IMG/VR virus record: IMGVR_UViG_3300037840_000188
Location: 1 to 64,000 of that record
Origin: a virus
DNA length: 64,000 nt
Strand: one strand, 5' to 3'
In this document: positions 1 to 64,000 of the stretch, piece by piece
How the letters are laid out: the number at the start of each line of letters is the position of its first letter
How positions within the stretch are numbered: position 1 is the first letter of the stretch
Position numbers and translations under genes: made by a program
The notes under the pieces: generated by a model
Told to the model about the DNA's origin: nothing
The model's database searches: none
What the model saw: the letters and a program-made list of their open reading frames with translations, nothing else

Positions 1-32
1 TTACCATCGAAGACCAGAAGTTAGTCGACCTG

Positions 33-248
33 GTGCAGGACGCCTTCGATAGGCAATACGAAATCAAAGTCACAGCCCATAATGAGGCTGTATCCTGGTG
101 TCGATCCAACTCTGGCTCAAAGTTCGCAACGGCGATTGTAAGGATGAATAACCCAGGTCACGCACTGGAAGTGGCTCCGACTATAGATCCAAAAGAGCGA
201 CGCAGGCAGGAGTTGCAGGAGCAATTGAAAGCACTCGACGGAAAGTAA
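33..248 (+). CDS. hypothetical protein (may begin upstream of the window)
   Basis: ORF abutting the next gene (TAA-ATG). Confidence 0.5.
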   Translation: MQDAFDRQYEIKVTAHNEAVSWCRSNSGSKFATAIVRMNNPGHALEVAPTIDPKERRRQELQEQLKALDGK

Positions 249-521
249 ATGCCCCTCGTCATCTGCCAATACTGGACCGAGCACGAAAGAGGGTGGGGTT
301 CACGACCCGATGGGTTCTCCCTCCATCTTTCGATGGCCGACCGAGACGCCTTCGTTAAGGAATACTGGCTCGATCAGCCCGATCAGGTGCCGGACGAGTA
401 TTCGGCTCCATCTGGAGATCCTATCCCAGTCGACGTTCCCGCATCGGTGGCGAAGAAAATAAGCGGCAACGGGCGCTCGTTTTTCGGGACGTTGGAGAAT
501 CTGATCAAGGACGCGGAATGA
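249..521 (+). CDS. hypothetical phage protein
   Basis: 90 aa ORF, ATGA overlap with next gene; WTEHERGWGSRPDG motif. Confidence 0.6.
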   Translation: MPLVICQYWTEHERGWGSRPDGFSLHLSMADRDAFVKEYWLDQPDQVPDEYSAPSGDPIPVDVPASVAKKISGNGRSFFGTLENLIKDAE

Positions 522-2014
522 GAATAGCCACCATCCGAATCACTAACCTCCTGGCCTTCCGCGAATGGGCATGTGAACTTCCCGCCGTCGCCCTCCTGAC
601 AGGAAAACATGGAGTCGGGAAATCTTCCCTCGAACGTGTCCTGACCTACGGCCTGGGTCGTCGCCCGCTGGCCGACAAGGGCGCAAAGTCCGTTCGTCAC
701 GATCCGGGAATGCTCCACGGTACTGCCGATAAGGGCGAGCTGCTGATCACGTTCTCCGATGACTCCGCCGCCGAATACTTCCGCTGTCGCGTAGAGCCCG
801 ACGGCACTGAGCGCAAGGTTAAGATGCGCGGCGCGAAGAAGTGGGAAGACGCTGGTGAGTTTCTCGACGAGATAACCAGCGCTCTTGCCTACGACCCGAT
901 GGCGTTCAAGGATCTGAGCGAGAAGGAGCGCTTGGAGGCTTTCCTCCGCGTGGTGCCGGTGGAGATAAGCACTCAGGAGGTCAACGAAGCCGTTGGTGGT
1001 CCGATTCCGATTTTATTACCCACTAAAATCGGCCTCGATACTATCAACGAAATTTATGACGCGATTTTCAAGGCCCGCACCACTGAGAATGGTAACGCTG
1101 ACCGCCTGGCGAAGCACGCTGCCGAGCTGGAGGCAACGATGCCACCAGCGTCAGTTGGGCCGCTTGCTGTCGACCCGCGCACGTTACGCGCTGATCTCGC
1201 GGCCCTCGACAAGAGCGAGCAGGATGAAATTCTGCGGATTGGGCGAGAGCTTCAGGTAAAACGTGACGCCATATCACTCACCAGACAACATAAGGACAAC
1301 GTTGTTAACGAAGAGATTGACGAAAAAATAGAGACGCTCCGTGAGAAGATCGCAGTATTGAACGCCGAGATTTCTGACCTGAACGTCTCCCGACAACAGA
1401 AGAAGGGCGTTAATGCCAGCGAGTCCGAGATCGCTATCCAATCCGCCCGTGACGCGGCCAACGCCGAGGCTACCGAGATCAAGACCGCTAACGCACCGCT
1501 TCGGAGCGATCTGACAGCCCGTATCGCCACCGCTGAAGAACGCGAGCGTAGTTCAGTCGTCATCGAAACGACCAGGAAGAACGCGGAAACGGCCCGCTCT
1601 GGAGCCGAGGGCCACAAGGCGCGCTCAAAGGCTATGACGGAAGCTCTCGACCGCCTAACCGCACTCAAGGCCACCGTCGCCTCTCGAATGACCGTTAAAG
1701 GCGTCACAATCGCTTCGCCGCGCGAAGGCCTGCCGGTGGATATCTGCCGAGAAGAGAAAGGCGCTCTTGTGCCGTTCTCTCGGTGGAATGACGCGGATAA
1801 AGATGCATTTGCGCTCCGCATGGCCATTCTGAATAAGAAGCAGTGCGGACTTGTCTGTATCGACAACATGGGCAATTGGTCCCCGGCGCGGCGAGAGCAG
1901 GTTATTGCACGGTGTCGTGAGTTAGTGGCCAGTGAGGGGATGCAGTTTCTGTTGGGGCTGGCAACTGACGAGGGGGATTTAAAAGTGGTAGATGCGACGG
2001 AGGTAAACCAGTGA
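518..2014 (+). CDS. SMC/Rad50-like P-loop ATPase with long coiled coil
   Basis: N-terminal IRITNL..F strand, Walker A GKHGVGKS, central coiled coil, C-terminal Walker B-like LVCIDN. Confidence 0.75.
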   Translation: MRIATIRITNLLAFREWACELPAVALLTGKHGVGKSSLERVLTYGLGRRPLADKGAKSVRHDPGMLHGTADKGELLITFSDDSAAEYFRCRVEPDGTERKVKMRGAKKWEDAGEFLDEITSALAYDPMAFKDLSEKERLEAFLRVVPVEISTQEVNEAVGGPIPILLPTKIGLDTINEIYDAIFKARTTENGNADRLAKHAAELEATMPPASVGPLAVDPRTLRADLAALDKSEQDEILRIGRELQVKRDAISLTRQHKDNVVNEEIDEKIETLREKIAVLNAEISDLNVSRQQKKGVNASESEIAIQSARDAANAEATEIKTANAPLRSDLTARIATAEERERSSVVIETTRKNAETARSGAEGHKARSKAMTEALDRLTALKATVASRMTVKGVTIASPREGLPVDICREEKGALVPFSRWNDADKDAFALRMAILNKKQCGLVCIDNMGNWSPARREQVIARCRELVASEGMQFLLGLATDEGDLKVVDATEVNQ

Positions 2015-2514
2015 GCCGTTTTTTCCTGGACACGGAATTCATAGAAAGTGGTCCCGGCAAGTCGATACAGTTGATTAGCATAGGCCTCGTCTGCGAAGAC
2101 GGTCGTGAGTTCTATGCGATCAGCAGTGAGTTTGATCCAGCGACCGCGAGCGATTGGGTGAAAGAAAATGTACTGGCTAAGTTAGAGCCGGACGTAGAGC
2201 GTCTTACGCTCAATCAGATCGCATACGTCCTTATCGCCTACATCTGGCCCAATTATCTGGACACAAAACCGAAACCTGAATTCTGGGGTTACTTCAGCGA
2301 TTACGACTGGGTTTGTTTTTGCCAGTGCTTCGGTACGATGATGGATCTTCCGAAAGGGTTTCCGATGTTTTGTCTCGATATCAAGCAACTATGCGTAAGT
2401 AAGGGCGATCCACGGCTGCCGGAACAAGGAAAGGGAGAGCATAATTCTCTCGCCGACGCCAAGTGGAATAAGCTGGCGTGGGAGTTTCTACAGTCCATCG
2501 AGGTGAGTCAATGA
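2011..2514 (+). CDS. DEDD 3'-5' exoribonuclease (Rv2179c/RNase AS-like)
   Basis: FFLDTEFIE, LISIGLV, WVKENVL, YDWV, HNSLADAKW motifs. Confidence 0.85.
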   Translation: MSRFFLDTEFIESGPGKSIQLISIGLVCEDGREFYAISSEFDPATASDWVKENVLAKLEPDVERLTLNQIAYVLIAYIWPNYLDTKPKPEFWGYFSDYDWVCFCQCFGTMMDLPKGFPMFCLDIKQLCVSKGDPRLPEQGKGEHNSLADAKWNKLAWEFLQSIEVSQ

Positions 2515-2861
2515 ACAAGCCTATGCCTCGCTGTCCGTGGTGCGTGCGGCAGAACGGAAAATGCTCTCGACATCCAAAGGGAGACCTAGCGCCCGCTGAC
2601 CCGCGTGAGAGTCCATTTGCATGGGCATCCATCGCTGGCGCTAAACCAGAGCCTGTTCACGTGAAGGAAGCTAAAGGAAGGCCCTGCGTATATACACTTG
2701 GCTGTGAAGATCCGTTCTTTCTTGATGATCCAATAGTAGTGTTATATGTGGATGAGTTGAGGCGACCAGAAAGTCTGACGACGCCCGAAGAGGAAGAAGA
2801 ATCTGAACGTAAATGGCGACTCAGAGCAGGAGAAAAACACGGCTGGAGCGGGCCAAAATAA
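2511..2861 (+). CDS. hypothetical protein
   Basis: ATGA-coupled ORF with GAGGTG RBS; N-terminal CxxC. Confidence 0.5.
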   Translation: MNKPMPRCPWCVRQNGKCSRHPKGDLAPADPRESPFAWASIAGAKPEPVHVKEAKGRPCVYTLGCEDPFFLDDPIVVLYVDELRRPESLTTPEEEEESERKWRLRAGEKHGWSGPK

Positions 2862-3062
2862 ATGCGTGACGCCTTCCACAATATAGTCTCCGGCTGGACC
2901 TTAGTATCTGGCCTCAACGCTCTTACCGACCGCATCGAAGAGGCGGCAGCGTGGACCGCCGTTAACGGCCCACTAGAGCCAGACGAAGAGGCTACGATCA
3001 AGCTGATGATCGAGGCGCAGATTGCACGCGGATTTGACGAGGGATTCGATGCTGAAGACTAA
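2862..3062 (+). CDS. hypothetical protein
   Basis: ORF in tightly packed operon. Confidence 0.45.
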   Translation: MRDAFHNIVSGWTLVSGLNALTDRIEEAAAWTAVNGPLEPDEEATIKLMIEAQIARGFDEGFDAED

Positions 3063-3354
3063 AGAGCTGTCCGACCCAAATTCTTGCCTGAGCAAAGCCC
3101 GCGACGACGAGTACATCTTCGTCCTCCTCGCCCGTGACGTTACAGCCCCAGCGGTCGTTCGGGAGTGGTGCCGCCTCCGCTGTCTTCACGGAAAGAACAC
3201 GCCGAAGGACGCGCAGATCACCGAGGCGCTGGCGTGGGCGGATCGCGTTGACAGGATCAGGCAGCATGACATGGTCGCCGCTACGGGCCTGGCTCACGAC
3301 CCGGCCACTTGCTGGCATTGTAAAAACGCAGAGATTACCGGAGCGCACAAGTGA
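3049..3354 (+). CDS. hypothetical phage protein (DEyiFvLlARD family)
   Basis: CLSKARDDEYIFVLLARD...VREW motif; resembles C-terminus of 30570-31136. Confidence 0.55.
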   Translation: MLKTKELSDPNSCLSKARDDEYIFVLLARDVTAPAVVREWCRLRCLHGKNTPKDAQITEALAWADRVDRIRQHDMVAATGLAHDPATCWHCKNAEITGAHK

Positions 3355-3355
3355 C

Positions 3356-3556
3356 ATGGCGGAGTATGGCGGAATCTCCATGGAAGAGTATTGTAAAATT
3401 CTCTTCGCTGATCTTGGATATCATGAATCATCTCAGCGTCGTGGATGGCTGAAACTGCGGTTCGGGAAATCGTATCTTGACGAGATGAATCAGGAAGAAT
3501 TGCATCATGCGGTCCAGGAGCTTAGGCGTGAAAAATATGGCGAAGAAGAAGTGTAA
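3356..3556 (+). CDS. hypothetical protein
   Basis: ORF packed between neighbours. Confidence 0.45.
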   Translation: MAEYGGISMEEYCKILFADLGYHESSQRRGWLKLRFGKSYLDEMNQEELHHAVQELRREKYGEEEV

Positions 3557-3773
3557 GGCTACCGCTGTCAGAGCGGTCGCTCCGCCCCCGGTTCCCGAAC
3601 CTCCCAACTTCACCGAAACCCAAGAGGACGAATTCCTCTCCTCTATCGTCGGCCTGAAGGTGACCGGCGCTCATTTCTGTGCGTGCCATGGCTACTGCTT
3701 TGAGTTCGACGACAGAATCCAGATGGTATTGCATGAGGGATGCGCGACGTGGCTGAAGAGGGCCGTACAGTGA
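3537..3773 (+). CDS. hypothetical protein
   Basis: overlap-coupled ORF. Confidence 0.45.
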   Translation: MAKKKCKATAVRAVAPPPVPEPPNFTETQEDEFLSSIVGLKVTGAHFCACHGYCFEFDDRIQMVLHEGCATWLKRAVQ

Positions 3774-3997
3774 ATATCTCGCCCGAACAATCCGCCCTCG
3801 AATCCTGGTGGAACGAGGACCCGGAAATGCGCCGCGTAGAGGTCATGTGCGGTGACCACATGAGAGTGAACGTGCGCCTCTGGCGAGTCACCATGGACCC
3901 GACTGTAGAGGCTGGGGAGGAAATGGTCGCGGAGTTCGAGGCCGGGACACTCCTGGATGCTATCAATGGAGCGATACAGAAGGCAGCGGCGTCATGA
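3770..3997 (+). CDS. hypothetical protein
   Basis: GTGA-coupled ORF. Confidence 0.45.
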   Translation: MNISPEQSALESWWNEDPEMRRVEVMCGDHMRVNVRLWRVTMDPTVEAGEEMVAEFEAGTLLDAINGAIQKAAAS

Positions 3998-4330
3998 GTA
4001 GCGGTCCATCCGTCGTCCCCGCCAGCGCTATTTCCTGTCCCTGCGGTTTCGAATTCTCTCCGAAGTTTTGGGCGCAATTGAAGTGCTTCGGATGGGTGGT
4101 GTGCGAGCGATGTCGGCGGCAGTTTACCAGTCCCGGGTATCCCATGGGGGAGAGGGCTGCGCTGTGACTGATCCAGCCGATAGTCTTCGCCTGTCTATCT
4201 GGCATTGTAAGTCATGCCTGAAATGTATTCGGATGCCACTGAAGCTCGTGAGAATGCTGCGTGCGGGAGAGGTGGCTTATGTTTGCGGTACGGAAGGTCA
4301 TCGCATTGAGCTTGAGAGGTGGGAGAGATA

Positions 4331-4630
4331 ATGCCCGCTAGAATCCCCATATCAGCCGCTTCCGATGTCGGCAAGAAGCACAAATGTAAGCAGGTTATTC
4401 TGCTCGCCTTTGACGATGAAGGAAGAACCCACGTAACGACATGGGGTCGCTCTGCCGATGACTGTGCTCAGGCCGCTGCCGGTGGAAATATGCTGAAGAA
4501 GAAGTGGGGCTGGCCGGAGTGTAATGATCAGCCGTCGAGGGTGCGCGAACTGCAATCCGAGGTGAGTGATCTGCGGGACAGAATCAAAGAGATGCAAGCC
4601 TGTCTGGAAGTGAAGGAGGCGCGGGAATGA
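4331..4630 (+). CDS. hypothetical protein with C-terminal coiled coil
   Basis: GGAG RBS, coupled to next gene. Confidence 0.55.
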   Translation: MPARIPISAASDVGKKHKCKQVILLAFDDEGRTHVTTWGRSADDCAQAAAGGNMLKKKWGWPECNDQPSRVRELQSEVSDLRDRIKEMQACLEVKEARE

Positions 4631-5121
4631 TCGTCAGGTGTGATATTTGCAAGTTCAGTTTCGAGGATGAGTATCGCAGTCACTGTTGCCCTCACGAAAC
4701 CTTTGCCGCGAACGATGGCAGGAATAACTTCGCACATCATCCGGGGAGTTATCTAGGGGCAGCGAATGGCGGCAATGGTTTGGGTCCGAAAGTCCTCGAA
4801 TACGCTCACAACGGCAGGCGCATCGACATTCAGCGTGAAATTGGTGACTGGTATCGCAATAATGGCGGCCACGCTGGCATCACCGCTGCTATAGAGCGAA
4901 CAAAGAAAGAGTTTGATGAACTGACAAACGCAACTACACCCGAGCACATTCGCGAAGAAGCCGCAGATGCAGCAATGTGCTTATTCACCGTTGCCGAGAT
5001 CGCTGGGTTTGACCTGATATCCGCAATGACGGATAAGCTGGCTATCAACGAGCAGCGCAAATGGACTGTTGATTCGCAGGGCTGCCTTCATCACGTAAAA
5101 GGATCGGACCCGCGCGAATGA
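4627..5121 (+). CDS. MazG-like all-alpha NTP pyrophosphohydrolase
   Basis: KKEFDEL...IREEAADAAMCL...KLAINEQRKW (ExxE...ExAD metal ligands). Confidence 0.7.
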   Translation: MIVRCDICKFSFEDEYRSHCCPHETFAANDGRNNFAHHPGSYLGAANGGNGLGPKVLEYAHNGRRIDIQREIGDWYRNNGGHAGITAAIERTKKEFDELTNATTPEHIREEAADAAMCLFTVAEIAGFDLISAMTDKLAINEQRKWTVDSQGCLHHVKGSDPRE

Positions 5122-5621
5122 TTTTCTGCGGCCCCTCCGGCGCAATCTTTAGTGAGGATCGCGTATACAGGCATTTGCTCTGGCGTATCAATGGGCCGGG
5201 GCCACTCCTGATGATGTTGATGCTCAATCCGTCGATTGCCGACGCCGAGCGCTCGGACCCGACTGTTTCTCGTCAAATCAAACGCGCCCATCTTCTCGGC
5301 TGCTGTGGTGGCCTAATCGTCGCCAACGCCTACGATCTTGTCTCGACCGATCCGCGTGCCCTGAAGACGCATCCCGCACCCCTCTCGCCGCACAACAACC
5401 GCTACATTACAGAGGCGGCGCGCCATGTCCACGAGTCTGGCGGAAAGGTAATCGCCGGGTGGGGAGCGCACTGCTCTACCGACCGGCAGAATTACATTCA
5501 CTCGTTGTTTCAGGAACTCGACATCCCACTGCTCTGCTTGGGGCAGAATGAGGATATGTCGCCGCGTCATCCTTTATATATCGGGTACTCGGTTCAGCCT
5601 GCGCCTTGGTTGTATTTTTGA
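5118..5621 (+). CDS. DUF1643 family protein
   Basis: YRHLLWR, MLNPSIAD..SDPT, STDP, AGWG, PRHPLY motifs. Confidence 0.85.
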   Translation: MIFCGPSGAIFSEDRVYRHLLWRINGPGPLLMMLMLNPSIADAERSDPTVSRQIKRAHLLGCCGGLIVANAYDLVSTDPRALKTHPAPLSPHNNRYITEAARHVHESGGKVIAGWGAHCSTDRQNYIHSLFQELDIPLLCLGQNEDMSPRHPLYIGYSVQPAPWLYF

Positions 5622-5624
5622 GAG

Positions 5625-7100
5625 ATGCTGCCAACCCTACGCGATTACCAAGTACGGGACCTGGAAGCCATTCGTGAGGCTTTTAAGTATCATCGGGCCG
5701 TCCTCCTTCAGCAGCCGTGCGGGTCTGGGAAGGGCACCCTCGCATCATACATCGTAAAATCTGCGGCACAAAAGGGCAATCGCGTTATCTTTATGGTGGA
5801 TCGTCGCAGTTTGGTCGACGACATGAGCGACCGAATCAAAAGGCTAGACGTACCACATGGCGTTATTATGGCTACTGATTCACGTAGGGCACCGTGGGAG
5901 CCCATTCAAGTAGCCAGCATCGATACGATTACCCGCCGCGACACCCCCCCCGCCGCAGACATCTTGATTGTGGATGAGGCGCGTTTCAGTATTTCTGCTA
6001 AATGGAGAAAAGTTTTCGATAAGTACCCAAACGCGCGAATCCTTGGTTTGGATGCTACGCCAGCGCGTACGAGCGGAGAGGGATTAGGGAGATCCAGTGG
6101 TGGTATCTATGATCATATGGTTGTCGGACCTTCGGCTCAAGAGTTAATAAACAAGGGCCATCTCGTCAGATCGCACGTAATAGCGCCACCGCCCGTAGCC
6201 GCGCCATCAAGGGTCGTCGCTGGCGAGTTTCCCGCTGGTGCCGTATCGGCTGCCTGTGACACTAATCAAATAATCGGTGATGTTGTTAAGCAATGGAAGA
6301 AGCATGCAAGCGACCGTAAGACAGTTGGCTTTGGAGCGGATCAGAAGCATTGCCTGCATATGGCCGAGATGTTTCGTGAGGAAGGGATTGAAGCTACCAC
6401 TGTTTTCGATAGCACGCCTACTCTTGAGCGTCGTCGGCTCTGGAGTGATTTTAATTCCGGAACATTGCGCATTTTGATCTCAGTTGGCGTCATAGGATAT
6501 GGGGTCGATTTCCCTATATGTAAGGCGATTATCGACGCCGCTCACACGATGTCTCTTTCGAAGGCTATCCAGCGCTGGGCTCGTGGATCTCGTCCATTCA
6601 GCGGGTACGATTATTTCGTCCTCCTTGACCATGTTGGCAATATCGACCGCCGTTCACCACTAGCCCCTAATGGTTTCGGTTTTTATGAGGATGATCGTAT
6701 CTGGAGCCTTGAGGGGAGGGCTGTCCGTTCGCCCGAAGATGGTGATGATATGTCAGCGGGGATGGTTACTTGTCCGAAGTGCTATCACCGTTTCCGGTAC
6801 GGAAAAAAGGAGTGCCCAGGCTGCGGCTTTGCTATTACCGTAAAGCATCGGATAATGACTGTTGTCGAAGAAGAATTAGTCGAGCGCAAGCGCGCCGAGC
6901 AGAAAACGATGGCCATTGAAGAGTGGCGGACTAAATTGACAGATGAGGACAAGCGTCGGAAGTACGATGAGTGGAGAATAAAAGGTAAAAAACGGGGATA
7001 CAAAAATCAGTGGGCGGATTTATGTTGGAAACGGGTTTTCGGGTCTTGGCCATCAAAGGAATGGCGTAATTCTCCAATACCGGAAGAGGCGACGTTTTGA
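5625..7100 (+). CDS. SF2 DEAD/DEAH-like helicase with C-terminal Zn ribbon
   Basis: LRDYQ, PCGSGKG (Walker A variant), VDEAR, ATP motif III, QRWARGSR, LDHVGN, CPKC...CPGC. Confidence 0.9.
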   Translation: MLPTLRDYQVRDLEAIREAFKYHRAVLLQQPCGSGKGTLASYIVKSAAQKGNRVIFMVDRRSLVDDMSDRIKRLDVPHGVIMATDSRRAPWEPIQVASIDTITRRDTPPAADILIVDEARFSISAKWRKVFDKYPNARILGLDATPARTSGEGLGRSSGGIYDHMVVGPSAQELINKGHLVRSHVIAPPPVAAPSRVVAGEFPAGAVSAACDTNQIIGDVVKQWKKHASDRKTVGFGADQKHCLHMAEMFREEGIEATTVFDSTPTLERRRLWSDFNSGTLRILISVGVIGYGVDFPICKAIIDAAHTMSLSKAIQRWARGSRPFSGYDYFVLLDHVGNIDRRSPLAPNGFGFYEDDRIWSLEGRAVRSPEDGDDMSAGMVTCPKCYHRFRYGKKECPGCGFAITVKHRIMTVVEEELVERKRAEQKTMAIEEWRTKLTDEDKRRKYDEWRIKGKKRGYKNQWADLCWKRVFGSWPSKEWRNSPIPEEATF

Positions 7101-7579
7101 GGAAGCCGAAATCTCCAGCACAGTCACTGGCTGATGATTTTACAGAGGCGGCAGGCAGGCTATGGCCGCATACCCTGATGCACTGGGAAACAAAATTAAA
7201 CGGCACATTTGTTCCATTTAACTACGTGAAAAAGTCCGTCACGATACTGGAGGGAGTCATGGCCAGCAGACCAGAGATGAGAAATATTCTCGGGTCCGCC
7301 ATCGCGCTCCTCATGCATCCAGTAAAAAGCGGGCTTATTGGCGGCCCCGATAGTACTGCCATAATCGGCCACGCTCCTGGGGCGACCGTAGCACCAGGAA
7401 CTCATGCAGGCATTGAATATAAGGCAAAGTACGAACGGGGGCACGACACACAGAAAGATCAGCAGATTCTGTGTCAGGAAAATATAGAGCGCCACGGTGG
7501 CGTGTACATTCTTGTGGAATCCGTCGATCAGGGCATAGCCGATCTTAAGAAATACGCCGGTCCCGGAGAAAAAAAATGA
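7097..7579 (+). CDS. VRR-NUC-like PD-(D/E)xK nuclease
   Basis: GGPD...IEYKA...Q...Q...GGVYILVESVD, adjacent to helicase. Confidence 0.7.
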   Translation: MRKPKSPAQSLADDFTEAAGRLWPHTLMHWETKLNGTFVPFNYVKKSVTILEGVMASRPEMRNILGSAIALLMHPVKSGLIGGPDSTAIIGHAPGATVAPGTHAGIEYKAKYERGHDTQKDQQILCQENIERHGGVYILVESVDQGIADLKKYAGPGEKK

Positions 7580-7842
7580 CCACCACGCAACTCCGCGCTC
7601 TTAAAAAGGCTATGAAGAACGCTGTCTCGAACGCCAATATCCAGATTAGGGGCGGAATCCCAGATCCCGCAATCACCTATAAACTGCGAGTGCTGTGTGA
7701 CGAGCACGGCTACGGCAACGTAATGGCCACGGTATCCAGTCTCTGGAGACAAAAGGACCCGGTCGGAGCGTTTGCGTTCGGGCCGTGCATTGGGACGGTT
7801 GATCGGTTTTTGGATCTGGCGAAGAAGGCGGGGTTTGAGTAA
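7576..7842 (+). CDS. hypothetical protein
   Basis: ATGA-coupled ORF. Confidence 0.5.
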   Translation: MTTTQLRALKKAMKNAVSNANIQIRGGIPDPAITYKLRVLCDEHGYGNVMATVSSLWRQKDPVGAFAFGPCIGTVDRFLDLAKKAGFE

Positions 7843-8109
7843 ATGGGCGACATCTACAGTAATCCGAATGGTGCGGGCGGAGAGGACATTCTCGGACCGA
7901 CGCAGGCGCAGAATCCGAAACAGTCCGACGCTCAGAGGTACTTCGATTTTCTGAAGCGCATCACGAGCTATATGAACCCTGCGCAGATCCGACGTGATGC
8001 TTCAGCAAAGAGCAGCATCCTCAGCTACGAGGAATACCTGGAAATGGCTTACGAAAACGTCCTGAACGACGCGCGAATGGCCATCAAAGGCAAGCGGAGA
8101 CCGATATGA
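7843..8109 (+). CDS. hypothetical protein
   Basis: coupled ORF. Confidence 0.5.
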   Translation: MGDIYSNPNGAGGEDILGPTQAQNPKQSDAQRYFDFLKRITSYMNPAQIRRDASAKSSILSYEEYLEMAYENVLNDARMAIKGKRRPI

Positions 8110-8535
8110 GCCGCGCCGGATACCACGATGACGTAGAGCAGTGGGCACTCATTCGCTGGCGCGGGCAAGGTGGCCAGCGCAACGCGAGGCAAACGCGGCC
8201 AGAAGATGCTTGCCGATCTCTTGGCGGCTCTCGATGCCATGCCAAATAAAGCCCTCGTACAGCACGAACTAAAGGCCGAAGACGGCGAAGTGTGTGCCCT
8301 TGGGGCGCTTGGAGAAGCCCGGGGAATAGACATGGACGGCCTCGATCCGGAAGAGCCGGACGAAGTAGCCGCTGCGTTTGATATCGCTTCGCCACTCGCA
8401 CGGGAGGTCGTCTATATGAACGACGAGTATTTTGACTATGAGTACGTCGGCAATCGACGCGTCGATATTACTCCTGAAAAACGGTGGGAAAAGATGCGGG
8501 CTTGGGTGGCGGGGCAGATAAAGGTGAGCGCGTGA
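8106..8535 (+). pseudogene. conserved phage protein with apparent 1-nt frameshift near 8169
   Basis: ATG at 8106 reads MSRAGYHDDVEQWALIRWRGQ; the sequence continues +1 as VASATRGKRGQKMLADLLAALDAMP. Confidence 0.55.
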
Positions 8536-8963
8536 GGGAGTCTACTACAAAGCAGGAGCGTGTCACTCAATGCAACGAGATCCTTCGCATCTGCGCCTCG
8601 CATGGACGCCGTTTTTTCAGTCACGACGCGGACCGCCTGGAGCGCGAGACCAATCCAGCTATTAGCCATTTTGAGCTTGACCCACGCGGACGTATCTGGT
8701 TTATTGACAAGTATACGGGGAAGCGAATCTACACGGCATACAAATACAAGTGGCGCGGCTTCAGTGACGGCGGTACGCTGCGTTCTCTCTGTGACGCTTT
8801 GTGCGATTACATTCGAGCGGAAAAGAATACTATCCCGCTGGGGCATTTTGGTCCTTTTCAGGAATGGCGCTGTGGTGGCGATCCGTGGGCATACGGCAAG
8901 GAAGAGATGGCGGAGGTCAGGCGCAAGGTAGTGGAGATATTCAATCCCGAGGTAACAGCATGA
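8532..8963 (+). CDS. hypothetical phage protein
   Basis: GTGA-coupled; HGRRFF, GRIWFIDKY, WRGFSDGGTLR, WAY motifs. Confidence 0.6.
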   Translation: MRESTTKQERVTQCNEILRICASHGRRFFSHDADRLERETNPAISHFELDPRGRIWFIDKYTGKRIYTAYKYKWRGFSDGGTLRSLCDALCDYIRAEKNTIPLGHFGPFQEWRCGGDPWAYGKEEMAEVRRKVVEIFNPEVTA

Positions 8964-9418
8964 TAGTCATCGACTACGTCCGCGAAGAGGTCGAGCGCCA
9001 AGGTCATAATATCCACACCCTCGACGGCATCGAGCGCGTTGGGTGGATGCTGGATGCATGGGCTCACGCGCTTGCGAACGCCGACAGTGAACCAACGATA
9101 TCCGGAGCGATCCAGCTTGGAATGATGATAGAGCGGCATAAAAATGCCAATGGAATCAGAAAATGCCAAGTCCGTGTCGGTAGCCGTACGTGCCCTGACT
9201 TCAAGGACGTACCGAGATTACTGGAAGGACTTTTCAGTTACAATCGAAAATTTCCTCCGCCTTTGGAATTTTACAGGCAATTTGAAGAGATTCATCCATT
9301 CGAGGACGGCAACGGGCGCACTGGGAAAATATTGCTCAATTGGCTGAACGGATCACTCCTCGATAGCCCAATCTTTCCGCCCGACAACTTTTGGGGAAGA
9401 CCAATAAGAAACCCGTAG
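8960..9418 (+). CDS. Fic/DOC family protein
   Basis: HPFEDGNGRTGK motif (HPFxxGNGR). Confidence 0.9.
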   Translation: MIVIDYVREEVERQGHNIHTLDGIERVGWMLDAWAHALANADSEPTISGAIQLGMMIERHKNANGIRKCQVRVGSRTCPDFKDVPRLLEGLFSYNRKFPPPLEFYRQFEEIHPFEDGNGRTGKILLNWLNGSLLDSPIFPPDNFWGRPIRNP

Positions 9419-9423
9419 AGATT

Positions 9424-10050
9424 ATGGACACCACCCAGCAACGCAAAGCCGACACCCAGCACCCACTGACGAATCGGGGACCAGCCGCCAGGACCCCAAT
9501 CGGCGGAAAATTTCTGGCGCACGGCTTGACACCTGCGACGTTCCAGCCGCTTCCGAAGCCTCGCAAGACCACGATCCATGCCACAGGAGTGCCGTCAGGC
9601 CCTAAGTGTCAGTTCGTATCGATTGCGCGGTCGAACGCCTCCAAGTCTGATGTCGCAGAACATCTACGCCTGCATAACGAGAGGCAGGCGCAGTTAAAAC
9701 CAACGGGCTTCATACCTGGACAGAAATGCTCGTGGTGCCTTGAGGCGTTCGCCACTCAACCGCTCTATTCGCAGCATCGGCACGTATGCAGTCAGAGACC
9801 AGGCGGACCGCTTCCAGTAGGCCCGCTTTGGGCTACTATGGGCGGGACCCGTCTGGATATTTTCTCCGTATGTGAGTGCGGCGCTGGATTTTCCACGCGA
9901 TCCGCAAAGAAGCGCCATGTGGCAACAGGAGAGTGCCCGCTGGAGCATGTTCCGGACCCGACAATGTGTTGGCTGTGCGGGGACTGGTCCCCTACTCGCG
10001 GGGAGTGGAAGGCGCATCGGCATACTTGCGTGAGACAGGGGGCGGACTAA
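9424..10050 (+). CDS. protein with three C2HC/C2H2-like zinc fingers
   Basis: CSWC..F..HRHVC, CECGAGF..RH....EC, CWLC...AHRHTC. Confidence 0.55.
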   Translation: MDTTQQRKADTQHPLTNRGPAARTPIGGKFLAHGLTPATFQPLPKPRKTTIHATGVPSGPKCQFVSIARSNASKSDVAEHLRLHNERQAQLKPTGFIPGQKCSWCLEAFATQPLYSQHRHVCSQRPGGPLPVGPLWATMGGTRLDIFSVCECGAGFSTRSAKKRHVATGECPLEHVPDPTMCWLCGDWSPTRGEWKAHRHTCVRQGAD

Positions 10051-10055
10051 CAAAT

Positions 10056-10331
10056 ATGGCTCATTCTACAAAATCCGCCCCATCTATCGAACTTTCACTG
10101 CCAGATCGCCTGCGCGTCCTGATCGCAGCCGCATTCGATGTGGAATCCGTGCGCGACCAGGATCGGCTCGATCAGTGGCCTTCGCTGGATTTTATGGAAG
10201 CCGTCGTTGCCTGCGAGCGTCACCTCGGCCTGGGCGAAACTGACGAAGACAGGTTGATGAAGTGCGAGACGGTGGGGCATCTTGTAGCTATCTTCAACGT
10301 TCCCATCTCTATCCAGGAGCCTGTTGTTTAA
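10056..10331 (+). CDS. acyl carrier protein-like protein
   Basis: 91 aa, acidic; WPSLDFMEAVVACERHLG...ETVGHLV resembles ACP (D)SLDxxE..F..I...TVGD. Confidence 0.55.
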   Translation: MAHSTKSAPSIELSLPDRLRVLIAAAFDVESVRDQDRLDQWPSLDFMEAVVACERHLGLGETDEDRLMKCETVGHLVAIFNVPISIQEPVV

Positions 10332-10768
10332 TGCAGGCCGCTCGCGAAGTCACCGATGACGGTAATACTAAATGGGTCGATTGCAGCGGCTGCAAGCACC
10401 CGCGACCGTTCTCCTGGTACACAAAAGACGTACACACTCTGCTTGGGATCGGCTACCTATGTCGGTCGTGCAGGCCGAAGGGGAACAAGCTGAAAGTCGT
10501 CGATCCAGATTATGAGGTGATCCGCACGGTCAACGCAAAGCCCCTGCGCCCAGAGAAAGAAAAGATGGCCGCTGGGTCATGGGAACGTGTGGTGAGGCGC
10601 GCGGCGCTATGTGCGCAATATGAATGCGTAATTGTCTATGTTGGAAAAGAAAATTACCTTTCCCGTCAGTCCGCGCTATCAGGCCTTCATCTCGCGGCGA
10701 AGAGAATGAAAATGAAGATCTCCATTCGACATGGTCGAAGTGAATTATATGTAAAAGTCAAGGAGTGA
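10331..10768 (+). CDS. Zn-ribbon protein with basic C-terminal domain; contains the gapped match to the pentamer array
   Basis: CSGC...CRSC; region 10634-10677 matches array dinucleotides. Confidence 0.6.
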   Translation: MQAAREVTDDGNTKWVDCSGCKHPRPFSWYTKDVHTLLGIGYLCRSCRPKGNKLKVVDPDYEVIRTVNAKPLRPEKEKMAAGSWERVVRRAALCAQYECVIVYVGKENYLSRQSALSGLHLAAKRMKMKISIRHGRSELYVKVKE

Positions 10769-10773
10769 CAAGC

Positions 10774-10941
10774 ATGAAGGCGAAAAAGAAAAATAAGGCA
10801 GCTCAAAATCTTGTCGCGATGAGAAATAAAAAACTATCCCCAGCGCGCCGAAAAGAAATAGCACAGAAAGCAGCACAAAAAAGATGGAAAAATAATGCTT
10901 ACGAAAGCATTGACGTGAAGCCTCCCGCGAGTATAAAGTAA
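10774..10941 (+). CDS. small basic protein (LSPxRRxEIAxKAAxxRW motif)
   Basis: 55 aa ORF read by hand: MKAKKKNKAAQNLVAMRNKKLSPARRKEIAQKAAQKRW..; AAGGAG RBS. Confidence 0.6.
   Translation: MKAKKKNKAAQNLVAMRNKKLSPARRKEIAQKAAQKRWKNNAYESIDVKPPASIK
10910..10939 (+). promoter_or_regulatory. sigma70-like promoter of the RAMP gene, probably leaderless
   Basis: TTGACG 10910-10915; TATAAA/TAAAGT 10932-10939; ATG at 10946. Confidence 0.55.
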
Positions 10942-10945
10942 GCAC

Positions 10946-11554
10946 ATGGCCAAACAAACAGCACTTGAGCCCGTATCAAATGACGCCGAATCCGTAATCG
11001 ACATCAGTCAGCCATATGTAGCGCTCGTCAGTGTAGTTGGCACTGCACCGTTTCTCTTTCATCGTTGGAGCGTCGAGGGTGTGGACGCAAAGGCGAAAGC
11101 GGCTAAGGGATCAAAAGCCAAGAGGTCAGACGATCTTGAATCTTACGTCTACCGTAATATGAAGGGCGAACTTTGCATTCCGGGCGAATATCTGCGCATG
11201 GCGATCATTGGAGCCGCCAAGTTCCGACAAGATCCGCGCTCTCCCCGAAAGAGCGCAATGGATCTTTTTAAGGCTGGTGTTGTCGCAATTGAACCTCTTT
11301 GCTCGCTCGGCGTTTCTGACTGGTCATATGTCGATCAGAGGCGCGTGATGATCCAGCGTAATGGCATTACCCGATCCCGTCCGGCAATGGAATCCGGATG
11401 GAAAGTAGACTTTCTGATTCAATGCCTTCTGCCGGAGTACATTCCAGCCGATACCCTCAATGAAGTAATTCAGAGCGCGGGAAGGCTTATCGGTATGGGA
11501 GATTTCAGGCCGACGTACGGGAGGTTCCAAGTTACAGGTTTCGAGATTTCTTGA
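10946..11554 (+). CDS. stand-alone Cas7/RAMP-like RNA-binding protein
   Basis: N-terminal strand VSVVGTAPFLFH, LCIPGEYLRMAI (IPGxxxK/R-like), R-P thumb region, C-terminal Gly loop AGRLIGMGDFRPTYGRFQV; no other cas genes in window. Confidence 0.7.
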   Translation: MAKQTALEPVSNDAESVIDISQPYVALVSVVGTAPFLFHRWSVEGVDAKAKAAKGSKAKRSDDLESYVYRNMKGELCIPGEYLRMAIIGAAKFRQDPRSPRKSAMDLFKAGVVAIEPLCSLGVSDWSYVDQRRVMIQRNGITRSRPAMESGWKVDFLIQCLLPEYIPADTLNEVIQSAGRLIGMGDFRPTYGRFQVTGFEIS

Positions 11555-11570
11555 GTTTTGAAAAAACTTC

Positions 11571-11655
11571 GTGGTGTGGTTAGGTGTGGAGGGGCAAGAT
11601 AAGGTTAGGATTGGATCGGAAGGGTCAGGCTCGGCGCGGTTTGGCAAGGCATGGT
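11571..11655 (+). repeat. array of 17 tandem NN-GGN pentamers (putative guide ncRNA, about 11553-11702)
   Basis: gtGGT gtGGT taGGT gtGGA ggGGC aaGAT aaGGT taGGA ttGGA tcGGA agGGT caGGC tcGGC gcGGT ttGGC aaGGC atGGT; 16/17 units have GG at positions 3-4. Confidence 0.9.
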
Positions 11656-11702
11656 GCTGATTCTGGTTGATTTTAAGTAATCACCAGAATCAGCTTTACT
11701 TT
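11656..11702 (+). terminator. hairpin closing the pentamer array
   Basis: GCTGATTCTGG-T-TGATT / AATCA-CCAGAATCAGC stem followed by TTTACTTT. Confidence 0.75.
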
Positions 11703-11719
11703 GAAAGGAATAAAATTAC

Positions 11720-12010
11720 TTGACTTTGTCATACGCAGCGACACTAAGAACTGAAAGACTCCTGCCGCGTCCGATTGTATACTACGGCTCTACTTATGAA
11801 TCGGTGGAAGGAGTAGCTCAAAAATGGTTACAAGCCAATGGTGAGCACGGTGATTCTTTCGTTATCATCGAGAACGTACCTGTCGAGCGCGCAGTGATTG
11901 AGTGTCAAAAGCCGAAACGAGAAAGAGTATACAAGGGCCACGCATTCGTGTCCGGGCCGAACCTGAATCGGTGTGATGTTTGTGGACGGAAAGAAGAGGA
12001 GCACAAGTAG
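11720..12010 (+). CDS. hypothetical protein
   Basis: TTG start after AAGGA; C-terminal H..CxxC..H. Confidence 0.5.
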   Translation: MTLSYAATLRTERLLPRPIVYYGSTYESVEGVAQKWLQANGEHGDSFVIIENVPVERAVIECQKPKRERVYKGHAFVSGPNLNRCDVCGRKEEEHK

Positions 12011-12907
12011 ATGAGAATCGTAGAGCCAGAAGTCTATCTACTGGCGCAGACCAGCATGGATGTAAAACCGCCAAAGGCATTTCGCGGAAACTTGCAGGCT
12101 TATCTTGAAAAAGTGGGAGTTGCCGAATGGAAGACAACGGCATGTACAGACGGGGAAATGCTCGTGGAGGTGGCTGGACGCCTCTGCTATAAAGCTTTCG
12201 GTTTGGGCTTGAATGCCAACGTCACTAAAGTCCGAGAGGGTAATCAGATTTACCTGGAGAATCTCGCCAAGCAGGATCACGGGTCAGTACAGGAGCATTC
12301 GACGGTTACATTTTTATTCCGAGACGTGAGTCGCATCCTGACGCATGAACTCGTCCGGCATCGCGTTGGCGTAGCGATATCCCAGGAATCCGGACGGTAC
12401 GTCAGAGCCGATGACGTTGGTCTTTACATCCCGGAATGCTTCAAGGAATGCCCCGGCACAGTCGATATGATCAAGACCCATGTCGAAGCTGGCGAGGATT
12501 TAGCTCGCCGTTTGACGATAGCGTTCGATCTGGACAATCCGAAGACGGCTTTCGCCCGAAAGAAGGAAGTGACTTCGGCACTCCGCCGTTTTGCTCCGTT
12601 CGGCCACTCATCGTCGCTCGTGTGGACCACCAATCACCGCAATCTTCGCTTCGTTCTCCAGAAGCGAACCGAGGGTGGCGCGGAAGAAGAAATTCGCAAA
12701 CTCTTCGATCCGGTTGGTTACGGCATGAAGGAGATGTTCCCAAATCTGTATCAGGATATTTACCGTCGTGAATCCGGGGAATGGGTGTCGAAATTTTCAG
12801 CGCGTGGTTTGGCGGATGACCTAAGAAGGTTGATTGCCAGTGGGCCAGATGGCGGCGTCAAAAATTCCAGCGGAATCGAGGCACTCCTGAAAGAGCGGGG
12901 ACTCTGA
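12011..12907 (+). CDS. thyX: FAD-dependent thymidylate synthase
   Basis: HGSVQEH, THELVRHRVGVAISQESGRY (RHRx7S), R...AEEEIR motifs. Confidence 0.93.
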   Translation: MRIVEPEVYLLAQTSMDVKPPKAFRGNLQAYLEKVGVAEWKTTACTDGEMLVEVAGRLCYKAFGLGLNANVTKVREGNQIYLENLAKQDHGSVQEHSTVTFLFRDVSRILTHELVRHRVGVAISQESGRYVRADDVGLYIPECFKECPGTVDMIKTHVEAGEDLARRLTIAFDLDNPKTAFARKKEVTSALRRFAPFGHSSSLVWTTNHRNLRFVLQKRTEGGAEEEIRKLFDPVGYGMKEMFPNLYQDIYRRESGEWVSKFSARGLADDLRRLIASGPDGGVKNSSGIEALLKERGL

Positions 12908-13143
12908 TGGCCACAAAGAAAGAAGCCGTAAACCATCCTTCCCATTACGGTGGTGCCGATAACCCTTATGAGGCGATCAAAGTTATAGAGGCATGGCAGC
13001 TAGACTTTTGTCTTGGAAACGCCCTGAAATACATTGCGCGAGCTGGAAAGAAAGACGCCGCCACAGAGTTTGAAGATCTGGAAAAAGCCGAATGGTACCT
13101 CAAGCGCCGCATCGAGAAATTGAGCGCGAATTCCTCAAAGTAG
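12907..13143 (+). CDS. DUF3310 family protein
   Basis: VNHPSHY, FCLGNALKYIARAGKK, EDLEKAEWYL. Confidence 0.9.
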   Translation: MATKKEAVNHPSHYGGADNPYEAIKVIEAWQLDFCLGNALKYIARAGKKDAATEFEDLEKAEWYLKRRIEKLSANSSK

Positions 13144-13309
13144 CCGGTGCGTGGATAGCATGCCGATGGCTCGTTATGGGACACCGGCTCGACCAGGATA
13201 CGCCCGGATGGGATGGTGGGTTAGCGGCCTGCCTTCTCGGCATGCACGATAATGCGCATGAGATGCGGCTGATGATGGATGACGTAATTTCAGTAAAAAA
13301 TAAAATTAC

Positions 13310-13338
13310 TTGACGGCTGAGAAGTTTTACGGTAAGCT
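13310..13338 (+). promoter_or_regulatory. sigma70-like promoter of the ABC/PspA operon
   Basis: TTGACG-17 nt-TAAGCT with upstream A-tract; ATG at 13347. Confidence 0.6.
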
Positions 13339-13346
13339 ATCTTCGT

Positions 13347-13508
13347 ATGCCAACCGTGATCGTAAAACCTGCAATACATGTTCGCCTGAAACGCCTCGCC
13401 CTCGACGCTGGAAAGAAGCTAGGCGAGTTTCTTCATGACCATCTGGAGGAAAGCCTATCAAGAGCCGAGCGCAGTGTCGCGGGATTCAACAAAAAGAAAA
13501 CCAAATGA
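13347..13508 (+). CDS. small ribbon-helix-helix-like regulator
   Basis: 53 aa read by hand: MPTVIVKPAIHVRLKRLALDAGKKLGEFLHDHLEE..; ATGA overlap with next gene. Confidence 0.55.
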   Translation: MPTVIVKPAIHVRLKRLALDAGKKLGEFLHDHLEESLSRAERSVAGFNKKKTK

Positions 13509-14104
13509 GCTGGCTCGACGCAATCAAAGATCTTGTGGTCGAAGAGGACCCGAAGCCGACGACCCAGCTTCAAACGCTGTTGTCGCGGACCAATCTTCCA
13601 CCTGGTAATCTGTACAATATACCGGCGTCGCCACCTCCTGCTTTTCAAGCTCCCGACGCCTTTCTCCAGAAGCTGCGGTCGAAGCTCGCAACGCCGGGCA
13701 GCGCGGTCGAAAAGTTCGAGGCCGTCCTCACCTCTTTATCCGCCATTGCGGATGATCATCTCAGGCTCACTTCTACGCTCTCGGTTCTGAAATCTACCGC
13801 TGGCGTCGAGACTCAGGCTCTGATTCAGGAATACGCTGGTCGTCAGCAGAGGCTTGCATCCGAAGCGCAGGCGTTTGCATCCGTTATCGCGGGACAACAG
13901 AAGTCGGATGTCGATGACAAGCAAACACAGATCGCGGCTATCGACGTTCAGCTTCAACAGTTGTCTATGCAGCGGCAGTCATTGACCTCAGCCATTACGG
14001 ACGCGCAGAGTAAGCTGACCCGCTCGCAGGCCGGATTCGATGCTGCGGTTAGTACTGTGCGTGGAGAGATCGAAGGCGCACTGAGCAAATTGAAAGGATT
14101 ATAA
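13505..14104 (+). CDS. coiled-coil protein
   Basis: 199 aa, mostly helical heptads. Confidence 0.65.
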   Translation: MSWLDAIKDLVVEEDPKPTTQLQTLLSRTNLPPGNLYNIPASPPPAFQAPDAFLQKLRSKLATPGSAVEKFEAVLTSLSAIADDHLRLTSTLSVLKSTAGVETQALIQEYAGRQQRLASEAQAFASVIAGQQKSDVDDKQTQIAAIDVQLQQLSMQRQSLTSAITDAQSKLTRSQAGFDAAVSTVRGEIEGALSKLKGL

Positions 14105-14253
14105 ATGGCCCACAAGTCAATCACGCGAAGAGCCTCTGAGTGCTCGAAGGGGTGCGGACGCAGGACCAGGCACAAGGTTAGCGGCGCTCCAATGTGCGTC
14201 ACATGCGAACTGCTCGCAAAGAATGCCACTGCGCTGATGAAAGGAATCAAAGC

Positions 14254-15195
14254 ATGACACCATCGCCAAACAAAGGCTACTTTACCGGCCCCGAAGGAAA
14301 GGTAAACGCGACCACATGGGGCGTCATTGCCCTCGGCTTCCTCGTAATCGTCTGGGTCATGGGCGGCAAAATCGGCGATTACCTCGTCAGCGCCGCCGAC
14401 AACACGCTGCACTTTGCCATCGTGGCCGCCGTGCTGCTCTTTATCGTCGCCGCGCTCATCGACCCGAAGAAACGGCTCTGGTATCTTTTCCGGAGCATCG
14501 TGCGCTGGCTGACAAGCATGTTCATCGAACTCGATCCCATCGGTATTCGAAAGTCGTATGTGGAACGCCTTCAGGCCCGCTACGCCGAGTTTCAGAACGC
14601 AGTCGGGACGCTGCGCGGTCAACTGATCAGTGCCCAGAGGAAGGCCGACGCCAAGGCTGCGGAGATCCGCGATCAAGAGGCGAAGTTCGCTATCGCCGTG
14701 AAGAAGAACGACCGGCAGGCAGAGTTGCTATTGGCGAATTCCAAGGTCCGTGCGCAGGGGCTCCTCACTCAGTACGTCAAGTCGATCAATAACCTGACTC
14801 GCATGCAGACGGTCGTCGTTCGGTATCAGGAGATCTGCGGAGTAAAAATCGCCGATCTTCAGGACGACATTAAGACACGCGAGGAGCAGATGGCGCTGAC
14901 GAAGGCTACTCGCGGCATCAGCGGAGCTATCTCTGGCATATTGCGTGGCCTCCCCGAGGCTGACATGTATGAGGAAGTCGGTGCCGTTATCGACACTCAA
15001 TACGATCAGGCCTTGGGTGAGTTCGACAACATCCTCGATATGACGAAAGGTGCCATCAGTAATGCCGATCTCTCGGACGATGCAGCACTCGAAGCGGCGC
15101 TCTCGAAATACGAGTTATCCAGCGGGACGAAGCAGGTAGCCGCTCCAGCCCCAGCACCGCAGCAAAGTACCGACTATTCAGATTTGCTGAAGTAG
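14254..15195 (+). CDS. membrane-anchored PspA/IM30-like coiled-coil protein
   Basis: two N-terminal TM helices, DP motif, long coiled coil, AALEAALSKY-type end. Confidence 0.55.
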   Translation: MTPSPNKGYFTGPEGKVNATTWGVIALGFLVIVWVMGGKIGDYLVSAADNTLHFAIVAAVLLFIVAALIDPKKRLWYLFRSIVRWLTSMFIELDPIGIRKSYVERLQARYAEFQNAVGTLRGQLISAQRKADAKAAEIRDQEAKFAIAVKKNDRQAELLLANSKVRAQGLLTQYVKSINNLTRMQTVVVRYQEICGVKIADLQDDIKTREEQMALTKATRGISGAISGILRGLPEADMYEEVGAVIDTQYDQALGEFDNILDMTKGAISNADLSDDAALEAALSKYELSSGTKQVAAPAPAPQQSTDYSDLLK

Positions 15196-15235
15196 TCACA
15201 CTCGCCATCAATTTCAAGAAAAGGAAACCAGAACT

Positions 15236-17062
15236 GTGCATATCAAACCGTTACCAAAATTTCTCCTCCTTGCCGCTGTAGTCGGTGGCGTTCTGTTCGG
15301 CTATCGACATCTCGTTACCACCGGCACCATCCGTCGACCGAGCATTCTGAAAACCGTGATCCCGCTGAAGGCCGATGAGCTTTCAGCTTCGGTTCTCACT
15401 GCGGGCTCTGTCGCTGCAAAGCCTCTTCCATCCAGCTCGCCACTCCAGCCGTGTGCCGATGGAAACACCTCGAACTGCCTTCAGGGTTCCGTCCAGGAAG
15501 TCGAAACTTGGGCATGGAATGCCAACATGGCGCTCCACTACTCAGTTGGCGGCACCCAGACCACTAAGGGCTCTCTCGCAGCCGCTCACGGCGCGGCGGT
15601 CACTATTCGCCGCCAGGACGACACTGGCCAGATGCAGAGCGATCTGCTCGATTGTGCGCAACGTCTTCTCTCTGATCCGAACGCCTCATGTACGAAGTTC
15701 GTCACCATTATGGGGGATGGCGGCGCGCAGTTTTTTCGCGCCATCAATCCGAAGCTCGCAAAGGTTTGTCCGGATTGCATCGTCAAGACGATTGCGGTTC
15801 TGGGGTACAGTCGCGGGGAAGATGGATTCTGGGGTCCGGCTGCATGGAAAGCGAATCCCGAGAAGGCTAAGGGTGGCGTCGTAGTCGGCGTGCTGCGCGA
15901 CGGTGATTGGAATATCGCGGAGAAATGGGCTGGCCAAAATGCAATCCCCAATAACCCAGACGACACGGTGTACGATCCCAACGCACTGAACTGGATCAAT
16001 GCCGACGATTACGTAAAGGCGGCCAATGCATTCGCGAGTGGTACGGCCTGCATGGACGTACCTATCAAAGGCAAATTGACTGGCGGCAAGGGGCACTACT
16101 GCGCTGACGCGGTGGTCACGTGGACGCCTGGCGACGTTACTGTCGCAAAGAAATGCCAGGGTGGCGCAAAGTGCGAAGGCGCGGTTCCGATCATGACTAC
16201 AGCACAGTCCGTGTTTCAAATGCCATGCATCCTTGTCGGCATCGACCGGTGGATGAAGTCTCATCGGACGGACGTGCAGAATATGATCGCGGCCTCGTTC
16301 GAAGCGGCTGATCAGGTTCGGAGTAACCCGGCTGCGCTACAGAAAGCTGCGGAGATCTCCGCAAAGATTTATAAGGAAGAATCGCCGGAGTACTGGCTTA
16401 AGTACTATCGCGGAGTCACTGAAAGCGACACGGCGGGAGTCCAGGTTCACCTCGGCGGTTCGTCCGTTGCGAATCTGGCGGATAACCTACAAGCCTTCGG
16501 GCTCTCGGGCGGACCATCCCTGTTTGCCGCGACGTACACTACGTTCGGCAAGATCGTGGTTCAACAGTACCCGCGCCTCGTACCGGACTTCCCGCCGGTA
16601 TCTGAGATCCTCGATACCTCGTACGTGGCTGCTCTGCGTGGCTCTCTGCCGGAGAATAATGGGGAGCAGATCATCAAGGCCGATGCCTCCGTTGGCATCC
16701 GAACGGTCGAGGGCAAGAAGAACTACTCGATTCAGTTCGCGAGCGGACGTTCGGACATACTCCCACAGTCGTATGCGGATCTGGATCAGCTCGCATCAGA
16801 CATCAGCCTGACGAACTACAAAGTGGCGCTAAATGGTTATACCGACAACGCACGCTGGCAGGGGATTAACGAACAATCTGCCGACCGTAACCAGCAGTTA
16901 TCCGAGGCGCGGGCGAACTCGGTCAAAGACTATCTGGTGAATAAGGGTATCCGAAACGCCATCCGAGTGCACGGATACGGCGAGGACAATCCTGTGGCCG
17001 ACAACGATACTCCTGCGGGCCGTGCTTTGAATCGGCGGGTGCAGGTGGTAGTCGGCGAATGA
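15236..17062 (+). CDS. ABC substrate-binding protein fused to OmpA-like peptidoglycan-binding domain
   Basis: N-terminal anchor; SRGEDG and VTWTPGD (NMT1/THI5-like SBP); C-terminal FASG..GYTD..NQQLSEARANSV..GYGEDNP..NRRV. Confidence 0.85.
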   Translation: MHIKPLPKFLLLAAVVGGVLFGYRHLVTTGTIRRPSILKTVIPLKADELSASVLTAGSVAAKPLPSSSPLQPCADGNTSNCLQGSVQEVETWAWNANMALHYSVGGTQTTKGSLAAAHGAAVTIRRQDDTGQMQSDLLDCAQRLLSDPNASCTKFVTIMGDGGAQFFRAINPKLAKVCPDCIVKTIAVLGYSRGEDGFWGPAAWKANPEKAKGGVVVGVLRDGDWNIAEKWAGQNAIPNNPDDTVYDPNALNWINADDYVKAANAFASGTACMDVPIKGKLTGGKGHYCADAVVTWTPGDVTVAKKCQGGAKCEGAVPIMTTAQSVFQMPCILVGIDRWMKSHRTDVQNMIAASFEAADQVRSNPAALQKAAEISAKIYKEESPEYWLKYYRGVTESDTAGVQVHLGGSSVANLADNLQAFGLSGGPSLFAATYTTFGKIVVQQYPRLVPDFPPVSEILDTSYVAALRGSLPENNGEQIIKADASVGIRTVEGKKNYSIQFASGRSDILPQSYADLDQLASDISLTNYKVALNGYTDNARWQGINEQSADRNQQLSEARANSVKDYLVNKGIRNAIRVHGYGEDNPVADNDTPAGRALNRRVQVVVGE

Positions 17063-17241
17063 ATCGCTTTGCTGGTGCTTTATCTGTCCTGCTTGTCATC
17101 CTCGGCATCTGGCTCTGCTATCTGGCGTTCGAGACCGTACGCTGGGCCGCGTGGACACTGCTGTCGCATATGGGTGGCATTGCCGCGCTGTTGGCGTGTG
17201 GGGTGGTTTTCTGGTTCTGGCGTGGACTAAGGAAGGACTAA
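17059..17241 (+). CDS. small 2-TM membrane protein
   Basis: hydrophobic 60 aa, coupled on both sides. Confidence 0.55.
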   Translation: MNRFAGALSVLLVILGIWLCYLAFETVRWAAWTLLSHMGGIAALLACGVVFWFWRGLRKD

Positions 17242-17558
17242 TGGAAAATCTTACCAGATCGCAGCGCGCCTCGGATACCATTACGGAGTTCTGCGGATCG
17301 TGGACGTTCATTATTGTCTTCAGTGGAATCACTATCGGCTGGATGGCACTCAATACGATCCTGATATTCTGGGGCCGCTTTGATCCATATCCGTTTATTC
17401 TCCTGAATCTGTTTCTGACCGTCATCAGTACTTTTCAATCGCCGCTCATCATGATGAGTCAAAATCGACAGGTGGAGCGCGACCGCTTGATTGTTCAGGG
17501 CCTGCACGCGAAGTTTGACGAGCAACGAGAAATGCTGGAGAGGCTATTGAAGCGATGA
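17241..17558 (+). CDS. DUF1003 membrane protein
   Basis: GSWTFII, FDPYPFILLNL, PLIMMSQNRQ. Confidence 0.88.
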   Translation: MENLTRSQRASDTITEFCGSWTFIIVFSGITIGWMALNTILIFWGRFDPYPFILLNLFLTVISTFQSPLIMMSQNRQVERDRLIVQGLHAKFDEQREMLERLLKR

Positions 17559-18340
17559 CCCCTCGCGACCTCCTCGCTCCCAACCGCCCGCTCCACGCCC
17601 AATCCTTTGCGATCCTGACCGCTGCGTGGATCGCCCTGATGTTGATCCTGTGGTCATCTGCCGGTGCGCGGTACCTTCCAACGCCGCTCGACGTGCTTAA
17701 GTCGTTTCCCGGGCTCTGGAACGAGGACGGCCTCGGTGTGCAGATCTGGACTAGCTTTGAGTTGAACCTGGAGGCGGCATTCTGCACTTTCATCGCGTCC
17801 CTTCTGATCGCCTACGCGACCGTGCTGCCCGTATTTCGCCCACTAGCGATGCTGATCAGCTCGGGCCGGTATAACGGCATGATCGGATTGCCGCTGGTTT
17901 TTCTGTCGCTTCTGCACGATCCGCATTGGGTGAAGATCGCATTGCTTATGTTCGGAACCGGCGTCTTCGCGGTTCTATCCCTGGTTCGAATGATCGAAGC
18001 TATCCCGCAGGAACTATTTGACCATTCACGCACGCTCCGCATGTCGGAGTGGCGTGTGTTTTATGAGGTTGTCATCCTTGGACAGTTCGATCAAGTGCTT
18101 GACATCTTTCGCGGCACGCTCGCAATGTTGTGGATGTTGCTCCCGATGGTCGAGGGCTACTTTCGATTTGAGGGCGGCGTCGGCACTCTTATGCTGACCG
18201 AGGCCAAGCATTTAAACCTCGATTCGGTGTTCTGCATCATGTTTGTCGTACTGGCGATTGGCTTCGCGCAGGATTTAGTGCTCGGTGAGTTGCGGGTGAT
18301 GATTTGCCCGTATGCGGAGTTGGGAGTCGAAAGGAAATGA
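17555..18340 (+). CDS. ABC transporter permease (SsuC/TauC-like)
   Basis: LPTPLDV, multiple TM helices, EAA-like loop IPQELFDHSRTLRMS. Confidence 0.85.
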   Translation: MTPRDLLAPNRPLHAQSFAILTAAWIALMLILWSSAGARYLPTPLDVLKSFPGLWNEDGLGVQIWTSFELNLEAAFCTFIASLLIAYATVLPVFRPLAMLISSGRYNGMIGLPLVFLSLLHDPHWVKIALLMFGTGVFAVLSLVRMIEAIPQELFDHSRTLRMSEWRVFYEVVILGQFDQVLDIFRGTLAMLWMLLPMVEGYFRFEGGVGTLMLTEAKHLNLDSVFCIMFVVLAIGFAQDLVLGELRVMICPYAELGVERK

Positions 18341-18510
18341 ATATGAAAACCAAGTTACTCATCTGCCGCTGCGGCGATTGCTCCCATTGGGAGGTCATTC
18401 ACCGCGCCGACGATACTACCCTGAAGTGCGTCACCTGCGGCGTCGAATACACAGCGACGGTCACGATAGACCCGCACGAGGACCTGCATTACGTCGAGCA
18501 CGAGGCATGA
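18337..18510 (+). CDS. small Zn-ribbon protein
   Basis: CRCGDC...CVTCG; ATGA-coupled on both sides. Confidence 0.5.
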   Translation: MNMKTKLLICRCGDCSHWEVIHRADDTTLKCVTCGVEYTATVTIDPHEDLHYVEHEA

Positions 18511-19322
18511 TCGCTACGGCTACTCGCACCGACACCCTGCTCTCTATCGAGAACGTCTCGCTCTCTTATGGGCAGAACGTCGTGCTTCGCGATGTAAATG
18601 CTTCCATCAAAGACTTGGTGCGACCTGGGTGCGTGACGGGGCAGGTTGTTTCTATTCTCGGAAGATCCGGCTGCGGAAAGACATCCCTACTTCGGATTAT
18701 CGCTGGTCTTCAGAAAGCGACAAGCGGATCGGTAACACTGGGGAAAGATCGTGCGCCAGCGAAAGCCGGTGATGTCGGCTTGGTGAGTCAGAATTACCTG
18801 CTCTATCGCAATAGAGACGTGCTGAGTAATCTCGTGATCGCGGCGCGTCAGTCCCGCGACAATCCGAACGCCAGGATAGCGACACAAAGGGCTATTGACC
18901 TTCTCGACGATTTCGGCTTGCTCGACAAGAAACACTTATATCCATCGCAATTATCAGGAGGCCAGAAACAGAGAGTATCCATCGCCCAGCAAATATTGGC
19001 CTGCGGTGAGATGCTTCTCTGGGACGAGCCGACCGCCGGACTGGACCCAATCGCCAAGAAGAAGGTGTGCGAACTGGTCGGTAAGGTAGCCAATCGAGAT
19101 GAGCTTTCAAGTTGCCTGATCGTCACGCATGACATCCCGTCCGCCGTAACTGTCAGCGACACCTTATGGTTGATCGGCACGCCGCATGGAGAGACCGGCT
19201 CGCGGATCGTTCAGGAGTATGACTTGATCTCTATGGGGCTGGCTTTCCAGCCGGATATACAGCGCCTGCCCGAATTCACCGCCACCGTCCGCGAGCTTCA
19301 GGATCGCTTTGCGACCCTCTGA
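18507..19322 (+). CDS. ABC transporter ATP-binding protein
   Basis: GRSGCGKT, LSGGQKQR, LLWDEP, VTHD. Confidence 0.93.
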   Translation: MIATATRTDTLLSIENVSLSYGQNVVLRDVNASIKDLVRPGCVTGQVVSILGRSGCGKTSLLRIIAGLQKATSGSVTLGKDRAPAKAGDVGLVSQNYLLYRNRDVLSNLVIAARQSRDNPNARIATQRAIDLLDDFGLLDKKHLYPSQLSGGQKQRVSIAQQILACGEMLLWDEPTAGLDPIAKKKVCELVGKVANRDELSSCLIVTHDIPSAVTVSDTLWLIGTPHGETGSRIVQEYDLISMGLAFQPDIQRLPEFTATVRELQDRFATL

Positions 19323-19909
19323 GGCCCACCTATGATCTCCCCACCAATCCAAGCCAGATAACAGCAGATACAAGCTACCGACATAGCCACGCCAATCGTC
19401 TCTGAGTGCGCCGAGGCCGACAGTAAGGTTAGTGCGTCCAGCAATAGATACCCGGCCAGCACGCGCCCATTCCAGTCCCTCCACCCGAGTACCAGGGAGA
19501 GTCCCAGAAAGACGCTACAGAGCCCGTATCCGACGTATGCGGTCTCCAGCCAGAATCCGGGCCAGCGGGGAGCGGCGGACAGTACTATTCCCGCCATGCC
19601 CGTCACCGCAGCGCACGCCACGTAGCCGGTCGTAGTCAGCCTGCGCCCAGCATCACACGTCAACAGGATATTGCCAACGCACAACAGCGCTCCTTTTGTC
19701 ATCCACGCATCCGCATACCAGTGGCCTGGCGTCAGCATCAGAATGACGCTGCCCGCAACCGACAGTGCGAGGTACCACCGTAGTATCCGCCACCGCGTCA
19801 GGAGCGCAAGCGCCGCGCGGAGAGCGACATTGATGAACCAGGAAAGGTGGACGGGGCCCAGGCTAATTACCGGGACCGCCACCAGGGCCTGTGGGCGAAG
19901 GATCGTCAT
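19298..19909 (-). CDS. multi-pass membrane protein
   Basis: about 6-7 hydrophobic segments. Confidence 0.55.
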   Translation of the reverse strand: MTILRPQALVAVPVISLGPVHLSWFINVALRAALALLTRWRILRWYLALSVAGSVILMLTPGHWYADAWMTKGALLCVGNILLTCDAGRRLTTTGYVACAAVTGMAGIVLSAAPRWPGFWLETAYVGYGLCSVFLGLSLVLGWRDWNGRVLAGYLLLDALTLLSASAHSETIGVAMSVACICCYLAWIGGEIIGGPQRVAKRS

Positions 19910-20234
19910 CTGGCTTTATGCCACCTTCTGGCTCTGGCTCCGGGTGGCATTTTGGGCATCTCCCGTCTTCGAGGAGCTGGCTATCGCATTCGTCACAGGT
20001 CATGGCTTTAGTTTACACCGCCGAAGCAGAGAACGCAGCCGTCCCATCGCCAGCGCCTTGAATCCCTCGATCAATCCCTTGGCCGACCAAACGGCGGCGG
20101 CAATTACAATTCCGACCTGTATGATTCGGTCCAATCGAACAAGCGATACCGCATTTTTCTTTATTGAGGGAGATTTATCGGTATTTGTTCTGTCAGCAGA
20201 ACGGTAGTTTTTCAGTGGCGGCTAGCGACGGCAA

Positions 20235-20570
20235 CTAGTCCCCATGCGCAGGTCGCGCCCGCCGATGAGGTGCCTTGAAGTGGTCTTCGAGATCATCGAA
20301 GCGTTGGTCGACTGCCGCGAACTGTTGATCCATGCGCTTATCGACTGCTGCAAACCGCGTGTCATCCTTGGTGTCATGCGCCGCCATCTTGGTGTCAAAA
20401 TGAGAATTGACGCTGGTAGTAACGTCCTCGACAATACCTGGCCGAATCGAACGGACAGATTTCAGGAGCGAGCGGCCACCCCAAAGAGCGGCTGTCCAGA
20501 CAATGCCTTCGACGGCTTTCCATCCTAAATCGGTAAGCACTTTCTGTTGATCCGGTGTTAACCATTGCAT
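20235..20570 (-). CDS. putative holin-like or lysis accessory protein
   Basis: one hydrophobic segment plus coiled coil; immediately downstream of endolysin. Confidence 0.35.
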   Translation of the reverse strand: MQWLTPDQQKVLTDLGWKAVEGIVWTAALWGGRSLLKSVRSIRPGIVEDVTTSVNSHFDTKMAAHDTKDDTRFAAVDKRMDQQFAAVDQRFDDLEDHFKAPHRRARPAHGD

Positions 20571-21056
20571 TTAGGTGGCCACTCCTGTGCGGACTGATTG
20601 TAATGCGTTCTGAACCGTACCGGAATGTGCCTCGGCATCGATCTCGGTGTAATAATTCGGATCGGTAGCATAGTGCGCGGCTACGCCTTTTATGAAGGCA
20701 TCAAGGTCGTGATCCTGCTGATACTGTCCCCATGCTGATGCATAAACGCCTTGCTGAATCAGGCGCGCATGGTCGGAAAAGCAATCGGCTAGGTTATCGT
20801 ATTTCTCGAAAGCCAGCGGCATTTCTTCCCACTGACCGTTCAGGTACTCATGGGTCAGAACGTATTGGACGCCAGAGCCGTGCGCATCGGCCTTAATGCC
20901 GAAGCAATTGTTATTTGGTGCGCGCGAGCCCCAAGCGCTTTCGAAAATTGCCTGAGCGAGTGTGAGCGTTGCGGGAATACCAGTTGCCTGCTCAGAGGCT
21001 ATGGCTGCTGGGGCTGCAACGGTATTGAGCCACGCGAGTTGATCAGGGCTCGGCAT
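20571..21056 (-). CDS. endolysin, GH73/FlgJ-like glucosaminidase
   Basis: LAQAIFESAWG, NNCFGIKA, YATDPNY motifs. Confidence 0.9.
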   Translation of the reverse strand: MPSPDQLAWLNTVAAPAAIASEQATGIPATLTLAQAIFESAWGSRAPNNNCFGIKADAHGSGVQYVLTHEYLNGQWEEMPLAFEKYDNLADCFSDHARLIQQGVYASAWGQYQQDHDLDAFIKGVAAHYATDPNYYTEIDAEAHSGTVQNALQSVRTGVAT

Positions 21057-21059
21057 TAT

Positions 21060-21386
21060 CTATTGGACCGCTGCGGAGGTGACGTGCTCAGCATAATCGA
21101 AGCAAACCGTGTTTGCCGCCGCATCGCAGCCGCACTGCGTATTACCAGACGAGACTGAGATGTTTCCGCTCCCCCCGCCACCAATTCCACCCCACGCGCC
21201 CATCTGCCACGGCGGATCGCCGCAATATGGCGTAAACGGCAGAAGCCAAGGCACTGCATTCGGCCACGGATACATCGGGACTGTGACCGGCTGAATCTGC
21301 GGCGCAACCACTACGCAATCACAGAAACTCACATTTGGCGAGCAGCCGCGCCCGCACTTCGGGCAGATCCATCCTTGTCGTTCCAT
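21060..21386 (-). CDS. hypothetical protein
   Basis: GWICPKCG..SP..C motif common in phage small proteins. Confidence 0.5.
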   Translation of the reverse strand: MERQGWICPKCGRGCSPNVSFCDCVVVAPQIQPVTVPMYPWPNAVPWLLPFTPYCGDPPWQMGAWGGIGGGGSGNISVSSGNTQCGCDAAANTVCFDYAEHVTSAAVQ

Positions 21387-21435
21387 TTCCTGTAATTGTA
21401 ACCAAAGCCACCTATTTACCGCAACTCGTGTAGAC

Positions 21436-21506
21436 GCAAAAACGCCCCCACCAAATCCCGACGGCGTCTCTCGGAGGAGGTGGAGACACCAGATTCGATG
21501 GGGGCT
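21436..21506 (-). terminator. intrinsic terminator
   Basis: GCCCCCATCGAATC...GATTTGGTGGGGGC stem followed by GTTTTT on - strand. Confidence 0.55.
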
Positions 21507-21532
21507 GGGCCGATGTAGACTGGCTCGGAAAA

Positions 21533-21892
21533 TTAAGCGGCGGGGGCTGGCGCGCTCGCGTTTGAAGCCGTCACTGCCAACTGAATAACCGTATTCAGTA
21601 ATGAGGTGGCGGCTGCTGGTGCATGATTCTTCTGGAGTATCGCCGTTCCAAGATTGAGAGCGACGTTGCCAGCTGTTTGTCCATCCTGAATAGCCGTGAT
21701 CGCCGGTAGTGCATATTTCGTCGCGACCGTATTCAGCTCGGTTAGTGTCTTATTCGGAGCGATGGTGTTGATGTCGGTGACAATCTCCATCGCAGCGGGA
21801 AGAAGGCCAGCGATTTCCTTTTCAACAGCCTCGGCCTTGGGACTCGTGAAGAAACCCTTAATGTCTGAAAATAAATTAGAGAACCAGCTCAT
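21533..21892 (-). CDS. hypothetical protein
   Basis: GAAAGG RBS; 119 aa helical. Confidence 0.6.
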   Translation of the reverse strand: MSWFSNLFSDIKGFFTSPKAEAVEKEIAGLLPAAMEIVTDINTIAPNKTLTELNTVATKYALPAITAIQDGQTAGNVALNLGTAILQKNHAPAAATSLLNTVIQLAVTASNASAPAPAA

Positions 21893-22133
21893 TCGTTAAA
21901 ACCTTTCTTTGTGATGCGCTCTTGCGCTTATCGATCACCAGTGTTGCATAATGAAAGCTGGGAGTAAATGGCAAAAATTAAAAAAGCAGGCCGTCCGAAG
22001 ATTATCACCCCATGTGGCTGGTGTGGTAAGCATTTTGGCGTTGCGGATCTTCGTAAACACGGCCCGAAGTGTTCGAAGAGACCGCGTCTTTAGTTTGACG
22101 GCCAAGCTCTCCTCGCTACGTCTTTACAGGCGA

Positions 22134-22970
22134 CTACTTCCCCGGTACGGTAGTAACCGTATTTTTCACATTGATTCCAAGTGGCCAGAAATGGGAGATG
22201 AGAGGCGCAGCGGCAGCGCCCAATACGGACTTAGCGCCCAGTTCCGCAAATGCTTCCCAGAATGTCGGCTTTCGGGGGTTCAGCATGTTGTGAACATCCA
22301 TCGTCACGAGCGCCAGATTTCCCATCGTCTTATTGCCGTTATCGCTCATCAGGACGAGGTTTGCGGTAATCTTCTTCAGATCGGGATCAGCCAGTAGCGC
22401 ATCTGCCGTCCCGATGGTCGTCTTGAGTTCTGTGACAGTGAGAGTCCCGGCATCGAGAAGCTTCGTCGCGGCGGCGGCGGTCGGGCGCAGATCGCCGACG
22501 AGTCCATCCAAGGAATCGGTCGCACCTTTTAATGAATCAAGATTCGCATTAAAGCGAGGAATCGTATCGCGGCTGACTTGCCCGATCACGCCATTCAGCG
22601 ATGAGATAGCACCGTCGAGGTTCTGTATCGCAACGAACCCGGCGGTCGTTGCGTTGACTAGCTGCTGGGTAACCTGCGCGGTCTGCGGCTCTTCCGCCTT
22701 CGCAATCCGATTCGCGTCCTGAGCCGTCTGCTTCAGCGCGTTAGCGGCTGCTGTCGCATTCTGAAGGAGGTTTTTGGTCAGGAACAGGAGACCGTCATCA
22801 CCGTTCTTGTGCTGGCCCTTAAGCGCCGTGTTCACCATAGTGAGAGTGGTATCGGCGTCCGCGCGGGCGATTCGCTCCGTCAGGGCGAACTCTACTCCGA
22901 CCCAGATCAGGACGCCCAACGCTGCTGTGGTCAGAGCGATGTATATTTTGTGGTGGTCGGGGATGGTCAT
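22134..22970 (-). CDS. membrane-anchored coiled-coil protein (spanin- or MCE-linker-like)
   Basis: N-terminal TM, long Ala/Thr-rich helix, near lysis genes. Confidence 0.45.
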   Translation of the reverse strand: MTIPDHHKIYIALTTAALGVLIWVGVEFALTERIARADADTTLTMVNTALKGQHKNGDDGLLFLTKNLLQNATAAANALKQTAQDANRIAKAEEPQTAQVTQQLVNATTAGFVAIQNLDGAISSLNGVIGQVSRDTIPRFNANLDSLKGATDSLDGLVGDLRPTAAAATKLLDAGTLTVTELKTTIGTADALLADPDLKKITANLVLMSDNGNKTMGNLALVTMDVHNMLNPRKPTFWEAFAELGAKSVLGAAAAPLISHFWPLGINVKNTVTTVPGK

Positions 22971-22985
22971 GGAATATTCAATGTG

Positions 22986-23672
22986 TCAACACGGTCCAGA
23001 ACCGACGCCAGCCGCCAGCGTACAAACTGCGGGTAAAAATTCCACAATCGATGCCCCATATGTACTGGTGGTACCCAGCGTCCATCCGGTGGCGTAGACG
23101 GTACCACTAACGCCTGGCAGAACGTAGGCCGATAAATTAACAATCGTGCCGGAGATTTGCGCTGCTGACATCGCTGAGAATCCTCCAGTGGGGCCAGAAT
23201 TGGCCGTCTGGAGCGCCCCGATCATTCCGATGATCGCCGTTCCGCTGCGGCTGGCCGTCACAGAGGGCGTTACGGGTCCGGTTCCGCTGCCTTTGCTTCC
23301 AGATGCTCCATCGAAGACAGTTCCCACTGAATTTATCCCAAACCATTCCGTTATAACAACAGCACTGGCTCCGGATGCGGGCGTAACGGTCACAGATGTA
23401 CAGCCCGCAGAAACGTGCTGTGCGTAGTAAATCCAGGCCCCGCGATTGCCGCCTGAGGCTATCGCCTCAGTCCATGTTCCGCATCCAGAGATGCTTGACA
23501 ATGCGGTGACCACCGAAACCGCAATCGTAGCAACCAGCGTATCGTTGGCATTCGTGGCCGTAATAGTGACCGCATTAGCCCCAGACGCCACCGCTCTTGC
23601 GCCACCATTAAACGGACCAAGGATGGCCGCATGACACGACAAACTGAAAATTAAAATTGCGACAAATCTCAT
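22986..23672 (-). CDS. secreted or virion beta-rich protein
   Basis: signal peptide MRFVAILIFSLSCHA; Gly/Ser/Thr-rich strands. Confidence 0.6.
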   Translation of the reverse strand: MRFVAILIFSLSCHAAILGPFNGGARAVASGANAVTITATNANDTLVATIAVSVVTALSSISGCGTWTEAIASGGNRGAWIYYAQHVSAGCTSVTVTPASGASAVVITEWFGINSVGTVFDGASGSKGSGTGPVTPSVTASRSGTAIIGMIGALQTANSGPTGGFSAMSAAQISGTIVNLSAYVLPGVSGTVYATGWTLGTTSTYGASIVEFLPAVCTLAAGVGSGPC

Positions 23673-23686
23673 TTTCCCTGACTGGC

Positions 23687-24355
23687 CTACTGATAGAGTA
23701 TCGTCACCGGCATAGCCGAAGAACAGCCAGTCCCCCCTGTGGCGGTAGTGGCTTCTCCAGTGCTTATCGCGGTGCTCAGATTGAAGCTCGCGATTGAGCC
23801 GGGCGCAAACACGAACGTTCCTCCCGCCAGAACTCCAATCGGGTGGAGGGCATTCGTTCCGAGAACGGCTGAGGCGGAATTATAGAACTGTAGAAAGCAA
23901 GTAGCCGTATTCGGATTGTAGCCGTAAAATCCATATACGTTTCCCGCGCTGCCCTTTACGTTTGTGGCTGCTGTTGCGGCTACGTCTGTCGCAGTGAAGG
24001 CATACGTGCTGCCTGCCTGTGGCGTCGGGTTGAACGTTCCACTCACTGCTACCGCCGTACCGCTCGAAACCCCCTGGATGCTGACTACATTCGCGGACGG
24101 AGTTCCTGCTGTGCCAACGGCGGACCCGGCAATGGTGTTCGCGTCTTCGGCAACGGTTACGCGCTGCGATCCGGTTCCGGTAGCACCTGTTCCCGTCAGG
24201 ACAGTGACCGCGTTAACCTGCGCCAGATTAGTGAGCCACGCCGCTGCGTTTCCAGCCTGCGGCCCCTGAGAGACTGGCTGCTGTGCGATGACAATCACCG
24301 CCAGAGACAGCACGCATACGGTTATTTTGACGATGTTCCGACTTTTACTGGTCAT
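23687..24355 (-). CDS. secreted or virion beta-rich protein
   Basis: hydrophobic N-terminus; VKGSAGNVYG..FLQFYN motif. Confidence 0.6.
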   Translation of the reverse strand: MTSKSRNIVKITVCVLSLAVIVIAQQPVSQGPQAGNAAAWLTNLAQVNAVTVLTGTGATGTGSQRVTVAEDANTIAGSAVGTAGTPSANVVSIQGVSSGTAVAVSGTFNPTPQAGSTYAFTATDVAATAATNVKGSAGNVYGFYGYNPNTATCFLQFYNSASAVLGTNALHPIGVLAGGTFVFAPGSIASFNLSTAISTGEATTATGGTGCSSAMPVTILYQ

Positions 24356-24499
24356 GATGTTTTTTCTCCGCGCGATGCAACCTTATGCGAACAGCCCAGT
24401 TTTTTATCGACCTGAAGTGACGGCTCGATGCTTCGATTGAACCTGGGATAAGAAGGACGACGCCTATAATTAATTCGATCTCAATGCGGCTCGGGACGC

Positions 24500-24946
24500 T
24501 CATGACAATTCCACCACTCCCACAAGACCGCCAGATGCACTACTGATCGCCTGAACCGCTCCCGTCCATATTAAACCTGGTGGCCCACACCATGGCTGGC
24601 TCGATGCGTCGTTATTTACTCCACAGGCAGGAAGAGCCATTGTGTAATTATTTTGATCCGGCACCCCGGAGCCAAGGAGAAGCTTCACTACGGTAGTTCC
24701 CTGATTTTGAATGATAAATCCTTTTCTGTTGGCATTTGCAGGCAAGAGGGTGATTGCGGATGTACCGACTGTCTTCTGCGATGGGCTCGTTGCCGTATCG
24801 CTGGTTGCCTCAGTAACCTCTACCTGAAGAGTACCGGATACCACTACAGAAGCACCGCCATCGGATAGCGGTAAGCCATAAACGTATCCCGATGGGTCCA
24901 CTCCAGCTACTGCCGGTCTGGATATTGGAGTGAGAGTGCTGGCCAT
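24500..24946 (-). CDS. small virion decoration-like protein
   Basis: LPANANRKGFIIQNQG...WTGAVQAI. Confidence 0.55.
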   Translation of the reverse strand: MASTLTPISRPAVAGVDPSGYVYGLPLSDGGASVVVSGTLQVEVTEATSDTATSPSQKTVGTSAITLLPANANRKGFIIQNQGTTVVKLLLGSGVPDQNNYTMALPACGVNNDASSQPWCGPPGLIWTGAVQAISSASGGLVGVVELS

Positions 24947-24949
24947 TAA

Positions 24950-25129
24950 CTATGGAGTCTTCGGGTAATTTTCGTTGAGCCAATCCCTTAGCTTACCGGC
25001 CAATTCTGGCGTCATCCACACCCGCGAGCAGGCGTGGCCTTCTGGATTATTCAATTGGAGGTACAGGACTTCTGTTTCGCCTTTAGCGACATCAAGGCCG
25101 AGTTCCAGTTCTATGAAGTTGGGGTCCAT
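24950..25129 (-). CDS. hypothetical protein
   Basis: MDPNF start coupled to the upstream stop. Confidence 0.45.
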   Translation of the reverse strand: MDPNFIELELGLDVAKGETEVLYLQLNNPEGHACSRVWMTPELAGKLRDWLNENYPKTP

Positions 25130-25476
25130 TACTGAGTCGCCCCCAGTTCCGCAGCGAAGCGCGACCTGATGGCGGGATCTACCGCCTGAAATGCCAGTTG
25201 GGTTTCGGGGTTGCTCCATATTTCGCCGACGGTAGCGAACATCGCCCGATAAAACCAGTCAAGCAGGGGAAAGTCTGGCGCGCCATGCTCCTGAACTGAA
25301 CGGAGCGCGGCGATATAACGGCCTACCGATCCGGGCTGATCGGTGTCGATCTTTTTCATTGCTGCGATAATCGCGTTGGCGTCTTCTTTTGAGATGCCCT
25401 TGTCTTTCATCGCTTCGATTAGTTCGGTCATATAGCCCCTGTCGATGGCATCCTGAGTGCTATTGTATACAACCAA
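25129..25476 (-). CDS. hypothetical protein
   Basis: ORF in co-directional run. Confidence 0.45.
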   Translation of the reverse strand: MVVYNSTQDAIDRGYMTELIEAMKDKGISKEDANAIIAAMKKIDTDQPGSVGRYIAALRSVQEHGAPDFPLLDWFYRAMFATVGEIWSNPETQLAFQAVDPAIRSRFAAELGATQ

Positions 25477-25760
25477 TGTCCCGTATCATCGCATCGCCAG
25501 TCTGGAAATTGCGCTTCAGGCACCACGATAACGGGTCCGACTGGCTTACGCGGTCCATCGGAGTCTGGAGTGTGTCCCATCACAGTGATGAGTCCGCCGG
25601 GAAATGCGGGTCCGATGGTTGTATACGTCCGAGAGCACCTGAGGCCGTTATTGATTGGAAATACCCCAACTGTCGCTTCTGGTGGCCTTTGAGCGCACCC
25701 GAGAGTGACTGCGGCGGCAAATATACACATCACATTCATGCAGTTATTCAAAGTCATCAC
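25428..25760 (-). CDS. putative lipoprotein
   Basis: hydrophobic stretch ending TLGC (lipobox-like). Confidence 0.4.
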   Translation of the reverse strand: MMTLNNCMNVMCIFAAAVTLGCAQRPPEATVGVFPINNGLRCSRTYTTIGPAFPGGLITVMGHTPDSDGPRKPVGPVIVVPEAQFPDWRCDDTGHWLYTIALRMPSTGAI

Positions 25761-25763
25761 GAT

Positions 25764-26393
25764 CTACTTGATCGCGGCTGCGATGGCCGCTTTTGCCTCG
25801 TCGGAGTTTGGCCAACCGATGACAGCGGTCATCTGTGGAGTTGGAAACTGAAGGCAGATTTGAGCGAACAGACCATTGGGAGCTTTCAGGCTCGCGAGGA
25901 ACAGATCCTCCTTCGTATTGTTCGCCCATCGTAAGACGAACATCTGAGTACCATCCGAGCGCACAATCGGAGTCGTTGAATAGGCATTTAGTCGCGCGCC
26001 TTCAATCATGGTCCAGACTTCAGCAGTCAACTGGATCGTGATCGTCTCGGCGGAGTTTTGCAGCACCGGGACGGGCGAGGCATTCGGCCTAATCCACTGA
26101 GCGGCGAACCGGATGGAGGTTTTCCCGTCGGACTCTTTTGCCGGGGCGAAGGCCTGAGTGAGTTGCGCCGAATGGTCTGCGCTTCCGTCGTTCGACCTAA
26201 GGCGGAAGTTTTCAAGCACAGCGGACATCTGCGCCGTGATCGGGACCGCGATAGAACCAGCGACCTGCGGCGTTGGAGTCTGAACGACGAGCCCGCTGCG
26301 GTTTTTATTTATCGCGTCCTTTAACGCTTGAGGGCTTTGCGGTTGCTGAGCAAACAGCGAACCAGTAATAAGAATTACGGCAAATAGACGCAT
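25764..26393 (-). CDS. secreted hypothetical protein
   Basis: AGGAG RBS; signal peptide MRLFAVILITGSLFAQ. Confidence 0.6.
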   Translation of the reverse strand: MRLFAVILITGSLFAQQPQSPQALKDAINKNRSGLVVQTPTPQVAGSIAVPITAQMSAVLENFRLRSNDGSADHSAQLTQAFAPAKESDGKTSIRFAAQWIRPNASPVPVLQNSAETITIQLTAEVWTMIEGARLNAYSTTPIVRSDGTQMFVLRWANNTKEDLFLASLKAPNGLFAQICLQFPTPQMTAVIGWPNSDEAKAAIAAAIK

Positions 26394-27751
26394 TTGAAAA
26401 CTCCTGATGTGTTGACCCAAACGAGAGAACCACCACCACTGCCTTTGCAGGTCGAGTTGCTTACCACGTTAGCCGTCACGGTCGTAACTTGACAATCAGA
26501 GCAATAAAACACCGAACCCGCACCGGGTGCGGTCGTCGTCCATTGCGCGAGATTCTGCGGACCCTGTGTGATCCACCCGGCGATGTACGCTTGGTATACG
26601 TCTTCGAGGTCAAGACTTCGGATTGTGCTCGGACAGATCAGTGCGGCGCACTGCGTTCCTACACCGTTTTCATAGATGGCCGCGACCGGACCTGTGCTGG
26701 ACCCGGTTCCGTTGATATACAGGCCATATGTATGAGCGCCGCCGTCTTCGCCGATGATTTGCTGCCCGCTGATCGCGGCAACGTCACCAGTCAAAGGGAA
26801 GCCTGCATCTCCGCCATCGACCAGCGCGAACACAGCGGCGGTCCCCCCTGTGGCACTTGGGAAAGTCCCTATTACGCTTGTACCATCCCCCCATACCAAA
26901 TGCGCTCGAACGGCTTCCTGCCCATTTATTACGGCAGTTGTGGATGTGTTGTATGAATCAACCTGAATTCCGTATTCCTGCCCGCAGTTCGAGACGCACG
27001 GAACAGAAGTGGTGGAGCTGAAGATGCTTTGGAATAACCCTGCTGGAGAGCCATCCGAACCACCGCCCGCCGTAATGGCAATAGTACCCTGAATGGCTGA
27101 TCGAGTATCAGGCCCGGTGATCTGGTCAAGGTATTGCATTGACGTAATCTGATTTGTCCACAAGGAAGGAAAGTAGCCACCTGCCATCGTACTTACCATG
27201 TTCTGCTGGCAGCAATTATCGAAGTTCCCGGCACAATTCGTATCCGTGAAACTTGCACCTGGCGTGACTCTAATTACCAGAACTCCAGCAGTGCATCCTG
27301 TAGGAACAGGAGAGAACAGATCAATAGAGATTTCCCAACCCACGATACCTGATCCGGCAGGAGCAAGCGGCGTCGTGATGACGTTGTTGACATTGGTGTG
27401 GTCTACAGCCGTCACCTTGCAGGATGCACAAGTCGTAGAACTAGCAGCAGTCTCTCCCATCGGACATGAATAACTCTGTCCGAGACTACTGAGCATACAC
27501 GTAGCAACTGAACTATCTGGTGTGTTCGGGAAATTATCACGGAACCCGTTCAGGACATAAACCAGCGTTCCATCCGTACCTGTGCCGCCATGCTTGACCA
27601 CAGTCGGAGGAGGCGCAATTACGTCCCCCACAGAGACAGACGGAGTAACGAGGCCACCCCCACTACTCGCACTTCCCGGCGGCGTCGTGACTACCTGAGC
27701 AAAACCAGCAGATGCGAGAAGGGCGACGGTGAATATTTTTTTCAGTTCCAT
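26375..27751 (-). CDS. tail fibre-like Gly/Thr-rich protein with signal peptide
   Basis: MELKKIFTVALLASAGFAQ; C-terminal GSVFYCSDC...C..GGG module. Confidence 0.55.
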   Translation of the reverse strand: MELKKIFTVALLASAGFAQVVTTPPGSASSGGGLVTPSVSVGDVIAPPPTVVKHGGTGTDGTLVYVLNGFRDNFPNTPDSSVATCMLSSLGQSYSCPMGETAASSTTCASCKVTAVDHTNVNNVITTPLAPAGSGIVGWEISIDLFSPVPTGCTAGVLVIRVTPGASFTDTNCAGNFDNCCQQNMVSTMAGGYFPSLWTNQITSMQYLDQITGPDTRSAIQGTIAITAGGGSDGSPAGLFQSIFSSTTSVPCVSNCGQEYGIQVDSYNTSTTAVINGQEAVRAHLVWGDGTSVIGTFPSATGGTAAVFALVDGGDAGFPLTGDVAAISGQQIIGEDGGAHTYGLYINGTGSSTGPVAAIYENGVGTQCAALICPSTIRSLDLEDVYQAYIAGWITQGPQNLAQWTTTAPGAGSVFYCSDCQVTTVTANVVSNSTCKGSGGGSLVWVNTSGVFKCVYLP

Positions 27752-28110
27752 GAGAATGAGACACCTTGACCTGGAGTCAGAGAATCCATCCAGATAGAAT
27801 TTAATGGCCAAATGGCGGCATTGCCGCCGGGATTGCAGGCAAAGCGGTCGCCATGCCGCCCCGCAGTGGCGGATGGGTCCAGGGGCGTCCCAAGTTGATT
27901 TGCTGCCGAGACCCCGTTCGTATAACCCAACCAGACCACATCCGTATTGGATGCAAGGGGAGTAATGGAGCAGACCCCGCTCTTCGGCGGATTGCAACTT
28001 GCACAGAGTTGAACTGGTGTTCCGGGTGTCGTGACCGTCACTTTTCCCTGACCACCTGGGAAAATCGGGACAACAAGGAGAATCGCTAGAACGAAAAGGC
28101 GCTTCAGCAT
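27742..28110 (-). CDS. small secreted or virion protein
   Basis: signal peptide; VTVTTPGTPVQL...NTDVVWLG. Confidence 0.55.
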   Translation of the reverse strand: MLKRLFVLAILLVVPIFPGGQGKVTVTTPGTPVQLCASCNPPKSGVCSITPLASNTDVVWLGYTNGVSAANQLGTPLDPSATAGRHGDRFACNPGGNAAIWPLNSIWMDSLTPGQGVSFSWN

Positions 28111-28209
28111 ACCTGAATTGTATAAGATGTTTGCCCTGAACACTTTACCGTAAACATGACATCTGGAGTATTTTTATTGCCATACGCTGTGGCATAATGT
28201 CGAGCAAGA

Positions 28210-28419
28210 GTGCCAACCCGTGCTGAGACGACCGCCGAAGCAGCAATCAAAACGTGGATCGCCCGAAATCGCGGTGCAATTTCCCGAACTGCCATGGAGG
28301 AGGGCGTGAGTCCTACGACAGTTCATCTCGTAGCCTTCAATAAACGTGCCTCGCGCGATCTGCGGATCGAGCGGGCGTTGAAGGTGTTGGGGTGTCCACT
28401 CATTCAGAAGATAGGCTAA
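28210..28419 (+). CDS. small Cro-like HTH protein
   Basis: ISRTAMEEGVSPTTVHLV helix-turn-helix pattern at a divergence point. Confidence 0.55.
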   Translation: MPTRAETTAEAAIKTWIARNRGAISRTAMEEGVSPTTVHLVAFNKRASRDLRIERALKVLGCPLIQKIG

Positions 28420-28447
28420 GACCACGTCTGCGATATTTTTTCTTGGT

Positions 28448-28477
28448 TTGACTTTTAACCGTAAAGAACGATACCAT
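28448..28477 (+). promoter_or_regulatory. sigma70-like promoter of the glycosylation cluster
   Basis: TTGACT-18 nt-TACCAT, GTG start at 28486. Confidence 0.5.
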
Positions 28478-28485
28478 CCGATTTC

Positions 28486-29676
28486 GTGGCAAGAACTCCA
28501 TTCCGAAAACACAGCAACCCTATACTTTTTGTTTCAGATCGAGCTGAGGATCTATCTGGTTTAGCGCGTTGCGCCCGCGATATTGCATCGCTCGCCGCCA
28601 CGTTACCAGAGTTTAGGGTCGGCTATTTAGGTCGTGGCGGAATCGGAAAGAAAGCATTTCCGTGGACCTCGTACAGTTATCCCGAGAACGCGGGCTGGGG
28701 TCAGGGCCACATCGAAGAAGTGATCCGCGATTTCTTCGGCGAAGAGCGCGGCATTATTTTTTCGAATTGGGATCTCTCGCGACTGGGATGGATGTTCGGT
28801 CCGCAATACGCGAGTGAGCGACAGCGAGTCCTGTTTGGCGAAGGGCGTAATTTTGAACTGTGGGGATATCCGCCGGTCGACTCAACCGGCCCGGATGGCC
28901 ACCGACTCGGTGTCGAGCAACTCCAAATCGCGAACGGTCCTGACCGCATCCTCGCTCCCTCGGAATGGGGCATGAATGTCCTTAAGAATGGCGGTCGGAT
29001 GGATGCGGATTACATGCCGCACGGGCTATTTCTCGACCGCTTTAAGGTGCACCCCGATCCCCGCCCACTGCTTGGCTGGAAAGCGGAAGATATTTTTGTC
29101 GGCATATGCATGACTAACCAGGCCCGTAAGGACTGGCCAGTTGCGTTCGAGTGCCTCGCGGTTCTCAAGCAGGAGTTCGGTAACCGCCTGAAGGCATGGT
29201 TACACGTTGATCGTTTAATCCATTACTTCAATCTCTACGCCCTCGCCACCGATTATGGCGTAGCCGACTGCCTTCAGATCACCACCGAACTTAACGACGA
29301 TCAACTTGCATTGAGGTATTCAGCCTGCGATTGTACGCTCGTGGCCAGCGGTGGCGAAGGATTTTGCTATCCGTGCGCTGAGTCCATGGCCTGCGGAACC
29401 GCCTGCGTGGTCGCTAATTATGCCGCCGCCCAGGAACTCGTGCCCGAAGACTGCCGCGTACATCCCGTAACGTACCGCGTCGATACGCAGTTTAATTGTC
29501 GGCGAGCGGTGCTGTCCGGGTATTCATTTGCGAATGCCGTCAAGGAGCAGATCGAAAAGAAACGGGTCGATCCTGAGGGGCGGTCGGAGGAGTTGGCGGA
29601 GATGGTGGCTCATCTTTCCTGGGATAAGCTGAAGGTGCCATGGACGAAGTGGCTTCTGGCTGGGTTACGTCAGTGA
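28486..29676 (+). CDS. GT-B glycosyltransferase (GT4-like)
   Basis: NQARKD, YSACD, EGFCYPCAESMACG (Ex7E). Confidence 0.88.
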   Translation: MARTPFRKHSNPILFVSDRAEDLSGLARCARDIASLAATLPEFRVGYLGRGGIGKKAFPWTSYSYPENAGWGQGHIEEVIRDFFGEERGIIFSNWDLSRLGWMFGPQYASERQRVLFGEGRNFELWGYPPVDSTGPDGHRLGVEQLQIANGPDRILAPSEWGMNVLKNGGRMDADYMPHGLFLDRFKVHPDPRPLLGWKAEDIFVGICMTNQARKDWPVAFECLAVLKQEFGNRLKAWLHVDRLIHYFNLYALATDYGVADCLQITTELNDDQLALRYSACDCTLVASGGEGFCYPCAESMACGTACVVANYAAAQELVPEDCRVHPVTYRVDTQFNCRRAVLSGYSFANAVKEQIEKKRVDPEGRSEELAEMVAHLSWDKLKVPWTKWLLAGLRQ

Positions 29677-30206
29677 CTATCACTTCCTTTGCGAGGCGTC
29701 TCGGTGTCGCCGTAGCGGCGCTTCAGGTCGCCTCCCGACGGATAATCGGGAGATCTTCAGATAGCGACCCGGTGATATCGATCTCGATTTCTGGTGAAGA
29801 ATGGAAGGTCGTCAATCACGGCAGATCTGTTGCCTATGACGTTCAGATTTCATCAATGACGTATGCTGGTCTGTCGGCGACTTTTCCGCTGATCCCGTGC
29901 CTCTCTAACATCGCTCGCCTCATTCCTCTCGTAACGGCAGATCGCGACGCATTTAAAATATCCAGAGGTCCGCTTTCTCGTAACAAGAACGACGTTAGGG
30001 AAATCCTGCTGAGAAAGTGGAGCGACCGAAATGGCTTCATCGACGATCCGCCGCGCGAAGAAATCATGACCATCGCCATCAGGTACCGAAATGTCGATGG
30101 ATGGTGGTTTACTACCACCGCCGATCTTTCGCTTACGATTGTTTCTCGTGAATTGTCAATACGGAATATCAGAAATGCTGATCAGCCTGAATATAGGGAG
30201 GCTTAA
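29673..30206 (+). CDS. hypothetical protein
   Basis: GTGA-coupled ORF. Confidence 0.4.
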   Translation: MTITSFARRLGVAVAALQVASRRIIGRSSDSDPVISISISGEEWKVVNHGRSVAYDVQISSMTYAGLSATFPLIPCLSNIARLIPLVTADRDAFKISRGPLSRNKNDVREILLRKWSDRNGFIDDPPREEIMTIAIRYRNVDGWWFTTTADLSLTIVSRELSIRNIRNADQPEYREA

Positions 30207-30207
30207 C

Positions 30208-30456
30208 GTGAAGGATTACGATATCGTGATTAGCGGGCGGCGCGCCGTTGAAGAAATAATCCAGGTAATGGACGTAGACAGCGCCGACACCGCTATCGCC
30301 AAGGCCGAAATGCTTCTGGCCAAGAAGCTCGGCTGCGAAGTTTCCGAGTTGATCGACGTGCAGGTGGAGCGTTGCATTTACATCGATCCCGGCGAAGAAG
30401 CCGACTACAAGAACATGGGTGAGCAGAAGACGCTGCGGGACATCATCGGGACGTAA
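30208..30456 (+). CDS. hypothetical protein
   Basis: GGGAGG RBS plus GTG start. Confidence 0.5.
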   Translation: MKDYDIVISGRRAVEEIIQVMDVDSADTAIAKAEMLLAKKLGCEVSELIDVQVERCIYIDPGEEADYKNMGEQKTLRDIIGT

Positions 30457-30569
30457 ATGAAGGCCTTTTTGAAATACCTCGTCTGCGCCATCCTCGGCCA
30501 TCGGGAACTGTTCGCGCAGTCTTCGAAGCAGCGGTATTACTGTGGCTGTTGTGAGCGGTGGATTCCGAA

Positions 30570-31136
30570 ATGACCGTTTTTTGTGAGCCACTGCTCGATC
30601 AGTCGTCAACCAAACGCACGTGCGCGAAGTGTGGTGCGACTTGGGAGGATGGGACGCCGGTGCCAGCGTGCTCGGTGATGGCGGCAACCGAAGTTAAGCG
30701 CTGCTTTCCGAAATTCGGCGGTCCGTTCGATATGGACACTAATCCGCCATCAGATAAGAAATACGAGATCTGTGAAAGGTGCGGAAATTCCTGGCCACAC
30801 AATACCCTACCTCCATTGTGCCCCCGAGATGGGGCAATGGGCGTAGTGCTCCCAGTGGCCGTGATGTCAGGAGCCCACGGCATAGCCTCGGACGGACATT
30901 CAATTACTGAACACTTTGAAGTTTCTCGTCAGGTTCTTCTTGATCCTGTCGTCCGCGATCTGGCTCCGAATGAACCCTTCTTCATCCTTCGCGGTTCGGA
31001 CCTGCTCGCCGATTACCTTGTTGAGCTTTGGGCTCGCAACGCCGAGACACATGGTTGCAATCCTAAGCTCGTACAGGCAGCACGCGAGAAGGCACGAGAG
31101 ATGAGGGCGTTCGGGCCGAGAAAGTATCCTGTATGA
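30570..31136 (+). CDS. Zn-finger protein with NEPFFILRGSD domain
   Basis: two CxxC units; C-terminus resembles 3049-3354. Confidence 0.55.
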   Translation: MTVFCEPLLDQSSTKRTCAKCGATWEDGTPVPACSVMAATEVKRCFPKFGGPFDMDTNPPSDKKYEICERCGNSWPHNTLPPLCPRDGAMGVVLPVAVMSGAHGIASDGHSITEHFEVSRQVLLDPVVRDLAPNEPFFILRGSDLLADYLVELWARNAETHGCNPKLVQAAREKAREMRAFGPRKYPV

Positions 31137-31336
31137 ACGAGAACGACCCGCTGGCTATTGATCCATGCCCGCACGACCAGCATTCGCCAGCTATTGTGCA
31201 TCGTGGCGGCAGCATACCAGCCTCCGTGTTGAATACGTGCGGCATTTGTGGGAATTACATCGTTCGCGTCGATGGGATGGTGTGGGTGGCCGTCTGTGAG
31301 CGTGAGTCGGAGAGGGTGAGGGCGGCGTATAGATGA
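31133..31336 (+). CDS. hypothetical protein
   Basis: ATGA-coupled. Confidence 0.45.
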   Translation: MNENDPLAIDPCPHDQHSPAIVHRGGSIPASVLNTCGICGNYIVRVDGMVWVAVCERESERVRAAYR

Positions 31337-31620
31337 TCCCCATCTCTCCGGTCCTGTGCGAAGAATTCGTTCCGCTTGAGATCGTGTATGGCAAAGATCA
31401 GCCCGAATACATCTCATTACCAGTTCTGCGTAACAGTACTGGCGTGGTTCTTTCCCGCTGGCAGTTAACCCCCGAAGAGCGCAAGGCCGTCGCTGAGGGC
31501 GCGGATGTCCTCCTGAGCATCTGGACTTTTAATCAACAACTCCAGCCTCTGCGCGTGGAGATCGGCGAGTGTGACCGCAGCATACTCGATATCGCCCAAC
31601 ACATGGGGCTCGTCGAATGA
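31333..31620 (+). CDS. hypothetical phage protein
   Basis: KDQPEYISLP..SRWQLTPEER motif. Confidence 0.6.
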   Translation: MIPISPVLCEEFVPLEIVYGKDQPEYISLPVLRNSTGVVLSRWQLTPEERKAVAEGADVLLSIWTFNQQLQPLRVEIGECDRSILDIAQHMGLVE

Positions 31621-33008
31621 TTTATCGCAAAACACTCCATTCCACCGCTGGGATGTCGCAGTGGTACGACGCCAAGTACAAAGAGATGGGCGGCTGCTGG
31701 CAAACTCCTGTTGAAGAGCTTGACAGGCACATATCCGACTTTGGCGGAGTCGCTGGACTCAGCGTGCTCGATGTCGGATGCGGTGATGGATCATTTGTCA
31801 GACGGCTTACGGAGCATGGTGCAATAGCGTGTGGCGTAGAGATTTCTGATGAAGCTATTAAGAGGAGCATAAATCCAAAGCGTCTGATCAGACACGATAT
31901 CTGTGCTGGCGTGGTTGCTGTTCTCGACGACTCAACGCCGCGAATGTCTCTTCCTTTCGACCGCATCATCTCTCTCGGCTCCCTGGAGCATGTTATCGAT
32001 ATCGATGCCGCGCTCGATAACATCCGACTCAGCCTAGCGCCAGAGGGTCGCTTTTATTTTCTGATTCCGAACGAACTCTGGAAGCATAACGATCAGCCAA
32101 ATGAGCGCACGGCAACCGACGCGGAATGGACTTCGTTATTCAAAAAGCACGGCCTTATTGTAGAGTCGGCGAAGCGGTGGAATGACAGTACGGCGTTTCA
32201 AGGCGGCATATACAGAGCATTGACATGTGAAATAGCCAGCGTCCTGTGCGGCGGCACCGGCCCCAAGCTGACCTTTAATTTCCATGGCCTCGCCGATGAC
32301 TTCAGTGTAGACACAAAGACAGAGCGCGTCTGTTTTATCGATCCTTCTATCGGCTCAGGGATGGGGAATATTAAGTGCCGTTGGTATGACAACCGCACGA
32401 ATCTGGTGACGCCCTGCGCGGCTTATCAGGCGCTGCTCGATGCGACCGAGGCTGATGTCTTGGTGTACGTTCATGACGATGTGGATATCTACGATCCCAA
32501 CTGGCTGACCCGCGTTATGAATATTTTTGAAACAAATCCGAAGTGCGTGGCTGTTGGCCTTGGAGGTGCCACGTCACTCGGCAGGCCTTCACTGTATAAG
32601 CGTCGCTACCGGATTGAGGATATGGCGAGAGGTGGCTATGCGTCTAATCAACGGGACTGGAATATACACGGTGAGCTACTTGTCGATAATCACCGCGTCG
32701 CTGTCCTCGATGCTTTCTTCATGGCCGTTCGTGCAGATTTTATTCTTTCTATCGGTGGCTGGCCTGTCGATCATCTATCTCACCATTGCCTCGATTTATG
32801 GCTGGCGTGTCAAGCAGCGAGACACGAAAAAGAAGTCTGGGTCGCTGGGATAGAATGCGCGCACTTCGGAGGTGGGTCGAGTACTAAGCCAACGTACCGC
32901 TCGGCTGATTGGCTTCAGGGTGGTTGCATGGAGGAAGACCATCGACGCCCGCACCGCTACTTACACCAGGAATTTATCGATTGCCTCCCGATTACGGTGG
33001 CCCCATGA
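31617..33008 (+). CDS. class I SAM methyltransferase fused to GT-A glycosyltransferase
   Basis: VLDVGCGDG, SLEHV; C-terminal VYVHDDV, LDAFFMA. Confidence 0.85.
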   Translation: MIYRKTLHSTAGMSQWYDAKYKEMGGCWQTPVEELDRHISDFGGVAGLSVLDVGCGDGSFVRRLTEHGAIACGVEISDEAIKRSINPKRLIRHDICAGVVAVLDDSTPRMSLPFDRIISLGSLEHVIDIDAALDNIRLSLAPEGRFYFLIPNELWKHNDQPNERTATDAEWTSLFKKHGLIVESAKRWNDSTAFQGGIYRALTCEIASVLCGGTGPKLTFNFHGLADDFSVDTKTERVCFIDPSIGSGMGNIKCRWYDNRTNLVTPCAAYQALLDATEADVLVYVHDDVDIYDPNWLTRVMNIFETNPKCVAVGLGGATSLGRPSLYKRRYRIEDMARGGYASNQRDWNIHGELLVDNHRVAVLDAFFMAVRADFILSIGGWPVDHLSHHCLDLWLACQAARHEKEVWVAGIECAHFGGGSSTKPTYRSADWLQGGCMEEDHRRPHRYLHQEFIDCLPITVAP

Positions 33009-33331
33009 CCTTAGCTATCGCCCTTGAAAACGGCTCCGACTTTTACGGTCCACTTTTTAATGCTCTCGACGCCCATACGGCGAAAAGTGGCAATTGGAGC
33101 ATTGAGAAGAATCCCCAGCGATTGGCTTACCAAAGCGTGCGCGACGAAGACGAGCACGCGCAGTATAGCTGGCTTAATAAAGAACATATGGACTCGGCTT
33201 ACGAGGCTAACTCCATGGTTGTCCTTCGCTGGTACAAAGACACACCAGTCGGCTCATATGCAATCGCGGCGCTGGATATGTGGTGGCTGGCGAAGACTCT
33301 CGTCGAGAAGTTTCCGGAGATCTTCGCATGA
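33005..33331 (+). CDS. hypothetical protein
   Basis: coupled ORF; WYKDTPVGSY. Confidence 0.5.
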   Translation: MTLAIALENGSDFYGPLFNALDAHTAKSGNWSIEKNPQRLAYQSVRDEDEHAQYSWLNKEHMDSAYEANSMVVLRWYKDTPVGSYAIAALDMWWLAKTLVEKFPEIFA

Positions 33332-33576
33332 CCTGGATCAAAGCCATGTCCTCCGGCCAGCCCAGTTCTCATATCGCAGAGTTCGCACATTCAGAAGGTC
33401 GTTTATACGTGAGATTCCAGCGCGGCGATGTGCATTCCTACCCGGCTCCAGATACCGTATTCAATGCCATGCGCGCGGCCCCGAGCGCGGGAGTTTTCTT
33501 CAATTCATTTATTAAGAGGCGGCGGTCGACGAGACATGAGGATATGGAGAAGCCGAAAGAAGTAAAGAAGAAATGA
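33328..33576 (+). CDS. KTSC domain protein
   Basis: SSHI...LYVRFQRG..SY...APSAGVFFNSFIK. Confidence 0.85.
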   Translation: MTWIKAMSSGQPSSHIAEFAHSEGRLYVRFQRGDVHSYPAPDTVFNAMRAAPSAGVFFNSFIKRRRSTRHEDMEKPKEVKKK

Positions 33577-34385
33577 CAAACATAGTGATTATCGGTCGCG
33601 GGAGGCGCGCGCTTGTTCAGCAGACCATCGACTCTCTCTATGCCAATACCGATCAGGAACAATTCAATTGCGTCTTCGTCGCTGACATGGAGGAAGACTT
33701 TCGCATTCTTCGCTGCCTGCGCGGCATCACCAGAAAAAACTTTTCTCTCCTCGAAGTCACATCTGGTAGCTCCCATGTCCTGTCACAATTAAAGAACCTC
33801 GGCGCATACTGGAGCGAACAGCGCTGGGGCCGTGGCGACTGGCTTTATTTTTCGGATAATGATGTCTGGTTTTCTCCTGGCTGGATGGATAAGTTAACAA
33901 ATGCCGCTGAGCTTACCGAACAGGACGGATTCCGATTATGGGGTGGACAAATCCACCCATTTCATCAGCCACTCGTTGGGCCACAGGGATCTCCCCTCTC
34001 ATGGGGAGAGGTGGACGCGGCGAATGGAAATAACGTCAGGCGCAACGCGACGCTCACTGAACACGCCATCCTTGACGGCCCCTCGTGGCTGATGCGGTGG
34101 AACACATGGGATACCTACGGTCCACTCCAAAGAACGACCGCGCCCGGAGTGTGTCAGTCTGAGGAAACGCCATTTTGTAGATTACTTACCGCTCCAGTAT
34201 CGATGACGAGAGAGCAGTGCCGTGAATCTGAATTGCGCGGCACTACTATCCTCGGGGGATGCCGTATCGGGGTAATCCATCCTCACGTGGTTGTTCACAC
34301 CGGCCTCTCCCAGTCTGACGGCAGGCCAACTCCCGGCGCAGCCGAACGCCGCGCCCTAATACCGCCAGGAGTCTTAGCCGAGTGA
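33573..34385 (+). CDS. GT-A (GT2-like) glycosyltransferase
   Basis: LYFSDNDVWFSPGW (DxD). Confidence 0.75.
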   Translation: MTNIVIIGRGRRALVQQTIDSLYANTDQEQFNCVFVADMEEDFRILRCLRGITRKNFSLLEVTSGSSHVLSQLKNLGAYWSEQRWGRGDWLYFSDNDVWFSPGWMDKLTNAAELTEQDGFRLWGGQIHPFHQPLVGPQGSPLSWGEVDAANGNNVRRNATLTEHAILDGPSWLMRWNTWDTYGPLQRTTAPGVCQSEETPFCRLLTAPVSMTREQCRESELRGTTILGGCRIGVIHPHVVVHTGLSQSDGRPTPGAAERRALIPPGVLAE

Positions 34386-35005
34386 CATTAGAATCCTTCA
34401 TCTCCGACGCCCTGTCTGACTCCCCCACGATAATCGACTGCGGAGCAAACGAAGGCCAGTGGGTCTCAAGAATCAAGCCCTACCTCAAAGGCACACCGAG
34501 TATCACATCTATCGAGATGCTGCGATCAGAGGCCGAGAAGTGCCGCCAGAATCATCCAGACATCATGGTCCTCAACTATGCGGTTGGGGCTGGCAGCTAC
34601 AATGCCATCGCGCGGAGGCACGGCTTCTCCCAAAGTTCCTCTATCCTCGTCATGACCGAGATTCACGATCAGGTATGGGGTAGCAGCACGCATGATCCGA
34701 CAGGCTTCGAGACCGTGGAGATGAAGACCCTCGATGCTCTATTTCCAAGCGTCACCGTAGATCTCCTGAAGCTCGATCTTCAGGGTTACGAGATGGAGGC
34801 ATTAAAGGGTGCCGTTAATCTGCTCGCGAGAATCTCCCATGTAATCTCAGAAGTGGCGTGGTTCGAGTTGTACGAGGGACAGCCGCTATTCGCCGACATC
34901 GATAAATTTCTTCAGGATGCAGGGTTTCATTTCGTTGAAGACTTTGACGTGAAAATGCACTGGAACGACAAGGCGGCGGGGGATGGCATATGGAGCAAGG
35001 CATGA
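34382..35005 (+). CDS. FkbM family methyltransferase
   Basis: IDCGANEGQ, LLKLDLQGYEMEALKG, YEGQPLF. Confidence 0.9.
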   Translation: MTLESFISDALSDSPTIIDCGANEGQWVSRIKPYLKGTPSITSIEMLRSEAEKCRQNHPDIMVLNYAVGAGSYNAIARRHGFSQSSSILVMTEIHDQVWGSSTHDPTGFETVEMKTLDALFPSVTVDLLKLDLQGYEMEALKGAVNLLARISHVISEVAWFELYEGQPLFADIDKFLQDAGFHFVEDFDVKMHWNDKAAGDGIWSKA

Positions 35006-35661
35006 CGCCGGAATTTTCTATTCTTCACCCTACAATCCGCCTCCCGGATGGCTGGCGAGCGGCGCACGACGCTTGGTATGCGACCGCCAGCGATCCGGCG
35101 TCGATTGAGTACCTGCTGATCGTGGATGGAGATACCCTGTTAGCGCAAACAGACGGCGTCCGTCTCATAATCAACCACGGCCCCCATTCTTACGTCTCTG
35201 CCATGAATACCGGTGCCCACTCCGCTACCGGCAGATGGCTCATCTCCGCAGCCGATGATTGGTTCCCTGCTCCCGGCTGGGACTTGGAGCTTCGTCGCCT
35301 GGTGCCCGATCCGCTCACTACGCAGGCGCTGGTAAATGTCGTCAACGGCCACCATAACCATTCGATATATCCGATCCTGACGCGGGCCTATTACGAACGG
35401 CCCGGTCGTGGTGGGCATCCGAACGGGGAGATGTTCCATCCGGACTATATGTCGATGGGCTCGGACGACGATATCAGCCGTGTGGCACGGCAGGATGGCG
35501 TGTGGATCGACAGCCCAATGGTTTTCGAGCATGAGCATCCGTGGCGCGGACAGCCGCAGCATGACACGCATGGGGCGTACGCTCACGTCCAAAGCAATGA
35601 GGCTTTTGAGATCGGACGCGCGGTGCAGGAGCGGCGAATTAAGGAGGGGTGGATCAGGTGA
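35002..35661 (+). CDS. GT-A (GT2-like) glycosyltransferase
   Basis: SILHPT.R, IEYLLIVD, SAADDWFP..WD, FEHEH. Confidence 0.75.
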   Translation: MTPEFSILHPTIRLPDGWRAAHDAWYATASDPASIEYLLIVDGDTLLAQTDGVRLIINHGPHSYVSAMNTGAHSATGRWLISAADDWFPAPGWDLELRRLVPDPLTTQALVNVVNGHHNHSIYPILTRAYYERPGRGGHPNGEMFHPDYMSMGSDDDISRVARQDGVWIDSPMVFEHEHPWRGQPQHDTHGAYAHVQSNEAFEIGRAVQERRIKEGWIR

Positions 35662-36206
35662 TATTCGAAGACGTAATGACTCTTACCCGCACCATCGACT
35701 CGCCGTTAATTTTCAGCGACGAAGAGGCCCAGGCATACTACGATCTGTTGACTACGGTCCCCGATGGCTCTACGGTCCTGGAGATTGGCCTTCAGTACGG
35801 ACGTTCCTCTTCGGTCGCGCTCCAGGTAGCCCGTAACCGCTCGCTCACCTATTACGGCATTGACCCTTTCACTGAGACTCCGCAAGCGGAGGTAGAGTGG
35901 CTGAATCTGAGAGACCAGATCAACTACCCAGTCTGGCTGTTGAAATATCGTTCAGACGAGGTGCGTAATTGGCCGCCCTCCGTGGCACTCGCTCTGATCG
36001 ACGGCGACCATACGACCGAGGGCGTGACTACAGATTGCAAGCTGGTGATGCCGCTTATTGCATCGAGTGGATATATCTGTTTGCATGATTACGACCGTTC
36101 CCATTTGCCTGGGGTGAAGTGGGGAGCGGAGGCGACGCTGGGGCAGTCAGCAGAGTGGAAATTGGAGCGAGTCACTGGGACGCTCGCGATCTGGAGGAAG
36201 GCGTGA
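35649..36206 (+). CDS. class I SAM methyltransferase (Methyltransf_24-like)
   Basis: LEIGLQYGRSS, IDGDH, ICLHDY. Confidence 0.85.
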   Translation: MDQVIFEDVMTLTRTIDSPLIFSDEEAQAYYDLLTTVPDGSTVLEIGLQYGRSSSVALQVARNRSLTYYGIDPFTETPQAEVEWLNLRDQINYPVWLLKYRSDEVRNWPPSVALALIDGDHTTEGVTTDCKLVMPLIASSGYICLHDYDRSHLPGVKWGAEATLGQSAEWKLERVTGTLAIWRKA

Positions 36207-36363
36207 TGTTCTCCTACGGGCCGATGAACGACGCACCACAGGAGCCATGCTGCGCGTGCAACGAGTACACTCGTAACCACTTGGAAACTCCGCATCATAG
36301 TTACTATTTATGCCAGACGTGCATGGATAATCTGTCTGTCGGCGGAGAAGTGGGGCGCACCGA

Positions 36364-37089
36364 ATGACTCCTTCCCAATCCAACCGCCGCTACGAAGCTA
36401 TCCGACTCGCCATTGTGTCGTGCCAGTGCGACCCACTCACGTCGATTAAATTCTCCATGTTTCTTCACTCTGCGAAAGTGTTCGGTCACACGGAAATTCA
36501 CTGGTACAAGGGCACAGAGAGCGGAGTCGTATACTCAGACTTCGCTGACGCTAAAGTAAATCGCCTCCTGCCGGTGCTGGAACGCCTCCGCTCGGAAGGC
36601 TACACGCACGTACTCTACACCGACAGCACTGATGCCTTCTTCGTCGGAACTAAAGAGAAGATCCTCCGCTCTTACCAGAAGATGGAGTTTCCGCCGGTGC
36701 TGTTCAGTCGAGAACGCGGGTGTTATCCACATCATCACCTCGGGGATAAGATTCCGGAGCATTTGAGGTTTCCGAATACAGGTCAGTACATGGGTCAGAT
36801 CGATGCTTTAATTACTATGTGGACGGCTGTGCGGGAGAGGTACGGGAAAGAGCCGGACAACGAACAGGGCTGGCTCCAGAAGGCTTGCGCTGATGGCGTG
36901 AATATTGTGCTCGATACCAAGAGTCAGATTTTCAGAGCGGATGCAAGTGACTACAATCCGAAGCACTGGAGTACCTGCTTAGTCCATCAGCAAGGGGGCT
37001 ACAGTTCGCCAGAGCGTGGTAAGTACGACGACATGCTCCCTTTGTTTTTGCGGGTTTTTGAGAAGGAGCCGACGTGTCCATCCGCTTGA
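36364..37089 (+). CDS. PLOD/LH3-like glycosyltransferase domain protein
   Basis: VLYTDSTDAFF, VLFSRERGCYP, RFPNTGQYMG, NEQ, LDTKSQIF; parallels the PLOD GT pattern FTDxYD/FSAE..CWP/LNSGxxIG/DDQ. Confidence 0.65.
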   Translation: MTPSQSNRRYEAIRLAIVSCQCDPLTSIKFSMFLHSAKVFGHTEIHWYKGTESGVVYSDFADAKVNRLLPVLERLRSEGYTHVLYTDSTDAFFVGTKEKILRSYQKMEFPPVLFSRERGCYPHHHLGDKIPEHLRFPNTGQYMGQIDALITMWTAVRERYGKEPDNEQGWLQKACADGVNIVLDTKSQIFRADASDYNPKHWSTCLVHQQGGYSSPERGKYDDMLPLFLRVFEKEPTCPSA

Positions 37090-37709
37090 ATGTTGGATCG
37101 GGGCAGAGGCCGTTCGGATTACCCAGACCAATTCCAAACCACAATGACGCGTGTTTAGTGTGCGGAAATTCAGCGGAAACGCACTGCGTGGATGCCCTTA
37201 CTCACGAGCGCCTGCCAGTCGGTGGATTCGTCCACAAGTTTATTCCCATCGGCGGCTGGTGTAATATCGACATCAGCCCAAAATTCTCTCCTGACATAGT
37301 AGCTGATTGCGAGAAGATGCCGATGTTCGCTGATAGATCGGCTGAACTCATCGTGTCCCACCATAATGTTGAGCACTACGGATGCGGAGAGGCTGCTTCG
37401 ATGGTCGGTGAATGCTTGAGAATATTGGAACCAGGTGGATCGCTTATCGTCTGCGTGCCCGACATGCGAGCCCTCGCGCAGGCGTGGATCGAAGGACGGA
37501 TGGATACGCAATTGTGTATGACCAATTTTTTCGGCGCTTACGTTGACAACGAGGCAGACCGCCACCGCTGGGGGTTCGACGCTCGGTCCTTAAAGGAATT
37601 TCTTATGGGATGTGGATTTAAAAAAGTGATTCCGTTTGACTGGAGATCGATAGCTGGGGCCGACATTGCGCGAGCATGGTGGGTACTCGGCGCGGAGGCA
37701 ATTAAGTGA
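37074..37709 (+). CDS. class I SAM methyltransferase (type 11-like)
   Basis: LNVGSG, NIDI, HNVEH, RILEPGG..VPD, H..GFD. Confidence 0.85.
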   Translation: MSIRLNVGSGQRPFGLPRPIPNHNDACLVCGNSAETHCVDALTHERLPVGGFVHKFIPIGGWCNIDISPKFSPDIVADCEKMPMFADRSAELIVSHHNVEHYGCGEAASMVGECLRILEPGGSLIVCVPDMRALAQAWIEGRMDTQLCMTNFFGAYVDNEADRHRWGFDARSLKEFLMGCGFKKVIPFDWRSIAGADIARAWWVLGAEAIK

Positions 37710-38619
37710 ACATTGCGCGCCTAGTAGCCCATGACTTTAAAGCCGAAGCACTGCGTTCTTCTGGAGTTTTTGCAGCTTGAGCTTTTCTGCTCATCTCGCG
37801 TCGCTGCTCCAGAGTAAAGGATGCGCGTCTTTTTTTAGCAATCTCAGATCTTCTTTCCGGGGGTATAGAAGCGTTCATTTTCCTAGCCCATTCACTTCTT
37901 TCCTCAGGAGTTCTATTGGCTTGTATCTTTCTGGCGCGGGCGCTCCTTTCTTCTGGACTCAGTTGCGCTTCGTATTTCGCCTTAGCTTCTCGTCTTTTTT
38001 GACGTGTTTCTTCGCTTGCGATAAGAGGCCTCGATTGCAGCAGCTTTCCGATAATATAATCCCTTTTCTCCTGAGGGTATTCCTCCCATGCTTTCTTTGC
38101 AGACTCGATCAATTCTTCTTTAGTAAAGTGACTTCTGGCGTAAGCGCAGCGAGCGTTTCTTTCCTCAGGGGACAGGGACATCATTTGATTTTTGGCAAAC
38201 TCCGCCTGCTTAGCGCGTCTCTCTGGGGTCATTCTTTGCTTCATCAGTTCGGACTGTCTTGCTCTCTGTTCCGGACTCATCCTCCTGCCGGGGCACCCAT
38301 CTCCGCCGTCGGTAGTGTTTGTAAGCCTAGAGCCAGCCTGATCCCTGAAGTGCTTAATCCACTTCTTTTCTGCCTTTTTCCATTCGTCACCTTCCCCCGA
38401 ATCGATCTTTTCAATGGTTGGCTGTGTCTCCTTTCCAAGCAGGTACGAAATCCACCTCTGACAATGGGATGCGTTCGGATGTGCACGGGCATGCCTGATG
38501 TGATTCTGAAGCCTAAGCTTAATACCAATGGACGTCCATCCTACATAGCGGACGTCACCAGACAGCGGACATCTAAGCACGTATACGATCCATTTCATCT
38601 CCCTCGTCTCCGTTGGCAC
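37702..38619 (-). CDS. GIY-YIG endonuclease with C-terminal helical repeats
   Basis: IVYVLRCP...VRYVGWT..RL..H..E..WI..LTN..GGDG; about 8 (S/T)PE(E/R)RS repeats; antisense to cluster. Confidence 0.8.
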   Translation of the reverse strand: MPTETREMKWIVYVLRCPLSGDVRYVGWTSIGIKLRLQNHIRHARAHPNASHCQRWISYLLGKETQPTIEKIDSGEGDEWKKAEKKWIKHFRDQAGSRLTNTTDGGDGCPGRRMSPEQRARQSELMKQRMTPERRAKQAEFAKNQMMSLSPEERNARCAYARSHFTKEELIESAKKAWEEYPQEKRDYIIGKLLQSRPLIASEETRQKRREAKAKYEAQLSPEERSARARKIQANRTPEERSEWARKMNASIPPERRSEIAKKRRASFTLEQRREMSRKAQAAKTPEERSASALKSWATRRAMFT

Positions 38620-38732
38620 ACTGGAAGGTGTACTCTTAACTCTCTAGACCCAAGTTTCAACCTGCAAAATGGACACGGAGTAAGGACCTTTTTTCTGCCT
38701 GCTCCGGGAGATCTTTTTACCATATTACAATT

Positions 38733-39686
38733 GTGACACAAATAAAGGAAACAAGGCAAATGAGTGAAACCCTGATAGTCATTGTGGCCCGACAGGGAAT
38801 TGCGCTAACAAAGCAGACTGTGAATAGCGCCTTAAAGCAACACCCGCCGTGCGATGTTCTTCTGGTGTCAAATCACTGCACCGATGGGACTGACGCGTGG
38901 GCCTCTACTAAAAATATCGCGCGAATTACGTTCCAGAAACAAGTATCATTATCCGCTTGCTGGAATGCCGCGCTGCGTGCCGCATGGCGAATGAAGTATA
39001 AGGCAGTTATTTTATCCAACAACGACGTCCTCTACCGAAGCGATTTTTCTGATTTACTTTTTAAGCACGGCACTGAGTTTGTGAGCTGCGTTTCCGTGGC
39101 AAGTGAAGAGCAACTCGGAATTCCCGGCGACCGTACCGTGGAGGATCTGCGTAAGTCCGAGCGTGACCACCCCGATTTCTCGAATTTTTTGATACGAAAA
39201 TCTGTCACCGATAAGGTGGGATTTTTCAATGAAGATTACTATCCCGGCTATGCTGAGGATTCAGAATTTCATGTTCGGGCATGGCGTGCTGGGGTCCGTC
39301 TGCTCTGTGTAGATCTTCCGTTCGTTCACTTTGGCGCATCCACCCTGAAGCAGGCGAGCGACCGAGAGGCCGTGGTCATCCGAAGAGGAGCCGAAAAGAA
39401 CCGCCTCAGATTTAAGGCGAAGTACGGCTGTCTACCGGGGACGCCTGAGTACGAGAAATTATTTTCGCCGGATCAGTTCGGCATCGACAACCGCCGCATC
39501 CAGTGCGTCGCCTGCGGTTCGCGCGATCATGTCACGTCGCTGTGCCCGATCAACAATGCCGCGATGGCCGGATCGACGAAGCCGTGCTTGGATTGCGCGA
39601 AGATCGCCAAGAACTTCGCGTGGCCTCAGTGGGGCAATGGCGTCCACCTCCAAGGCTGTTCTAGCGCCCCGCGCCCAGCACTCTGA
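38733..39686 (+). CDS. GT2 family glycosyltransferase
   Basis: NHCTDGT, WNA, LSNNDV, GFFNEDY..YAEDSEF..R, H. Confidence 0.85.
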   Translation: MTQIKETRQMSETLIVIVARQGIALTKQTVNSALKQHPPCDVLLVSNHCTDGTDAWASTKNIARITFQKQVSLSACWNAALRAAWRMKYKAVILSNNDVLYRSDFSDLLFKHGTEFVSCVSVASEEQLGIPGDRTVEDLRKSERDHPDFSNFLIRKSVTDKVGFFNEDYYPGYAEDSEFHVRAWRAGVRLLCVDLPFVHFGASTLKQASDREAVVIRRGAEKNRLRFKAKYGCLPGTPEYEKLFSPDQFGIDNRRIQCVACGSRDHVTSLCPINNAAMAGSTKPCLDCAKIAKNFAWPQWGNGVHLQGCSSAPRPAL

Positions 39687-41436
39687 GCGCATCTTCTACC
39701 TGCCGCGCGCCCTCTTCAGCCGGGCGACCGTAGCCGCCAGGCCGGAAGTCCACACCGAATGGCTTGTAGCTCTTTTTCTGTGCGGCATTGATCTTCTTCA
39801 CCCAGGCGTTTTTCTCTTCCATCGGCAGCGCAGCCCACTTGTCCGCATCAATCCCCTGACCGAGAAGATGCTGAGCCATGACGGCATTTTTGTTTGTCGT
39901 CAGAGTGTGTCCGATATCACCGGCGTGCTCGGCGATAGCCTCGGCGTTTTTGTCAGGCGAGGACTGAACCGTCTTAATCAGATTCTGAAGGAGGCCAGAC
40001 GGTGGAGCGGTTGCTGGCACTGGCTCAACGGGCATCGTCAACGGCTGCGGTAGCACGGCCTGCTGGACCGCTGGTGAGACTGGACTCAAGGGTGGCTGAG
40101 CGGCTATCGGAGACGGCACCACAACTCCCGTCGGTGGCTGCGCAAATTCCGCGTTCTTCGTTCCCGGCTTCAATTTGCCAGTGAAATCCTGAACGTTCTT
40201 GAGCGATATCCTCTTGCTCAATTCTTCTGGAGTCGGAAGACCCGTTGCCGCCGAGTAGTCATAATTCGGGATATGGACGGGAACGTCGGTGTCCTCAGGC
40301 GGGACATAGCCCTGATAATATCCAGAGCGACGCGGTGCTGGAGGAGGTGCGCTGTACTGGCTAACATCCAGCGGGAGCGTCGACTTATTTCCTGCGGCGG
40401 TCGGGCCGCTTGTACCGGGATACCGCTCCTGATTGATCAGGTCCTGAACTACCTGGGGCGGGAGTTGGGGCGCTTTCCAGCCCGGTAAAGTAGTTACGGT
40501 ATTACCTTCATTCGGATGGATCGGAGCTGGCGGTGCGGGTGCCCCATATTGAGCGATGTCGGGCGGGAGGGCTGATGACGAATAGCCAGAATAATCTGGC
40601 GGTGGCATGTGGCGCAGATCATATAGGGAAAGGCTGCTTTTTCTTCCCTTTATCGCTCCACGGACAATAGGGCTGAGCGCCCCAGTCGTCCCGCCAATAA
40701 AGGTGCCGAGTCCTGGCTCGCCAAAGAATTCACCCGCTCCGGCTCCCGCTGCGCCACCGCTGAGCCCATAGGCTACCGAAGCTGGCATGGATACGTCTGG
40801 CAGGCCCATCAATTTCGGAATCAGACCATGCGAGACTGGAACTCTCTCAGTAGCCCCTTGCCATGCCCCCTTGACGGCTCCGCTGGCTCCAGCCATAGGC
40901 CTAGACATATCGGGCACGTTCGGCATGTCACGCAGAAGCTCTGGGGCTATCATCCCAGCGGCATTTAATGCTAAATCACCAAACGCCCCCGGGACATCGC
41001 CTTCAGCAGCCGTCTGGTATGGCTTGGCATGCATGTCCTCAAGCATACCCACGCCCGGGATCGCACGGACGAAATTATGCAACGTCGGATTAGTACCATA
41101 CGCAGCCATGTTTTGCTGCATCGACTGAATGGGACGAGCGATAACGTCGCCGTTCAGGAATGAATTTTTTATATCACTCAGGCCTTGGCCTACGTGAGAC
41201 AGGAATCCCTGTCCGGAGGTATCAGTGCCGTAGTTTCTTGGGCGCAGGTCGACTGGGCCGTTCTCTGATTTTTTTGCCTCCCATAGGGCTGCTTTCGCCT
41301 CCTGTGGGAGAGGAATTCCGCCCAAGCGGCTAGCTAAGTCAGCAGGTGAGGTAGCAGCGTGATAAGCTTCCCAGGCGTCCGCGCGAGCGGTCCCCGGTGC
41401 TTGCACTCCTGCGAGAATAGACTGAAGATCAGCCAT
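39661..41436 (-). CDS. putative internal virion (DNA ejection) protein
   Basis: Pro/Gly/Ala-rich large ORF, last in podovirus-like ejection series. Confidence 0.45.
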   Translation of the reverse strand: MADLQSILAGVQAPGTARADAWEAYHAATSPADLASRLGGIPLPQEAKAALWEAKKSENGPVDLRPRNYGTDTSGQGFLSHVGQGLSDIKNSFLNGDVIARPIQSMQQNMAAYGTNPTLHNFVRAIPGVGMLEDMHAKPYQTAAEGDVPGAFGDLALNAAGMIAPELLRDMPNVPDMSRPMAGASGAVKGAWQGATERVPVSHGLIPKLMGLPDVSMPASVAYGLSGGAAGAGAGEFFGEPGLGTFIGGTTGALSPIVRGAIKGRKSSLSLYDLRHMPPPDYSGYSSSALPPDIAQYGAPAPPAPIHPNEGNTVTTLPGWKAPQLPPQVVQDLINQERYPGTSGPTAAGNKSTLPLDVSQYSAPPPAPRRSGYYQGYVPPEDTDVPVHIPNYDYSAATGLPTPEELSKRISLKNVQDFTGKLKPGTKNAEFAQPPTGVVVPSPIAAQPPLSPVSPAVQQAVLPQPLTMPVEPVPATAPPSGLLQNLIKTVQSSPDKNAEAIAEHAGDIGHTLTTNKNAVMAQHLLGQGIDADKWAALPMEEKNAWVKKINAAQKKSYKPFGVDFRPGGYGRPAEEGARQVEDALRVLGAGR

Positions 41437-41442
41437 GAATTA

Positions 41443-43893
41443 TTACTTCGGGGCGAACGGATTATCCGGAGAATATTGAGGTGTAGGAGGAGGCATTAAA
41501 CTACCGCCTTGTGCACCTGTAATCGGCGGCACCACGCCACTCTTCTTCTGGTCCGCTACGGCAGCGGCGCGCTCTTCCAGGATTATCTTTTTAGCCTCGG
41601 ACAGTTTATCGAGCATCAGTTTTGTGCTGTCCGGGTCAAGGCCATGTAGGCGGTCGAACGTCGGAGTATGCTTCATGCCTTCATTGAATACCGGGAAGGA
41701 CCGAGACCCGATGCCCTGGAGCGCGGCAGACCCAGAGCGAAGTCTTTCGAAGGCCGTACCGGTGAATATATCGTCATACGGAGTACTGAACCCAAGCTGG
41801 TATTTCATGTAAGAAGGAATTAAATTCTTCCCCTTCACCTCGTTCAGCCTCTTCGTCAGATCGTCGATTTGGGTAACGACTGGATCTAATATTGAAATGG
41901 ATTTCTGCGCTCCTGCGCTCAGCACATCAGGCATTGGTAGCCCATGAGAAGAGGCGTAGAGTTGAACGCCCTGCATTTGACGACCAGTCGGCGCAGGCCC
42001 TTTGCCTGCTATGTAATTCTCATAATTCGCCTTCGCCAGCGGATCGTTAAACTCGACTGACTTTGGAGCGCCGCTCGCGGGCCTTGATACCGTCCCACCC
42101 ACGGGAGGAGGAATACCTCCGCCGTTTATTGCTGGCGGTACCACAACAGGCATGCCACCACCCTTCGTCCGCGTTGTTGTGATCGGCGGCGCGCCGGGCT
42201 GTTCACTCACGCTCTTACTTGGAATGAATGAAGGATTCACCCCCGCACCAGCAACTGGAGCAGGCCCGATTAGATCTCGCCGGGATTCAAATACAGGATG
42301 CCCAGTCGCATCGACGCCTGTTTGGACTGGCGCTACTTCACCTGGAGTATAAAGATTGGATAGCGGCGCACCGGTAGGGGCTCCACTGCGCGCTCCCACG
42401 CCAACCGGATTTCCGTTTGCGTCCACAAAATACCGATTCGATTCGGTACCGACATGGACATCCATCGGTTCGCGCGTGATCTTGTTCACATCAAGAGTTA
42501 CTGGTGCGTTATCCGCAACGCCCGCCAACGCAGCGTCGAACGTGCCGGGATACTGCTTGCGAATGTCTCCAGCCTTCAGGTTGGTCAGACGCTCTGGCGT
42601 ATAGAGCGCGCTTCCAATCCCCGGCATCATCGGCACTGGTGCACCGATAAGAGAGCCAATTATCGAAGGAATCACATATTCAGAATATCCTTGAGCCTTC
42701 AGTTTTGCGGGAAGTTCTGCGATTCGCGGATCATTCATCAACCGAATCCGGTTCTCGACCAAGTCCGCCTGCTGCCGAAGCGCTTCGTTATGCGCCAGTT
42801 CATCGTTCATCGCTTGCTGCATCAAAGGGCGATTCGCAGGAGCAGCCCACCGCCGGTCGCCCATGTACTTATTCATGATGTCCTGTGGGTCTTTAATGAG
42901 CGGCGTGAGCGGTGCGGCGGTCACAGGTACTGGTAATGTTGTGGGTACTCCGGGAGTGCCTGCTGCGACCGAAGGAGATGGTAGGGCAGCGGCGGAGGCG
43001 GGAAGCGGAGGGGTGGCCTGAGGGGTAAACTTCTGTACCAGTTGATTACCCGCATCCCCAGGCCTGCTCATCAAATCATGGCCGATAGCCCTATGGGTTC
43101 CTGGGTCGTAAATAATCCCAGTGTTTTGATCTCGCTTCAGTACGGACCCATTAGGACCGGAAAAATCCTGCATGGATTGCAATTGCTGGGGGGTTACTTC
43201 TTCGCCTGGAAGCTGCGTGCGGGATGCATAATTCTGCGCTGCTGCGCTCAGTGTGGAATCCGATGCTGGAGCGACACCGGCAGTCTGCTGTACGCCCCCG
43301 CTCGGCGCAGGAATAGCCCCGCTAAAAACACCCTGAAGATAGCTCGATATATTCGTTCCGTCCGGGCCGATCAGGTCTGGCTGTTGAAGATTCGGGAGGT
43401 CCGCATTGGACACGCGCGGCTGCGCTGGCGCTCCAGCCACTGGCGGCGGCACCTCAATCCGCCCCCCATTTGCAGGATTTGCCGCTGGACTGGTGGCTGG
43501 CTGCGCCACATTCGGCAACGCATTTCCACCACTACCGGCTACTTGACCAGGAGGCGTAGCGCCGGGCGGCGGTGGGGGTGGCGTCTGCTGCTGTTGACCA
43601 GCACTCTGCGCAAGGGTCCCTACACCGTTCTGTAGAGCCTGATTATCCTTCTGGCGCTTTTGGACGGTCTTGGAGAAATCCTGAATAATGCCACCCATCG
43701 GCTTTCCCGACAGGGCATCAGTGGCATGCTGAAGCAGCGCGGATCTAGCATCCGGGTCCGACTCCTCAGCGGCCTGTTTTGCCCACATCTGACCGAGGAG
43801 ACTTCGGCGCTGTTCGAGAATTTCCCGCATCTGCTGGCCGTATTGCCCAGCAGCCTGGCCAAAGCCACCGAGCGCGAGTGCAAACCCACCCAT
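41443..43893 (-). CDS. putative internal virion (DNA ejection) protein
   Basis: Gly-rich N-terminus, Pro/Gln-rich, 816 aa; gene order. Confidence 0.5.
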   Translation of the reverse strand: MGGFALALGGFGQAAGQYGQQMREILEQRRSLLGQMWAKQAAEESDPDARSALLQHATDALSGKPMGGIIQDFSKTVQKRQKDNQALQNGVGTLAQSAGQQQQTPPPPPPGATPPGQVAGSGGNALPNVAQPATSPAANPANGGRIEVPPPVAGAPAQPRVSNADLPNLQQPDLIGPDGTNISSYLQGVFSGAIPAPSGGVQQTAGVAPASDSTLSAAAQNYASRTQLPGEEVTPQQLQSMQDFSGPNGSVLKRDQNTGIIYDPGTHRAIGHDLMSRPGDAGNQLVQKFTPQATPPLPASAAALPSPSVAAGTPGVPTTLPVPVTAAPLTPLIKDPQDIMNKYMGDRRWAAPANRPLMQQAMNDELAHNEALRQQADLVENRIRLMNDPRIAELPAKLKAQGYSEYVIPSIIGSLIGAPVPMMPGIGSALYTPERLTNLKAGDIRKQYPGTFDAALAGVADNAPVTLDVNKITREPMDVHVGTESNRYFVDANGNPVGVGARSGAPTGAPLSNLYTPGEVAPVQTGVDATGHPVFESRRDLIGPAPVAGAGVNPSFIPSKSVSEQPGAPPITTTRTKGGGMPVVVPPAINGGGIPPPVGGTVSRPASGAPKSVEFNDPLAKANYENYIAGKGPAPTGRQMQGVQLYASSHGLPMPDVLSAGAQKSISILDPVVTQIDDLTKRLNEVKGKNLIPSYMKYQLGFSTPYDDIFTGTAFERLRSGSAALQGIGSRSFPVFNEGMKHTPTFDRLHGLDPDSTKLMLDKLSEAKKIILEERAAAVADQKKSGVVPPITGAQGGSLMPPPTPQYSPDNPFAPK

Positions 43894-44690
43894 TATGCGA
43901 GAGCCCTCCTCAATGCCATATCAAACACCGGGCGAAGCATCCACCGCACCGGCCCCCTTACGAGCGGAGCGATTTGTCGTCCAATCTTCCGGTATAGCCC
44001 CACTACAACGCTCCCAATTCGGGTGCGGGAGTATTCCATAGCGAGCCACTGGCGAACCGCGTGTGTGCGGATATCGTCCGCACCGTACACCGCTGCTGCG
44101 ATCCAGCAGAGAGTGCCCCAGCCATTACCACCGCCGCCAAAGAGATTGCCTGCCAAGCTGCCACCGCCCGATACTGGTAACGATGCCAGCCCAAACAGAC
44201 CACCACCGATGGCCGCATCAATAGCATTCGACATCTGCTGCACCTGAAGCGCGTTCTGCACACCCGCATTCGCGCTCGATGCTCCTGTATTCAGTAGGTT
44301 GGTCCCGAGCCCTTCCTGCTGGAGCCCGATCTGCGGCAGCGCGCTGGCCGCGCTTGTTCGTGCCCCGCCGAATAAGGATTGGATCTGCTGGTTCGGTGCG
44401 TAACTGGCACCAAAGAGAGTTCCCGACCGACCGCCACCGCGAGGCGTGAGGGTTGAAATACCTTGGAGCTGCTGCTGATTGGCCTGTCGAATCTGATCGA
44501 TGTTCGGTTGAAGAACGGCGGTTGTGTTCGCTCGATTGCCGTTCAGGATCGTTGAAAGAAAATTCGTCCCACTCGTAACATTGGGAGACCCGGCGGCGAA
44601 CTGGGCGTTCGACTGAGCATTTGCCTGCTGGGTTTCGGCTAGCTGCTGATTCTGGGCGTTCTTGACAGATTGATTAGCGCCAAACGACAC
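43893..44690 (-). CDS. putative pilot/ejection protein with C-terminal CFI-box-CTERM-like domain
   Basis: Gln/Gly/Asn-rich body; CWIAAAVYG...R..L......G...V..Y...G..IA. Confidence 0.55.
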   Translation of the reverse strand: MSFGANQSVKNAQNQQLAETQQANAQSNAQFAAGSPNVTSGTNFLSTILNGNRANTTAVLQPNIDQIRQANQQQLQGISTLTPRGGGRSGTLFGASYAPNQQIQSLFGGARTSAASALPQIGLQQEGLGTNLLNTGASSANAGVQNALQVQQMSNAIDAAIGGGLFGLASLPVSGGGSLAGNLFGGGGNGWGTLCWIAAAVYGADDIRTHAVRQWLAMEYSRTRIGSVVVGLYRKIGRQIAPLVRGPVRWMLRPVFDMALRRALA

Positions 44691-44691
44691 G

Positions 44692-45168
44692 TCAATTCAC
44701 CTCCGTAGGGCCAACCCTCTTGCTCAATACGCGCCACGGCTCCTCAGTAAAACCAAAGACCTCGGCCAACTGCTTTACCTCTCCCTCGGGAGCGAAGAGG
44801 AACGCATTAATCACGCCGACACGAGAGACGATTTCATTTTCCATGAAGTGAGCCATGCTCTTGAGGTACATACGGTGTTTGGGAAGTAGATGCAACGGCT
44901 CGATATGCAGAGTTGCTTGCGCAACCAAAAAGCTTTCGGTCGGCTCTCCATCTTCCAAAATGCCAACTATGAAGCTAGTGGATGGATCGGGGAGAACCGC
45001 GCCAGCACGCTCGAAGACCGGCACGAGTTTCTGGCATTCCTCAGGAGTCAAAATTCTCATCTCGATCTTTTTATCTCGGGATGGATTGTCGGAGTATGCC
45101 GTATCAATCGGCTCCGCGCCGGGGAGTGGAAGCAGATCGATATGTGCGGGGGCGCTCATCTCTATCAA
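44692..45168 (-). CDS. GNAT-like virion assembly protein
   Basis: HIEPLHLLPKHR...LAEVFGF; position between tail tube and ejection genes. Confidence 0.45.
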   Translation of the reverse strand: MIEMSAPAHIDLLPLPGAEPIDTAYSDNPSRDKKIEMRILTPEECQKLVPVFERAGAVLPDPSTSFIVGILEDGEPTESFLVAQATLHIEPLHLLPKHRMYLKSMAHFMENEIVSRVGVINAFLFAPEGEVKQLAEVFGFTEEPWRVLSKRVGPTEVN

Positions 45169-45178
45169 GTATAACGCC

Positions 45179-48100
45179 TCAAGTCTTGTAAATCTGGAGG
45201 TTGAGGTAACTGGGTTGCTGCCAAAATTTCACCTCTGGCGCAAAACTTTCCGGAAACAAAGCAAACGGAATACCCCCCGAGTCCAACTCGAAGGCCGCCG
45301 AGAGGAATTTTGCTCCCTGTTCGAACATTTGTTCCTGGATTTTAAACTGACCACCGGTGGAGGGAATCACCACCGAGTAAACGCGGCCATCTTGTGTGGT
45401 GACGGTAAATGTGATCGGCGATGTACTTATGACCCCTGCATATAAGCGCCTCAAGTGCAACCAGGTTCCAGGTGAATCCAATGGAATAAATTGAGTCAAC
45501 ACTCTCGTCGATAGGTACGGCATTAAATACCAGGCAAACTCGGTCAGGTACAAACGCGGCCCAGCGGGACCGCCAGTCCATGAAAAAAGCACTGAAACGT
45601 TTCGGTACAGAGTCAGTATGCTAGGGACATTAGAGATATTCAGGATATTCTGGGTGCGAGGACCGTTTACAGTAAATTGTTGCGCTGGCCCAGCAACTGC
45701 TCCGTTATTGTAATATTGCGTTGCATTGACAATACCGACACCATCCGAATCCGTTACGTAATCCGTGGGGAGTTTTTGCGCACGAAGATCCCCTCCATCC
45801 AGATACGGCACCTGCGCCTGCGAAGTAATATCCACCCCCGCATCATCATTCCCGCCAGCCGAATAAATATTTCCTGACGTAGCTCCGAGTAGCAGGATCT
45901 CCGGCGTCGACGGCGCGGTCACCGACTCATCAACCAGATAATGATTTAAAATCTGATCTCCGTAAGTATGCGGAAACCACCGCTGATGACGAATATCAAA
46001 CCGTAGCGTATTCTGCGCGCTGTTCACGTCAAGATAATCAAAAAATATCTCAAAGTCCCCCGCGCTCAACCGCATGAACTTTCCGGTCTGCGTCATGTCG
46101 ACCGCCGCAAGAGACGGTGACCCAACCGCAGGAGCCCCATCATGCGGAAACAGCGGATACAACTGCGCATCCGTTATGCACTTCGCCCCGGACTCATTGG
46201 CGAGATAGATTCCGTCTCTCCCGAGGAAATAAACTCCATCTGGCCCTCTACAGGATGTCCACCGCGTCCACATTCCCGATGGCGACGGTACGCGATTGAA
46301 CTGATAAACGGAGTTCGTGATGAACGAATACCGAACAAGGAAGATGTTGTCGCGCGATCCAACGATCACAATTCCGTTCCATACCTGACCCGAGATCAGG
46401 GGCTCGCTCGGTGGCGTCAATTCCAGAAAGTTTGTATCACCAGCAGAATCTCCATCCGAAAAATTAGTCCAGTAGAGATTACCCCCGCTCACGGGATCTC
46501 CCAGCGCGAAGACTACCGGAGCCAGCGGGCCTTCGAGAGGGCCGAACGCGTACGGCAGTGGTTGTCCGGCGAGTGTCGGCGATGCGATCAGATATGGGAC
46601 GTTTGTCTGAACACCGGCATCCGTGAATAGCTCAAGAAACGTTGTCGAGCGCGGTTGTCCATATGTCTGGTAATCCACGCCATTGATGGAAATAACCGTT
46701 GCCGATAGAAGCGCCGTATTAAACGGTGTCCCACTGACCCATTCGACTGACGTGCCGACGACATTCACAAAACCAGACCACGGCAGGCCAAGTAACGGCC
46801 ACGGCTGGATCTTCGTCAGATCCGGAGCTGGGCTTGCAAGTATCGAGGTGTCGGGGAGGCCATCCAGGAAGGAATTAGGAGAGCCTGAGTTATTAACGAC
46901 CGTCGCGTCATAAACAAAACCGGTTAACGTGCCACCCTGTCGGTAAATATCGAGCGAATCCACGCCCGCCGCGCTGGTCGCTTGAGGTGTAACGAGTACA
47001 GATTCTCTGAGTGGAAACAGATCGTAGCGTGTTTGCGGCCCTGGCACCGACTCCGCACCGGTGGTCGAGTCGCGATCCACGGACTGATAGAGGTAGCCCG
47101 TGGGTGAGTTCGGTTGGATCGTGGGACCATACGTGCCGAAGAAATAAAACCAGTCCACTCCCCAAAAACCGATTGCAGCGGTTGTTGTTACTACGAACCC
47201 CACGGCATATATAGAAGAAAATCCCAGGCTGAGGTCACTGCCAGTCCGGGTGCCGCTGGAAATGGGAATCACGATCTCTACCCATACGCCAAAGGTTCCA
47301 ACCTCGAATGCTCCCATCTGCTCCTGGGTAACCGTCCATGACCAGTAATTAGTCGTGAAGGCTGTACCGGCAGGCGTTCCTGGGTCTACGTCAACTAGAA
47401 TCTGAAGCGAGACCACGACAGACGGTTCTTCGAGAAATAGAGAAACATGGAGGTAATCGTTGGCAGGATCGATGCTGCGCCCAAGATTAGTGAGAGACCC
47501 GTTTTCTCCTGGAGGAGATCCTCCTGAATTAATCTTAGCTGCAAGTGCAGTGATACCTACAATCGACGTCTGAACGGAAATATATTGAGAGGTGATCGTC
47601 TCGGTTGCTACATGAGCCTGTGTCGTATAGCAGTACCACGACAGAATGCCATTGACCGTAGCCCCGGCGGCGTGATTATGAATCGTCGAGCAGCGAACAG
47701 AATAGGCCGTTCCGTCCGGGGAAAGATTAACTTCAAGAACTCGAACTATCTCCGTGCCACCACCACCGACGATCTGGATCAGAGAGTTGCGCGCCAATCC
47801 TGCGGGTAGATTGACGAGCACGAGAGAGCACGCGCCGGTAGTGCCGGAGTCATACTGAATGGCGGAAATCGTGGTATTAGTAATTGGCTGATGAATCTCC
47901 CGAACAACTACGTACTCCACGTTCGCCTGTCCGAAATTCAGCACCACTGCCATGCGTTCCCCGCTCCACGAGGAGCCGTTCACAGAGGGCTGAATGCAGG
48001 CCCAGCCAGTAGTTCCGGAATTATACAGAATGCTCGATATTGTCGCGCCTGCGCCATTGGTTCGATCAGCGGAAGAGACTATAGCGGGCGAAGTGGCGTT

Positions 48101-48628
48101 CCATCCAGAGTCGCTTTGCCCGTCTACAATATCAGCCGCAGCCGGAGCGCCGTATTCGATCTTCGGGGCTTTGATCGGCGGCGCAACCCCGATCATGCGG
48201 GTAGTGGCATCTGGACGTACTTTTACTTGCTTATTGGCATCGTAAACATACATCCAACTCTCGGGTGACTGTTCGGGGCGGAATGTAACCAGAGAAAGTG
48301 GATTCCCGGAGTACCCAGTATCGATCTGCGCGAGTGCATTTTCCGCGCCAGCTTCGACGATAGTTCCATTGCCAACCACATTGATGTATCCAGTGGCGGC
48401 GAAGGATTCGTCTGGATCATTGAGGCGGCGAATCGAGTGCAGGAGCTTTGGAGCAGATGCCGAGTCATCGTAGAGACTGTAGCCGGGGCGTCCTTCGACG
48501 CGGCCCTCTTCGATCACACGGACATTGGAGAGAACGGGGAAGGAGCCAGGCGGCATCCTGTCGACCACATGAACCAGATCGATTCCAGAGCAGTCGAGGC
48601 GGACTGGTGTGCGGATTATTTCAGGCAT
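45179..48628 (-). CDS. tail tubular/stabilisation (nozzle) protein
   Basis: 1149 aa beta-rich; N-terminal SNVR..GRVEGRPG; GVYFLGRDGIY propeller motif. Confidence 0.6.
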   Translation of the reverse strand: MPEIIRTPVRLDCSGIDLVHVVDRMPPGSFPVLSNVRVIEEGRVEGRPGYSLYDDSASAPKLLHSIRRLNDPDESFAATGYINVVGNGTIVEAGAENALAQIDTGYSGNPLSLVTFRPEQSPESWMYVYDANKQVKVRPDATTRMIGVAPPIKAPKIEYGAPAAADIVDGQSDSGWNATSPAIVSSADRTNGAGATISSILYNSGTTGWACIQPSVNGSSWSGERMAVVLNFGQANVEYVVVREIHQPITNTTISAIQYDSGTTGACSLVLVNLPAGLARNSLIQIVGGGGTEIVRVLEVNLSPDGTAYSVRCSTIHNHAAGATVNGILSWYCYTTQAHVATETITSQYISVQTSIVGITALAAKINSGGSPPGENGSLTNLGRSIDPANDYLHVSLFLEEPSVVVSLQILVDVDPGTPAGTAFTTNYWSWTVTQEQMGAFEVGTFGVWVEIVIPISSGTRTGSDLSLGFSSIYAVGFVVTTTAAIGFWGVDWFYFFGTYGPTIQPNSPTGYLYQSVDRDSTTGAESVPGPQTRYDLFPLRESVLVTPQATSAAGVDSLDIYRQGGTLTGFVYDATVVNNSGSPNSFLDGLPDTSILASPAPDLTKIQPWPLLGLPWSGFVNVVGTSVEWVSGTPFNTALLSATVISINGVDYQTYGQPRSTTFLELFTDAGVQTNVPYLIASPTLAGQPLPYAFGPLEGPLAPVVFALGDPVSGGNLYWTNFSDGDSAGDTNFLELTPPSEPLISGQVWNGIVIVGSRDNIFLVRYSFITNSVYQFNRVPSPSGMWTRWTSCRGPDGVYFLGRDGIYLANESGAKCITDAQLYPLFPHDGAPAVGSPSLAAVDMTQTGKFMRLSAGDFEIFFDYLDVNSAQNTLRFDIRHQRWFPHTYGDQILNHYLVDESVTAPSTPEILLLGATSGNIYSAGGNDDAGVDITSQAQVPYLDGGDLRAQKLPTDYVTDSDGVGIVNATQYYNNGAVAGPAQQFTVNGPRTQNILNISNVPSILTLYRNVSVLFSWTGGPAGPRLYLTEFAWYLMPYLSTRVLTQFIPLDSPGTWLHLRRLYAGVISTSPITFTVTTQDGRVYSVVIPSTGGQFKIQEQMFEQGAKFLSAAFELDSGGIPFALFPESFAPEVKFWQQPSYLNLQIYKT

Positions 48629-48651
48629 CTTGTAATACTCTATATATCGAC

Positions 48652-50607
48652 TTACTGGTCATAACAATAATTGAAACTTATAGTTCGGGTAGAACCCGCC
48701 GTGACGGTTGCCTTGATATTACCGGCTCCGTCGTAAGACAGGACGAAATCAGAACTGGAGTGAAGGTCTGTGGTGGATGACAGGCCAGTGTTAAACACAC
48801 TAACAGCTACATAACCATCGGTCCCATCCACCGCTCGAATATCGACCGTAGTGGCCGATGATGGAACAGTGATTATCGTAGTCGGGGTAGCCGTGCCAGG
48901 CACGTTAGTGGAACTTGTCTGGCAGGTTTGCTGATCGGTGTATATAGTACTGCCACTTGAATCAGCGACGAGCGGATTTCCCCGAACGGTGGGAAGCCCA
49001 TACAAATCGTTACTGGCAGAAATTATCGTTCGAAGCGCGGTTGCCGCGATGGATACAAATGCAGGACTGCCAGGGGCATGTGTAATTGTTGTCTCACCTC
49101 GGATGTCCACATTCTGCGCATTCGCAATTGATAAATTAGGCGTACCCGCGTGCCCGCTGTTTACGATTGCATCGGCAGAGAATCTCGCCGTTTGACCCAC
49201 CGGCGAACCGCCCTGAAGGCAGTTGAGGGTTGGATTGACGTTGAATACTATTCCGTAGATAGACTCAAAGTAATTATTTTCGGATACAAATGAGCAAGCC
49301 GCGTCCACACGAACTCCCTTTTGTCCGGTGTTTGCCAGAAGCCCATCGATAATATTATTCGTGAAAGTTATGTGTGGCGCGTTCACAGCCCCTAAGACTT
49401 CGTTCTGTACCTGTTGAAAATAATTGTTTTCTACCCTCCATCCATTTGGGCCTCCGTTGCTACCTGCAAGATTCAGTCCGATAGCTCGTTGCGAACTCGC
49501 GAAAAAGAAATTATGAGCGATAGTCCCGGCGAAGATACTCGTACCAGTATTAAGGGAGGCGGTCGAATTCATGGTATCAGGAATGCAATTCTCAAAGAAG
49601 TTTTGATCGATCTCCGGGCTCCGCGTCTGATCCACCCATAAACCCGTACTCGCCAGATTATTGCAGTCGAAAGCGATCCCATGAACGCGCGCCTGAAAGT
49701 CCTGCGAAGCGCCCTGAAGCCCCACAATCCTGCCATATTGTGCTCCAGTCCATTGGATGACGGTGCCAGGAGAGCCTCCATTGCCGAGCACCCCTTCGTC
49801 ATCGCAATCGTCACCTGTCGTCATATCCTTCACGAGATAAACGCTCGTCTGATAAATACCGGGAGAATACCTTACGACTCCACAGGGAATCTGAGAACGA
49901 GTCGCCAGAATAGCAGCACCAGAATCCGTCGATCCATCCGCACGAGCCCCGCGCCACTCCGGATACTGGATGCCGCCCGGCGCAAGGATTACGCAGGAGC
50001 CTCCAGCCGAGATATCGCAGATAGTCGACAAGCCTGCTAATGCAGCATCGAAGGTCACCGTTTGCCCGCTGGCCGGTTGTAATCTCCCAGTTGCCAGAAA
50101 AACCATTTGACAATTAAACACTTGCGTCGTGAGGCTTGCCCATGGTTTAGTTACATAAAGAGTGCCGTTTCCAGCCGCTGTACAGGCCGCTGTGATCGTT
50201 AAATAATTGACATCGCAGGTGGAATTTGCCGGGCAACCGCTCGTGCTTGTGATTGCGCCCCAGGTGAATGGGGCCGGTATTCCACCCCCCGAAAGGCTGA
50301 CATCATAAATACCATCAGGTGCGTAATATCCCCAGTACCCGGTTTTGGACGCAGTAAACGGATTGCTTAATGGCGTGATTCCGTTGTCGGAATAAAGAGT
50401 GGCGTGGGTCAGTGTCCCGGAGACGAAAACTGTGATTACGCACTGAGGATACGATTGTTGAACTTTAGTGGTTGATGGGACCGTTGAGGTAACTACTACC
50501 TGACCACCCTGCTGGCAATAACCAGAAGTCCTGGCCATCCCGAATACAGAGCCACAGAGAATCAAAGCGACAAAGGCAACCCGTGACAGCAGCCGAAAAA
50601 GTCCCAT
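48652..50607 (-). CDS. tailspike-like protein with right-handed beta-helix
   Basis: head-binding-like ATLYSDN..SNPFTA..GYWGYY..G.YDV; GARADGSTDSGAAI; Asn-rich NNxF repeats. Confidence 0.7.
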   Translation of the reverse strand: MGLFRLLSRVAFVALILCGSVFGMARTSGYCQQGGQVVVTSTVPSTTKVQQSYPQCVITVFVSGTLTHATLYSDNGITPLSNPFTASKTGYWGYYAPDGIYDVSLSGGGIPAPFTWGAITSTSGCPANSTCDVNYLTITAACTAAGNGTLYVTKPWASLTTQVFNCQMVFLATGRLQPASGQTVTFDAALAGLSTICDISAGGSCVILAPGGIQYPEWRGARADGSTDSGAAILATRSQIPCGVVRYSPGIYQTSVYLVKDMTTGDDCDDEGVLGNGGSPGTVIQWTGAQYGRIVGLQGASQDFQARVHGIAFDCNNLASTGLWVDQTRSPEIDQNFFENCIPDTMNSTASLNTGTSIFAGTIAHNFFFASSQRAIGLNLAGSNGGPNGWRVENNYFQQVQNEVLGAVNAPHITFTNNIIDGLLANTGQKGVRVDAACSFVSENNYFESIYGIVFNVNPTLNCLQGGSPVGQTARFSADAIVNSGHAGTPNLSIANAQNVDIRGETTITHAPGSPAFVSIAATALRTIISASNDLYGLPTVRGNPLVADSSGSTIYTDQQTCQTSSTNVPGTATPTTIITVPSSATTVDIRAVDGTDGYVAVSVFNTGLSSTTDLHSSSDFVLSYDGAGNIKATVTAGSTRTISFNYCYDQ

Positions 50608-50670
50608 GTCATTGATTATAGGGCCGTACTGGCTGAAAAGGCTTTACGGTAAATAGAAATGAAAAGCCCA

Positions 50671-51999
50671 TCAGGCTGCTGTGGTAGCCTTGCGTTCCAT
50701 GCGGTCCGGGCGCTGGGACTCCTCAAATTGCCACTGTGAGAAGGTCGGCTGGAAGTACCTGGCCTTGACTGCGAGGATCTGATTTCTCGATACGCAGGCC
50801 TTGGTGAAATTATCCAGGCCCTCTAATGTTTCCTGAAGTTCTTTGCCCCCGGATTTCAGTAATAGAACCGACAGCGCGTACTGCACGATCAGCGGAATAT
50901 CTTCCGGGCCTACTTGAATTGGATCTCCGAGCGCTGGCAACGGCGCTGCTGCAACCACATCCACTGCGACCGAGTACGCTTGATCTGGTATTCCCGCGAA
51001 TGCCAGAATGTCGTACATCTGGGCCGCCATCTGCGGCGGTCCGGGCTGATTGCGCCAATATGGGAAACCAGCGTCGATGTTCGCGAGAGTATCGAGTGGC
51101 AGCGGTATGCCGTTTAGCTGCAATCTAATGACGGATTTAGCTGTTCGCGCCATGTCTACAGCTTGCTGATAACGCTGAGCGCAGTACTGATACCTCAGAA
51201 CGTCATCGGTCTGACCGCCGGAAAATATAGACGCCAGCGCGCCATAGAGTACTCCATGAACCCACTCATCTGGAATATTCAACGTTGCATTCGGATTCGT
51301 GATATCGATTTCCAGTGAATCTACGGTGATAGCCTCAAGTGCGCTGGCGTTGACTGGCGCAGGCACGAGCTGCGCAGATAGTGGCGCATTCTCCGATTGG
51401 GAAAAGGCCACTGGCGATCCCGGTTGAAGAGTCCAGAGTTGATTATTGTGGTCAGTCGCCCACGCATCCTCGCGCCAGAGATTGGACCATGCACCTGAAG
51501 TCCCATCCTGAAGCGACAGCCGGTGAAGATAAACTGTGGTGTTGGGTAGCTGAATCAGCCCGTCGGGTGGCGTGACCGCGAAGTCCGTATTAGGATGAAT
51601 CGTAAACGGAAATTTGACGTCAATGACGAACGAATTCCGCACCCGCTGGATCGCGGTCAGGATATCGTTGACGGTGAGCTGGCCGGACATGCCGGTACCC
51701 GCAACACCGCTCGGGTTCTCCAGGAGCATGTATTGCATTTGCTGGCACAACTGATTAAGCGTCCAACTACGGGAACGCAGCGTGGGAAGAAGCGTCGAGA
51801 GATCGTACCACGGCGTCTGTGGGCCGATGGTGATTACGCCGCGCTGCCGCCACGCCGACGTGAGAGCACCAAACACCCTCAGGGCTTCGTAGATGGCGTA
51901 TTGGACCTCTGCGGTGACGTAAAATGCCCCGCTCGGGTCATCGAGGATGGTTTGAATCTGGGTGATGAGCGCGGATAATGTGACCTGAGTGTAAGCCAT
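50671..51999 (-). CDS. putative head-tail adaptor
   Basis: TLSALITQIQTILDD; NIPDEWVHGVLYGAL; position upstream of tail genes. Confidence 0.5.
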   Translation of the reverse strand: MAYTQVTLSALITQIQTILDDPSGAFYVTAEVQYAIYEALRVFGALTSAWRQRGVITIGPQTPWYDLSTLLPTLRSRSWTLNQLCQQMQYMLLENPSGVAGTGMSGQLTVNDILTAIQRVRNSFVIDVKFPFTIHPNTDFAVTPPDGLIQLPNTTVYLHRLSLQDGTSGAWSNLWREDAWATDHNNQLWTLQPGSPVAFSQSENAPLSAQLVPAPVNASALEAITVDSLEIDITNPNATLNIPDEWVHGVLYGALASIFSGGQTDDVLRYQYCAQRYQQAVDMARTAKSVIRLQLNGIPLPLDTLANIDAGFPYWRNQPGPPQMAAQMYDILAFAGIPDQAYSVAVDVVAAAPLPALGDPIQVGPEDIPLIVQYALSVLLLKSGGKELQETLEGLDNFTKACVSRNQILAVKARYFQPTFSQWQFEESQRPDRMERKATTAA

Positions 52000-52074
52000 C
52001 TCATTTGATGATACTCAGGGCTGACGCCTCAAGCGCAATCAATAGTTTTCGACGCTGCCCTGCGGAGGCTGTAT

Positions 52075-52383
52075 TCATCTCGCTTTGATTTCATGACGAT
52101 GCTTCATGTCCTCATCGCTAACGAATTTCAGAGAGCCGAGAGATTCCCTTCGCGCATCATTGAGATGTCGGTCGTGAAGTTGATTGTAACGATGCATCCA
52201 GTTACGTGCGATCCCCTCGCTGGACTCTGCCTTGCGTAACGCAGCGCGTATTTCCATATTTTTTGCGAGGATCTCCTTTTGAAGCTCTAAGGCGTGGTGG
52301 CGGTAGCCTTCTACCTTATCCAAAAGCTGCCTTTTACGCACGTCGGCGTAGCGCTTTTCAAGCCAAGTATAGAGGCGATACAT
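52075..52383 (-). CDS. hypothetical coiled-coil protein
   Basis: ORF. Confidence 0.45.
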   Translation of the reverse strand: MYRLYTWLEKRYADVRKRQLLDKVEGYRHHALELQKEILAKNMEIRAALRKAESSEGIARNWMHRYNQLHDRHLNDARRESLGSLKFVSDEDMKHRHEIKAR

Positions 52384-52388
52384 CGCGC

Positions 52389-52592
52389 TTACTTCCCGGC
52401 CTTGTCCGTGTTCTTGCCGCTCGCCGGGCCTTCGATGAAGCCGCCGTCTTTGGAGGCGTTCTTGCCGATGGTGGATGAATTTGGGTAGATTTTCGTGGGC
52501 GCTTGCAGTGCATCGCCGCTCGGACCGCTACCACCGTTATACCCGGCGGGTCCGACTATTCCCGACTTTGACTCTGTTTTTTCTTCGGCCAT
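52389..52592 (-). CDS. hypothetical protein
   Basis: AGGAG RBS before MAEEK. Confidence 0.45.
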   Translation of the reverse strand: MAEEKTESKSGIVGPAGYNGGSGPSGDALQAPTKIYPNSSTIGKNASKDGGFIEGPASGKNTDKAGK

Positions 52593-52627
52593 GTTAGAGG
52601 TGCTCCTGACGGCTATCGTAACACGAA

Positions 52628-52667
52628 TGGAGGCCCCGGCTGGCATCGAAGCAGCCTTTATGCGGCA
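52628..52667 (-). pseudogene. tRNA 3' half remnant (possibly Cys)
   Basis: GCTGC-TTCGATG-CCAGC T-arm plus CGGGGCC-T-CCA; 5' half absent. Confidence 0.45.
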
Positions 52668-53368
52668 GTATTGATAGTGGCGGGCGATGAAGGATTCGAA
52701 CCCTCTGCCTCGGAGATAGAAGCTCCGCGCTCTGGTCCAGATGAGCTAATCGCCCGTAAATCAAGCAACCCGTGATCAAATTCCCAATGGCAATTACGGC
52801 AGAGCTGAACTACATTCTTCCTCGCGTTGGCGGTTGCAACAGTAGCGTCATCGGGAAATTTAGAGAGCGGGATTATGTGCGCCAATTCAACGTGACGAGA
52901 ATATCCACAGGCAGCACATGGCTTACTCAATATGTCGACATGTAGATGTCGCGCCATTTCACGGATCTGGCTATCCTTCCACGAAGGATGTTTCACTGTA
53001 TCTCTCGTACGGAACTCTCCAAGGGTCATGGACTGTCGTTCCACGAATTTAAAATGTCCAGCGCAGCGAATGCAGGCGCTTGAATAATAATCCATCCTGC
53101 GTCCGCATGCGCAAATCTTTTTATTCTCTTTCCGCCATTTACGGACACGCTCAACATTGCGCGCTTTTGCATTTTCCCTCCTTTCCGTTTTTATTGCCTC
53201 CTGACAACCATGGCAATGCAATGTGCGCGTGCTCAATACGATCCCGCATCGCCCACAATGACCTTCTGGCTTTCTCTTGGGGAATGCTTTGTCGTTATAG
53301 ATTGCGGCACATGAGCGACCGCAAAATTTTGGGTTCAGGGTTTTCTTCGAGCAATTCAAACAGTCCAT
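52658..53368 (-). CDS. HNH endonuclease with N-terminal Zn fingers
   Basis: CAACG..ELAHIIP..N..LCRNCHWEFD; frame runs through tRNA-Arg(TCT). Confidence 0.8.
   Translation of the reverse strand: MDCLNCSKKTLNPKFCGRSCAAIYNDKAFPKRKPEGHCGRCGIVLSTRTLHCHGCQEAIKTERRENAKARNVERVRKWRKENKKICACGRRMDYYSSACIRCAGHFKFVERQSMTLGEFRTRDTVKHPSWKDSQIREMARHLHVDILSKPCAACGYSRHVELAHIIPLSKFPDDATVATANARKNVVQLCRNCHWEFDHGLLDLRAISSSGPERGASISEAEGSNPSSPATINTAA
52678..52755 (-). tRNA. tRNA-Arg(TCT)
   Basis: CGGAG-CTTCTAT-CTCCG arm, GGTTCGAATCC, CCA. Confidence 0.9.
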
Positions 53369-53385
53369 TATTTATTTATAATTTT

Positions 53386-53462
53386 TGGTGATCGCGCGCA
53401 GATTCGAACTGCGGGCCTGTCGCTTAGGAGGCGACCGCTCTGTCCTGCTGAGCTACGCGATC
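53386..53462 (-). tRNA. tRNA-Arg(CCT)
   Basis: GTCGC-CTCCTAA-GCGAC, CCA. Confidence 0.9.
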
Positions 53463-53702
53463 AAGCTTTTCGAGCCACACATCCTCACACTGCTGCGAAC
53501 AGAATACAGGCTCTGACGGCAGTGCGCATTGAGCACAGAATCCAACGAGTCGCGGGATCTGAATCCAACGACCCGTCGGCGTCGCCACTACAGAACCATA
53601 CGGGACATCAAGCCGCTTCGCTATGGCGCGGACCTGCCTCTCGGTCGCGCCAGACGTTACGACTTGTCTTCCATCATTATTGTGATGGCGGCGGAATTTC
53701 AT
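53424..53702 (-). CDS. hypothetical protein
   Basis: coupled to HNH stop; CxxC..FCSxxC. Confidence 0.45.
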   Translation of the reverse strand: MKFRRHHNNDGRQVVTSGATERQVRAIAKRLDVPYGSVVATPTGRWIQIPRLVGFCAQCALPSEPVFCSQQCEDVWLEKLDRVAQQDRAVAS

Positions 53703-54253
53703 TGCACCACCTCTCCCTGCGGAGTATCGTTCTTATACCACAGGTACCGCTGCCAATCAGGGCGGTCGAGGGCTGCTTCCCTCAACATGAAACGCGAACT
53801 GAATACCGTATACGGCAGTGGCTTGCGCAGCAGCTTCATTCCGGCCTCTTCTGGCGTGCGGTCCGCCTTGCGGTGGTTGCAGGGCTGGCAGCAGGCCACG
53901 AGGTTTTCGTACGACGATGCGCCTCCCCTGCTTCGCGGAATCACGTGATCGAGGGTCAATTCGAACGCGCCCTTGATCTTTCCGCAGTACAGACATTGAT
54001 GCCGGTCGCGCGTGAGGATTCCACGGCGACTTATCATCCGCGTACGGCGCGGCACCCGGCGATACCTCGTCAGGCGGATTACCGATGGCACGAGATGCGA
54101 ACGGTGGCCGCTATGGACCTTGATCTCGGATACCTCTTCCATTTCGGCTGCACCCTTTGCAAGGAGTACGAACGCACGACGAGCGTTGATGATGGCGGTC
54201 GGCTCGAATGCGGCGTTAAGTTCAAGCACTGGAATTTTACGGAGGTCGGTCAT
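53699..54253 (-). CDS. HNH endonuclease (McrA-like)
   Basis: LNAAFEP, PSVIRL, RDRHQCLYCG, TLDHVIPRSRGG, NLVACCQPCNHRK. Confidence 0.9.
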   Translation of the reverse strand: MTDLRKIPVLELNAAFEPTAIINARRAFVLLAKGAAEMEEVSEIKVHSGHRSHLVPSVIRLTRYRRVPRRTRMISRRGILTRDRHQCLYCGKIKGAFELTLDHVIPRSRGGASSYENLVACCQPCNHRKADRTPEEAGMKLLRKPLPYTVFSSRFMLREAALDRPDWQRYLWYKNDTPQGEVVQ

Positions 54254-54275
54254 TGTTGTTCTCTTCAAGTTTAAA

Positions 54276-54353
54276 TGGTATGCCCGGAGAGACTCGAACT
54301 CTCGCACTATTGGTTAAAAGCCAATTGCTCTGAAGCCGCTGAGCTACGGGCAC
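54276..54353 (-). tRNA. tRNA-Lys(TTT)
   Basis: ATTGG-CTTTTAA-CCAAT, CCA. Confidence 0.9.
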
Positions 54354-54359
54354 GTGAAA

Positions 54360-54434
54360 TGGGAGCCCCTGAGAATTTTGAAATCTCGACCCTCTCTGTG
54401 TAAAAGAGACGCTCTGCCTCTGAGCTAAGGGGCT
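54360..54434 (-). tRNA. tRNA-Val(TAC)
   Basis: TCTCT-TTTACAC-AGAGA, CCA. Confidence 0.85.
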
Positions 54435-54440
54435 GTAAAG

Positions 54441-54517
54441 TGGTGGCGCTTGTTGGTATCGAACCAACCACCCTCGGATTATGAGTCCGCTGCTCTAACC
54501 GTCTGAGCTAAAGCGCC
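54441..54517 (-). tRNA. tRNA-Met/Ile2(CAT)
   Basis: CGGA-CTCATAA-TCCG, CCA. Confidence 0.88.
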
Positions 54518-54521
54518 GATC

Positions 54522-54608
54522 TGGCTCCGTGCCGTGGACTCGAACCACGAGATGAGAATTAACTCGGCGCATTAACAGTGCGCTGCCATGCCATTAGGCG
54601 AGCACGGA
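54522..54608 (-). tRNA. tRNA-Asn(GTT), long variable arm
   Basis: GCGCA-CTGTTAA-TGCGC; extra arm with GAG-TTAATT-CTC hairpin. Confidence 0.8.
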
Positions 54609-54617
54609 ATAAAGCTT

Positions 54618-54695
54618 TGGTGAACGCGGTCGGCATCGAACCGACGACCTTCTCCTTAAGAGGGAGATGCTGCTACCGCACTGAGCTACGCGTTC
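54618..54695 (-). tRNA. tRNA-Lys(CTT)
   Basis: TCTCC-CTCTTAA-GGAGA, CCA. Confidence 0.9.
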
Positions 54696-54704
54696 ACAAA
54701 AACT

Positions 54705-54780
54705 TGGTAGAGATGACGGGATTTGAATCCGTGTTCTCGCCGTGAAAGGGCGATGTGCTGGACCGCTGCACTACATCTCC
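54705..54780 (-). tRNA. tRNA-Glu(TTC)
   Basis: TCGCC-CTTTCAC-GGCGA, CCA. Confidence 0.88.
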
Positions 54781-54915
54781 GTGTTAAACTGAAACCTAAA
54801 TCAGACGACGCTCTTCACCGCGTAACCTGGACGCGCCGCCTCACTGAAAGATCCGAAACGCTCATCGGAGTACGCGGCGATGGTGAAGTGCTTTCGGATC
54901 TGCTTCCCAAAAAAA

Positions 54916-54992
54916 TGGCGACGCTGGTGAGGCTCGAACTCACGCATCTTCTGATTGAGGGTCAGACGGCTTACCTGTTTGCCCACAGCGTC
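54916..54992 (-). tRNA. tRNA-Glu(CTC)
   Basis: TCTGA-CCCTCAA-TCAGA, CCA. Confidence 0.8.
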
Positions 54993-55065
54993 AAAAAAAT
55001 AGGCTGCCGGATGACCCACGGCATTTCCCGGTCACGCCTGTCACGCACGACCTTCGGCCTCGATA

Positions 55066-55140
55066 TGGCGGGGATGACGGGTGCTGGCCCCGCTTCGTTT
55101 CCGTAGACAGCGGAATGCATATCTGATCTGCCACATCCCC
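55066..55140 (-). tRNA. tRNA-Asp(GTC), non-canonical T-loop
   Basis: TTCCG-CTGTCTA-CGGAA; T-loop GCCAGCA; CCA. Confidence 0.7.
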
Positions 55141-55145
55141 AAATC

Positions 55146-55223
55146 TGGTGATCCTGCCGTGACTTGAACACGGGACCTCTCGGTTCGCAACCGAACGCGC
55201 TAATCCATCTGCGCCACAGGATC
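55146..55223 (-). tRNA. tRNA-Arg(GCG)
   Basis: TCGG-TTGCGAA-CCGA, CCA. Confidence 0.85.
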
Positions 55224-55227
55224 AAAA

Positions 55228-55306
55228 TGGGAGTCCCGAGAGGATTTGAACCTCCAACTGACCCGCGTTCGAAGCGCGGCGCTCTGGTCCGTTGAGCTAC
55301 GGGGCC
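55228..55306 (-). tRNA. tRNA-Arg(TCG)
   Basis: CCGCG-CTTCGAA-CGCGG, CCA. Confidence 0.85.
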
Positions 55307-55314
55307 GAAAAATT

Positions 55315-55391
55315 TGGCGAGCACGGATGGATTTGAACCACCGAATGTCAGGGCCAGAGCCTGATGCCTTAAGCCGCTTGGCGACGTGCCC
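55315..55391 (-). tRNA. tRNA-Gln(CTG)
   Basis: TCAGG-CTCTGGC-CCTGA, CCA. Confidence 0.88.
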
Positions 55392-55397
55392 GTGAAC

Positions 55398-55473
55398 TGG
55401 CGGGGAGTGGGGGATTCGAACCCATCCATACTGAGATCCAAAGGCTCAGGTCCTGCCATTAAACGAACTCCCC
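55398..55473 (-). tRNA. tRNA-Gln(TTG)
   Basis: TGAG(C)-CTTTGGA-(T)CTCA, CCA. Confidence 0.8.
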
Positions 55474-55480
55474 TAGATAA

Positions 55481-55557
55481 GGGTGGCCGATGGGATTTGA
55501 ACCCATGAGTAGATGCTCCACAGGCATCTGCCTTAGACCAGACTTGGCGACGGCCAC
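55481..55557 (-). tRNA. tRNA-His(GTG)
   Basis: GATGC-CTGTGGA-GCATC; G-1; CCA not encoded. Confidence 0.85.
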
Positions 55558-55560
55558 ATT

Positions 55561-55636
55561 TGGTGCTGAAGGAGCGAATCGAACGCTCGTTGCTGGGGTT
55601 TCAAGCCAGTGCCGTGACCATGTAGGCTACTTCAGC
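55561..55636 (-). tRNA. tRNA-Phe(GAA)
   Basis: CTGG(C)-TTGAAAC-(C)CCAG, CCA. Confidence 0.82.
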
Positions 55637-55640
55637 GAAA

Positions 55641-55716
55641 TGGTGGAATCGGAGCGAATCGAACGCTCGGCCTCCGGAGTGCAAAACCGGCGCTCTCCCA
55701 TCTGAGCTACGACCCC
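55641..55716 (-). tRNA. tRNA-Ala(TGC)
   Basis: CCGG(T)-TTTGCAC-(T)CCGG; G3:U70; CCA. Confidence 0.88.
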
Positions 55717-55724
55717 GTGAAAAT

Positions 55725-55802
55725 TGGTGGCGGTGATTGGATTTGAACCAATGGCCTGAAGCTTATGAGGCTTCCGCGCTGACCAGACTGCGCTACACCG
55801 CT
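55725..55802 (-). tRNA. tRNA-Met(CAT), initiator-like 1:72 mismatch
   Basis: GAAGC-CTCATAA-GCTTC; A1:C72. Confidence 0.8.
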
Positions 55803-55812
55803 CTGAAGCTTT

Positions 55813-55857
55813 TGGTGCAGATAGAAAGGATTGAACTTTCGACCTCACCCTTATCAG
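55813..55857 (-). pseudogene. tRNA-Ile(GAT) 3' part, interrupted by IS
   Basis: CTGATAAG-GGTG..GAAAGTTCAATCCTTTC-TATCTGC-ACCA. Confidence 0.88.
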
Positions 55858-55884
55858 GGTAATTATATAGTTGGCTAAGTGATT

Positions 55885-56172
55885 TCAGGTTCGCCGGGAA
55901 TTCAAGCCAGCGCAATATCCGCAGTTCTGCCAGCCATCGGTTCCAAAAGTTCGATCCAGCCATTCTTTCGCGGCATTCCTGTCTTGTGAATAATATTTTG
56001 GATGCTGTGTGGTGGTAGCACTTACGGACTCGCAACTGGCGTGATGAACTTTACGGGACTCTGGACGTTCATTTAGAACAAAGCCGCGCTGTTCGACTTT
56101 GATGAGGTTGAGTTCCTGATTTGTGGCGATCCGATCCATCGGGAAATTATACTCCCGATTTTGAATCCCCAA
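55885..56172 (-). CDS. IS passenger hypothetical protein
   Basis: GFVLN..KVHHASC..WQNCGYC. Confidence 0.5.
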   Translation of the reverse strand: MGIQNREYNFPMDRIATNQELNLIKVEQRGFVLNERPESRKVHHASCESVSATTTQHPKYYSQDRNAAKEWLDRTFGTDGWQNCGYCAGLNSRRT

Positions 56173-56178
56173 AAGGCT

Positions 56179-56367
56179 TCAGGATGCCTTCTTCGCCCGC
56201 CGTCTCGCCCGCGACCGCTTCAGCCGCGCTTCTTCCTTAACAACGGCTTCCTTCGGGATCGTCAGCGAGTGACGGAACATGCGGTCGAAGTTCTGGAACT
56301 GGTCAGGGCCCTCACAGCGCAGTGCAATGTCCGTGATGGTTTCGGCCTGCGTCGGTTCGTGCTTCAT
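56179..56367 (-). CDS. small IS1595-associated protein
   Basis: GAGG RBS; FQNFDRMFRHSLTIPKE resembles 62755-63000. Confidence 0.55.
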   Translation of the reverse strand: MKHEPTQAETITDIALRCEGPDQFQNFDRMFRHSLTIPKEAVVKEEARLKRSRARRRAKKAS

Positions 56368-56400
56368 GTACGCCTCATGCCGCTTCCATAATAACCCGTT

Positions 56401-56670
56401 TCAAAGTTCCGGTAGTTTGGTCTTTTCGATGGACAGAAAGTAAACGTGGTCTGCGTCGAAAGTGTAGTAGAGCGCAGCATCAACCGTGTGGCCGCAAATG
56501 AACCATACCTGAGAGCCTTCCAATGGGCAACCCGCCTCCGGGTCTCGTGACAGGATTGTCTCAGCGCCTTCCATGAACTCGTCTGCCCTGCGAACGATTG
56601 GCTCGATGTAGTCCATCTCAAGCTCAAACCGGTGGTCACGGATGATGGTCCTGATTTTATCCGTGGGCAC
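56401..56670 (-). CDS. RelE/ParE-like toxin candidate
   Basis: 89 aa; L..DPEAG..L, LYYTFDADHVYFLSI; overlaps Panacea gene end. Confidence 0.5.
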   Translation of the reverse strand: MPTDKIRTIIRDHRFELEMDYIEPIVRRADEFMEGAETILSRDPEAGCPLEGSQVWFICGHTVDAALYYTFDADHVYFLSIEKTKLPEL

Positions 56671-57241
56671 GGAGATGTGTTTCTGCGAGCGACTGGAGTC
56701 GTAGTCCGCGCATTCGTTCGTGATCGGTCGGTGGCCTGCGGCTCACCAACGCCGTGCTGTATGGAATCGTTTCTTTCAGGTGTGCGGCCTTCCACCCCAG
56801 AAAGACATGCGACTGGTCGCTGATCTCGACGGCGCTCAACTTCCAGAATTTCTCTACAGTCTGGCGGATCAGATTAACGTCGGCACCTGAGAACTTTGAT
56901 AGATCGGGAGAGCGGAGCGCAATCGGTTTTTTTTGCGTGCGCCCGTAGTACGGCACTTCCTGCCAGGCAAAATCGCCTCTCTTTATCATGGCTTCCGTGA
57001 TCACCTTCAGGCGGCGCGGAGCTGGCCCCTGCGGAAGCTTGAAGTACTCCTGCCCGGTGATCGGCTCTCCATGCGTCAGAAACGCAGAGAAGTCGGCGTG
57101 AAACAAAAGCTTGTTGAGTTTTATTGCTCCGAACTTCGGATCGGCCTGGCACCACTCCGCGATCAGCAGAATCAACTCCTGGAGCTTCTCGTCGTTCGGG
57201 CGGTGTCGGTGTCGTGGTGTCGGTGTCGTGGTGGGCGGCAT
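56657..57241 (-). CDS. Panacea (DUF4065/SocA-like) antitoxin
   Basis: KLNKLLFHADF..GEPITGQEY..LPQGP..SA..ISDQSH...W...IPY. Confidence 0.85.
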   Translation of the reverse strand: MPPTTTPTPRHRHRPNDEKLQELILLIAEWCQADPKFGAIKLNKLLFHADFSAFLTHGEPITGQEYFKLPQGPAPRRLKVITEAMIKRGDFAWQEVPYYGRTQKKPIALRSPDLSKFSGADVNLIRQTVEKFWKLSAVEISDQSHVFLGWKAAHLKETIPYSTALVSRRPPTDHERMRGLRLQSLAETHLRAHG

Positions 57242-57335
57242 GGCTGGTGCCTTCCTTGATTCAAGTATAACGTGATTGTCAATTGATACGTAAAGTCCGT
57301 GGACTCATTGTCATCGGGATGATCTGATTATCCAG

Positions 57336-57554
57336 ATGAGCAAGCGACGCGAAGCGCAAATTCAAAAGCGCTTCGGGCAACGAGTTCGGGCATTACGAAA
57401 AGAGAAAGGGCTTTCCCAGGAGGCGCTGGCCCTCGCCTGTGACCTTGACCGCACGTACGTCGGCGGAGTGGAGCGCGGCGAACGAAATATCAGCCTCATC
57501 AACATCTACAAAATTGCCGAAGCCCTCGGTATTGATGCAAAGGAACTGTTTTGA
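57336..57554 (+). CDS. XRE HTH, R-M controller (C protein)-like
   Basis: [41 protein letters not shown]. Confidence 0.88.
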
Positions 57555-58261
57555 CATCGCGGGCTTCGAAGCTTCCCAAAGAACTCTTGGCACGTATCGA
57601 AGCCGTCACGGCCAAACGCGCCAGATTTGTCTTGGACGGCATTGTGAAGAACGGCAAACTCACCACGGAGCAGATCAATCAGGCAGGCTATGATCATCCG
57701 CCTCGGGCCGTGCAGGACGCCAAGGACCTCGGGTTCAGGATCAAACGCACCACCGTAAAGCACACGAACGGACGATCTATCGCCGCCTATGAATTCGATG
57801 AAGGCGAACTGGACCCAAGCAAAGCAGGACGCCGCGCTATTCCGAAAAAAGAAAGAGACGAAATCATTCATGCCGCTGGTGACAAGTGCCAGATTTGCAA
57901 TGCCGTACACAATTTACAGGTAGATCACCGCATCCCCTACGAGGTGGCCGGTGAAGCCTCGGCAGCCGAAGCGCATCCATTTCAGGTTCTTTGTGGTTCC
58001 TGTAACCGCAAAAAGTCCTGGGCCTGCGAACACTGCCAAAACCGCCTTGAAATAGTTGACCCAAAAATTTGCCGTTCCTGCTATTGGGCAGGTGCGACAG
58101 CCTACACTCATATCGCCATGCAGGAGCAGCGTCGCGCCGATGTTGTGTGGACTGCGGGTGAAGTGCGAGACTTTGAGCGGTTGCATTACACCGCAAAGAG
58201 CCACGATAGAAGCGTGCCGGATGAAATTAAGGTGATCGTGAAAAAGGTGTTAGGCAAATAG
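57551..58261 (+). CDS. HNH endonuclease, putative restriction enzyme
   Basis: [21 protein letters not shown]; overlaps C gene and converges on MTase. Confidence 0.8.
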
Positions 58262-59200
58262 AACTGACTGATGCTGCACCGTCGCGAAATCCCGAAGTGA
58301 AAGAGACGCTGGCTTTTCGCTGATGGGGAGCACATGGGACACATACAGAGACTCGACCGTAACGTCGTCACGGCCATTGAGAGTCGCCTGGCTGGAACGC
58401 CCGACATCTAGGAGAATTCGCCGGGCTACTGTCTCGGGAAGCGGCTCGCCATAATCGGTTTCCCCGCAGGAGCCGTCATAGCTGAGGATGAACGGAATTC
58501 GCCGTTCGTTCAGTATTGACAACCCTTTGATCATCTGATCACGGCTGACACCGGCGATGTATCGCCGGTCACGACCGCCGCTTGTTCCCTGATAGGGAGG
58601 GTCCAGATAGTAAAAATCTCCCTCTTGCGCCCACGAAAACAAGGTTGAAAAATCAGCGTGCATCGCCTGGCATTTTCCAGCGAGTAGTCGATGCGCCGCG
58701 AATAGTTCCGCCTTCATCGTTTTAGGCTTCGTGCCGGTGCGCCGTTTGTCGGGTGACTGATTGAAGTCTCCAGCAGGGTTGAAGCGAACAGCATTCTTGA
58801 CGCACCGCGCAAGCAGGTACAGCAATTTTGCGGGATGTCGATCCGCGTTAAACTCTGATCGGATTTCGTAGTATGCGTCGATGGGTTTAGAGCGCTCCCT
58901 TTGCCAGAGCGCCTCATACTGCCGCGCGACTGGACCCGGATCGTCAATAATCGACTGCCACAGGCGAATTAGCGGTTCGAGTGCATCTCCCACGATGTAA
59001 GAGCGAAATGTCTTGTGATAAGCCGCCGCCAGCGTAACAGCAGAGGAACCGGCGAATGGCTCAATCAGCCGGAAGTATTGGTTCGGAGGGACGTGGCTGA
59101 GAATCGCTGTTGCTAGTCTTCGTTTACTTCCCTGATACGGAATGGGGTGAGGAACGGAAAACCGCGATCTGTCCATCGGATACTGGCTCCTATGATACAC
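58250..59200 (-). CDS. Dam-like (D12 class) N6-adenine DNA methyltransferase
   Basis: PYQGSK, IEPFAGS, YLDPPY, FILSY. Confidence 0.9.
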   Translation of the reverse strand: MYHRSQYPMDRSRFSVPHPIPYQGSKRRLATAILSHVPPNQYFRLIEPFAGSSAVTLAAAYHKTFRSYIVGDALEPLIRLWQSIIDDPGPVARQYEALWQRERSKPIDAYYEIRSEFNADRHPAKLLYLLARCVKNAVRFNPAGDFNQSPDKRRTGTKPKTMKAELFAAHRLLAGKCQAMHADFSTLFSWAQEGDFYYLDPPYQGTSGGRDRRYIAGVSRDQMIKGLSILNERRIPFILSYDGSCGETDYGEPLPETVARRILLDVGRSSQATLNGRDDVTVESLYVSHVLPISEKPASLSLRDFATVQHQSVLFA

Positions 59201-59260
59201 AAAGTCATCACGCCGATTCTATCGACGCTTTCCGCGTGAAGGTTTAGGATAAGGCGACCT

Positions 59261-60256
59261 TCAGGCGACCGCCGCTTCCGAATTGTCTGTTGGCGCGGGC
59301 GGTACCTTTCCGGTCAACTGATCGAACATCAGGCGCTTGCCAACGATCCCCTTGACAGCCAAATCGAACCGCTCCGCGTCCGTCAGGTGACGGTGATTGA
59401 ACCGATAGGCTTGCTCATCGAGATAGCGGAAAAGGTGGAACGGCTCAACCGAAACATACGTGCCGTGCAGCCCGCGCTTGAGCAGGCTCCAGAAGTTCTC
59501 GCACCCGTTCGTGTGGACAGCACCGCGAACATATTCAACCGCATGATCTACGACCTGGTGGCGAAACTCATCCAGCCCTTCATAAGACTTCAGCGAGTCG
59601 GTGAACAGCGCGGAGCCAGCCGCCACGTGTTCGCGCACTTCAGCCTGAAGCGCCTTCTTCTTCCGGTTCGATACGACCTTCGTGCGGATCTGACTTGGCT
59701 TCCCATCCTTGCCGCGCTCCAGAATGCCCATGACCATAGTTTTGTCTTTGCCACCCGTGCCGGTGATCTTCACGGCTCGCACATCCTTGTGCATATTACG
59801 TGCCTTCTGCCCGATAAAAGTCTCATCTGCTTCAACTTCTCCGGTCAGTTTGTCGGGCGCTTCCATACCGAATGCGACGCGGATTCTGTGATCCAAAAAC
59901 CACGCAGTCTTTTGAGTGACGTTCAGGGCGCGGGCGATCTCGCAGCTTGAGATGCCGTTTTTGCAGTTGCTCACCATCCAGGTAGCCGTCAGCCACTTGT
60001 CCAGCCCGAGCGGGGAGTCTTCGTAAATCGTTCCGGTCTTCAGGGAGAACTGACGCTGGGAGTGCTTGTTACGGCACTGCCAGCGGCTCTGGTTCGCCAG
60101 GAATATCACATCGGCACAGCCGCAGGTCGGACACGTGACGCCGTTGGGCCAGCGCCGCGCTACTACGTACTCCCGGCAGTTGTCGGGATTTGCGAAGTAA
60201 ACGATGGCTTCCTGTAGGCTGGTTGGCTCTTGTTCCATGCCTTTATTATCAGGCAT
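59261..60256 (-). CDS. IS1595 family transposase
   Basis: RWPNG.CPTCG Zn ribbon, HTH VTQKTAW, VEADET, TD, HTNGCENFWS. Confidence 0.95.
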   Translation of the reverse strand: MPDNKGMEQEPTSLQEAIVYFANPDNCREYVVARRWPNGVTCPTCGCADVIFLANQSRWQCRNKHSQRQFSLKTGTIYEDSPLGLDKWLTATWMVSNCKNGISSCEIARALNVTQKTAWFLDHRIRVAFGMEAPDKLTGEVEADETFIGQKARNMHKDVRAVKITGTGGKDKTMVMGILERGKDGKPSQIRTKVVSNRKKKALQAEVREHVAAGSALFTDSLKSYEGLDEFRHQVVDHAVEYVRGAVHTNGCENFWSLLKRGLHGTYVSVEPFHLFRYLDEQAYRFNHRHLTDAERFDLAVKGIVGKRLMFDQLTGKVPPAPTDNSEAAVA

Positions 60257-60286
60257 TTTGTCCGCTTAGTCAACTATATAATTACC

Positions 60287-60328
60287 CTTATCAGGGGTGC
60301 GCTCTGAATCCGACTGAGCTATATCTGC
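60287..60328 (-). pseudogene. tRNA-Ile(GAT) 5' part, interrupted by IS
   Basis: GCAGATA-TAGCTCAG..GAGC-G-CACCC-CTGATAAG; pairs with 55813-55857. Confidence 0.88.
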
Positions 60329-60333
60329 GAAAA

Positions 60334-60410
60334 TGGAGCCTCCGGCCTCGATTTGAACGGGCATCCTGCTGTTTACAAAACAGCCGCTCTACCATTGGAG
60401 CTACGGAGGC
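60334..60410 (-). tRNA. tRNA-Thr(TGT)
   Basis: GCTGT-TTTGTAA-ACAGC, CCA. Confidence 0.85.
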
Positions 60411-60411
60411 A

Positions 60412-60486
60412 TGGAGCGGAATCCGGGAGTTCAACCCGGCTGGCTTGTTTGGAAGACAAGTGCCTGAAGCGCTCGGCCAATCCCGC
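60412..60486 (-). tRNA. tRNA-Gly(TCC)
   Basis: CTTGT-CTTCCAA-ACAAG, U73, CCA. Confidence 0.82.
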
Positions 60487-60551
60487 GTATTTTTGACATC
60501 ACCAAATTTTCAAACATCAATCGCGCCGATAGTTCTGTCGGTCGCGCGAAA

Positions 60552-60630
60552 TGGTCGGGCATCTCAGATTCGAACTGAGGATCTCTCGGTCCCAAGCCGA
60601 GCGGATTAAACCAGACTTTCCCAATGCCCG
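60552..60630 (-). tRNA. tRNA-Pro(TGG)
   Basis: CTCGG-CTTGGGA-CCGAG, CCA. Confidence 0.9.
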
Positions 60631-60832
60631 AAATCAAAAGCCCCCGGTTTCTCTTTTGGAGATCCGAGGGCCTGGAAACTTTTAAAGTGCTGGAATCCAG
60701 GTCTACGGATCGTTCCTTGGCGTGCGCACACCCGCAAATGCGGTGGCGGGCTGCATCGCTTTCGGTTCTATCGCCGTATGGATTCGTCTTTGCACTGCAA
60801 GATCAGAATAGCACGAGAAGGCTAACTGTCAA
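60631..60832 (-). promoter_or_regulatory. promoter, leader ORF and terminator/antiterminator preceding the tRNA array
   Basis: TTGACA (60832-60827), TGc-TATTCT (60810-60805), 30-aa ORF 60795-60703, terminator GCCCTCGG..CCGGGGGC-TTTT. Confidence 0.6.
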
Positions 60833-60839
60833 GTGCTTT

Positions 60840-61509
60840 TTACCAATTCCCCCGCACATAATCGCGATACGTCCACTTCTGCCCCGTGATGTGATCATTC
60901 ACCTGATCATCGCGCTCGCGAACGGTTCTGCGCTTGTCGCCGCGCATGCCGCTTCCGATCTGTTGTTTGCGGTCGGCAGCCGTAGCAGCAACCGCGCGCT
61001 CCCTCTCTGCACTCCACAGTCGCGAAGTAAGCAGAGCGAGCGCCAGTTCTTTATTCCTGAACTGCGAGCGCTCGGCTTCGGAGCGCACCATCAGTCCAGT
61101 GGGGATATGTGTTAGCTGGACGGCTGTCTCGACCTTGTTGACGTTCTGCCCGCCTGCGCCTCCTGCACGGCAAGTCTGCCAATGAAGGTCTCTGGGATTG
61201 ATCGAGAATTGAGCCTGAGTCGGCTCGGGAAGGACAGCTACCGTGATTGTGGAGGTGTGGACGCGGCCACGCTTTTCGGTAGGCGAGACACGCTGCCATC
61301 GGTGGCCGCCCGCTTCGTCAGCAAAACAAGACCGGGATCGCTCAGCCACCGCTTCTGTGACTCGTAGAACCGAAAGGCCGGGACGCTCTTCGATGACTTG
61401 AGTGTTAAAGCCCCCTCCGTATGCACCTCTTCAGGTAAATGGAGAGTTGGGTCTCGACGAGCATTTTCGCGTCTAAGCCGCCCTCTGCGGCGCGGATTTC
61501 TATGATCAT
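60840..61509 (-). CDS. class I peptide chain release factor homologue, +1 programmed frameshift
   Basis: ORF1 61509-61405 (IEIRAAEGG) then GGAGG-GGG-CTT-TAA-C; +1 frame has [33 protein letters not shown]. Confidence 0.85.
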
Positions 61510-61543
61510 AATTTCAGTTTACTCCTCGGGTTTGCCTTCCCAT

Positions 61544-61768
61544 TCATTTCCTCATCGCCTCCGCAAGTGAAGTCCATGGCGTATCTCCGTGCCAGTACAT
61601 CTTCCCGCCCTTCGATCCTTCGCGGTCGCTTCGGCGCATTTGCGGCGCTGGGTCTTCAGATCGGTTTGCTTGATATCGATACTGGCGACTCCACAGGCGC
61701 TTACTGAACTTCTCGCTTTTCGCGGTAGTGATGCCAGTGATAGGAGTATGGCGTGTGCTGCGGGACAT
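61544..61768 (-). CDS. small basic hypothetical protein
   Basis: MSRS.R.TPI...SEK..KR; TACAAT just upstream. Confidence 0.55.
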   Translation of the reverse strand: MSRSTRHTPITGITTAKSEKFSKRLWSRQYRYQANRSEDPAPQMRRSDREGSKGGKMYWHGDTPWTSLAEAMRK

Positions 61769-61785
61769 GATGATTCAATTGTAAA

Positions 61786-61862
61786 TGGCGGGGGTGACAC
61801 GGTTCGAACGTGCAGCACCTGGGTTTGGAAGCCAGTGGCAATACCTATATGCCCTCACCCCC
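61786..61862 (-). tRNA. tRNA-Trp(CCA)
   Basis: CTGG(C)-TTCCAAA-(C)CCAG; G73; CCA. Confidence 0.78.
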
Positions 61863-61868
61863 CCCGCA

Positions 61869-61947
61869 TAGTAGGCCCGGTGGGACTTGAACCCACAATA
61901 AACAACCGCTTTTGAGACGGCGGAGTCTGCCATTCCTCCACGGGCCT
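61869..61947 (-). tRNA. tRNA-Leu(CAA)
   Basis: GCCGT-CTCAAAA-GCGGT; short variable arm; ends CTA. Confidence 0.75.
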
Positions 61948-61954
61948 GGAAAAT

Positions 61955-62037
61955 TGGTGGACGTGCACGGAATCGAACCGCATTTGCCCGAAGGCGTCCG
62001 GTTTACAGCCGGGTGGAGACCATTCCCCATCACGTCC
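61955..62037 (-). tRNA. tRNA-Tyr(GTA)
   Basis: CCGG-CTGTAAA-CCGG; variable arm GCC-TTCG-GGC; CCA. Confidence 0.88.
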
Positions 62038-62038
62038 A

Positions 62039-62114
62039 TGGCGGAGTCGGAGTGATTCGAACACTCAATTGCTTTCGCAATCACGCCTTAGCGGGGCGCT
62101 GCAATACCGTTCTG
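62039..62114 (-). pseudogene. tRNA-Ser(GCT) missing its 5' acceptor strand
   Basis: GCGCC-CCGCTAA-GGCGT, long variable arm, G73-CCA; 5' end replaced by transposase sequence. Confidence 0.75.
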
Positions 62115-62762
62115 GGGGTTACTCAGAAGACGGCGTGGTTTATGTTGAGTCGGATTCGCCTCGCAATGCAGGACGATCTCACGGGAGGAAACCTTGGCGG
62201 CGAAGTCGAAGTGGACGAAACCTACATCGGCGGCAAGGCGCGCAACATGCATGCATCGGCCCGTCTTCGTCGGCACATCGGGACGGGCGGTGAAGGCAAG
62301 ACGGTAGTTCTCGGGATTTTGGAACGCGCGAGCGGGAAGAAACCGAAGCGCATCCGCGCTACCGTCATTTCGGATCGCAAGAAAGCGACGATTCAGCCTG
62401 AGGTGGCCGGACAAGTCGAGCGCGGCTCGAAAGTCTATACTGACGACTTCGCACATACGTGGAGAATGGAAGATCGCTTTGAGCATGAGATGGTCAACCA
62501 TCTCGACAAGTACGTCTCTGGCAACTGCCATACAAATTCGCTTGAGAATTTTTGGTCCTTGCTCAAGCGGTCCGTTGGCGGAACTTACATCAGCGTGGAA
62601 CCGTTCCACCTGTTTCGTTACGTCGATGAACAGGCGTTCCGGTTTAACAACCGGCTCATGGACGACGCTACGCGCTTCGTGATTGGCATGACTCAGATCG
62701 TCGGACGCCGCTTGACGTATGCTCAGTTGACTGGGAAAGCAGAGGTTGTTCAACATGGCTGA
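62112..62762 (+). pseudogene. IS1595 transposase lacking N-terminal Zn ribbon
   Basis: begins at LGVTQKTAWFM; VEVDET, YTD, HTNSLENFWS. Confidence 0.85.
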
Positions 62763-63000
62763 CGGGCGGGAGACACAATTACCAGAATCCGCAACGCCAA
62801 GGGCGCGGGAAGCGCATGGACCGCCATCTAATCGAACTCGCTTCGAGGCTACGCCGGAATTTAAAACGTTCAGGCGCGGCATGAAGAAACTCCTGATGGT
62901 TCCGAAGGCGGCACTGGATGCGCGAGTGAAGGCTGCGAAAGAGGCGTCGCCCCGGGTTGGAAATCCGAAGGCGGCGGGACGTAAGAAAAAGAGTGGATAA
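62755..63000 (+). CDS. small IS1595-associated protein
   Basis: EFKTFRRGMKKLLMVPKA; resembles 56179-56367. Confidence 0.55.
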   Translation: MADGRETQLPESATPRAREAHGPPSNRTRFEATPEFKTFRRGMKKLLMVPKAALDARVKAAKEASPRVGNPKAAGRKKKSG

Positions 63001-63910
63001 GACAGAGAACCCCAAAGACCCAGCCGATCAGGGCGACAATTCCGCCTTCCGCAACCAACTTCCCATCATTGCCGCAGTAGCCACCGATGCAGCAGAACAA
63101 ACCACAGGCACCCGCGAACGAAAGAATGATTCCAAAGACAAGCCAGGTCCAGTTAGGCTGGCTTGGTACTTCGTCAAAGACCCTAGTCATTCTGGCGCGG
63201 TCATGGCGATATTCACTGTTTTGCTTTTTCTCGTTAACGCTGGCTATATGGTGATATCTGGCTTGACCCTCAAGAATATGGGTCAGCAATTGACTGTGAT
63301 GAAACAGTCCACGCAAGCCGCCAGAGACGCCGCCGAGATTGCGCTTGCCGCGAATAGACCGCTGCTTAGATTGAAACTCAGTGTCGGCCATTTTACGGTT
63401 GAGCAAGACGGCAGTATAAGAGTGAATGTCGTTCCGCAGGTTCAGAACACCGGCAACGCGTTGCCCATAGCCACTGATCTCGCCGTATTTGCCGATGTCC
63501 CCAGTATGAGTGTGATGGACACGAACGAATACGGAGCGGACAGCCCCGAAGAAATTGCTAACCGACTTCGAGAACGTTGCCGAAAGACCCCGACTTCGGA
63601 GCGCAGCATGATCCCTCTCACTGTCATATTTCCCAACAGCCCACCAGCGGACCTTCGGCCCGATGGCGAAGAGATAGCCATCGATCTCATCAAGGCGCGC
63701 GGGAAAAGCATCGAAGGACGCTTTCAATTCGTGGTAATGGTTTATGGATGTATCACGTATTCCTACCCCGACAGATCCACCTTTCATAGGACAGGAATCG
63801 CCTACCAACTTCACACGGTCGGGTACCACCCGCTCAAGTCGATGACCGAGTACACCGCGACCGACTTGCAGTTGGAGCCTTGGGGATTCCACTCCGACTT
63901 CGCGGATTAA
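62957..63910 (+). CDS. IS passenger single-TM membrane protein (start uncertain)
   Basis: TM AIFTVLLFLVNAGYMVI, then RP..V.NTG..A..G.I.Y domain. Confidence 0.55.
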   Translation: MEIRRRRDVRKRVDKTENPKDPADQGDNSAFRNQLPIIAAVATDAAEQTTGTRERKNDSKDKPGPVRLAWYFVKDPSHSGAVMAIFTVLLFLVNAGYMVISGLTLKNMGQQLTVMKQSTQAARDAAEIALAANRPLLRLKLSVGHFTVEQDGSIRVNVVPQVQNTGNALPIATDLAVFADVPSMSVMDTNEYGADSPEEIANRLRERCRKTPTSERSMIPLTVIFPNSPPADLRPDGEEIAIDLIKARGKSIEGRFQFVVMVYGCITYSYPDRSTFHRTGIAYQLHTVGYHPLKSMTEYTATDLQLEPWGFHSDFAD

Positions 63911-64000
63911 CCGGCCTGTCACGCCGACTATAACTATTGCCGTCATCGCCAGTAAAGTCAAGTATATTATTACCAAAAAAAGGCCCCTGTGCTCCGTGAG

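What the first reader, a model, noticed from the sequence alone, without database searches (positions are those of the whole stretch)
10631..10678. Decoded array dinucleotides match the upstream gene in a read-2-skip-1 code
Array NN series: GT GT TA GT GG AA AA TA TT TC AG CA TC GC TT AA AT. Codons at 10634-10678: GTc TAt GTt GGa AAa [GAa] AAt TAc CTt TCc CGt CAg TCc GCg CTa (VYVGK[E]NYLSRQSAL). Units 2-15 match codon positions 1+2 at 25/28 nt (11 of 14 dinucleotides perfect) with one 3-nt gap. The skipped base is always the wobble position, and the third GGN base does not track it (4/13). My rough binomial estimate is about 1e-12 per alignment, so chance is unlikely even over 128 kb of both strands with free gap placement. 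The array has sense polarity, so an RNA would pair with template-strand DNA rather than mRNA. Inference: this is a programmed gapped target insensitive to synonymous third-position escape, used for self-regulation or against a related phage carrying a homologue.
Basis: partly seen in the sequence, partly recalled or inferred. Interest (0 to 1): 0.95.

Follow-up and report, generated by a model that had tools for sequence, protein, structure and literature searches.

The report
VIPR guide RNA aimed at rival allele
The five-base repeat tract is the guide RNA of a VIPR system, a CRISPR-related phage weapon first described in 2026 preprints.

Summary
A 17-unit NNGGN array (11571-11655, + strand) has dinucleotides that match codon positions 1+2 at 10634-10678 at 25/28 nt with one 3-nt gap. 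Its local score is 19, against a maximum of 14 in 500 shuffled guides, and only period 3 gives a signal.

This is not a new code. It is the published "1-nt skip rule" of VIPR systems (bioRxiv 10.64898/2026.04.26.720920, .720927 and 2026.10.15.759431).
- The 202-aa gene just upstream is a Vipr. Its only PDB sequence match is SUSP1 Vipr (profile E 4.9e-10), the model has a Cas7/Csm3-like fold, and the GG-contact residues are conserved.
- Fifty-nine distinct relatives carry arrays with variable NN and conserved GGY.

Under the published zero-gap, at-least-80% criterion the phage's own 141-kb genome holds no target. Its best score is 20/34, which equals the shuffled-guide null.

Sibling-phage alleles of the same gene match without a gap: L089 30/34 and L002 29/34, with units 1-12 perfect in both. 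All nine other alleles lack the GAA codon that breaks the own-copy match. Siblings also lack the roughly 950-bp cassette at this site.

This scan has already called VIPR on this window and on several other genomes. New member of a known kind.

The parts
10331..10768 (+). 145-aa early gene of unknown function. It has an N-terminal CxxC...CxxC zinc-ribbon-like motif. Its alleles in sibling phages are the predicted VIPR target.
   Evidence: ORF list. No Pfam or PHROG match and no usable lead from the protein atlas. Nine homologues at 46-58% identity in alignment A4.
10631..10684 (+). The phage's own, shielded copy of the guide footprint. Codons ATT GTC TAT GTT GGA AAA [GAA] AAT TAC CTT TCC CGT CAG TCC GCG CTA TCA GGC encode IVYVGK[E]NYLSRQSALSG.
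   Evidence: 25/28 with one gap for units 2-15. Ungapped 16/34, or 26/34 with the extra codon removed.
10649..10651 (+). Extra GAA (Glu) codon that throws the own allele out of register with the guide.
   Evidence: Absent from all 9 other alleles. In alignment A4 it is the only gap in the C-terminal part, from shortly after the second CxxC motif to the variable ends.
10765..10941 (+). Small lysine-rich ORF of 55-58 aa (likely start ATG at 10774). It is a candidate accessory (vap-like) gene of the cassette.
   Evidence: A 78%-identical ORF sits directly upstream of vipr in L003, in a different genomic context. It is absent from the other 80-odd loci. Only weak PHROG hits.
10946..11554 (+). vipr gene: a 202-aa minimal Cas7-like RAMP protein that should polymerise on the repeat tract, one protomer per unit.
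   Evidence: phrog_4652, E 5e-17. The only PDB sequence hit is SUSP1 Vipr 36pp_D, E 6e-6 for the single sequence and 4.9e-10 for the profile, covering 27-197. AF2 model pLDDT 85; top Foldseek hits are Csm3, type VII Cas7 and Cas7-11 at probability 1.00. 7009 homologues in the protein collection.
11571..11655 (+). vrRNA repeat tract of 17 NNGGN units (YNNGG register 11570-11654). The NN dinucleotides are the guide. The last unit, within the motif GGC-ATGG, recurs in relatives and is probably part of the handle rather than the guide.
   Evidence: It is the only array of this kind in the 141-kb genome. No Rfam match.
11656..11704 (+). 3' tail: an 11-12 bp hairpin with an inner stem, followed by a U-rich run that looks like an intrinsic terminator.
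   Evidence: The fold of 11560-11712 gives the hairpin, MFE -42.3 kcal/mol. L007 has a hairpin at the same place with a different stem sequence and the same TTGATTTTAAG loop.
7550..7579 (+). Last 10 codons, including the stop, of gene 7097-7579. This is the predicted target of the guide carried by the sibling VIPR cassette in L003.
   Evidence: 17/20 with 8 consecutive units perfect, in frame with the wobble skipped. The same match occurs at the homologous site L090:651. L003's own allele scores 13/20 by my hand count from the sequence.

Best explanation
Window 10765-11719 is a compact VIPR cassette: a small basic ORF, vipr and one vrRNA. It lies between the 145-aa gene and the next conserved gene of a 141-kb phage.

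**Inferred from the published SUSP1 and P. fulva work.** Vipr protomers bind each GGY, one per 5-nt unit, and present the NN pairs. The filament pairs with one strand of double-stranded DNA, reading 2 nt and skipping 1. This forms an R-loop triplex that blocks transcription.

**Shown here by sequence.** The guide spells V-V-Y-V-G-K-N-Y-F/L-S-R-H/Q-S-A... of the neighbouring gene as sibling phages carry it. Those siblings have no cassette at this site. The carrier's own allele holds an extra GAA codon in the middle of the footprint, plus first-position changes in two Leu codons and one Arg codon, so no ungapped match remains in its genome.

**Inferred function.** During co-infection, or on meeting a resident relative, the complex silences the rival's early operon at this gene, while the carrier's linked allele is immune.
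For: - **Array and match.** The match to the own gene is real.
- **Published rule.** GGY/NN units, a 1-nt skip, wobble skipped, dsDNA targets on either strand, transcriptional repression and rival mobile elements as targets.
- **Vipr identity.** Sequence and profile match to SUSP1 Vipr. In those alignments H39, R145, D186, F187 and R188 pair with SUSP1 H17, R138, D177, W178 and R179 (my count), and four of the five are invariant and H39 at least 90% conserved across 33 homologues. The model has a Cas7-like fold.
- **Relatives.** In 59 distinct arrays, positions 1-2 are near-uniform, positions 3-4 are G (95% and 86%) and position 5 is a pyrimidine in 88%.
- **Own genome.** The best ungapped score is 20/34, which equals the shuffled-guide null with mode 21.
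- **Rival alleles.** L089 scores 30/34 and L002 29/34. Units 1-12 are perfect in both, although by my count they differ from each other at 4 of those 12 wobble bases. Shuffled guides reach at most 23 on L002.
- **Extra codon.** It is absent from 9 of 9 other alleles.
- **Cassette as insertion.** Synteny shows the cassette is absent from L002, and probably from L089, L090 and L091 by gene order.
- **Second case.** The L003 cassette (Vipr 93% identical) sits after a different gene and targets the end of that gene in this window and in L090.
Against: - There is no expression, binding or repression data for this system, and the host is unknown.
- The best known target matches at 85-88%, not 100%. 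Its mismatches lie in the 3' units (13, 15, 17), and published structures show R-loop formation starting at the 3' end. The intended target is therefore probably a still unsampled allele.
- The rival alleles are only about 57-58% identical in protein. They come from short Logan contigs, and co-occurrence with this phage is not shown.
- Silencing a rival's copy of a gene whose product can act in trans gives no obvious advantage unless the block is polar or acts in cis.
- With the extra codon removed, the own allele would score 26/34 (76%). Ordinary divergence, rather than selection, could explain part of the difference.
- The base after GG is A in 4 of 17 units, which is looser than strict GGY.
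Confidence: 0.78

Rival explanations
1. Autoregulation. The guide binds the phage's own gene despite the extra codon, with the degenerate unit 6 (AAGAT) acting as a hinge that lets one target codon bulge out. This would tune expression of the 145-aa gene or of the cassette downstream.
For: - The gapped match is 25/28.
- The one non-GG unit sits exactly at the gap.
- Nine consecutive 3'-side units (7-15) match the own site at 15/18 by my count from the codon table. Published filaments nucleate from the 3' end and can keep unconverted middle segments.
Against: - The published skip pocket takes a single nucleotide, and the DNA is clamped at 3 nt per protomer.
- Target calling in the literature uses zero gaps, and no self-target at or above 80% was found for the guides surveyed.
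- Own-genome ungapped scores are at the shuffle level.
- Rival alleles match better with no gap.
- Internal degenerate units are common in vrRNAs, so one falling at the gap is about a 1-in-14 coincidence.
Confidence: 0.1
2. Relic guide. The array descends from, or once targeted, an ancestral form of this gene and now has no functional target. The similarity to the own and sibling alleles is only shared ancestry.
For: - No 100% target was found in IMG/VR or the JGI metagenomes by exact pattern search.
- The best targets have mismatches in the 3' units.
- The guide is a mosaic. Units 13-15 fit the own allele better, while units 1, 9, 11 and 16 fit L002 and L089.
Against: - The cassette is intact. 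vipr is full-length with conserved contact residues, GG is kept in 16 of 17 units, and the tail hairpin is intact.
- 30/34 exceeds the published 80% threshold.
- The databases searched hold only nine other alleles, so failing to find a perfect one says little.
Confidence: 0.1
3. Chance resemblance, or a protein-sponge RNA (TRAP- or CsrA-like GG repeats) whose NN bases carry no information.
For: Period-5 GG repeats could in principle be a pure protein-binding scaffold. Rfam has no model for the region.
Against: - The score of 19 exceeds the maximum of 14 in 500 shuffles.
- A homologue on a 1.4-kb contig matches at 29/34, against at most 23 for shuffled guides.
- The signal is specific to period 3 and in frame with the wobble skipped.
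- The neighbouring protein is a Vipr homologue.
Confidence: 0.01

Closest known systems
VIPR systems (Vipr + vrRNA), characterised for Escherichia phage SUSP1 and a Pseudomonas fulva prophage (type II). Sources: bioRxiv 10.64898/2026.04.26.720920, 10.64898/2026.04.26.720927 and 10.64898/2026.10.15.759431; PDB 36pp.
   Same: - Phage-borne.
- A minimal Cas7-like RAMP of 202 aa with the same G-loop (GDW/FRP..GRF) and thumb arginine.
- A guide of tandem 5-nt GGY/NN units followed by a structured 3' tail.
- Read-2-skip-1 targets inside coding sequence, with the wobble base skipped.
- The target lies in a competing phage.
- No self-target at or above 80%.
   Different: - The Vipr is only distantly related to SUSP1 Vipr (E 5e-10 by profile), so the VIPR type could not be assigned.
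- It has a single vrRNA of 17 units, against 9-16 units per vrRNA and several vrRNAs per locus in type II.
- The tail is a plain terminator-like hairpin, and no pseudoknot was shown.
- The base after GG is A in 4 of 17 units.
- There is no recognisable vap1, only a 55-aa basic ORF shared with one relative.
- The target is the rival allele of the gene next to the cassette, and the carrier's allele is shielded by an in-frame codon insertion. I did not find this escape route described in the three preprints (no hits for 'insertion' in the first or 'indel' and 'codon insertion' in the third).
Class 1 CRISPR-Cas backbone (Cas7/Csm3 filaments on crRNA, with every 6th base flipped out)
   Same: The RAMP fold is shared: top Foldseek hits are Csm3, type VII Cas7 and Cas7-11, with TM about 0.5 and probability 1.00. 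Protomers polymerise on a guide, and thumb insertions interrupt the pairing at regular intervals.
   Different: There is no CRISPR repeat-spacer array in the window. The rule is 2-of-5 on the guide against 2-of-3 on the target, not 5-of-6. No adaptation or nuclease genes are evident in the cassette. A search for cas genes across the whole genome was not run.
Free-standing homing endonucleases of T4-like phages (intronless homing and marker exclusion, e.g. the seg and mob genes). This comparison is from my own knowledge and was not tested.
   Same: - The topology matches: a small mobile cassette sits between conserved genes.
- Its recognition site lies in the adjacent gene of relatives that lack the cassette.
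- The carrier's adjacent allele is immune through sequence differences.
- This arrangement is seen here and, at another insertion site, in L003.
   Different: No nuclease is evident, and published type II VIPR binds and represses rather than cuts. Copying of the cassette into rivals is not shown. Most relatives (57 of 60) show no near-match in their own flanks.

Membership tests
VIPR system | The Vipr protein is a minimal RAMP (RRM core, G-loop, thumb) without a second RRM domain. | tested here: met
   The AF2 model has pLDDT 85.4 and pTM 0.78. The best Foldseek PDB hits are all Cas7-family RAMPs (Csm3, type VII Cas7, Cas7-11) at probability 1.00 over about 200 columns.
VIPR system | Sequence homology to an experimentally characterised Vipr. 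| tested here: met
   The only PDB sequence hit is 'SUSP1 Vipr protein' 36pp_D. E is 6.3e-6 for the single sequence and 4.9e-10 for a 33-sequence profile covering positions 27-197 of 202.
VIPR system | The residues that hold the two guanines and the pyrimidine (SUSP1 H17, R138, D177, W178, R179) are conserved. | tested here: met
   The HMMER alignments pair them with H39, R145, D186, F187 (aromatic in place of W) and R188, by my count of alignment positions. R145, D186, F187 and R188 are invariant and H39 at least 90% conserved in alignment A2. Other contact residues (K33, R39, K82) could not be aligned with confidence.
VIPR system | The vrRNA has at least 4 tandem 5-nt units of conserved GGY alternating with variable NN, next to vipr. 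| tested here: met
   There are 17 units starting 17 nt after the vipr stop. Sixteen of 17 carry GG. The base after GG is T in 8, C in 5 and A in 4 units. The A's fit the published looser NNNGG variants.
VIPR system | Among relatives, NN is hypervariable while GGY is conserved. | tested here: met
   In 59 distinct arrays downstream of Vipr homologues, each base at positions 1-2 makes up 20-31%. Positions 3 and 4 are G in 95% and 86%. Position 5 is C or T in 88%.
VIPR system | A conserved structured 3' tail caps the repeat tract (a pseudoknot in the SUSP1 clade). | tested here: inconclusive
   A strong hairpin plus a U-run is present. The relative L007 shares the loop motif with a different stem sequence. 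No pseudoknot was tested. The loop motif TTGATT is not significantly enriched across the 60 loci (12 observed, about 8 expected).
VIPR system | A natural target obeys the 1-nt skip rule with zero gaps and at least 80% NN match. | tested here: met
   L089 scores 30/34 (88%) and L002 29/34 (85%), with units 1-12 perfect. Periods 2, 4, 5 and 6 give only background in the window.
VIPR system | In coding targets the skipped base falls on the codon wobble position. | tested here: met
   The footprint is in frame with the ORF in the own copy (10634 is codon position 1) and in L002, L089 and L003. By my count L002 and L089 differ at 4 wobble bases and at none of the 24 read bases in units 1-12.
VIPR system | No self-target at or above 80% in the carrier genome. 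| tested here: met
   The best full-length ungapped score in the 140,995-bp genome is 20/34 (59%) on either strand, within the shuffled-guide null.
VIPR system | An accessory vap gene with a DNA-binding or nuclease domain. | tested here: inconclusive
   The only candidate is the 55-58-aa lysine-rich ORF. It has no Pfam hit, only weak PHROG hits, and is conserved only in L003.
VIPR system | The vrRNA is expressed, forms an RNP with Vipr, binds dsDNA and represses transcription. | not testable with these tools
   This needs small-RNA sequencing, a pull-down and reporter or EMSA assays.
CRISPR-Cas (class 1) | A repeat-spacer CRISPR array and further cas genes beside the Cas7-like gene. | tested here: not met
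   Tandem Repeats Finder reports no CRISPR-like repeat in the 64-kb window. The neighbouring ORFs have no cas-family Pfam hits. Genome-wide cas searches were not run.

The most novel reading that the evidence does not exclude
The VIPR cassette and the recoded allele next to it form a linked 'weapon plus immunity' module that behaves like a free-standing homing element. The guide is aimed at the gene beside the empty insertion site in rivals, within 0-135 nt of the junction in the two cases seen here. Binding there during co-infection, through a polar block or through stalled replication and recombination, would favour inheritance of the cassette-linked allele. The in-frame codon insertion and the Leu/Arg codon-family switches would be the routes left open for escaping a wobble-blind guide.
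Probability: 0.2. Interest if true: 0.6.

Novelty: new member of a known kind. Interest (0 to 1): 0.35.

Why it matters
This locus gives a clean natural guide-target pair for a VIPR clade far from the two studied systems. It has a single 17-unit guide, a plain hairpin tail and a 141-kb environmental phage as carrier.

It also shows how a carrier can stay immune to its own wobble-blind guide. One in-frame codon insertion shifts the register, and first-position changes at two Leu codons and one Arg codon add mismatches. Together with the L003 case, it suggests that some VIPR cassettes sit directly beside the gene they attack in relatives.

That arrangement bears on how guides arise and spread, which the preprints leave open. 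It does not change the known mechanism.

Tried and rejected
- **Rfam.** A scan of 10000-12500 gave only chance-level hits.
- **Pfam.** None for Vipr, the target gene or the small ORF.
- **Close relatives in GenBank phages.** blastn of 10331-11720 against the phage collection found no match.
- **Target homologues in IMG/VR.** The protein-based scan found none.
- **Perfect target.** An exact pattern search for guide units 2-12 found nothing in IMG/VR or the JGI metagenomes.
- **Function of the target protein.** The protein atlas gave nothing usable, with scores below 0.8 and TM below 0.5.
- **Is "guide resembles its own flanking gene" general?**
  - For 60 distinct arrays, the best 9-unit ungapped score in the own locus (mean 13.4) does not exceed cross-locus scores (13.2).
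  - With the more powerful local score, only this window (19, z about 7), L064 (16, a 21/26 in-frame match in the gene just downstream) and perhaps L021 stand out.
- So the arrangement is recurrent but a minority.
- **Tail motif.** TTGATT is not significantly enriched.
- **Codon-family swaps as proof of selection.** All three own-copy mismatches fall on Leu and Arg first positions, but if the peptide is conserved these are the only read positions free to vary. I therefore do not count them as evidence of selected escape.
- **Other readings.** TRAP- or CsrA-like protein-sponge RNA and pure chance were both rejected by the shuffle controls.

Full report
**What is there.** The + strand at 11571-11655 holds 17 consecutive five-base units of the form NN-GG-N. 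Sixteen carry GG and unit 6 reads AAGAT. The tract starts 17 nt after the stop of a 202-aa ORF (10946-11554). It ends in a strong hairpin (11656-11694) followed by a U-rich run. It is the only such array in the 140,995-bp virus record to which the window belongs.

**Checking the observation.**
- Against codons 10634-10678 of ORF 10331-10768, units 2-15 match positions 1+2 at 25/28 nt with one extra target codon (GAA, 10649-10651). The skipped base is always the wobble base.
- In a unit-level local alignment over both strands of the window, the site scores 19 at period 3 on the + strand. Periods 2, 4, 5 and 6 and the other strand give 10-12.
- 500 shuffled guides give a mean of about 11, an sd of 1.1 and a maximum of 14.

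**What it is.** A literature search found that this code has been published. VIPR systems consist of a minimal RAMP protein (Vipr) and vrRNAs built from GGY/NN repeats. Vipr protomers bind one repeat each and hide the GGY. The NN pairs base-pair with double-stranded DNA targets in which every third base is skipped. Natural targets lie mostly in coding sequence with the skip on the wobble position, on either strand. The outcome is transcriptional repression of competing phages and satellites.

I tested the defining features here.
- **Vipr homology.** The 202-aa protein has one PDB sequence match, 'SUSP1 Vipr protein' (36pp_D). E is 6.3e-6 alone and 4.9e-10 with a 33-sequence profile over nearly the full length.
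- **Contact residues.** The residues that hold the guanines and the pyrimidine in SUSP1 (H17, R138, D177, W178, R179) align with H39, R145, D186, F187 and R188, by my count of alignment positions. Four are invariant and H39 is at least 90% conserved among homologues.
- **Fold.** An AlphaFold model (pLDDT 85) is most similar to Csm3, type VII Cas7 and Cas7-11.
- **Family size.** The family has 7009 members in the protein collection.
- **Relatives' arrays.** I called a GG-periodic run downstream of 80 related vipr genes. In the 59 distinct arrays of at least 9 units, NN is near-uniform in composition, GG is 95% and 86% G, and the next base is a pyrimidine in 88%.
- **Looser GGY.** The window's array has A after GG in 4 of 17 units. 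This fits the looser variants the paper mentions.
- **Rfam.** No model matches.

**Which DNA is the target.** The published way to call targets is a full-length, ungapped scan with a threshold of 80% NN identity.
- **Own genome.** By that test the phage's own genome has no target. The best score on either strand is 20/34, which is what shuffled guides give.
- **Own site.** It scores 16/34 or 19/34 depending on register.
- **Homologues.** The 145-aa protein has nine homologues in the protein collection. All nine lack the glutamate that the window's allele carries after V-G-K. In alignment A4 that residue is the only gap in the C-terminal part, from shortly after the second CxxC motif to the variable ends.
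- **DNA-level matches.** The guide matches two sibling alleles without any gap. L089 scores 30/34 and L002 29/34, with units 1-12 perfect in both, although by my count they differ from each other at four of those twelve wobble bases. More distant alleles score 21-25.
- **Own allele without the extra codon.** It would score 26/34.
- **Terminal unit.** The last unit (AT, within GGC-ATGG) recurs at array ends in relatives: it is the final NN in 9 of 59 arrays, against a 9% overall frequency of AT. It is probably handle rather than guide. Without it L089 reaches 30/32.

**The cassette is an insertion.**
- In L002 the gene after the target homologue is the homologue of window 11720-12010.
- L091 runs target gene, a 60-aa ORF, a 99-aa ORF and then a thymidylate synthase. 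L089 and L090 look the same by gene size and order.
- Window 10765-11719 (small lysine-rich ORF, vipr, vrRNA) is therefore an extra segment in this phage, placed directly after the gene whose rival alleles it matches.
- The small ORF recurs (78% identity) in front of vipr only in L003, the closest relative. Whether it is an accessory gene is open.

**A second case.**
- L003 carries a Vipr 93% identical to this one, but its cassette sits after a different gene, the homologue of window 7097-7579.
- Its 10-unit guide matches the last ten codons of that gene in this window (7550-7579, 17/20, eight units perfect, in frame) and the homologous site in L090. L003's own allele scores 13/20 by my hand count.
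- By my rough binomial estimate, the chance of such a hit anywhere in this genome is about 0.01. That it falls in the one gene flanking L003's cassette makes chance very unlikely.
- This window's phage is thus itself a predicted target of a sibling's VIPR.

**How general is the 'neighbour' arrangement.** I tested 60 distinct arrays against their own 3-kb flanks and against each other's. Only this window (score 19), L064 (16; 21/26 in frame in the gene just downstream) and perhaps L021 stand out, and the rest are background. The arrangement recurs but is not the rule.

**Mechanism, and what is shown or inferred.**
- **Shown by sequence:** the array, the Vipr homology, the skip rule, the better ungapped fit to sibling alleles, the unique extra codon and the cassette insertion.
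- **Inferred from the published systems:** RNP filament formation, R-loop triplex formation on DNA and transcriptional block.
- **Inferred here:** the extra codon is the main shield of the carrier's allele. The published skip pocket holds one nucleotide and the DNA is clamped at 3 nt per protomer.

**Caveats.**
- The best known targets mismatch in the 3' units (13, 15, 17). Published structures suggest pairing starts at the 3' end, so the intended allele is probably not yet sampled.
- Exact pattern searches of IMG/VR and the JGI metagenomes found no perfect site.
- Co-occurrence of carrier and rivals is not shown.
- The benefit of silencing a gene whose product could be supplied in trans is unclear, unless the block is polar or acts in cis.

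**Verdict.** The 'self-regulation' reading is not supported. The system is a VIPR, described in 2026 preprints and already recognised by this scan on this window (e1-5883284, e1-5883286) and on other genomes. It is a new member of a known kind. Two modest additions are immunity of the carrier by an in-frame codon insertion, and a second, independent example of a cassette placed beside the gene it attacks.

Noticed in passing
window 7550-7579 (end of gene 7097-7579): This phage is itself a predicted target. The 10-unit guide of the sibling cassette in L003 (4661-4710) matches these last ten codons at 17/20 with eight units perfect, and matches the same site in L090:651.
   Followed up: partly
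L064:3649-3738 and L064:4348-4386: Another relative's guide (units 3-15) matches its own downstream neighbour gene (ORF 3763-4536) at 21/26, in frame with the wobble skipped. This is a third case of a guide resembling the gene beside the cassette.
   Followed up: partly
L004:4829-4868 against L053:2445: An 8-unit array of L004 matches L053 at 15/16, just upstream of L053's vipr gene. It may be a guide aimed at another VIPR locus, but by my rough estimate about 0.015 such hits are expected by chance in the DNA searched.
   Followed up: no
L007:4629-4778, L004:4631-4770, L056 and L038: Close relatives carry much longer GG-periodic tracts of 28-87 units, with internal degenerate units and recurring GGC-ATG(G/T) motifs. 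They probably hold several consecutive or staggered vrRNAs, unlike the single guide here.
   Followed up: no
window 10910-10939: A weak sigma-70-like site (TTGACG, 18 nt, TAAAGT) lies just before vipr. No promoter-like site lies between vipr and the array, so the vrRNA may be cut from the vipr transcript.
   Followed up: no
genome positions 21 and 140883 (+ strand): The two best, background-level, + strand guide scores in the genome scan lie near the two ends of the record. This might reflect a terminal repeat.
   Followed up: no

What the first reader, a model, noticed from the sequence alone, without database searches (positions are those of the whole stretch)
10946..11702. Stand-alone Cas7/RAMP-like gene followed by an NN-GGN pentamer array: candidate minimal RNA-guided system
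Seen: a 202-aa ORF with its own promoter. Starting 17 nt after its stop are 17 in-register pentamers with constant GG(T/C/A) and variable NN, bracketed by a small 5' hairpin (AGTTTT-gaa-AAAACT) and a 16-bp 3' hairpin with a U-rich tail. There is no CRISPR array or other cas gene in the window. Known: RAMP/Cas7 proteins have an N-terminal strand, an IPG-type motif and a C-terminal Gly loop, and polymerise along RNA with a fixed step. Inference: each subunit binds one GGN anchor and displays NN for pairing, so repeat and spacer are interleaved. This resembles my recollection of recently reported phage VIPR-type systems, which I cannot verify here.
Basis: partly seen in the sequence, partly recalled or inferred. 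Interest (0 to 1): 0.96.

Follow-up and report, generated by a model that had tools for sequence, protein, structure and literature searches.

The report
Phage VIPR system: Vipr plus guide RNA
This is a real phage-borne VIPR system, a small Cas7-like protein gene followed by its pentamer-repeat guide RNA; the kind was first described in 2026 preprints, so this is a new member and not a new kind, and its guide appears to be aimed at a neighbouring early gene as carried by rival sibling phages.

Summary
ORF 10946-11554 (202 aa) is followed, 15 nt after its stop, by 17 in-register YNNGG pentamers (11570-11654; 16 carry GG). A 16-bp hairpin with a U-rich tail comes next. This is the only such array in the 140,995-bp circular phage genome, and it lies far outside shuffled controls.

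- A family profile matches the solved SUSP1 Vipr protein (PDB 36pp) at E 7e-18.
- The residues that hold GGY in SUSP1 are conserved here: H39, R145, D186, F187 and R188.
- The AlphaFold model (pLDDT 93.7) matches Csm3/Cmr4/Cas7 at Z 10-12.
- 76 of 80 viral homologue loci carry same-strand YNNGG arrays next to the gene. Position 1 is a pyrimidine in 87% of units and the NN positions are unbiased.

VIPR was published in 2026 (bioRxiv 10.64898/2026.04.26.720920 and .720927), so this is a new member of a known kind.

- This clade has no conserved vap gene.
- The tail here is a terminator-type hairpin, not a pseudoknot.
- Read by the published 1-nt-skip rule, the guide matches the phage's own neighbouring gene at 25 of 28 positions. 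The match is broken by a derived one-codon insertion.
- The closest sibling phage's guide matches this phage at 17 of 20 positions.

No full external target was found. The scan's first readers had already noted the self-match on this same window.

The parts
10765..10941 (+). Small lysine/arginine-rich ORF directly upstream of vipr (58 aa, or 55 aa from the ATG at 10774). It is a weak candidate for an accessory, vap-like gene.
   Evidence: Pfam gives no hit and PHROG gives only E 9e-4. Among 88 loci it is conserved only in the closest sibling, L081 (91% over 43 aa). There it again sits directly upstream of vipr, but in a different gene neighbourhood. The related phage L099 has an unrelated 60-aa ORF in this slot.
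10910..10937 (+). Sigma-70-like promoter TTGACG-16-TATAAA inside the end of the small ORF. It would give a nearly leaderless vipr mRNA.
   Evidence: The consensus scan scored 9 of 12, and I read the sequence directly. Relatives L082, L088 and L102 have TTGACA-17-TATAAC-like promoters just upstream of vipr. This is a consensus match only and is not shown to be active.
10946..11554 (+). vipr gene. It encodes a 202-aa minimal RAMP (Cas7-like) protein.
   Evidence: PHROG phrog_4652 matches at E 5e-17. phmmer against PDB 36pp, 'SUSP1 Vipr protein', gives E 6e-6. A 71-sequence profile gives E 7.4e-18 over nearly the full length. The AF2 model has pLDDT 93.7. Foldseek top hits are all Cas7, Csm3 or Cas7-11, at E about 5e-7. 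VIA-align gives Z 11.8 to Cmr and 11.2 to Csm3.
11553..11569 (+). Small A/U hairpin overlapping the stop codon.
   Evidence: It appears in the predicted fold. It is absent from relatives L081, L082 and L088, so it is probably incidental.
11570..11654 (+). vrRNA guide tract of 17 YNNGG repeats. The NN series is GT GT TA GT GG AA AA TA TT TC AG CA TC GC TT AA AT.
   Evidence: The family logo from 3,980 pentamers in 275 arrays has Y at 87% of position 1 and about 25% of each base at positions 2-3.
11656..11702 (+). 3' tail: a 16-bp hairpin (11656-11694) followed by TTTACTTT. It probably serves as both an intrinsic terminator and the 3' cap of the vrRNA.
   Evidence: Predicted fold. Relatives end their arrays with ..CATGG followed by a hairpin of different sequence and a T run. 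The tool's terminator scan did not list it.
10634..10678 (+). Near-match to the guide inside the resident gene orf168 (10331..10768). The match follows the 1-nt-skip code and is interrupted by the GAA (Glu) codon at 10649-10651.
   Evidence: Units 2-15 match 25 of 28 bases, in frame, with the skipped base at the wobble position. The full-length score with one gap is 26 of 34, against a null maximum of 25 in 100 shuffles. The local score is 20 against a null bulk of 10-15; 1 of 800 shuffles reached 20. The Glu codon is absent from both homologues.
7550..7579 (+). Site matched by the guide of sibling phage L081. It covers the last codons of ORF 7097..7579, which lies just after the helicase gene.
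   Evidence: The match is 17 of 20 bases, with 8 consecutive perfect units, in frame. None of 1000 shuffles reached the observed local score, and only the 1-nt skip rule gives this match. L081's own allele matches worse.

Best explanation
This is a VIPR (Viral Interference Programmable Repeat) system carried by a 141-kb phage.

Proposed mechanism. The vipr gene and the repeat tract are probably transcribed together from the promoter at about 10910 and end at the hairpin at 11656-11694. Vipr protomers would load one per pentamer. Each would sequester a GG-pyrimidine triplet through H39 and D186 (first G), R145 and F187 (second G) and R188 (pyrimidine), leaving the 17 NN dinucleotides exposed. 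The filament would then read double-stranded DNA in a two-read, one-skip register and repress transcription at the matching site.

Likely target. The guide probably targets the orf168 early gene as carried by closely related competitor phages. The resident copy is spared for two reasons. It carries a one-codon insertion inside the footprint, which breaks the register. It also differs at the only three positions in the footprint where a first-codon-base change is synonymous.

What is shown and what is inferred. Shown here: homology, fold, conserved contact residues, the family-wide link between gene and array, and the code-consistent matches. Inferred: transcription, RNP assembly, DNA silencing and the identity of the true target.
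For: Protein:
- The profile built from 71 homologues matches the solved SUSP1 Vipr protein at E 7.4e-18. The single sequence gives E 6e-6.
- The SUSP1 GGY-contact residues H17, R138, D177, W178 and R179 (paper .720927) align with H39, R145, D186, F187 and R188 here. Of these, R145, D186 and R188 are nearly invariant in the family, and the neighbouring P146 is invariant.
- The model has a RAMP fold with a thumb hairpin (128-148) and a glycine loop.

RNA:
- The 17 YNNGG units fit the published definition.
- 76 of 80 IMG/VR homologue loci have same-strand arrays next to the gene.
- The family logo is Y-N-N-G-G.
- A 93%-identical sibling carries a completely different NN series.

Code and target:
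- The own-genome near-match is 25 of 28 bases, in frame.
- The homologous site is the best gapless hit in both relatives' loci: 23 of 34 in L081 and 21 of 34 in L099.
- The reciprocal L081 guide matches this genome at 17 of 20.
- There is no gapless self-target of 80% or more, as the paper reports for other VIPRs.

Context:
- The surrounding genes are phage early and nucleotide-metabolism genes, and the contig is circular.
Against: - There is no RNA or binding data for this locus.
- Exact-seed scans found no external target with 9-11 consecutive perfect units. They covered three windows of the guide in viral contigs and two each in genome and metagenome contigs. All hits were at chance level.
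- Four of the 17 units have A where the SUSP1 pocket excludes purines, and unit 6 lacks GG.
- The tail is not the conserved pseudoknot of the SUSP1 clade.
- There is no conserved vap gene.
- The self-match statistic is good but not overwhelming. One of 800 shuffles equalled it.
- Among 270 more distant guides there is no excess of hits to this genome over reversed controls.
Confidence: 0.92

Rival explanations
1. The VIPR system is real, but the guide acts on the phage's own orf168 as a timing or autoregulatory switch. It would tolerate the one-codon bulge or use only units 7-15, and would not be aimed at competitors.
For: The best match in 141 kb lies in the resident genome, 900 bp upstream on the same strand. 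No better external target was found.
Against: The published filament fixes five RNA bases per three DNA bases per protomer, so a 3-nt insertion should put every downstream unit out of register. The insertion is derived, since it is absent from both homologues, and it falls exactly inside the footprint. All three synonymous first-position sites in the footprint differ from the guide. The published surveys found no self-targeting and found lower self scores than non-self scores.
Confidence: 0.12
2. The repeat tract is a protein-binding RNA without guide function, for example a 3'-UTR operator or sponge that titrates the protein. This would resemble TRAP binding to spaced GAG/UAG triplets or CsrA binding to GGA sponges.
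For: The array sits in the 3' UTR of the protein's own gene. No confirmed external target was found.
Against: The NN positions are unbiased across the family and differ completely between 93%-identical siblings. That fits a specificity code and not an operator. Two independent guides give in-frame matches under the 1-nt-skip rule only. The homologous SUSP1 system was shown experimentally to be guide-programmed.
Confidence: 0.04
3. The periodicity is a by-product, arising from chance, a decayed coding repeat or the 107-aa reverse-strand ORF 11324..11647.
For: A reverse-strand ORF overlaps the tract.
Against: The window scores 10 of 10 against shuffle maxima of 5-7. The same feature flanks 76 of 80 homologues on the gene's own strand. 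The reverse-strand 'family' found in the neighbour clustering is only the translated repeat.
Confidence: 0.01

Closest known systems
SUSP1 / Pseudomonas fulva prophage VIPR (type II; bioRxiv 10.64898/2026.04.26.720920 and .720927; PDB 36pp)
   Same: Both have a Vipr protein of about 202 aa that is homologous (E 7e-18 by profile), with conserved GGY-contact residues. Both have YNNGG tandem repeats with hypervariable NN, sit in phages, and lack a CRISPR array. Code-consistent matches fall in frame, with the skipped base at the wobble position.
   Different: Pairwise similarity is low; phmmer aligns mainly the C-terminal third. The second-G stacking residue is F187 where SUSP1 has W. The pyrimidine pocket reads Y82, I182 and M184 where SUSP1 has M72, C173 and residue 175, and A occurs after GG in 4 of 17 units. 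There is a single guide of 17 units, against 9-16 units and several guides per locus in SUSP1. The tail is a terminator-type hairpin of non-conserved sequence, not a conserved pseudoknot. No conserved vap gene was found. The VIPR type (I-VII) could not be assigned here.
Class 1 CRISPR backbone subunits (Csm3, Cmr4, Cas7, type VII Cas7, Cas7-11)
   Same: The RRM core, thumb hairpin and glycine loop are shared (Z 10-12). Both oligomerise along the guide with a fixed step and with flipped bases.
   Different: Sequence identity is about 10-15%. The step is 5 nt on the RNA and 3 nt on the DNA, not 6 and 6. Repeat and 'spacer' are interleaved within every unit. There are no Cas5, Cas6, large or small subunits, no adaptation genes and no CRISPR array.
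TRAP with the trp leader RNA (Bacillus), recalled from my own knowledge
   Same: A protein oligomer reads short conserved triplets spaced by 2-3 variable bases, which gives a period of about 5 nt.
   Different: The fold is unrelated. TRAP is a closed 11-mer ring, its variable bases carry no targeting information, and it regulates attenuation. The comparison is a resemblance in RNA periodicity only.

Membership tests
VIPR system | The protein is a homologue of Vipr. | tested here: met
   phmmer against PDB 36pp 'SUSP1 Vipr protein' gives E 6.3e-6. The 71-sequence profile gives E 7.4e-18, aligning profile positions 33-206 with chain residues 5-189.
VIPR system | Minimal RAMP architecture: a single RRM core, a thumb and a glycine-rich loop. 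| tested here: met
   The AF2 model has pLDDT 93.7. Its order is beta1, helical insert, helix-1, a beta-hairpin at 128-148, helix 168-182, a loop at 183-193 and a last strand. Cas7-family chains fill the top of both fold searches.
VIPR system | The residues that hold GGY in the solved filament (SUSP1 H17, R138, D177, W178, R179) are conserved. | tested here: met
   They align with H39, R145, D186, F187 (aromatic retained) and R188. R145, D186 and R188 are conserved in 90% or more of 71 homologues.
VIPR system | A tandem YNNGG (GGY/NN) repeat tract lies next to vipr, with at least 4 units (9-16 in the characterised clades). | tested here: met
   There are 17 units at 11570-11654. GG is present in 16, and Y in 13 with A in 4. 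This is one unit above the range quoted for type II.
VIPR system | GGY is conserved and NN is hypervariable among relatives. | tested here: met
   In 3,980 pentamers from 275 arrays, position 1 is C 41%, T 46%, A 9% and G 3%, and positions 2-3 are 20-30% for each base. Siblings with 88-93% identical protein have unrelated NN series.
VIPR system | A structured 3' tail caps the repeat tract. | tested here: inconclusive
   A stable hairpin with a U-rich run is present, and relatives also end in ..CATGG plus a hairpin. The hairpin sequence is not conserved, and no pseudoknot was tested.
VIPR system | An accessory vap gene sits beside vipr. This is typical but not universal, since stand-alone genes are reported. 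| tested here: not met
   No neighbour family recurs across the 88 loci. Only a small basic ORF travels with vipr, in the window and in L081. The paper allows stand-alone vipr genes, so this is not disqualifying.
VIPR system | The system is encoded on a virus or provirus, with no CRISPR array. | tested here: met
   The contig is 140,995 bp with a terminal overlap. It carries helicase, ThyX, DUF3310 and Fic genes. Relatives lie on IMG/VR contigs. There are no CRISPR-like repeats.
VIPR system | The guide matches natural DNA by the 1-nt-skip rule at 80% NN or more. | tested here: inconclusive
   The window guide matches 25 of 28 bases (89%) over 14 units, but only with a 3-nt gap, and in its own genome. 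No external target was found. The sibling L081 guide matches this genome at 17 of 20 (85%) without a gap.
VIPR system | The vrRNA is expressed and co-purifies with Vipr, and repression is programmable. | not testable with these tools
CRISPR-Cas class 1 effector | A CRISPR repeat-spacer array together with a multi-subunit cas operon. | tested here: not met
   The window has no direct-repeat families, and the neighbouring genes are unrelated to cas genes.

The most novel reading that the evidence does not exclude
The resident phage may protect itself from its own guide in a way specific to the gapped code. A single in-frame codon insertion (GAA at 10649-10651) inside the footprint puts all downstream units out of register. 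In addition, the resident gene differs from the guide at all three synonymous first-position sites (two Leu, one Arg) within the matched codons. The guide would therefore still hit the ancestral allele carried by sibling phages. The sibling L081's guide hits this phage in turn. The small basic ORF, vipr and guide would together form a three-part module that moves between genome slots. It is absent from the syntenic slot of L099 and sits in a different neighbourhood in L081.
Probability: 0.4. Interest if true: 0.6.

Novelty: new member of a known kind. Interest (0 to 1): 0.4.

Why it matters
VIPR is a months-old discovery: RNA-guided DNA silencing by a noncontiguous code, proposed as a precursor of CRISPR. 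So far it has been characterised mainly in two type II clades from Escherichia and Pseudomonas. This locus belongs to a large clade that is poorly annotated and distant from those two. The word-indexed search returned about 7,000 protein clusters at 90% identity, and the only GenBank phage relative is labelled 'HTH regulator'. The clade has no accessory gene, and the window's tail is a simple terminator hairpin.

The locus gives a compact natural test case of about 0.8 kb with one protein and one guide. It also provides sequence-level hints of reciprocal targeting between sibling phages and of self-protection by a register-breaking codon insertion. These ideas can be tested directly with reporter assays. 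As a discovery in itself it is not new.

Tried and rejected
- Pfam found nothing for the protein, and Rfam found nothing in 10000-13000.
- Exact-seed target scans by the 1-nt-skip rule gave 2, 3, 2, 0, 0, 1 and 2 hits. The scans were units 1-9, 5-13 and 9-17 in viral contigs, and units 7-17 and 2-11 in genome and metagenome contigs. Every hit matched the remaining units at chance level, 18-23 of 34 overall. These scans miss targets that have scattered mismatches.
- Gapless self-target scans under 0, 1, 2 and 3-nt skip rules gave at most 20-22 of 34, which is within the null range.
- Clustering of neighbour ORFs across 88 loci found no conserved accessory gene. The largest 'family' was the reverse translation of the arrays themselves.
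- Searches for orf168 homologues found only two, in L081 and L099. The ESM Atlas gave no usable function; the best feature score was 0.77 and TM-scores were below 0.5.
- 270 guides from more distant relatives showed no excess of matches to this genome over reversed-order controls.
- The second contig that carries the identical protein (L101) is 100% identical over 3,349 bp, so it is not a variant allele.
- The VIPR type (I-VII) could not be assigned, because the paper's figures and data files are not held.

Full report
**1. What is in the sequence**

ORF 10946..11554 (+ strand, 202 aa) ends with TGA at 11552-11554. A weak A/U hairpin lies at 11553-11569. It is followed by 17 in-register pentamers at 11570-11654.

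- In the YNNGG register, 16 of the 17 units end in GG. Unit 6 reads CAAGA.
- The first base of the unit is C or T in 13 units and A in 4. It is never G.
- The two middle bases vary. The NN series is GT GT TA GT GG AA AA TA TT TC AG CA TC GC TT AA AT.
- Directly after the tract comes a 16-bp hairpin (11656-11694) and then TTTACTTT.

A period-5 GG count over ten units reaches 10 of 10 only at this place on either strand of the window. Twenty shuffles reach 5-7. In the whole 140,995-bp genome this is the only run of seven or more such units. The corrections are minor: the gap after the stop is 15 nt, and the 5' hairpin is weak and absent from relatives.

**2. The protein**

Pfam is silent. PHROGs places the protein in phrog_4652, of unknown function, at E 5e-17.

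Against the sequences of all PDB chains, the single sequence hits one entry: 36pp, 'SUSP1 Vipr protein', at E 6.3e-6. A profile of 71 homologues hits the same chain at E 7.4e-18 over almost its full length.

The cryo-EM paper names the residues that hold the GGY triplet:
- H17 and D177 hold the first G.
- R138 and W178 hold the second G.
- R179 holds the pyrimidine.

In the HMMER alignments these fall on H39, D186, R145, F187 and R188 of the window protein. R145, D186 and R188 are conserved in at least 90% of the 71 homologues, and P146 and W152 are invariant.

The AlphaFold2 model is confident, with mean pLDDT 93.7. It shows an RRM core, a helical insert, a beta-hairpin at 128-148 and a glycine loop before the last strand.

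- Foldseek returns only Cas7-type chains at the top: type VII Cas7, Csm3, Csm5 and Cas7-11, at E about 5e-7 and probability 1.00.
- The Foldseek-independent search gives Z 11.8 to a Cmr subunit, 11.2 to Csm3 and 9.9 to Cmr4.

The RAMP reading is therefore supported by both fold and sequence.

**3. The family-wide link between gene and array**

The protein has about 7,000 relatives at 90% clustering and 1,423 representative clusters at E of 0.001 or better. None has a functional name.

Of 80 IMG/VR loci that encode a relative, 76 carry runs of seven or more xxxGG pentamers next to the gene. These are almost always on the gene's strand, upstream, downstream or both.

Pooling 3,980 pentamers from 275 such runs gives C 41%, T 46%, A 9% and G 3% at position 1, and near-uniform bases at positions 2 and 3. 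This is the YNNGG logo.

Siblings with 88-93% identical protein (L081, L082, L088) have unrelated NN series. They share the way the tract ends..CATGG, then a hairpin of different sequence, then a T run.

The one GenBank phage with a relative is Phage DSL-LC04, at 58% identity. There the gene is annotated as an 'HTH transcriptional regulator', and the 320-bp gap upstream of it is filled with the same repeats.

**4. What is known**

Three preprints matter here.

- bioRxiv 10.64898/2026.04.26.720920 describes Vipr proteins and vrRNAs of alternating GGY and NN. It reports DNA recognition in which each NN pairs and one target base is skipped, programmable transcriptional silencing, and natural targets in competing phages and satellites.
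- bioRxiv .720927 gives the filament structures, with one protomer per repeat.
- A third preprint shows phage-versus-satellite competition. It also notes that guides score lower on their own genome than on rivals.

The membership features I could test are met:
- protein homology;
- RAMP architecture;
- conserved contact residues;
- the repeat tract;
- hypervariable NN;
- viral location and absence of a CRISPR array.

Two features differ:
- There is no conserved accessory gene in this clade. The paper allows stand-alone genes.
- The tail is a terminator-type hairpin, not the conserved pseudoknot of the SUSP1 clade.

Expression and binding could not be tested.

**5. Target**

Gapless scans of the phage's own genome under the 0-3-nt skip rules give nothing above the null. 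This agrees with the paper's report that VIPRs do not target themselves.

An earlier first-reader note on this window (e1-5883285) claimed a gapped match in the upstream gene. I checked it.

- Guide units 2-15 match codon positions 1 and 2 of 10634-10678 at 25 of 28 bases. This lies in orf168, whose likely true start is at 10331. The skipped base is always the wobble position.
- A 3-nt gap (GAA, Glu, at 10649-10651) falls between units 6 and 7.
- With one 3-nt gap allowed, this is the best site in 141 kb: 26 of 34, against at most 25 in 100 order-shuffles. The local score is 20 against a null bulk of 10-15, and only 1 of 800 shuffles reached 20.
- The three mismatches are TT against CT (Leu), AG against CG (Arg) and TT against CT (Leu). 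These are the only positions in the matched codons where a first-base change is silent.

orf168 has only two detectable homologues. Both lack the Glu codon. In both, the homologous site is the best gapless hit of the guide in the locus: 23 of 34 in L081, the best among all 98 loci held at that point, and 21 of 34 in L099.

The simplest reading is that the guide is aimed at the ancestral form of this site in close relatives. The resident copy would carry a derived insertion that breaks the rigid five-to-three register. This is inference. Exact-seed scans of viral, genome and metagenome collections found no such allele, and all their hits were chance. Those scans cannot see targets with scattered mismatches.

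**6. Reciprocal hit**

The guide of the closest sibling, L081 (93% identical Vipr), has a 10-unit run that matches window 7550-7579 at 17 of 20 bases. Eight consecutive units are perfect. The site covers the last codons of the ORF just after the helicase gene, and the match is in frame.

None of 1,000 order-shuffles reached the observed score, and only the 1-nt skip rule produces the match. L081's own allele of that gene matches worse.

One caution applies. Among 270 guides from more distant relatives there is no excess over reversed controls, and one control also reached the same score. The result depends on L081 being one of only three close siblings tested.

**7. Context**

The contig's first bases recur at 140863, so the genome is assembled as a circle. 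An identical 3.3-kb stretch occurs in another metagenome (L101), and the same gene order is recorded on a third contig.

Relative to L099, orf168 and orf96-ThyX are syntenic. However, the slot between them holds an unrelated 60-aa ORF in L099, where the window has the small basic ORF, vipr and the guide.

In L081 the same three parts sit together after a different gene. The three parts therefore behave as a movable module. The small basic ORF is at best a weak candidate for an accessory gene.

**8. Verdict**

It is a new member of a kind that has been public since April 2026, so the novelty score has to be modest.

What this locus adds:
- a minimal, vap-less, single-guide example from a large clade that has not been characterised;
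- sequence-level support for the 1-nt-skip code outside the two studied clades;
- a testable idea about self-protection by a codon insertion.

Noticed in passing
window 1-133 and genome 140863-140995: The first 40 bases of the contig recur at 140863, which gives a terminal overlap of about 133 bp. The 141-kb phage genome therefore appears to be complete and assembled as a circle.
   Followed up: partly
L099:10001-11609: A related phage has the orf168 homologue, then an unrelated 60-aa ORF, then the orf96 homologue (48% identical), then ThyX. It has no vipr and no array. The small ORF, vipr and guide in the window occupy a variable slot.
   Followed up: yes
L048:3594-4084, L030:3115-3622, L006:3756-4038: Relatives carry very long uninterrupted tracts: 98 units in one register in L048, and 61 plus 39 perfect units in L030. 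They also carry abutting runs whose register shifts by one base, as in L006. This resembles the 'staggered arrays' mentioned in the VIPR paper. How such tracts are cut into guides is unclear.
   Followed up: no
L100:1181-1500 (Phage DSL-LC04, OR003939.1): In this isolated lake phage the Vipr homologue (58% identical) is annotated as a 'helix-turn-helix transcriptional regulator'. The 320-bp gap upstream of it is filled with YNNGG repeats. This is a mis-annotated public VIPR locus.
   Followed up: partly
window 11640-11654; L001:2065; L082 and L088 array ends: Arrays in this clade often end with ..GGCATGG immediately before a terminator hairpin. CATGG is the second most common last unit, in 26 of 275 runs. 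It may be a conserved 3' boundary signal.
   Followed up: partly
window 10910-10946: The -10 element of the vipr promoter-like site ends about 8 nt before the ATG, and there is no Shine-Dalgarno sequence. The vipr mRNA may therefore be leaderless here. Relatives have a leader of about 20 nt with AGGAG.
   Followed up: no
window 10331-10768 (orf168): The gene that carries the guide-like site encodes a 145-aa protein. It has an N-terminal CxxC...CxxC zinc-ribbon pattern and no detectable family. Only two homologues were found among 5.8 billion proteins.
   Followed up: partly
window 8801-9418, 12011-12907, 12907-13143: A Fic-domain protein, a ThyX thymidylate synthase and a DUF3310 protein flank the locus. 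This is a typical early and nucleotide-metabolism region of a large phage.
   Followed up: partly

Follow-up and report, generated by a model that had tools for sequence, protein, structure and literature searches.

A vrRNA guide in an uncultured phage fits a non-resident allele of the adjacent gene more closely than the phage's own copy

A 64,000-nucleotide stretch of phage DNA (hereafter the window), part of an IMG/VR record of 140,995 bp that CheckV rates as complete, carries a cassette of the Viral Interference Programmable Repeat (VIPR) type with a single guide. This cassette probably targets a non-resident allele of the gene next to it, present in related phages that lack the cassette, while the resident copy is mismatched by an extra GAA codon and by changes at first codon positions. 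The guide matches such an allele clearly better than the resident one, the extra codon is a derived insertion, and a syntenic contig lacks the cassette at the corresponding position.

VIPR systems consist of a Vipr protein and a guide RNA, the vrRNA (bioRxiv 10.64898/2026.04.26.720920, 10.64898/2026.04.26.720927, 10.64898/2026.10.15.759431). In the vrRNA, GGY alternates with NN, and Vipr belongs to the RAMP proteins; the NN dinucleotides pair with target dsDNA while one target base per unit, usually the wobble position of a codon, is skipped, a "1-nt skip" rule for which there is experimental proof in other VIPR systems (10.64898/2026.04.26.720920). Natural targets are competing phages and satellites, which are silenced transcriptionally, and they are called at an NN match of at least 80% with no gaps; all published target calls are gapless, and the surveys report no self-targets at or above 80% (10.64898/2026.04.26.720920). 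Cryo-EM revealed one Vipr protomer per repeat in a filament on the guide RNA with periodic base flipping, where GGY is buried and a skip pocket takes a single nucleotide; the guide:target geometry is fixed at 5:3, and engagement was suggested to start at the tail-proximal end (10.64898/2026.04.26.720927). Self-match scores were found to be lower than non-self scores, which was reported as a strategy to avoid autoimmunity, a six-unit footprint of SUSP1 vrRNA4 was reported to be functional, and neither the vipr targets nor the satellite targets were, by that account, covered by the phage's own homology (10.64898/2026.10.15.759431). The three preprints hold no data on tolerance to mismatches, wobble pairs or bulges (10.64898/2026.04.26.720920, 10.64898/2026.04.26.720927, 10.64898/2026.10.15.759431). 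Repeat tracts of the characterised clades have 9-16 units. VIPR and its wobble-skipping guide code have thus been known since the 2026 publications and are not new here.

The repeat tract of the window (11571..11655, plus strand) comprises 17 units of the form NN-GG-Y, the NN pairs of which constitute the guide. It starts 17 bases past the vipr stop codon, and all pentamers are in register. GG is present in 16 of the 17 units, the sole exception being unit 6 (AAGAT, 11596..11600), whose AA fits the lysine codon of the resident gene (AAA) as well as that of the syntenic contig, L081 (AAG); four units read GGA. Units 6-15 (11596-11645) are AAGAT AAGGT TAGGA TTGGA TCGGA AGGGT CAGGC TCGGC GCGGT TTGGC, and read as the first two positions of successive codons the whole guide spells V-V-Y-V-G-K-N-Y-(F/L)-S-(R/S)-(H/Q)-S-A-(F/L)-(K/N)-(I/M). 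RNA folding predicted a small 5' hairpin that separates the first unit from the stop codon of vipr (AGUUUU-GAA-AAAACU, 11553..11570, plus strand) and, beyond the last unit, a 16-bp hairpin followed by a U-rich stretch, a putative vrRNA tail or terminator (11656..11702, plus strand). The inverted repeat within this tail (11656-11667 and 11683-11694) is 100% complementary.

No second pentamer tract was found in the whole 141-kb genome. Tandem Repeats Finder returned nothing at the array because its units are too variable, no Rfam family covered the region, and a search for direct-repeat (CRISPR) arrays and for further cas-like genes nearby found neither. A guide made by joining the whole triplets between the GGs gave only background in a search of the window (27/51); reading NN against codon positions 1 and 2 was the only scheme that worked.

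The vipr gene (10946..11554, plus strand) is predicted to encode a 202-aa stand-alone RAMP protein of the Cas7/Csm3 kind. The top PDB matches that Foldseek returned for its AlphaFold2 model (pLDDT 88) were Csm3, type VII Cas7 and Cas7-11, with E-values of about 1e-6, and a G-loop-like motif, GxGDFRPxYGR, was invariant across 40 homologues. Judging from the model, Vipr is a small RAMP-fold protein with a single RRM, a G-loop and a thumb. It matches phrog_4652, which has no known function, and no Pfam family was found for it. IMG/VR yielded 146 homologues, most of them with flanking GGYNN arrays. Most of the 80 loci that we fetched likewise have GGYNN tracts, which range from 8 to 123 units and lie on the strand of the gene, upstream, downstream or on both sides of it. 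Across 2791 units in these 80 loci, GG is kept in 91-97%, the following base is a pyrimidine in 92% and NN is near-uniform.

Using tblastn against 50,697 phage records, we retrieved only two Vipr homologues, one with 58% identity in Phage DSL-LC04 and one with 27% (E 3e-5) in Pseudomonas phage LESphi2; SUSP1 was not retrieved. The corresponding genes, at 2001-2618 of L092 (OR003939.1, DSL-LC04) and 1830-2414 of L091 (OQ594955.1, LESphi2), carry the GenBank labels 'helix-turn-helix transcriptional regulator' and 'hypothetical protein', and in both phages unannotated YNNGG arrays lie upstream. LESphi2 has three of these, of 11-12 units each, between a sigma-factor gene and the Vipr homologue and near the CI repressor gene. 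Very long unbroken GGYNN tracts were also seen among the related loci, namely at L030:3119-3622 (61 + 39 perfect units) and L012:2366-2977 (123 units), and L048:1523-4438 holds four tracts of 48-115 units each. They far exceed the 9-16 units of the characterised clades and show no obvious separating tails.

The gene upstream of the cassette (10331..10768, plus strand) encodes a 145-aa CxxC...CxxC zinc-ribbon protein of unassigned function, which had only weak, zinc-ribbon-type PHROG matches and no relative in the PDB. Within it we located a near-target of the guide (10631..10684, plus strand), matched at codon positions 1 and 2. An earlier note on this DNA had described the internal mismatches and the extra codon of this match correctly. 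The NN pairs of units 2-15 equal the first two positions of 14 in-frame codons (10634-10678) at 25 of 28 bases once a single surplus codon of the gene is allowed for. The codons read GTC TAT GTT GGA AAA [GAA] AAT TAC CTT TCC CGT CAG TCC GCG CTA, where the bracketed Glu codon (10649..10651, plus strand) lies between units 6 and 7 and breaks the 5:3 register. The three internal mismatches are at unit 9 (TT vs CTT), unit 11 (AG vs CGT) and unit 15 (TT vs CTA). To these the end units add three mismatches that the note had left uncounted, at unit 1 (GT vs ATT), unit 16 (AA vs TCA) and unit 17 (AT vs GGC). Three of the four single-base differences are transitions that could form wobble pairs.

With the gap allowed, this site is the best match in the 141-kb genome, with a score of 15, where shuffled guides averaged 10.4 (sd 0.9) and one of 300 reached 15. 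Units 2-6 match at 10/10, and units 7-15 taken alone match at 15/18, which makes the site the single best in the window for this half of the guide (next best 13). Without the gap the resident site reaches only 16/34 or 19/34, and no ungapped self-target at or above 80% was found in the 141-kb resident genome, the best being 20/34, at null level. Guide and gene match in the same sense, which would make the template strand the guide's pairing partner.

A markedly better match was found outside this genome. Among 5.8 billion clustered proteins, the only close relative of the resident zinc-ribbon protein was P0002 (61% identical), encoded on L081, a 1.4-kb Logan contig. The L081 site, GTG GTC TAC GTA GGT AAG AAT TAT TTT TCC AGA CAC GCG GCA ACT AAC GGG, has no Glu codon and carries GT at unit 1, TT (TTT, Phe) at unit 9 and AG (AGA) at unit 11. 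Without any gap, in frame and skipping codon position 3, the guide matches it at 29/34 (85%), including 24/24 over units 1-12, which passes the published criterion; 5000 shuffled guides reached at most 23. Its departures from the guide are concentrated in units 13-17, beside the tail. The note had proposed that the guide is aimed at a competitor's homologue, and that a search for homologues with TTR or AGR codons could bear on this. L081, with TTT and AGA where the resident gene mismatches and with no Glu codon, supports the proposal, and it refutes the possibility, raised there too, that no homologue matches the guide better than the resident copy.

L081 itself is unlikely to be the intended target. 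At the eight read positions where the resident gene and L081 differ, the guide has the L081 state at five, the resident state at two and neither at one, while its indel state is that of L081. The guide is therefore a mosaic of the two, and the true target is most likely a third, unsampled allele. No perfect 34/34 target was found, and exact 14-unit and 12-unit patterns of the guide were absent from IMG/VR, JGI metagenome contigs and GTDB genomes; a protein search for target-gene loci in IMG/VR and JGI metagenomes also gave none. HMMER found 18 more distant relatives of the target protein. The wider family alignment was too divergent for use, and the distant homologues on L083, L085 and L086 matched the guide at background level (16-19/34). 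In an alignment of 15 family members the Glu residue is missing from all 14 others, so the insertion is specific to the resident gene and falls within the footprint of the guide.

Carrying the published geometry over to the window suggests how discrimination might work. As described for other VIPR clades, Vipr protomers would polymerise on the vrRNA, one per unit, with GGY buried, and each NN would pair with dsDNA at a fixed ratio of five guide bases to three target bases; binding of this ribonucleoprotein would silence transcription in competing phages. The intended target would be the conserved segment of the zinc-ribbon family, in the form of the non-resident allele of cassette-free phages. 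In the resident gene, the GAA insertion would put the stretches on either side of it out of register with each other, leaving at most units 2-6 or units 7-15 in register, and the first-position differences at units 1, 9, 11 and 15 would weaken the match further, so that the resident copy may be immune. Partial binding to self is possible, given that units 7-15 match at 15/18 and that a six-unit footprint is reported to be functional elsewhere. L081, in turn, may not be silenced efficiently, its mismatches lying at the suggested engagement end.

The earlier note had also held that all internal mismatches between guide and resident gene are synonymous swaps, and this stands in part. The Arg swap (AGA/CGT) is synonymous, but the TT unit of L081 encodes Phe (TTT), and unit 15 fits neither the resident gene nor L081 well. 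If nothing but position 1 is altered, only CTA/TTA stays silent; CTT becomes TTT (Phe) and CGT becomes AGT (Ser). Synonymy of all three mismatches is nevertheless possible, as the guide does not read position 3. That all three Leu/Arg codons belong to the other codon family has, by our own estimate, p ~1/27 if synonymous sites are saturated, and gives a mild hint of selection for discrimination. The Leu/Arg pattern is a consequence of the genetic code: with reading confined to codon positions 1 and 2, alleles that preserve the protein have no room to differ except at the first positions of Leu and Arg codons or through (conservative) replacements. On the sequences compared, the larger difference between self and non-self is the inserted GAA codon, not recoding.

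The AAGAT unit is indeed the only one without GG, and it does lie at the extra codon (11596-11600 against 10649-10651), as had been remarked. The idea that it marks a collapsed unit or a programmed bulge did not hold up: the guide is collinear with all other family members through unit 6, and a collapse would need two separate deletions, of 3 and 2 nt, which the gapless family alignment contradicts. We estimate the post-hoc probability of the adjacency to the gap together with the shared GA at a few per cent. About one unit in ten lacks GG in related arrays, for example those of LESphi2 and DSL-LC04, and a single degenerate unit in an array of 17 is thus nothing unusual.

The cassette (10769..11719, plus strand; 951 bp) holds a small ORF, vipr and the vrRNA. 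In L081, the homologue of the target gene is preceded by a homologue of the window's upstream gene and overlaps (ATGA) the homologue of the 96-aa downstream flank gene (11720..12010, plus strand). Positions 10769-11719 have no counterpart in this syntenic arrangement, which indicates that the cassette was inserted exactly between two genes in the window. The footprint of the guide lies 91-135 bp upstream of the cassette junction, on the strand of the cassette. The small ORF (10775..10941, plus strand) encodes a Lys-rich 55-aa product with a weak phrog_2384 match (E 9e-4) and could be an accessory (vap-like) gene. It lies between the target gene and vipr and was not found in related Vipr loci, which have an upstream vrRNA array at this place instead. 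It is also the only further ORF of the cassette, in which Pfam and PHROGs recognised neither a vap gene nor, in any ORF, a nuclease domain.

The genes neighbouring the cassette in the window did not occur in any of the 80 Vipr-related loci, and the target is thus no conserved accessory gene of VIPR. Conversely, no Vipr gene or array was found near family members of the target on the five contigs that carry them, within the sequence fetched (1.4 kb for L081). A 15-nt inverted repeat (10748-10762 and 11719-11733, 13/15 complementary) has one arm at each edge of the cassette, within the end of the flanking gene; the matching L081 sequences do not form it, and it could be a chance occurrence or a remnant of the insertion. 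The second gene past the cassette, on the same strand, encodes the flavin-dependent thymidylate synthase ThyX (12011-12907). If the homologous operon of a rival were silenced from the target site, genes such as this one would be affected too.

We also searched the arrays of related loci for near-targets in cis. Among 124 arrays, only those of the window and of L070 had cis near-targets above shuffled controls. The L070 array begins directly after the stop codon of a gene for a Sak4-like ATPase and matches that gene at 29/36; its mismatches are conservative replacements (K/R, S/C, V/L, V/I) plus one Leu CT/TT swap, and at some of these positions homologues on other contigs carry the state of the guide. 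A second vrRNA, at L088:2199-2285, shares the insertion site and the tail of L070 and has a different NN guide. Read against the antisense strand of the Sak4-like ATPase gene, this guide matches its own copy at 24/38 and that of the cassette-free contig L089 (1893-1949) at 29/38, with units 2-10 at 18/18 and the wobble position as the skipped base (null maximum 25). The differences between self and non-self at L070 and L088 are mostly conservative replacements. Together with the window, these two loci show that targeting of alleles of the cassette-adjacent gene, with a poorer match to self, recurs in the clade.

Three other explanations of the match have to be weighed against targeting of a non-resident allele. 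That the dinucleotide-codon match and its mismatches are coincidental deserves mention because the pattern was found after the fact, with register, step and segment freely chosen. Yet the gapped self-match lies ~5 sd above shuffled guides genome-wide, an independent homologue matches at 29/34 against a null maximum of 23, and the 1-nt-skip rule is experimentally established elsewhere; L081 and the shuffle scores effectively refute a chance origin, to which we give next to no credence. Alternatively, the similarity might merely record where the guide came from, such as an older allele of the neighbour, with no present target and a vrRNA that is decaying or repurposed. The failure to find a perfect target in IMG/VR, JGI metagenomes and GTDB genomes would fit such a relic, as would one degenerate GG, four GGA units and the mosaic of resident-like and L081-like states. 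GG in 16 of 17 units, an intact vipr and an intact tail hairpin argue for maintenance instead, and the family is so sparsely sampled (two close members in 5.8 billion proteins) that failure to find a perfect target is expected. As the pattern of neighbour-allele matching was seen again at L070 and L088, we consider a relic quite improbable.

The guide might instead serve autoregulation, with the vrRNP binding the resident site through units 7-15, or with the extra codon bulged out, and tuning the operon that runs into the cassette. The position of the site, 91-135 bp upstream on the same strand, is suggestive, and so are the partial matches of 15/18 (units 7-15) and 10/10 (units 2-6) when set beside the six-unit footprint reported to function elsewhere (10.64898/2026.10.15.759431). 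The non-GG unit abuts the gap, and the internal mismatches at units 9 and 15 would be rU:dG pairs, a remark of the earlier note that is sound as base-pair logic. Against this, the non-resident allele is matched clearly better and without a gap, the insertion is derived and confined to the resident gene, and the tail-proximal units 16-17 are unpaired with that gene. Moreover, the published geometry has each protomer skip one base, no published target call contains a gap, and the published surveys contain no self-targets at or above 80%. We thus regard autoregulation as unlikely, and targeting of a non-resident allele in cassette-free relatives as the better account of the data.

Many of the features described here are those of known VIPR systems: a small stand-alone RAMP gene, tandem YNNGG/GGYNN repeats of at least four units on the same strand, a predicted structured 3' tail, NN pairs that match a coding target with one base per unit skipped at the wobble position, a best target in another phage and no gapless self-target at the published threshold. 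The window differs in that its uncultured 141-kb phage has one vrRNA only, of 17 units, and no recognisable vap gene, and in that tblastn with its Vipr did not retrieve SUSP1 and gave only 27% identity to a Pseudomonas prophage homologue. It differs further in its probable target, a homologue of the gene that stands beside the cassette in the phage itself, and in the codon insertion that sets the resident copy apart, a form of self-avoidance not found in the VIPR preprints. With the backbone proteins of class 1 CRISPR-Cas systems (Csm3/Cmr4/Cas7, Cas7-11) the predicted Vipr shares an RRM/RAMP fold, a G-rich loop and a thumb, and VIPR in general shares a guide-RNA filament with periodic base flipping. 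In contrast to those systems, the window has no repeat-spacer array or other cas genes, and its guide has a period of 5 nt, of which two bases are read, against a target period of 3 nt.

The arrangement also resembles the free-standing homing endonuclease cassettes (Seg/Mob) of T-even phages, which spread by intronless homing. Both are inserted precisely between two conserved genes, and in both the site that is recognised lies near the insertion point, in the neighbour gene of relatives that lack the cassette; the resident allele is polymorphic at this site. The cassette of the window differs in that no nuclease domain was detected; VIPR systems of its kind are known to bind and silence rather than cut, and copying of the cassette into the target genome is a conjecture. 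It is conceivable, though on balance doubtful, that the cassettes of this clade behave as selfish elements to which immunity is linked, each sitting directly after the gene whose cassette-free alleles it targets; this would amount to a counterpart of intronless homing that needs no nuclease. A protective allele, whether a codon insertion or substitutions at read positions, would lie ~100 bp from the junction and travel with the cassette, and silencing of the rival allele during co-infection would favour the spread of the cassette and the immune allele together; recombination provoked by an R-loop triplex could act likewise. Such an arrangement is present at three loci, namely those of the window, L070 and L088.

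Two details were not found in the VIPR preprints: an in-frame codon insertion as a means of self-avoidance, and a cassette located beside the gene that it targets. On the sequence evidence, the locus may be a natural example of how a VIPR phage could target homologues of its own gene without silencing itself. A code that reads two bases and skips one removes escape through the wobble position, which leaves Leu/Arg swaps, conservative replacements and in-frame indels, and the resident gene shows both Leu/Arg swaps and an in-frame indel. Set against a rigid 5:3 register, the insertion of a single codon yields a simple prediction for self/non-self discrimination and for the escape of targets. The occurrence of the cassette beside its target gene at three loci hints at how cassettes and their guides may be selected and spread.
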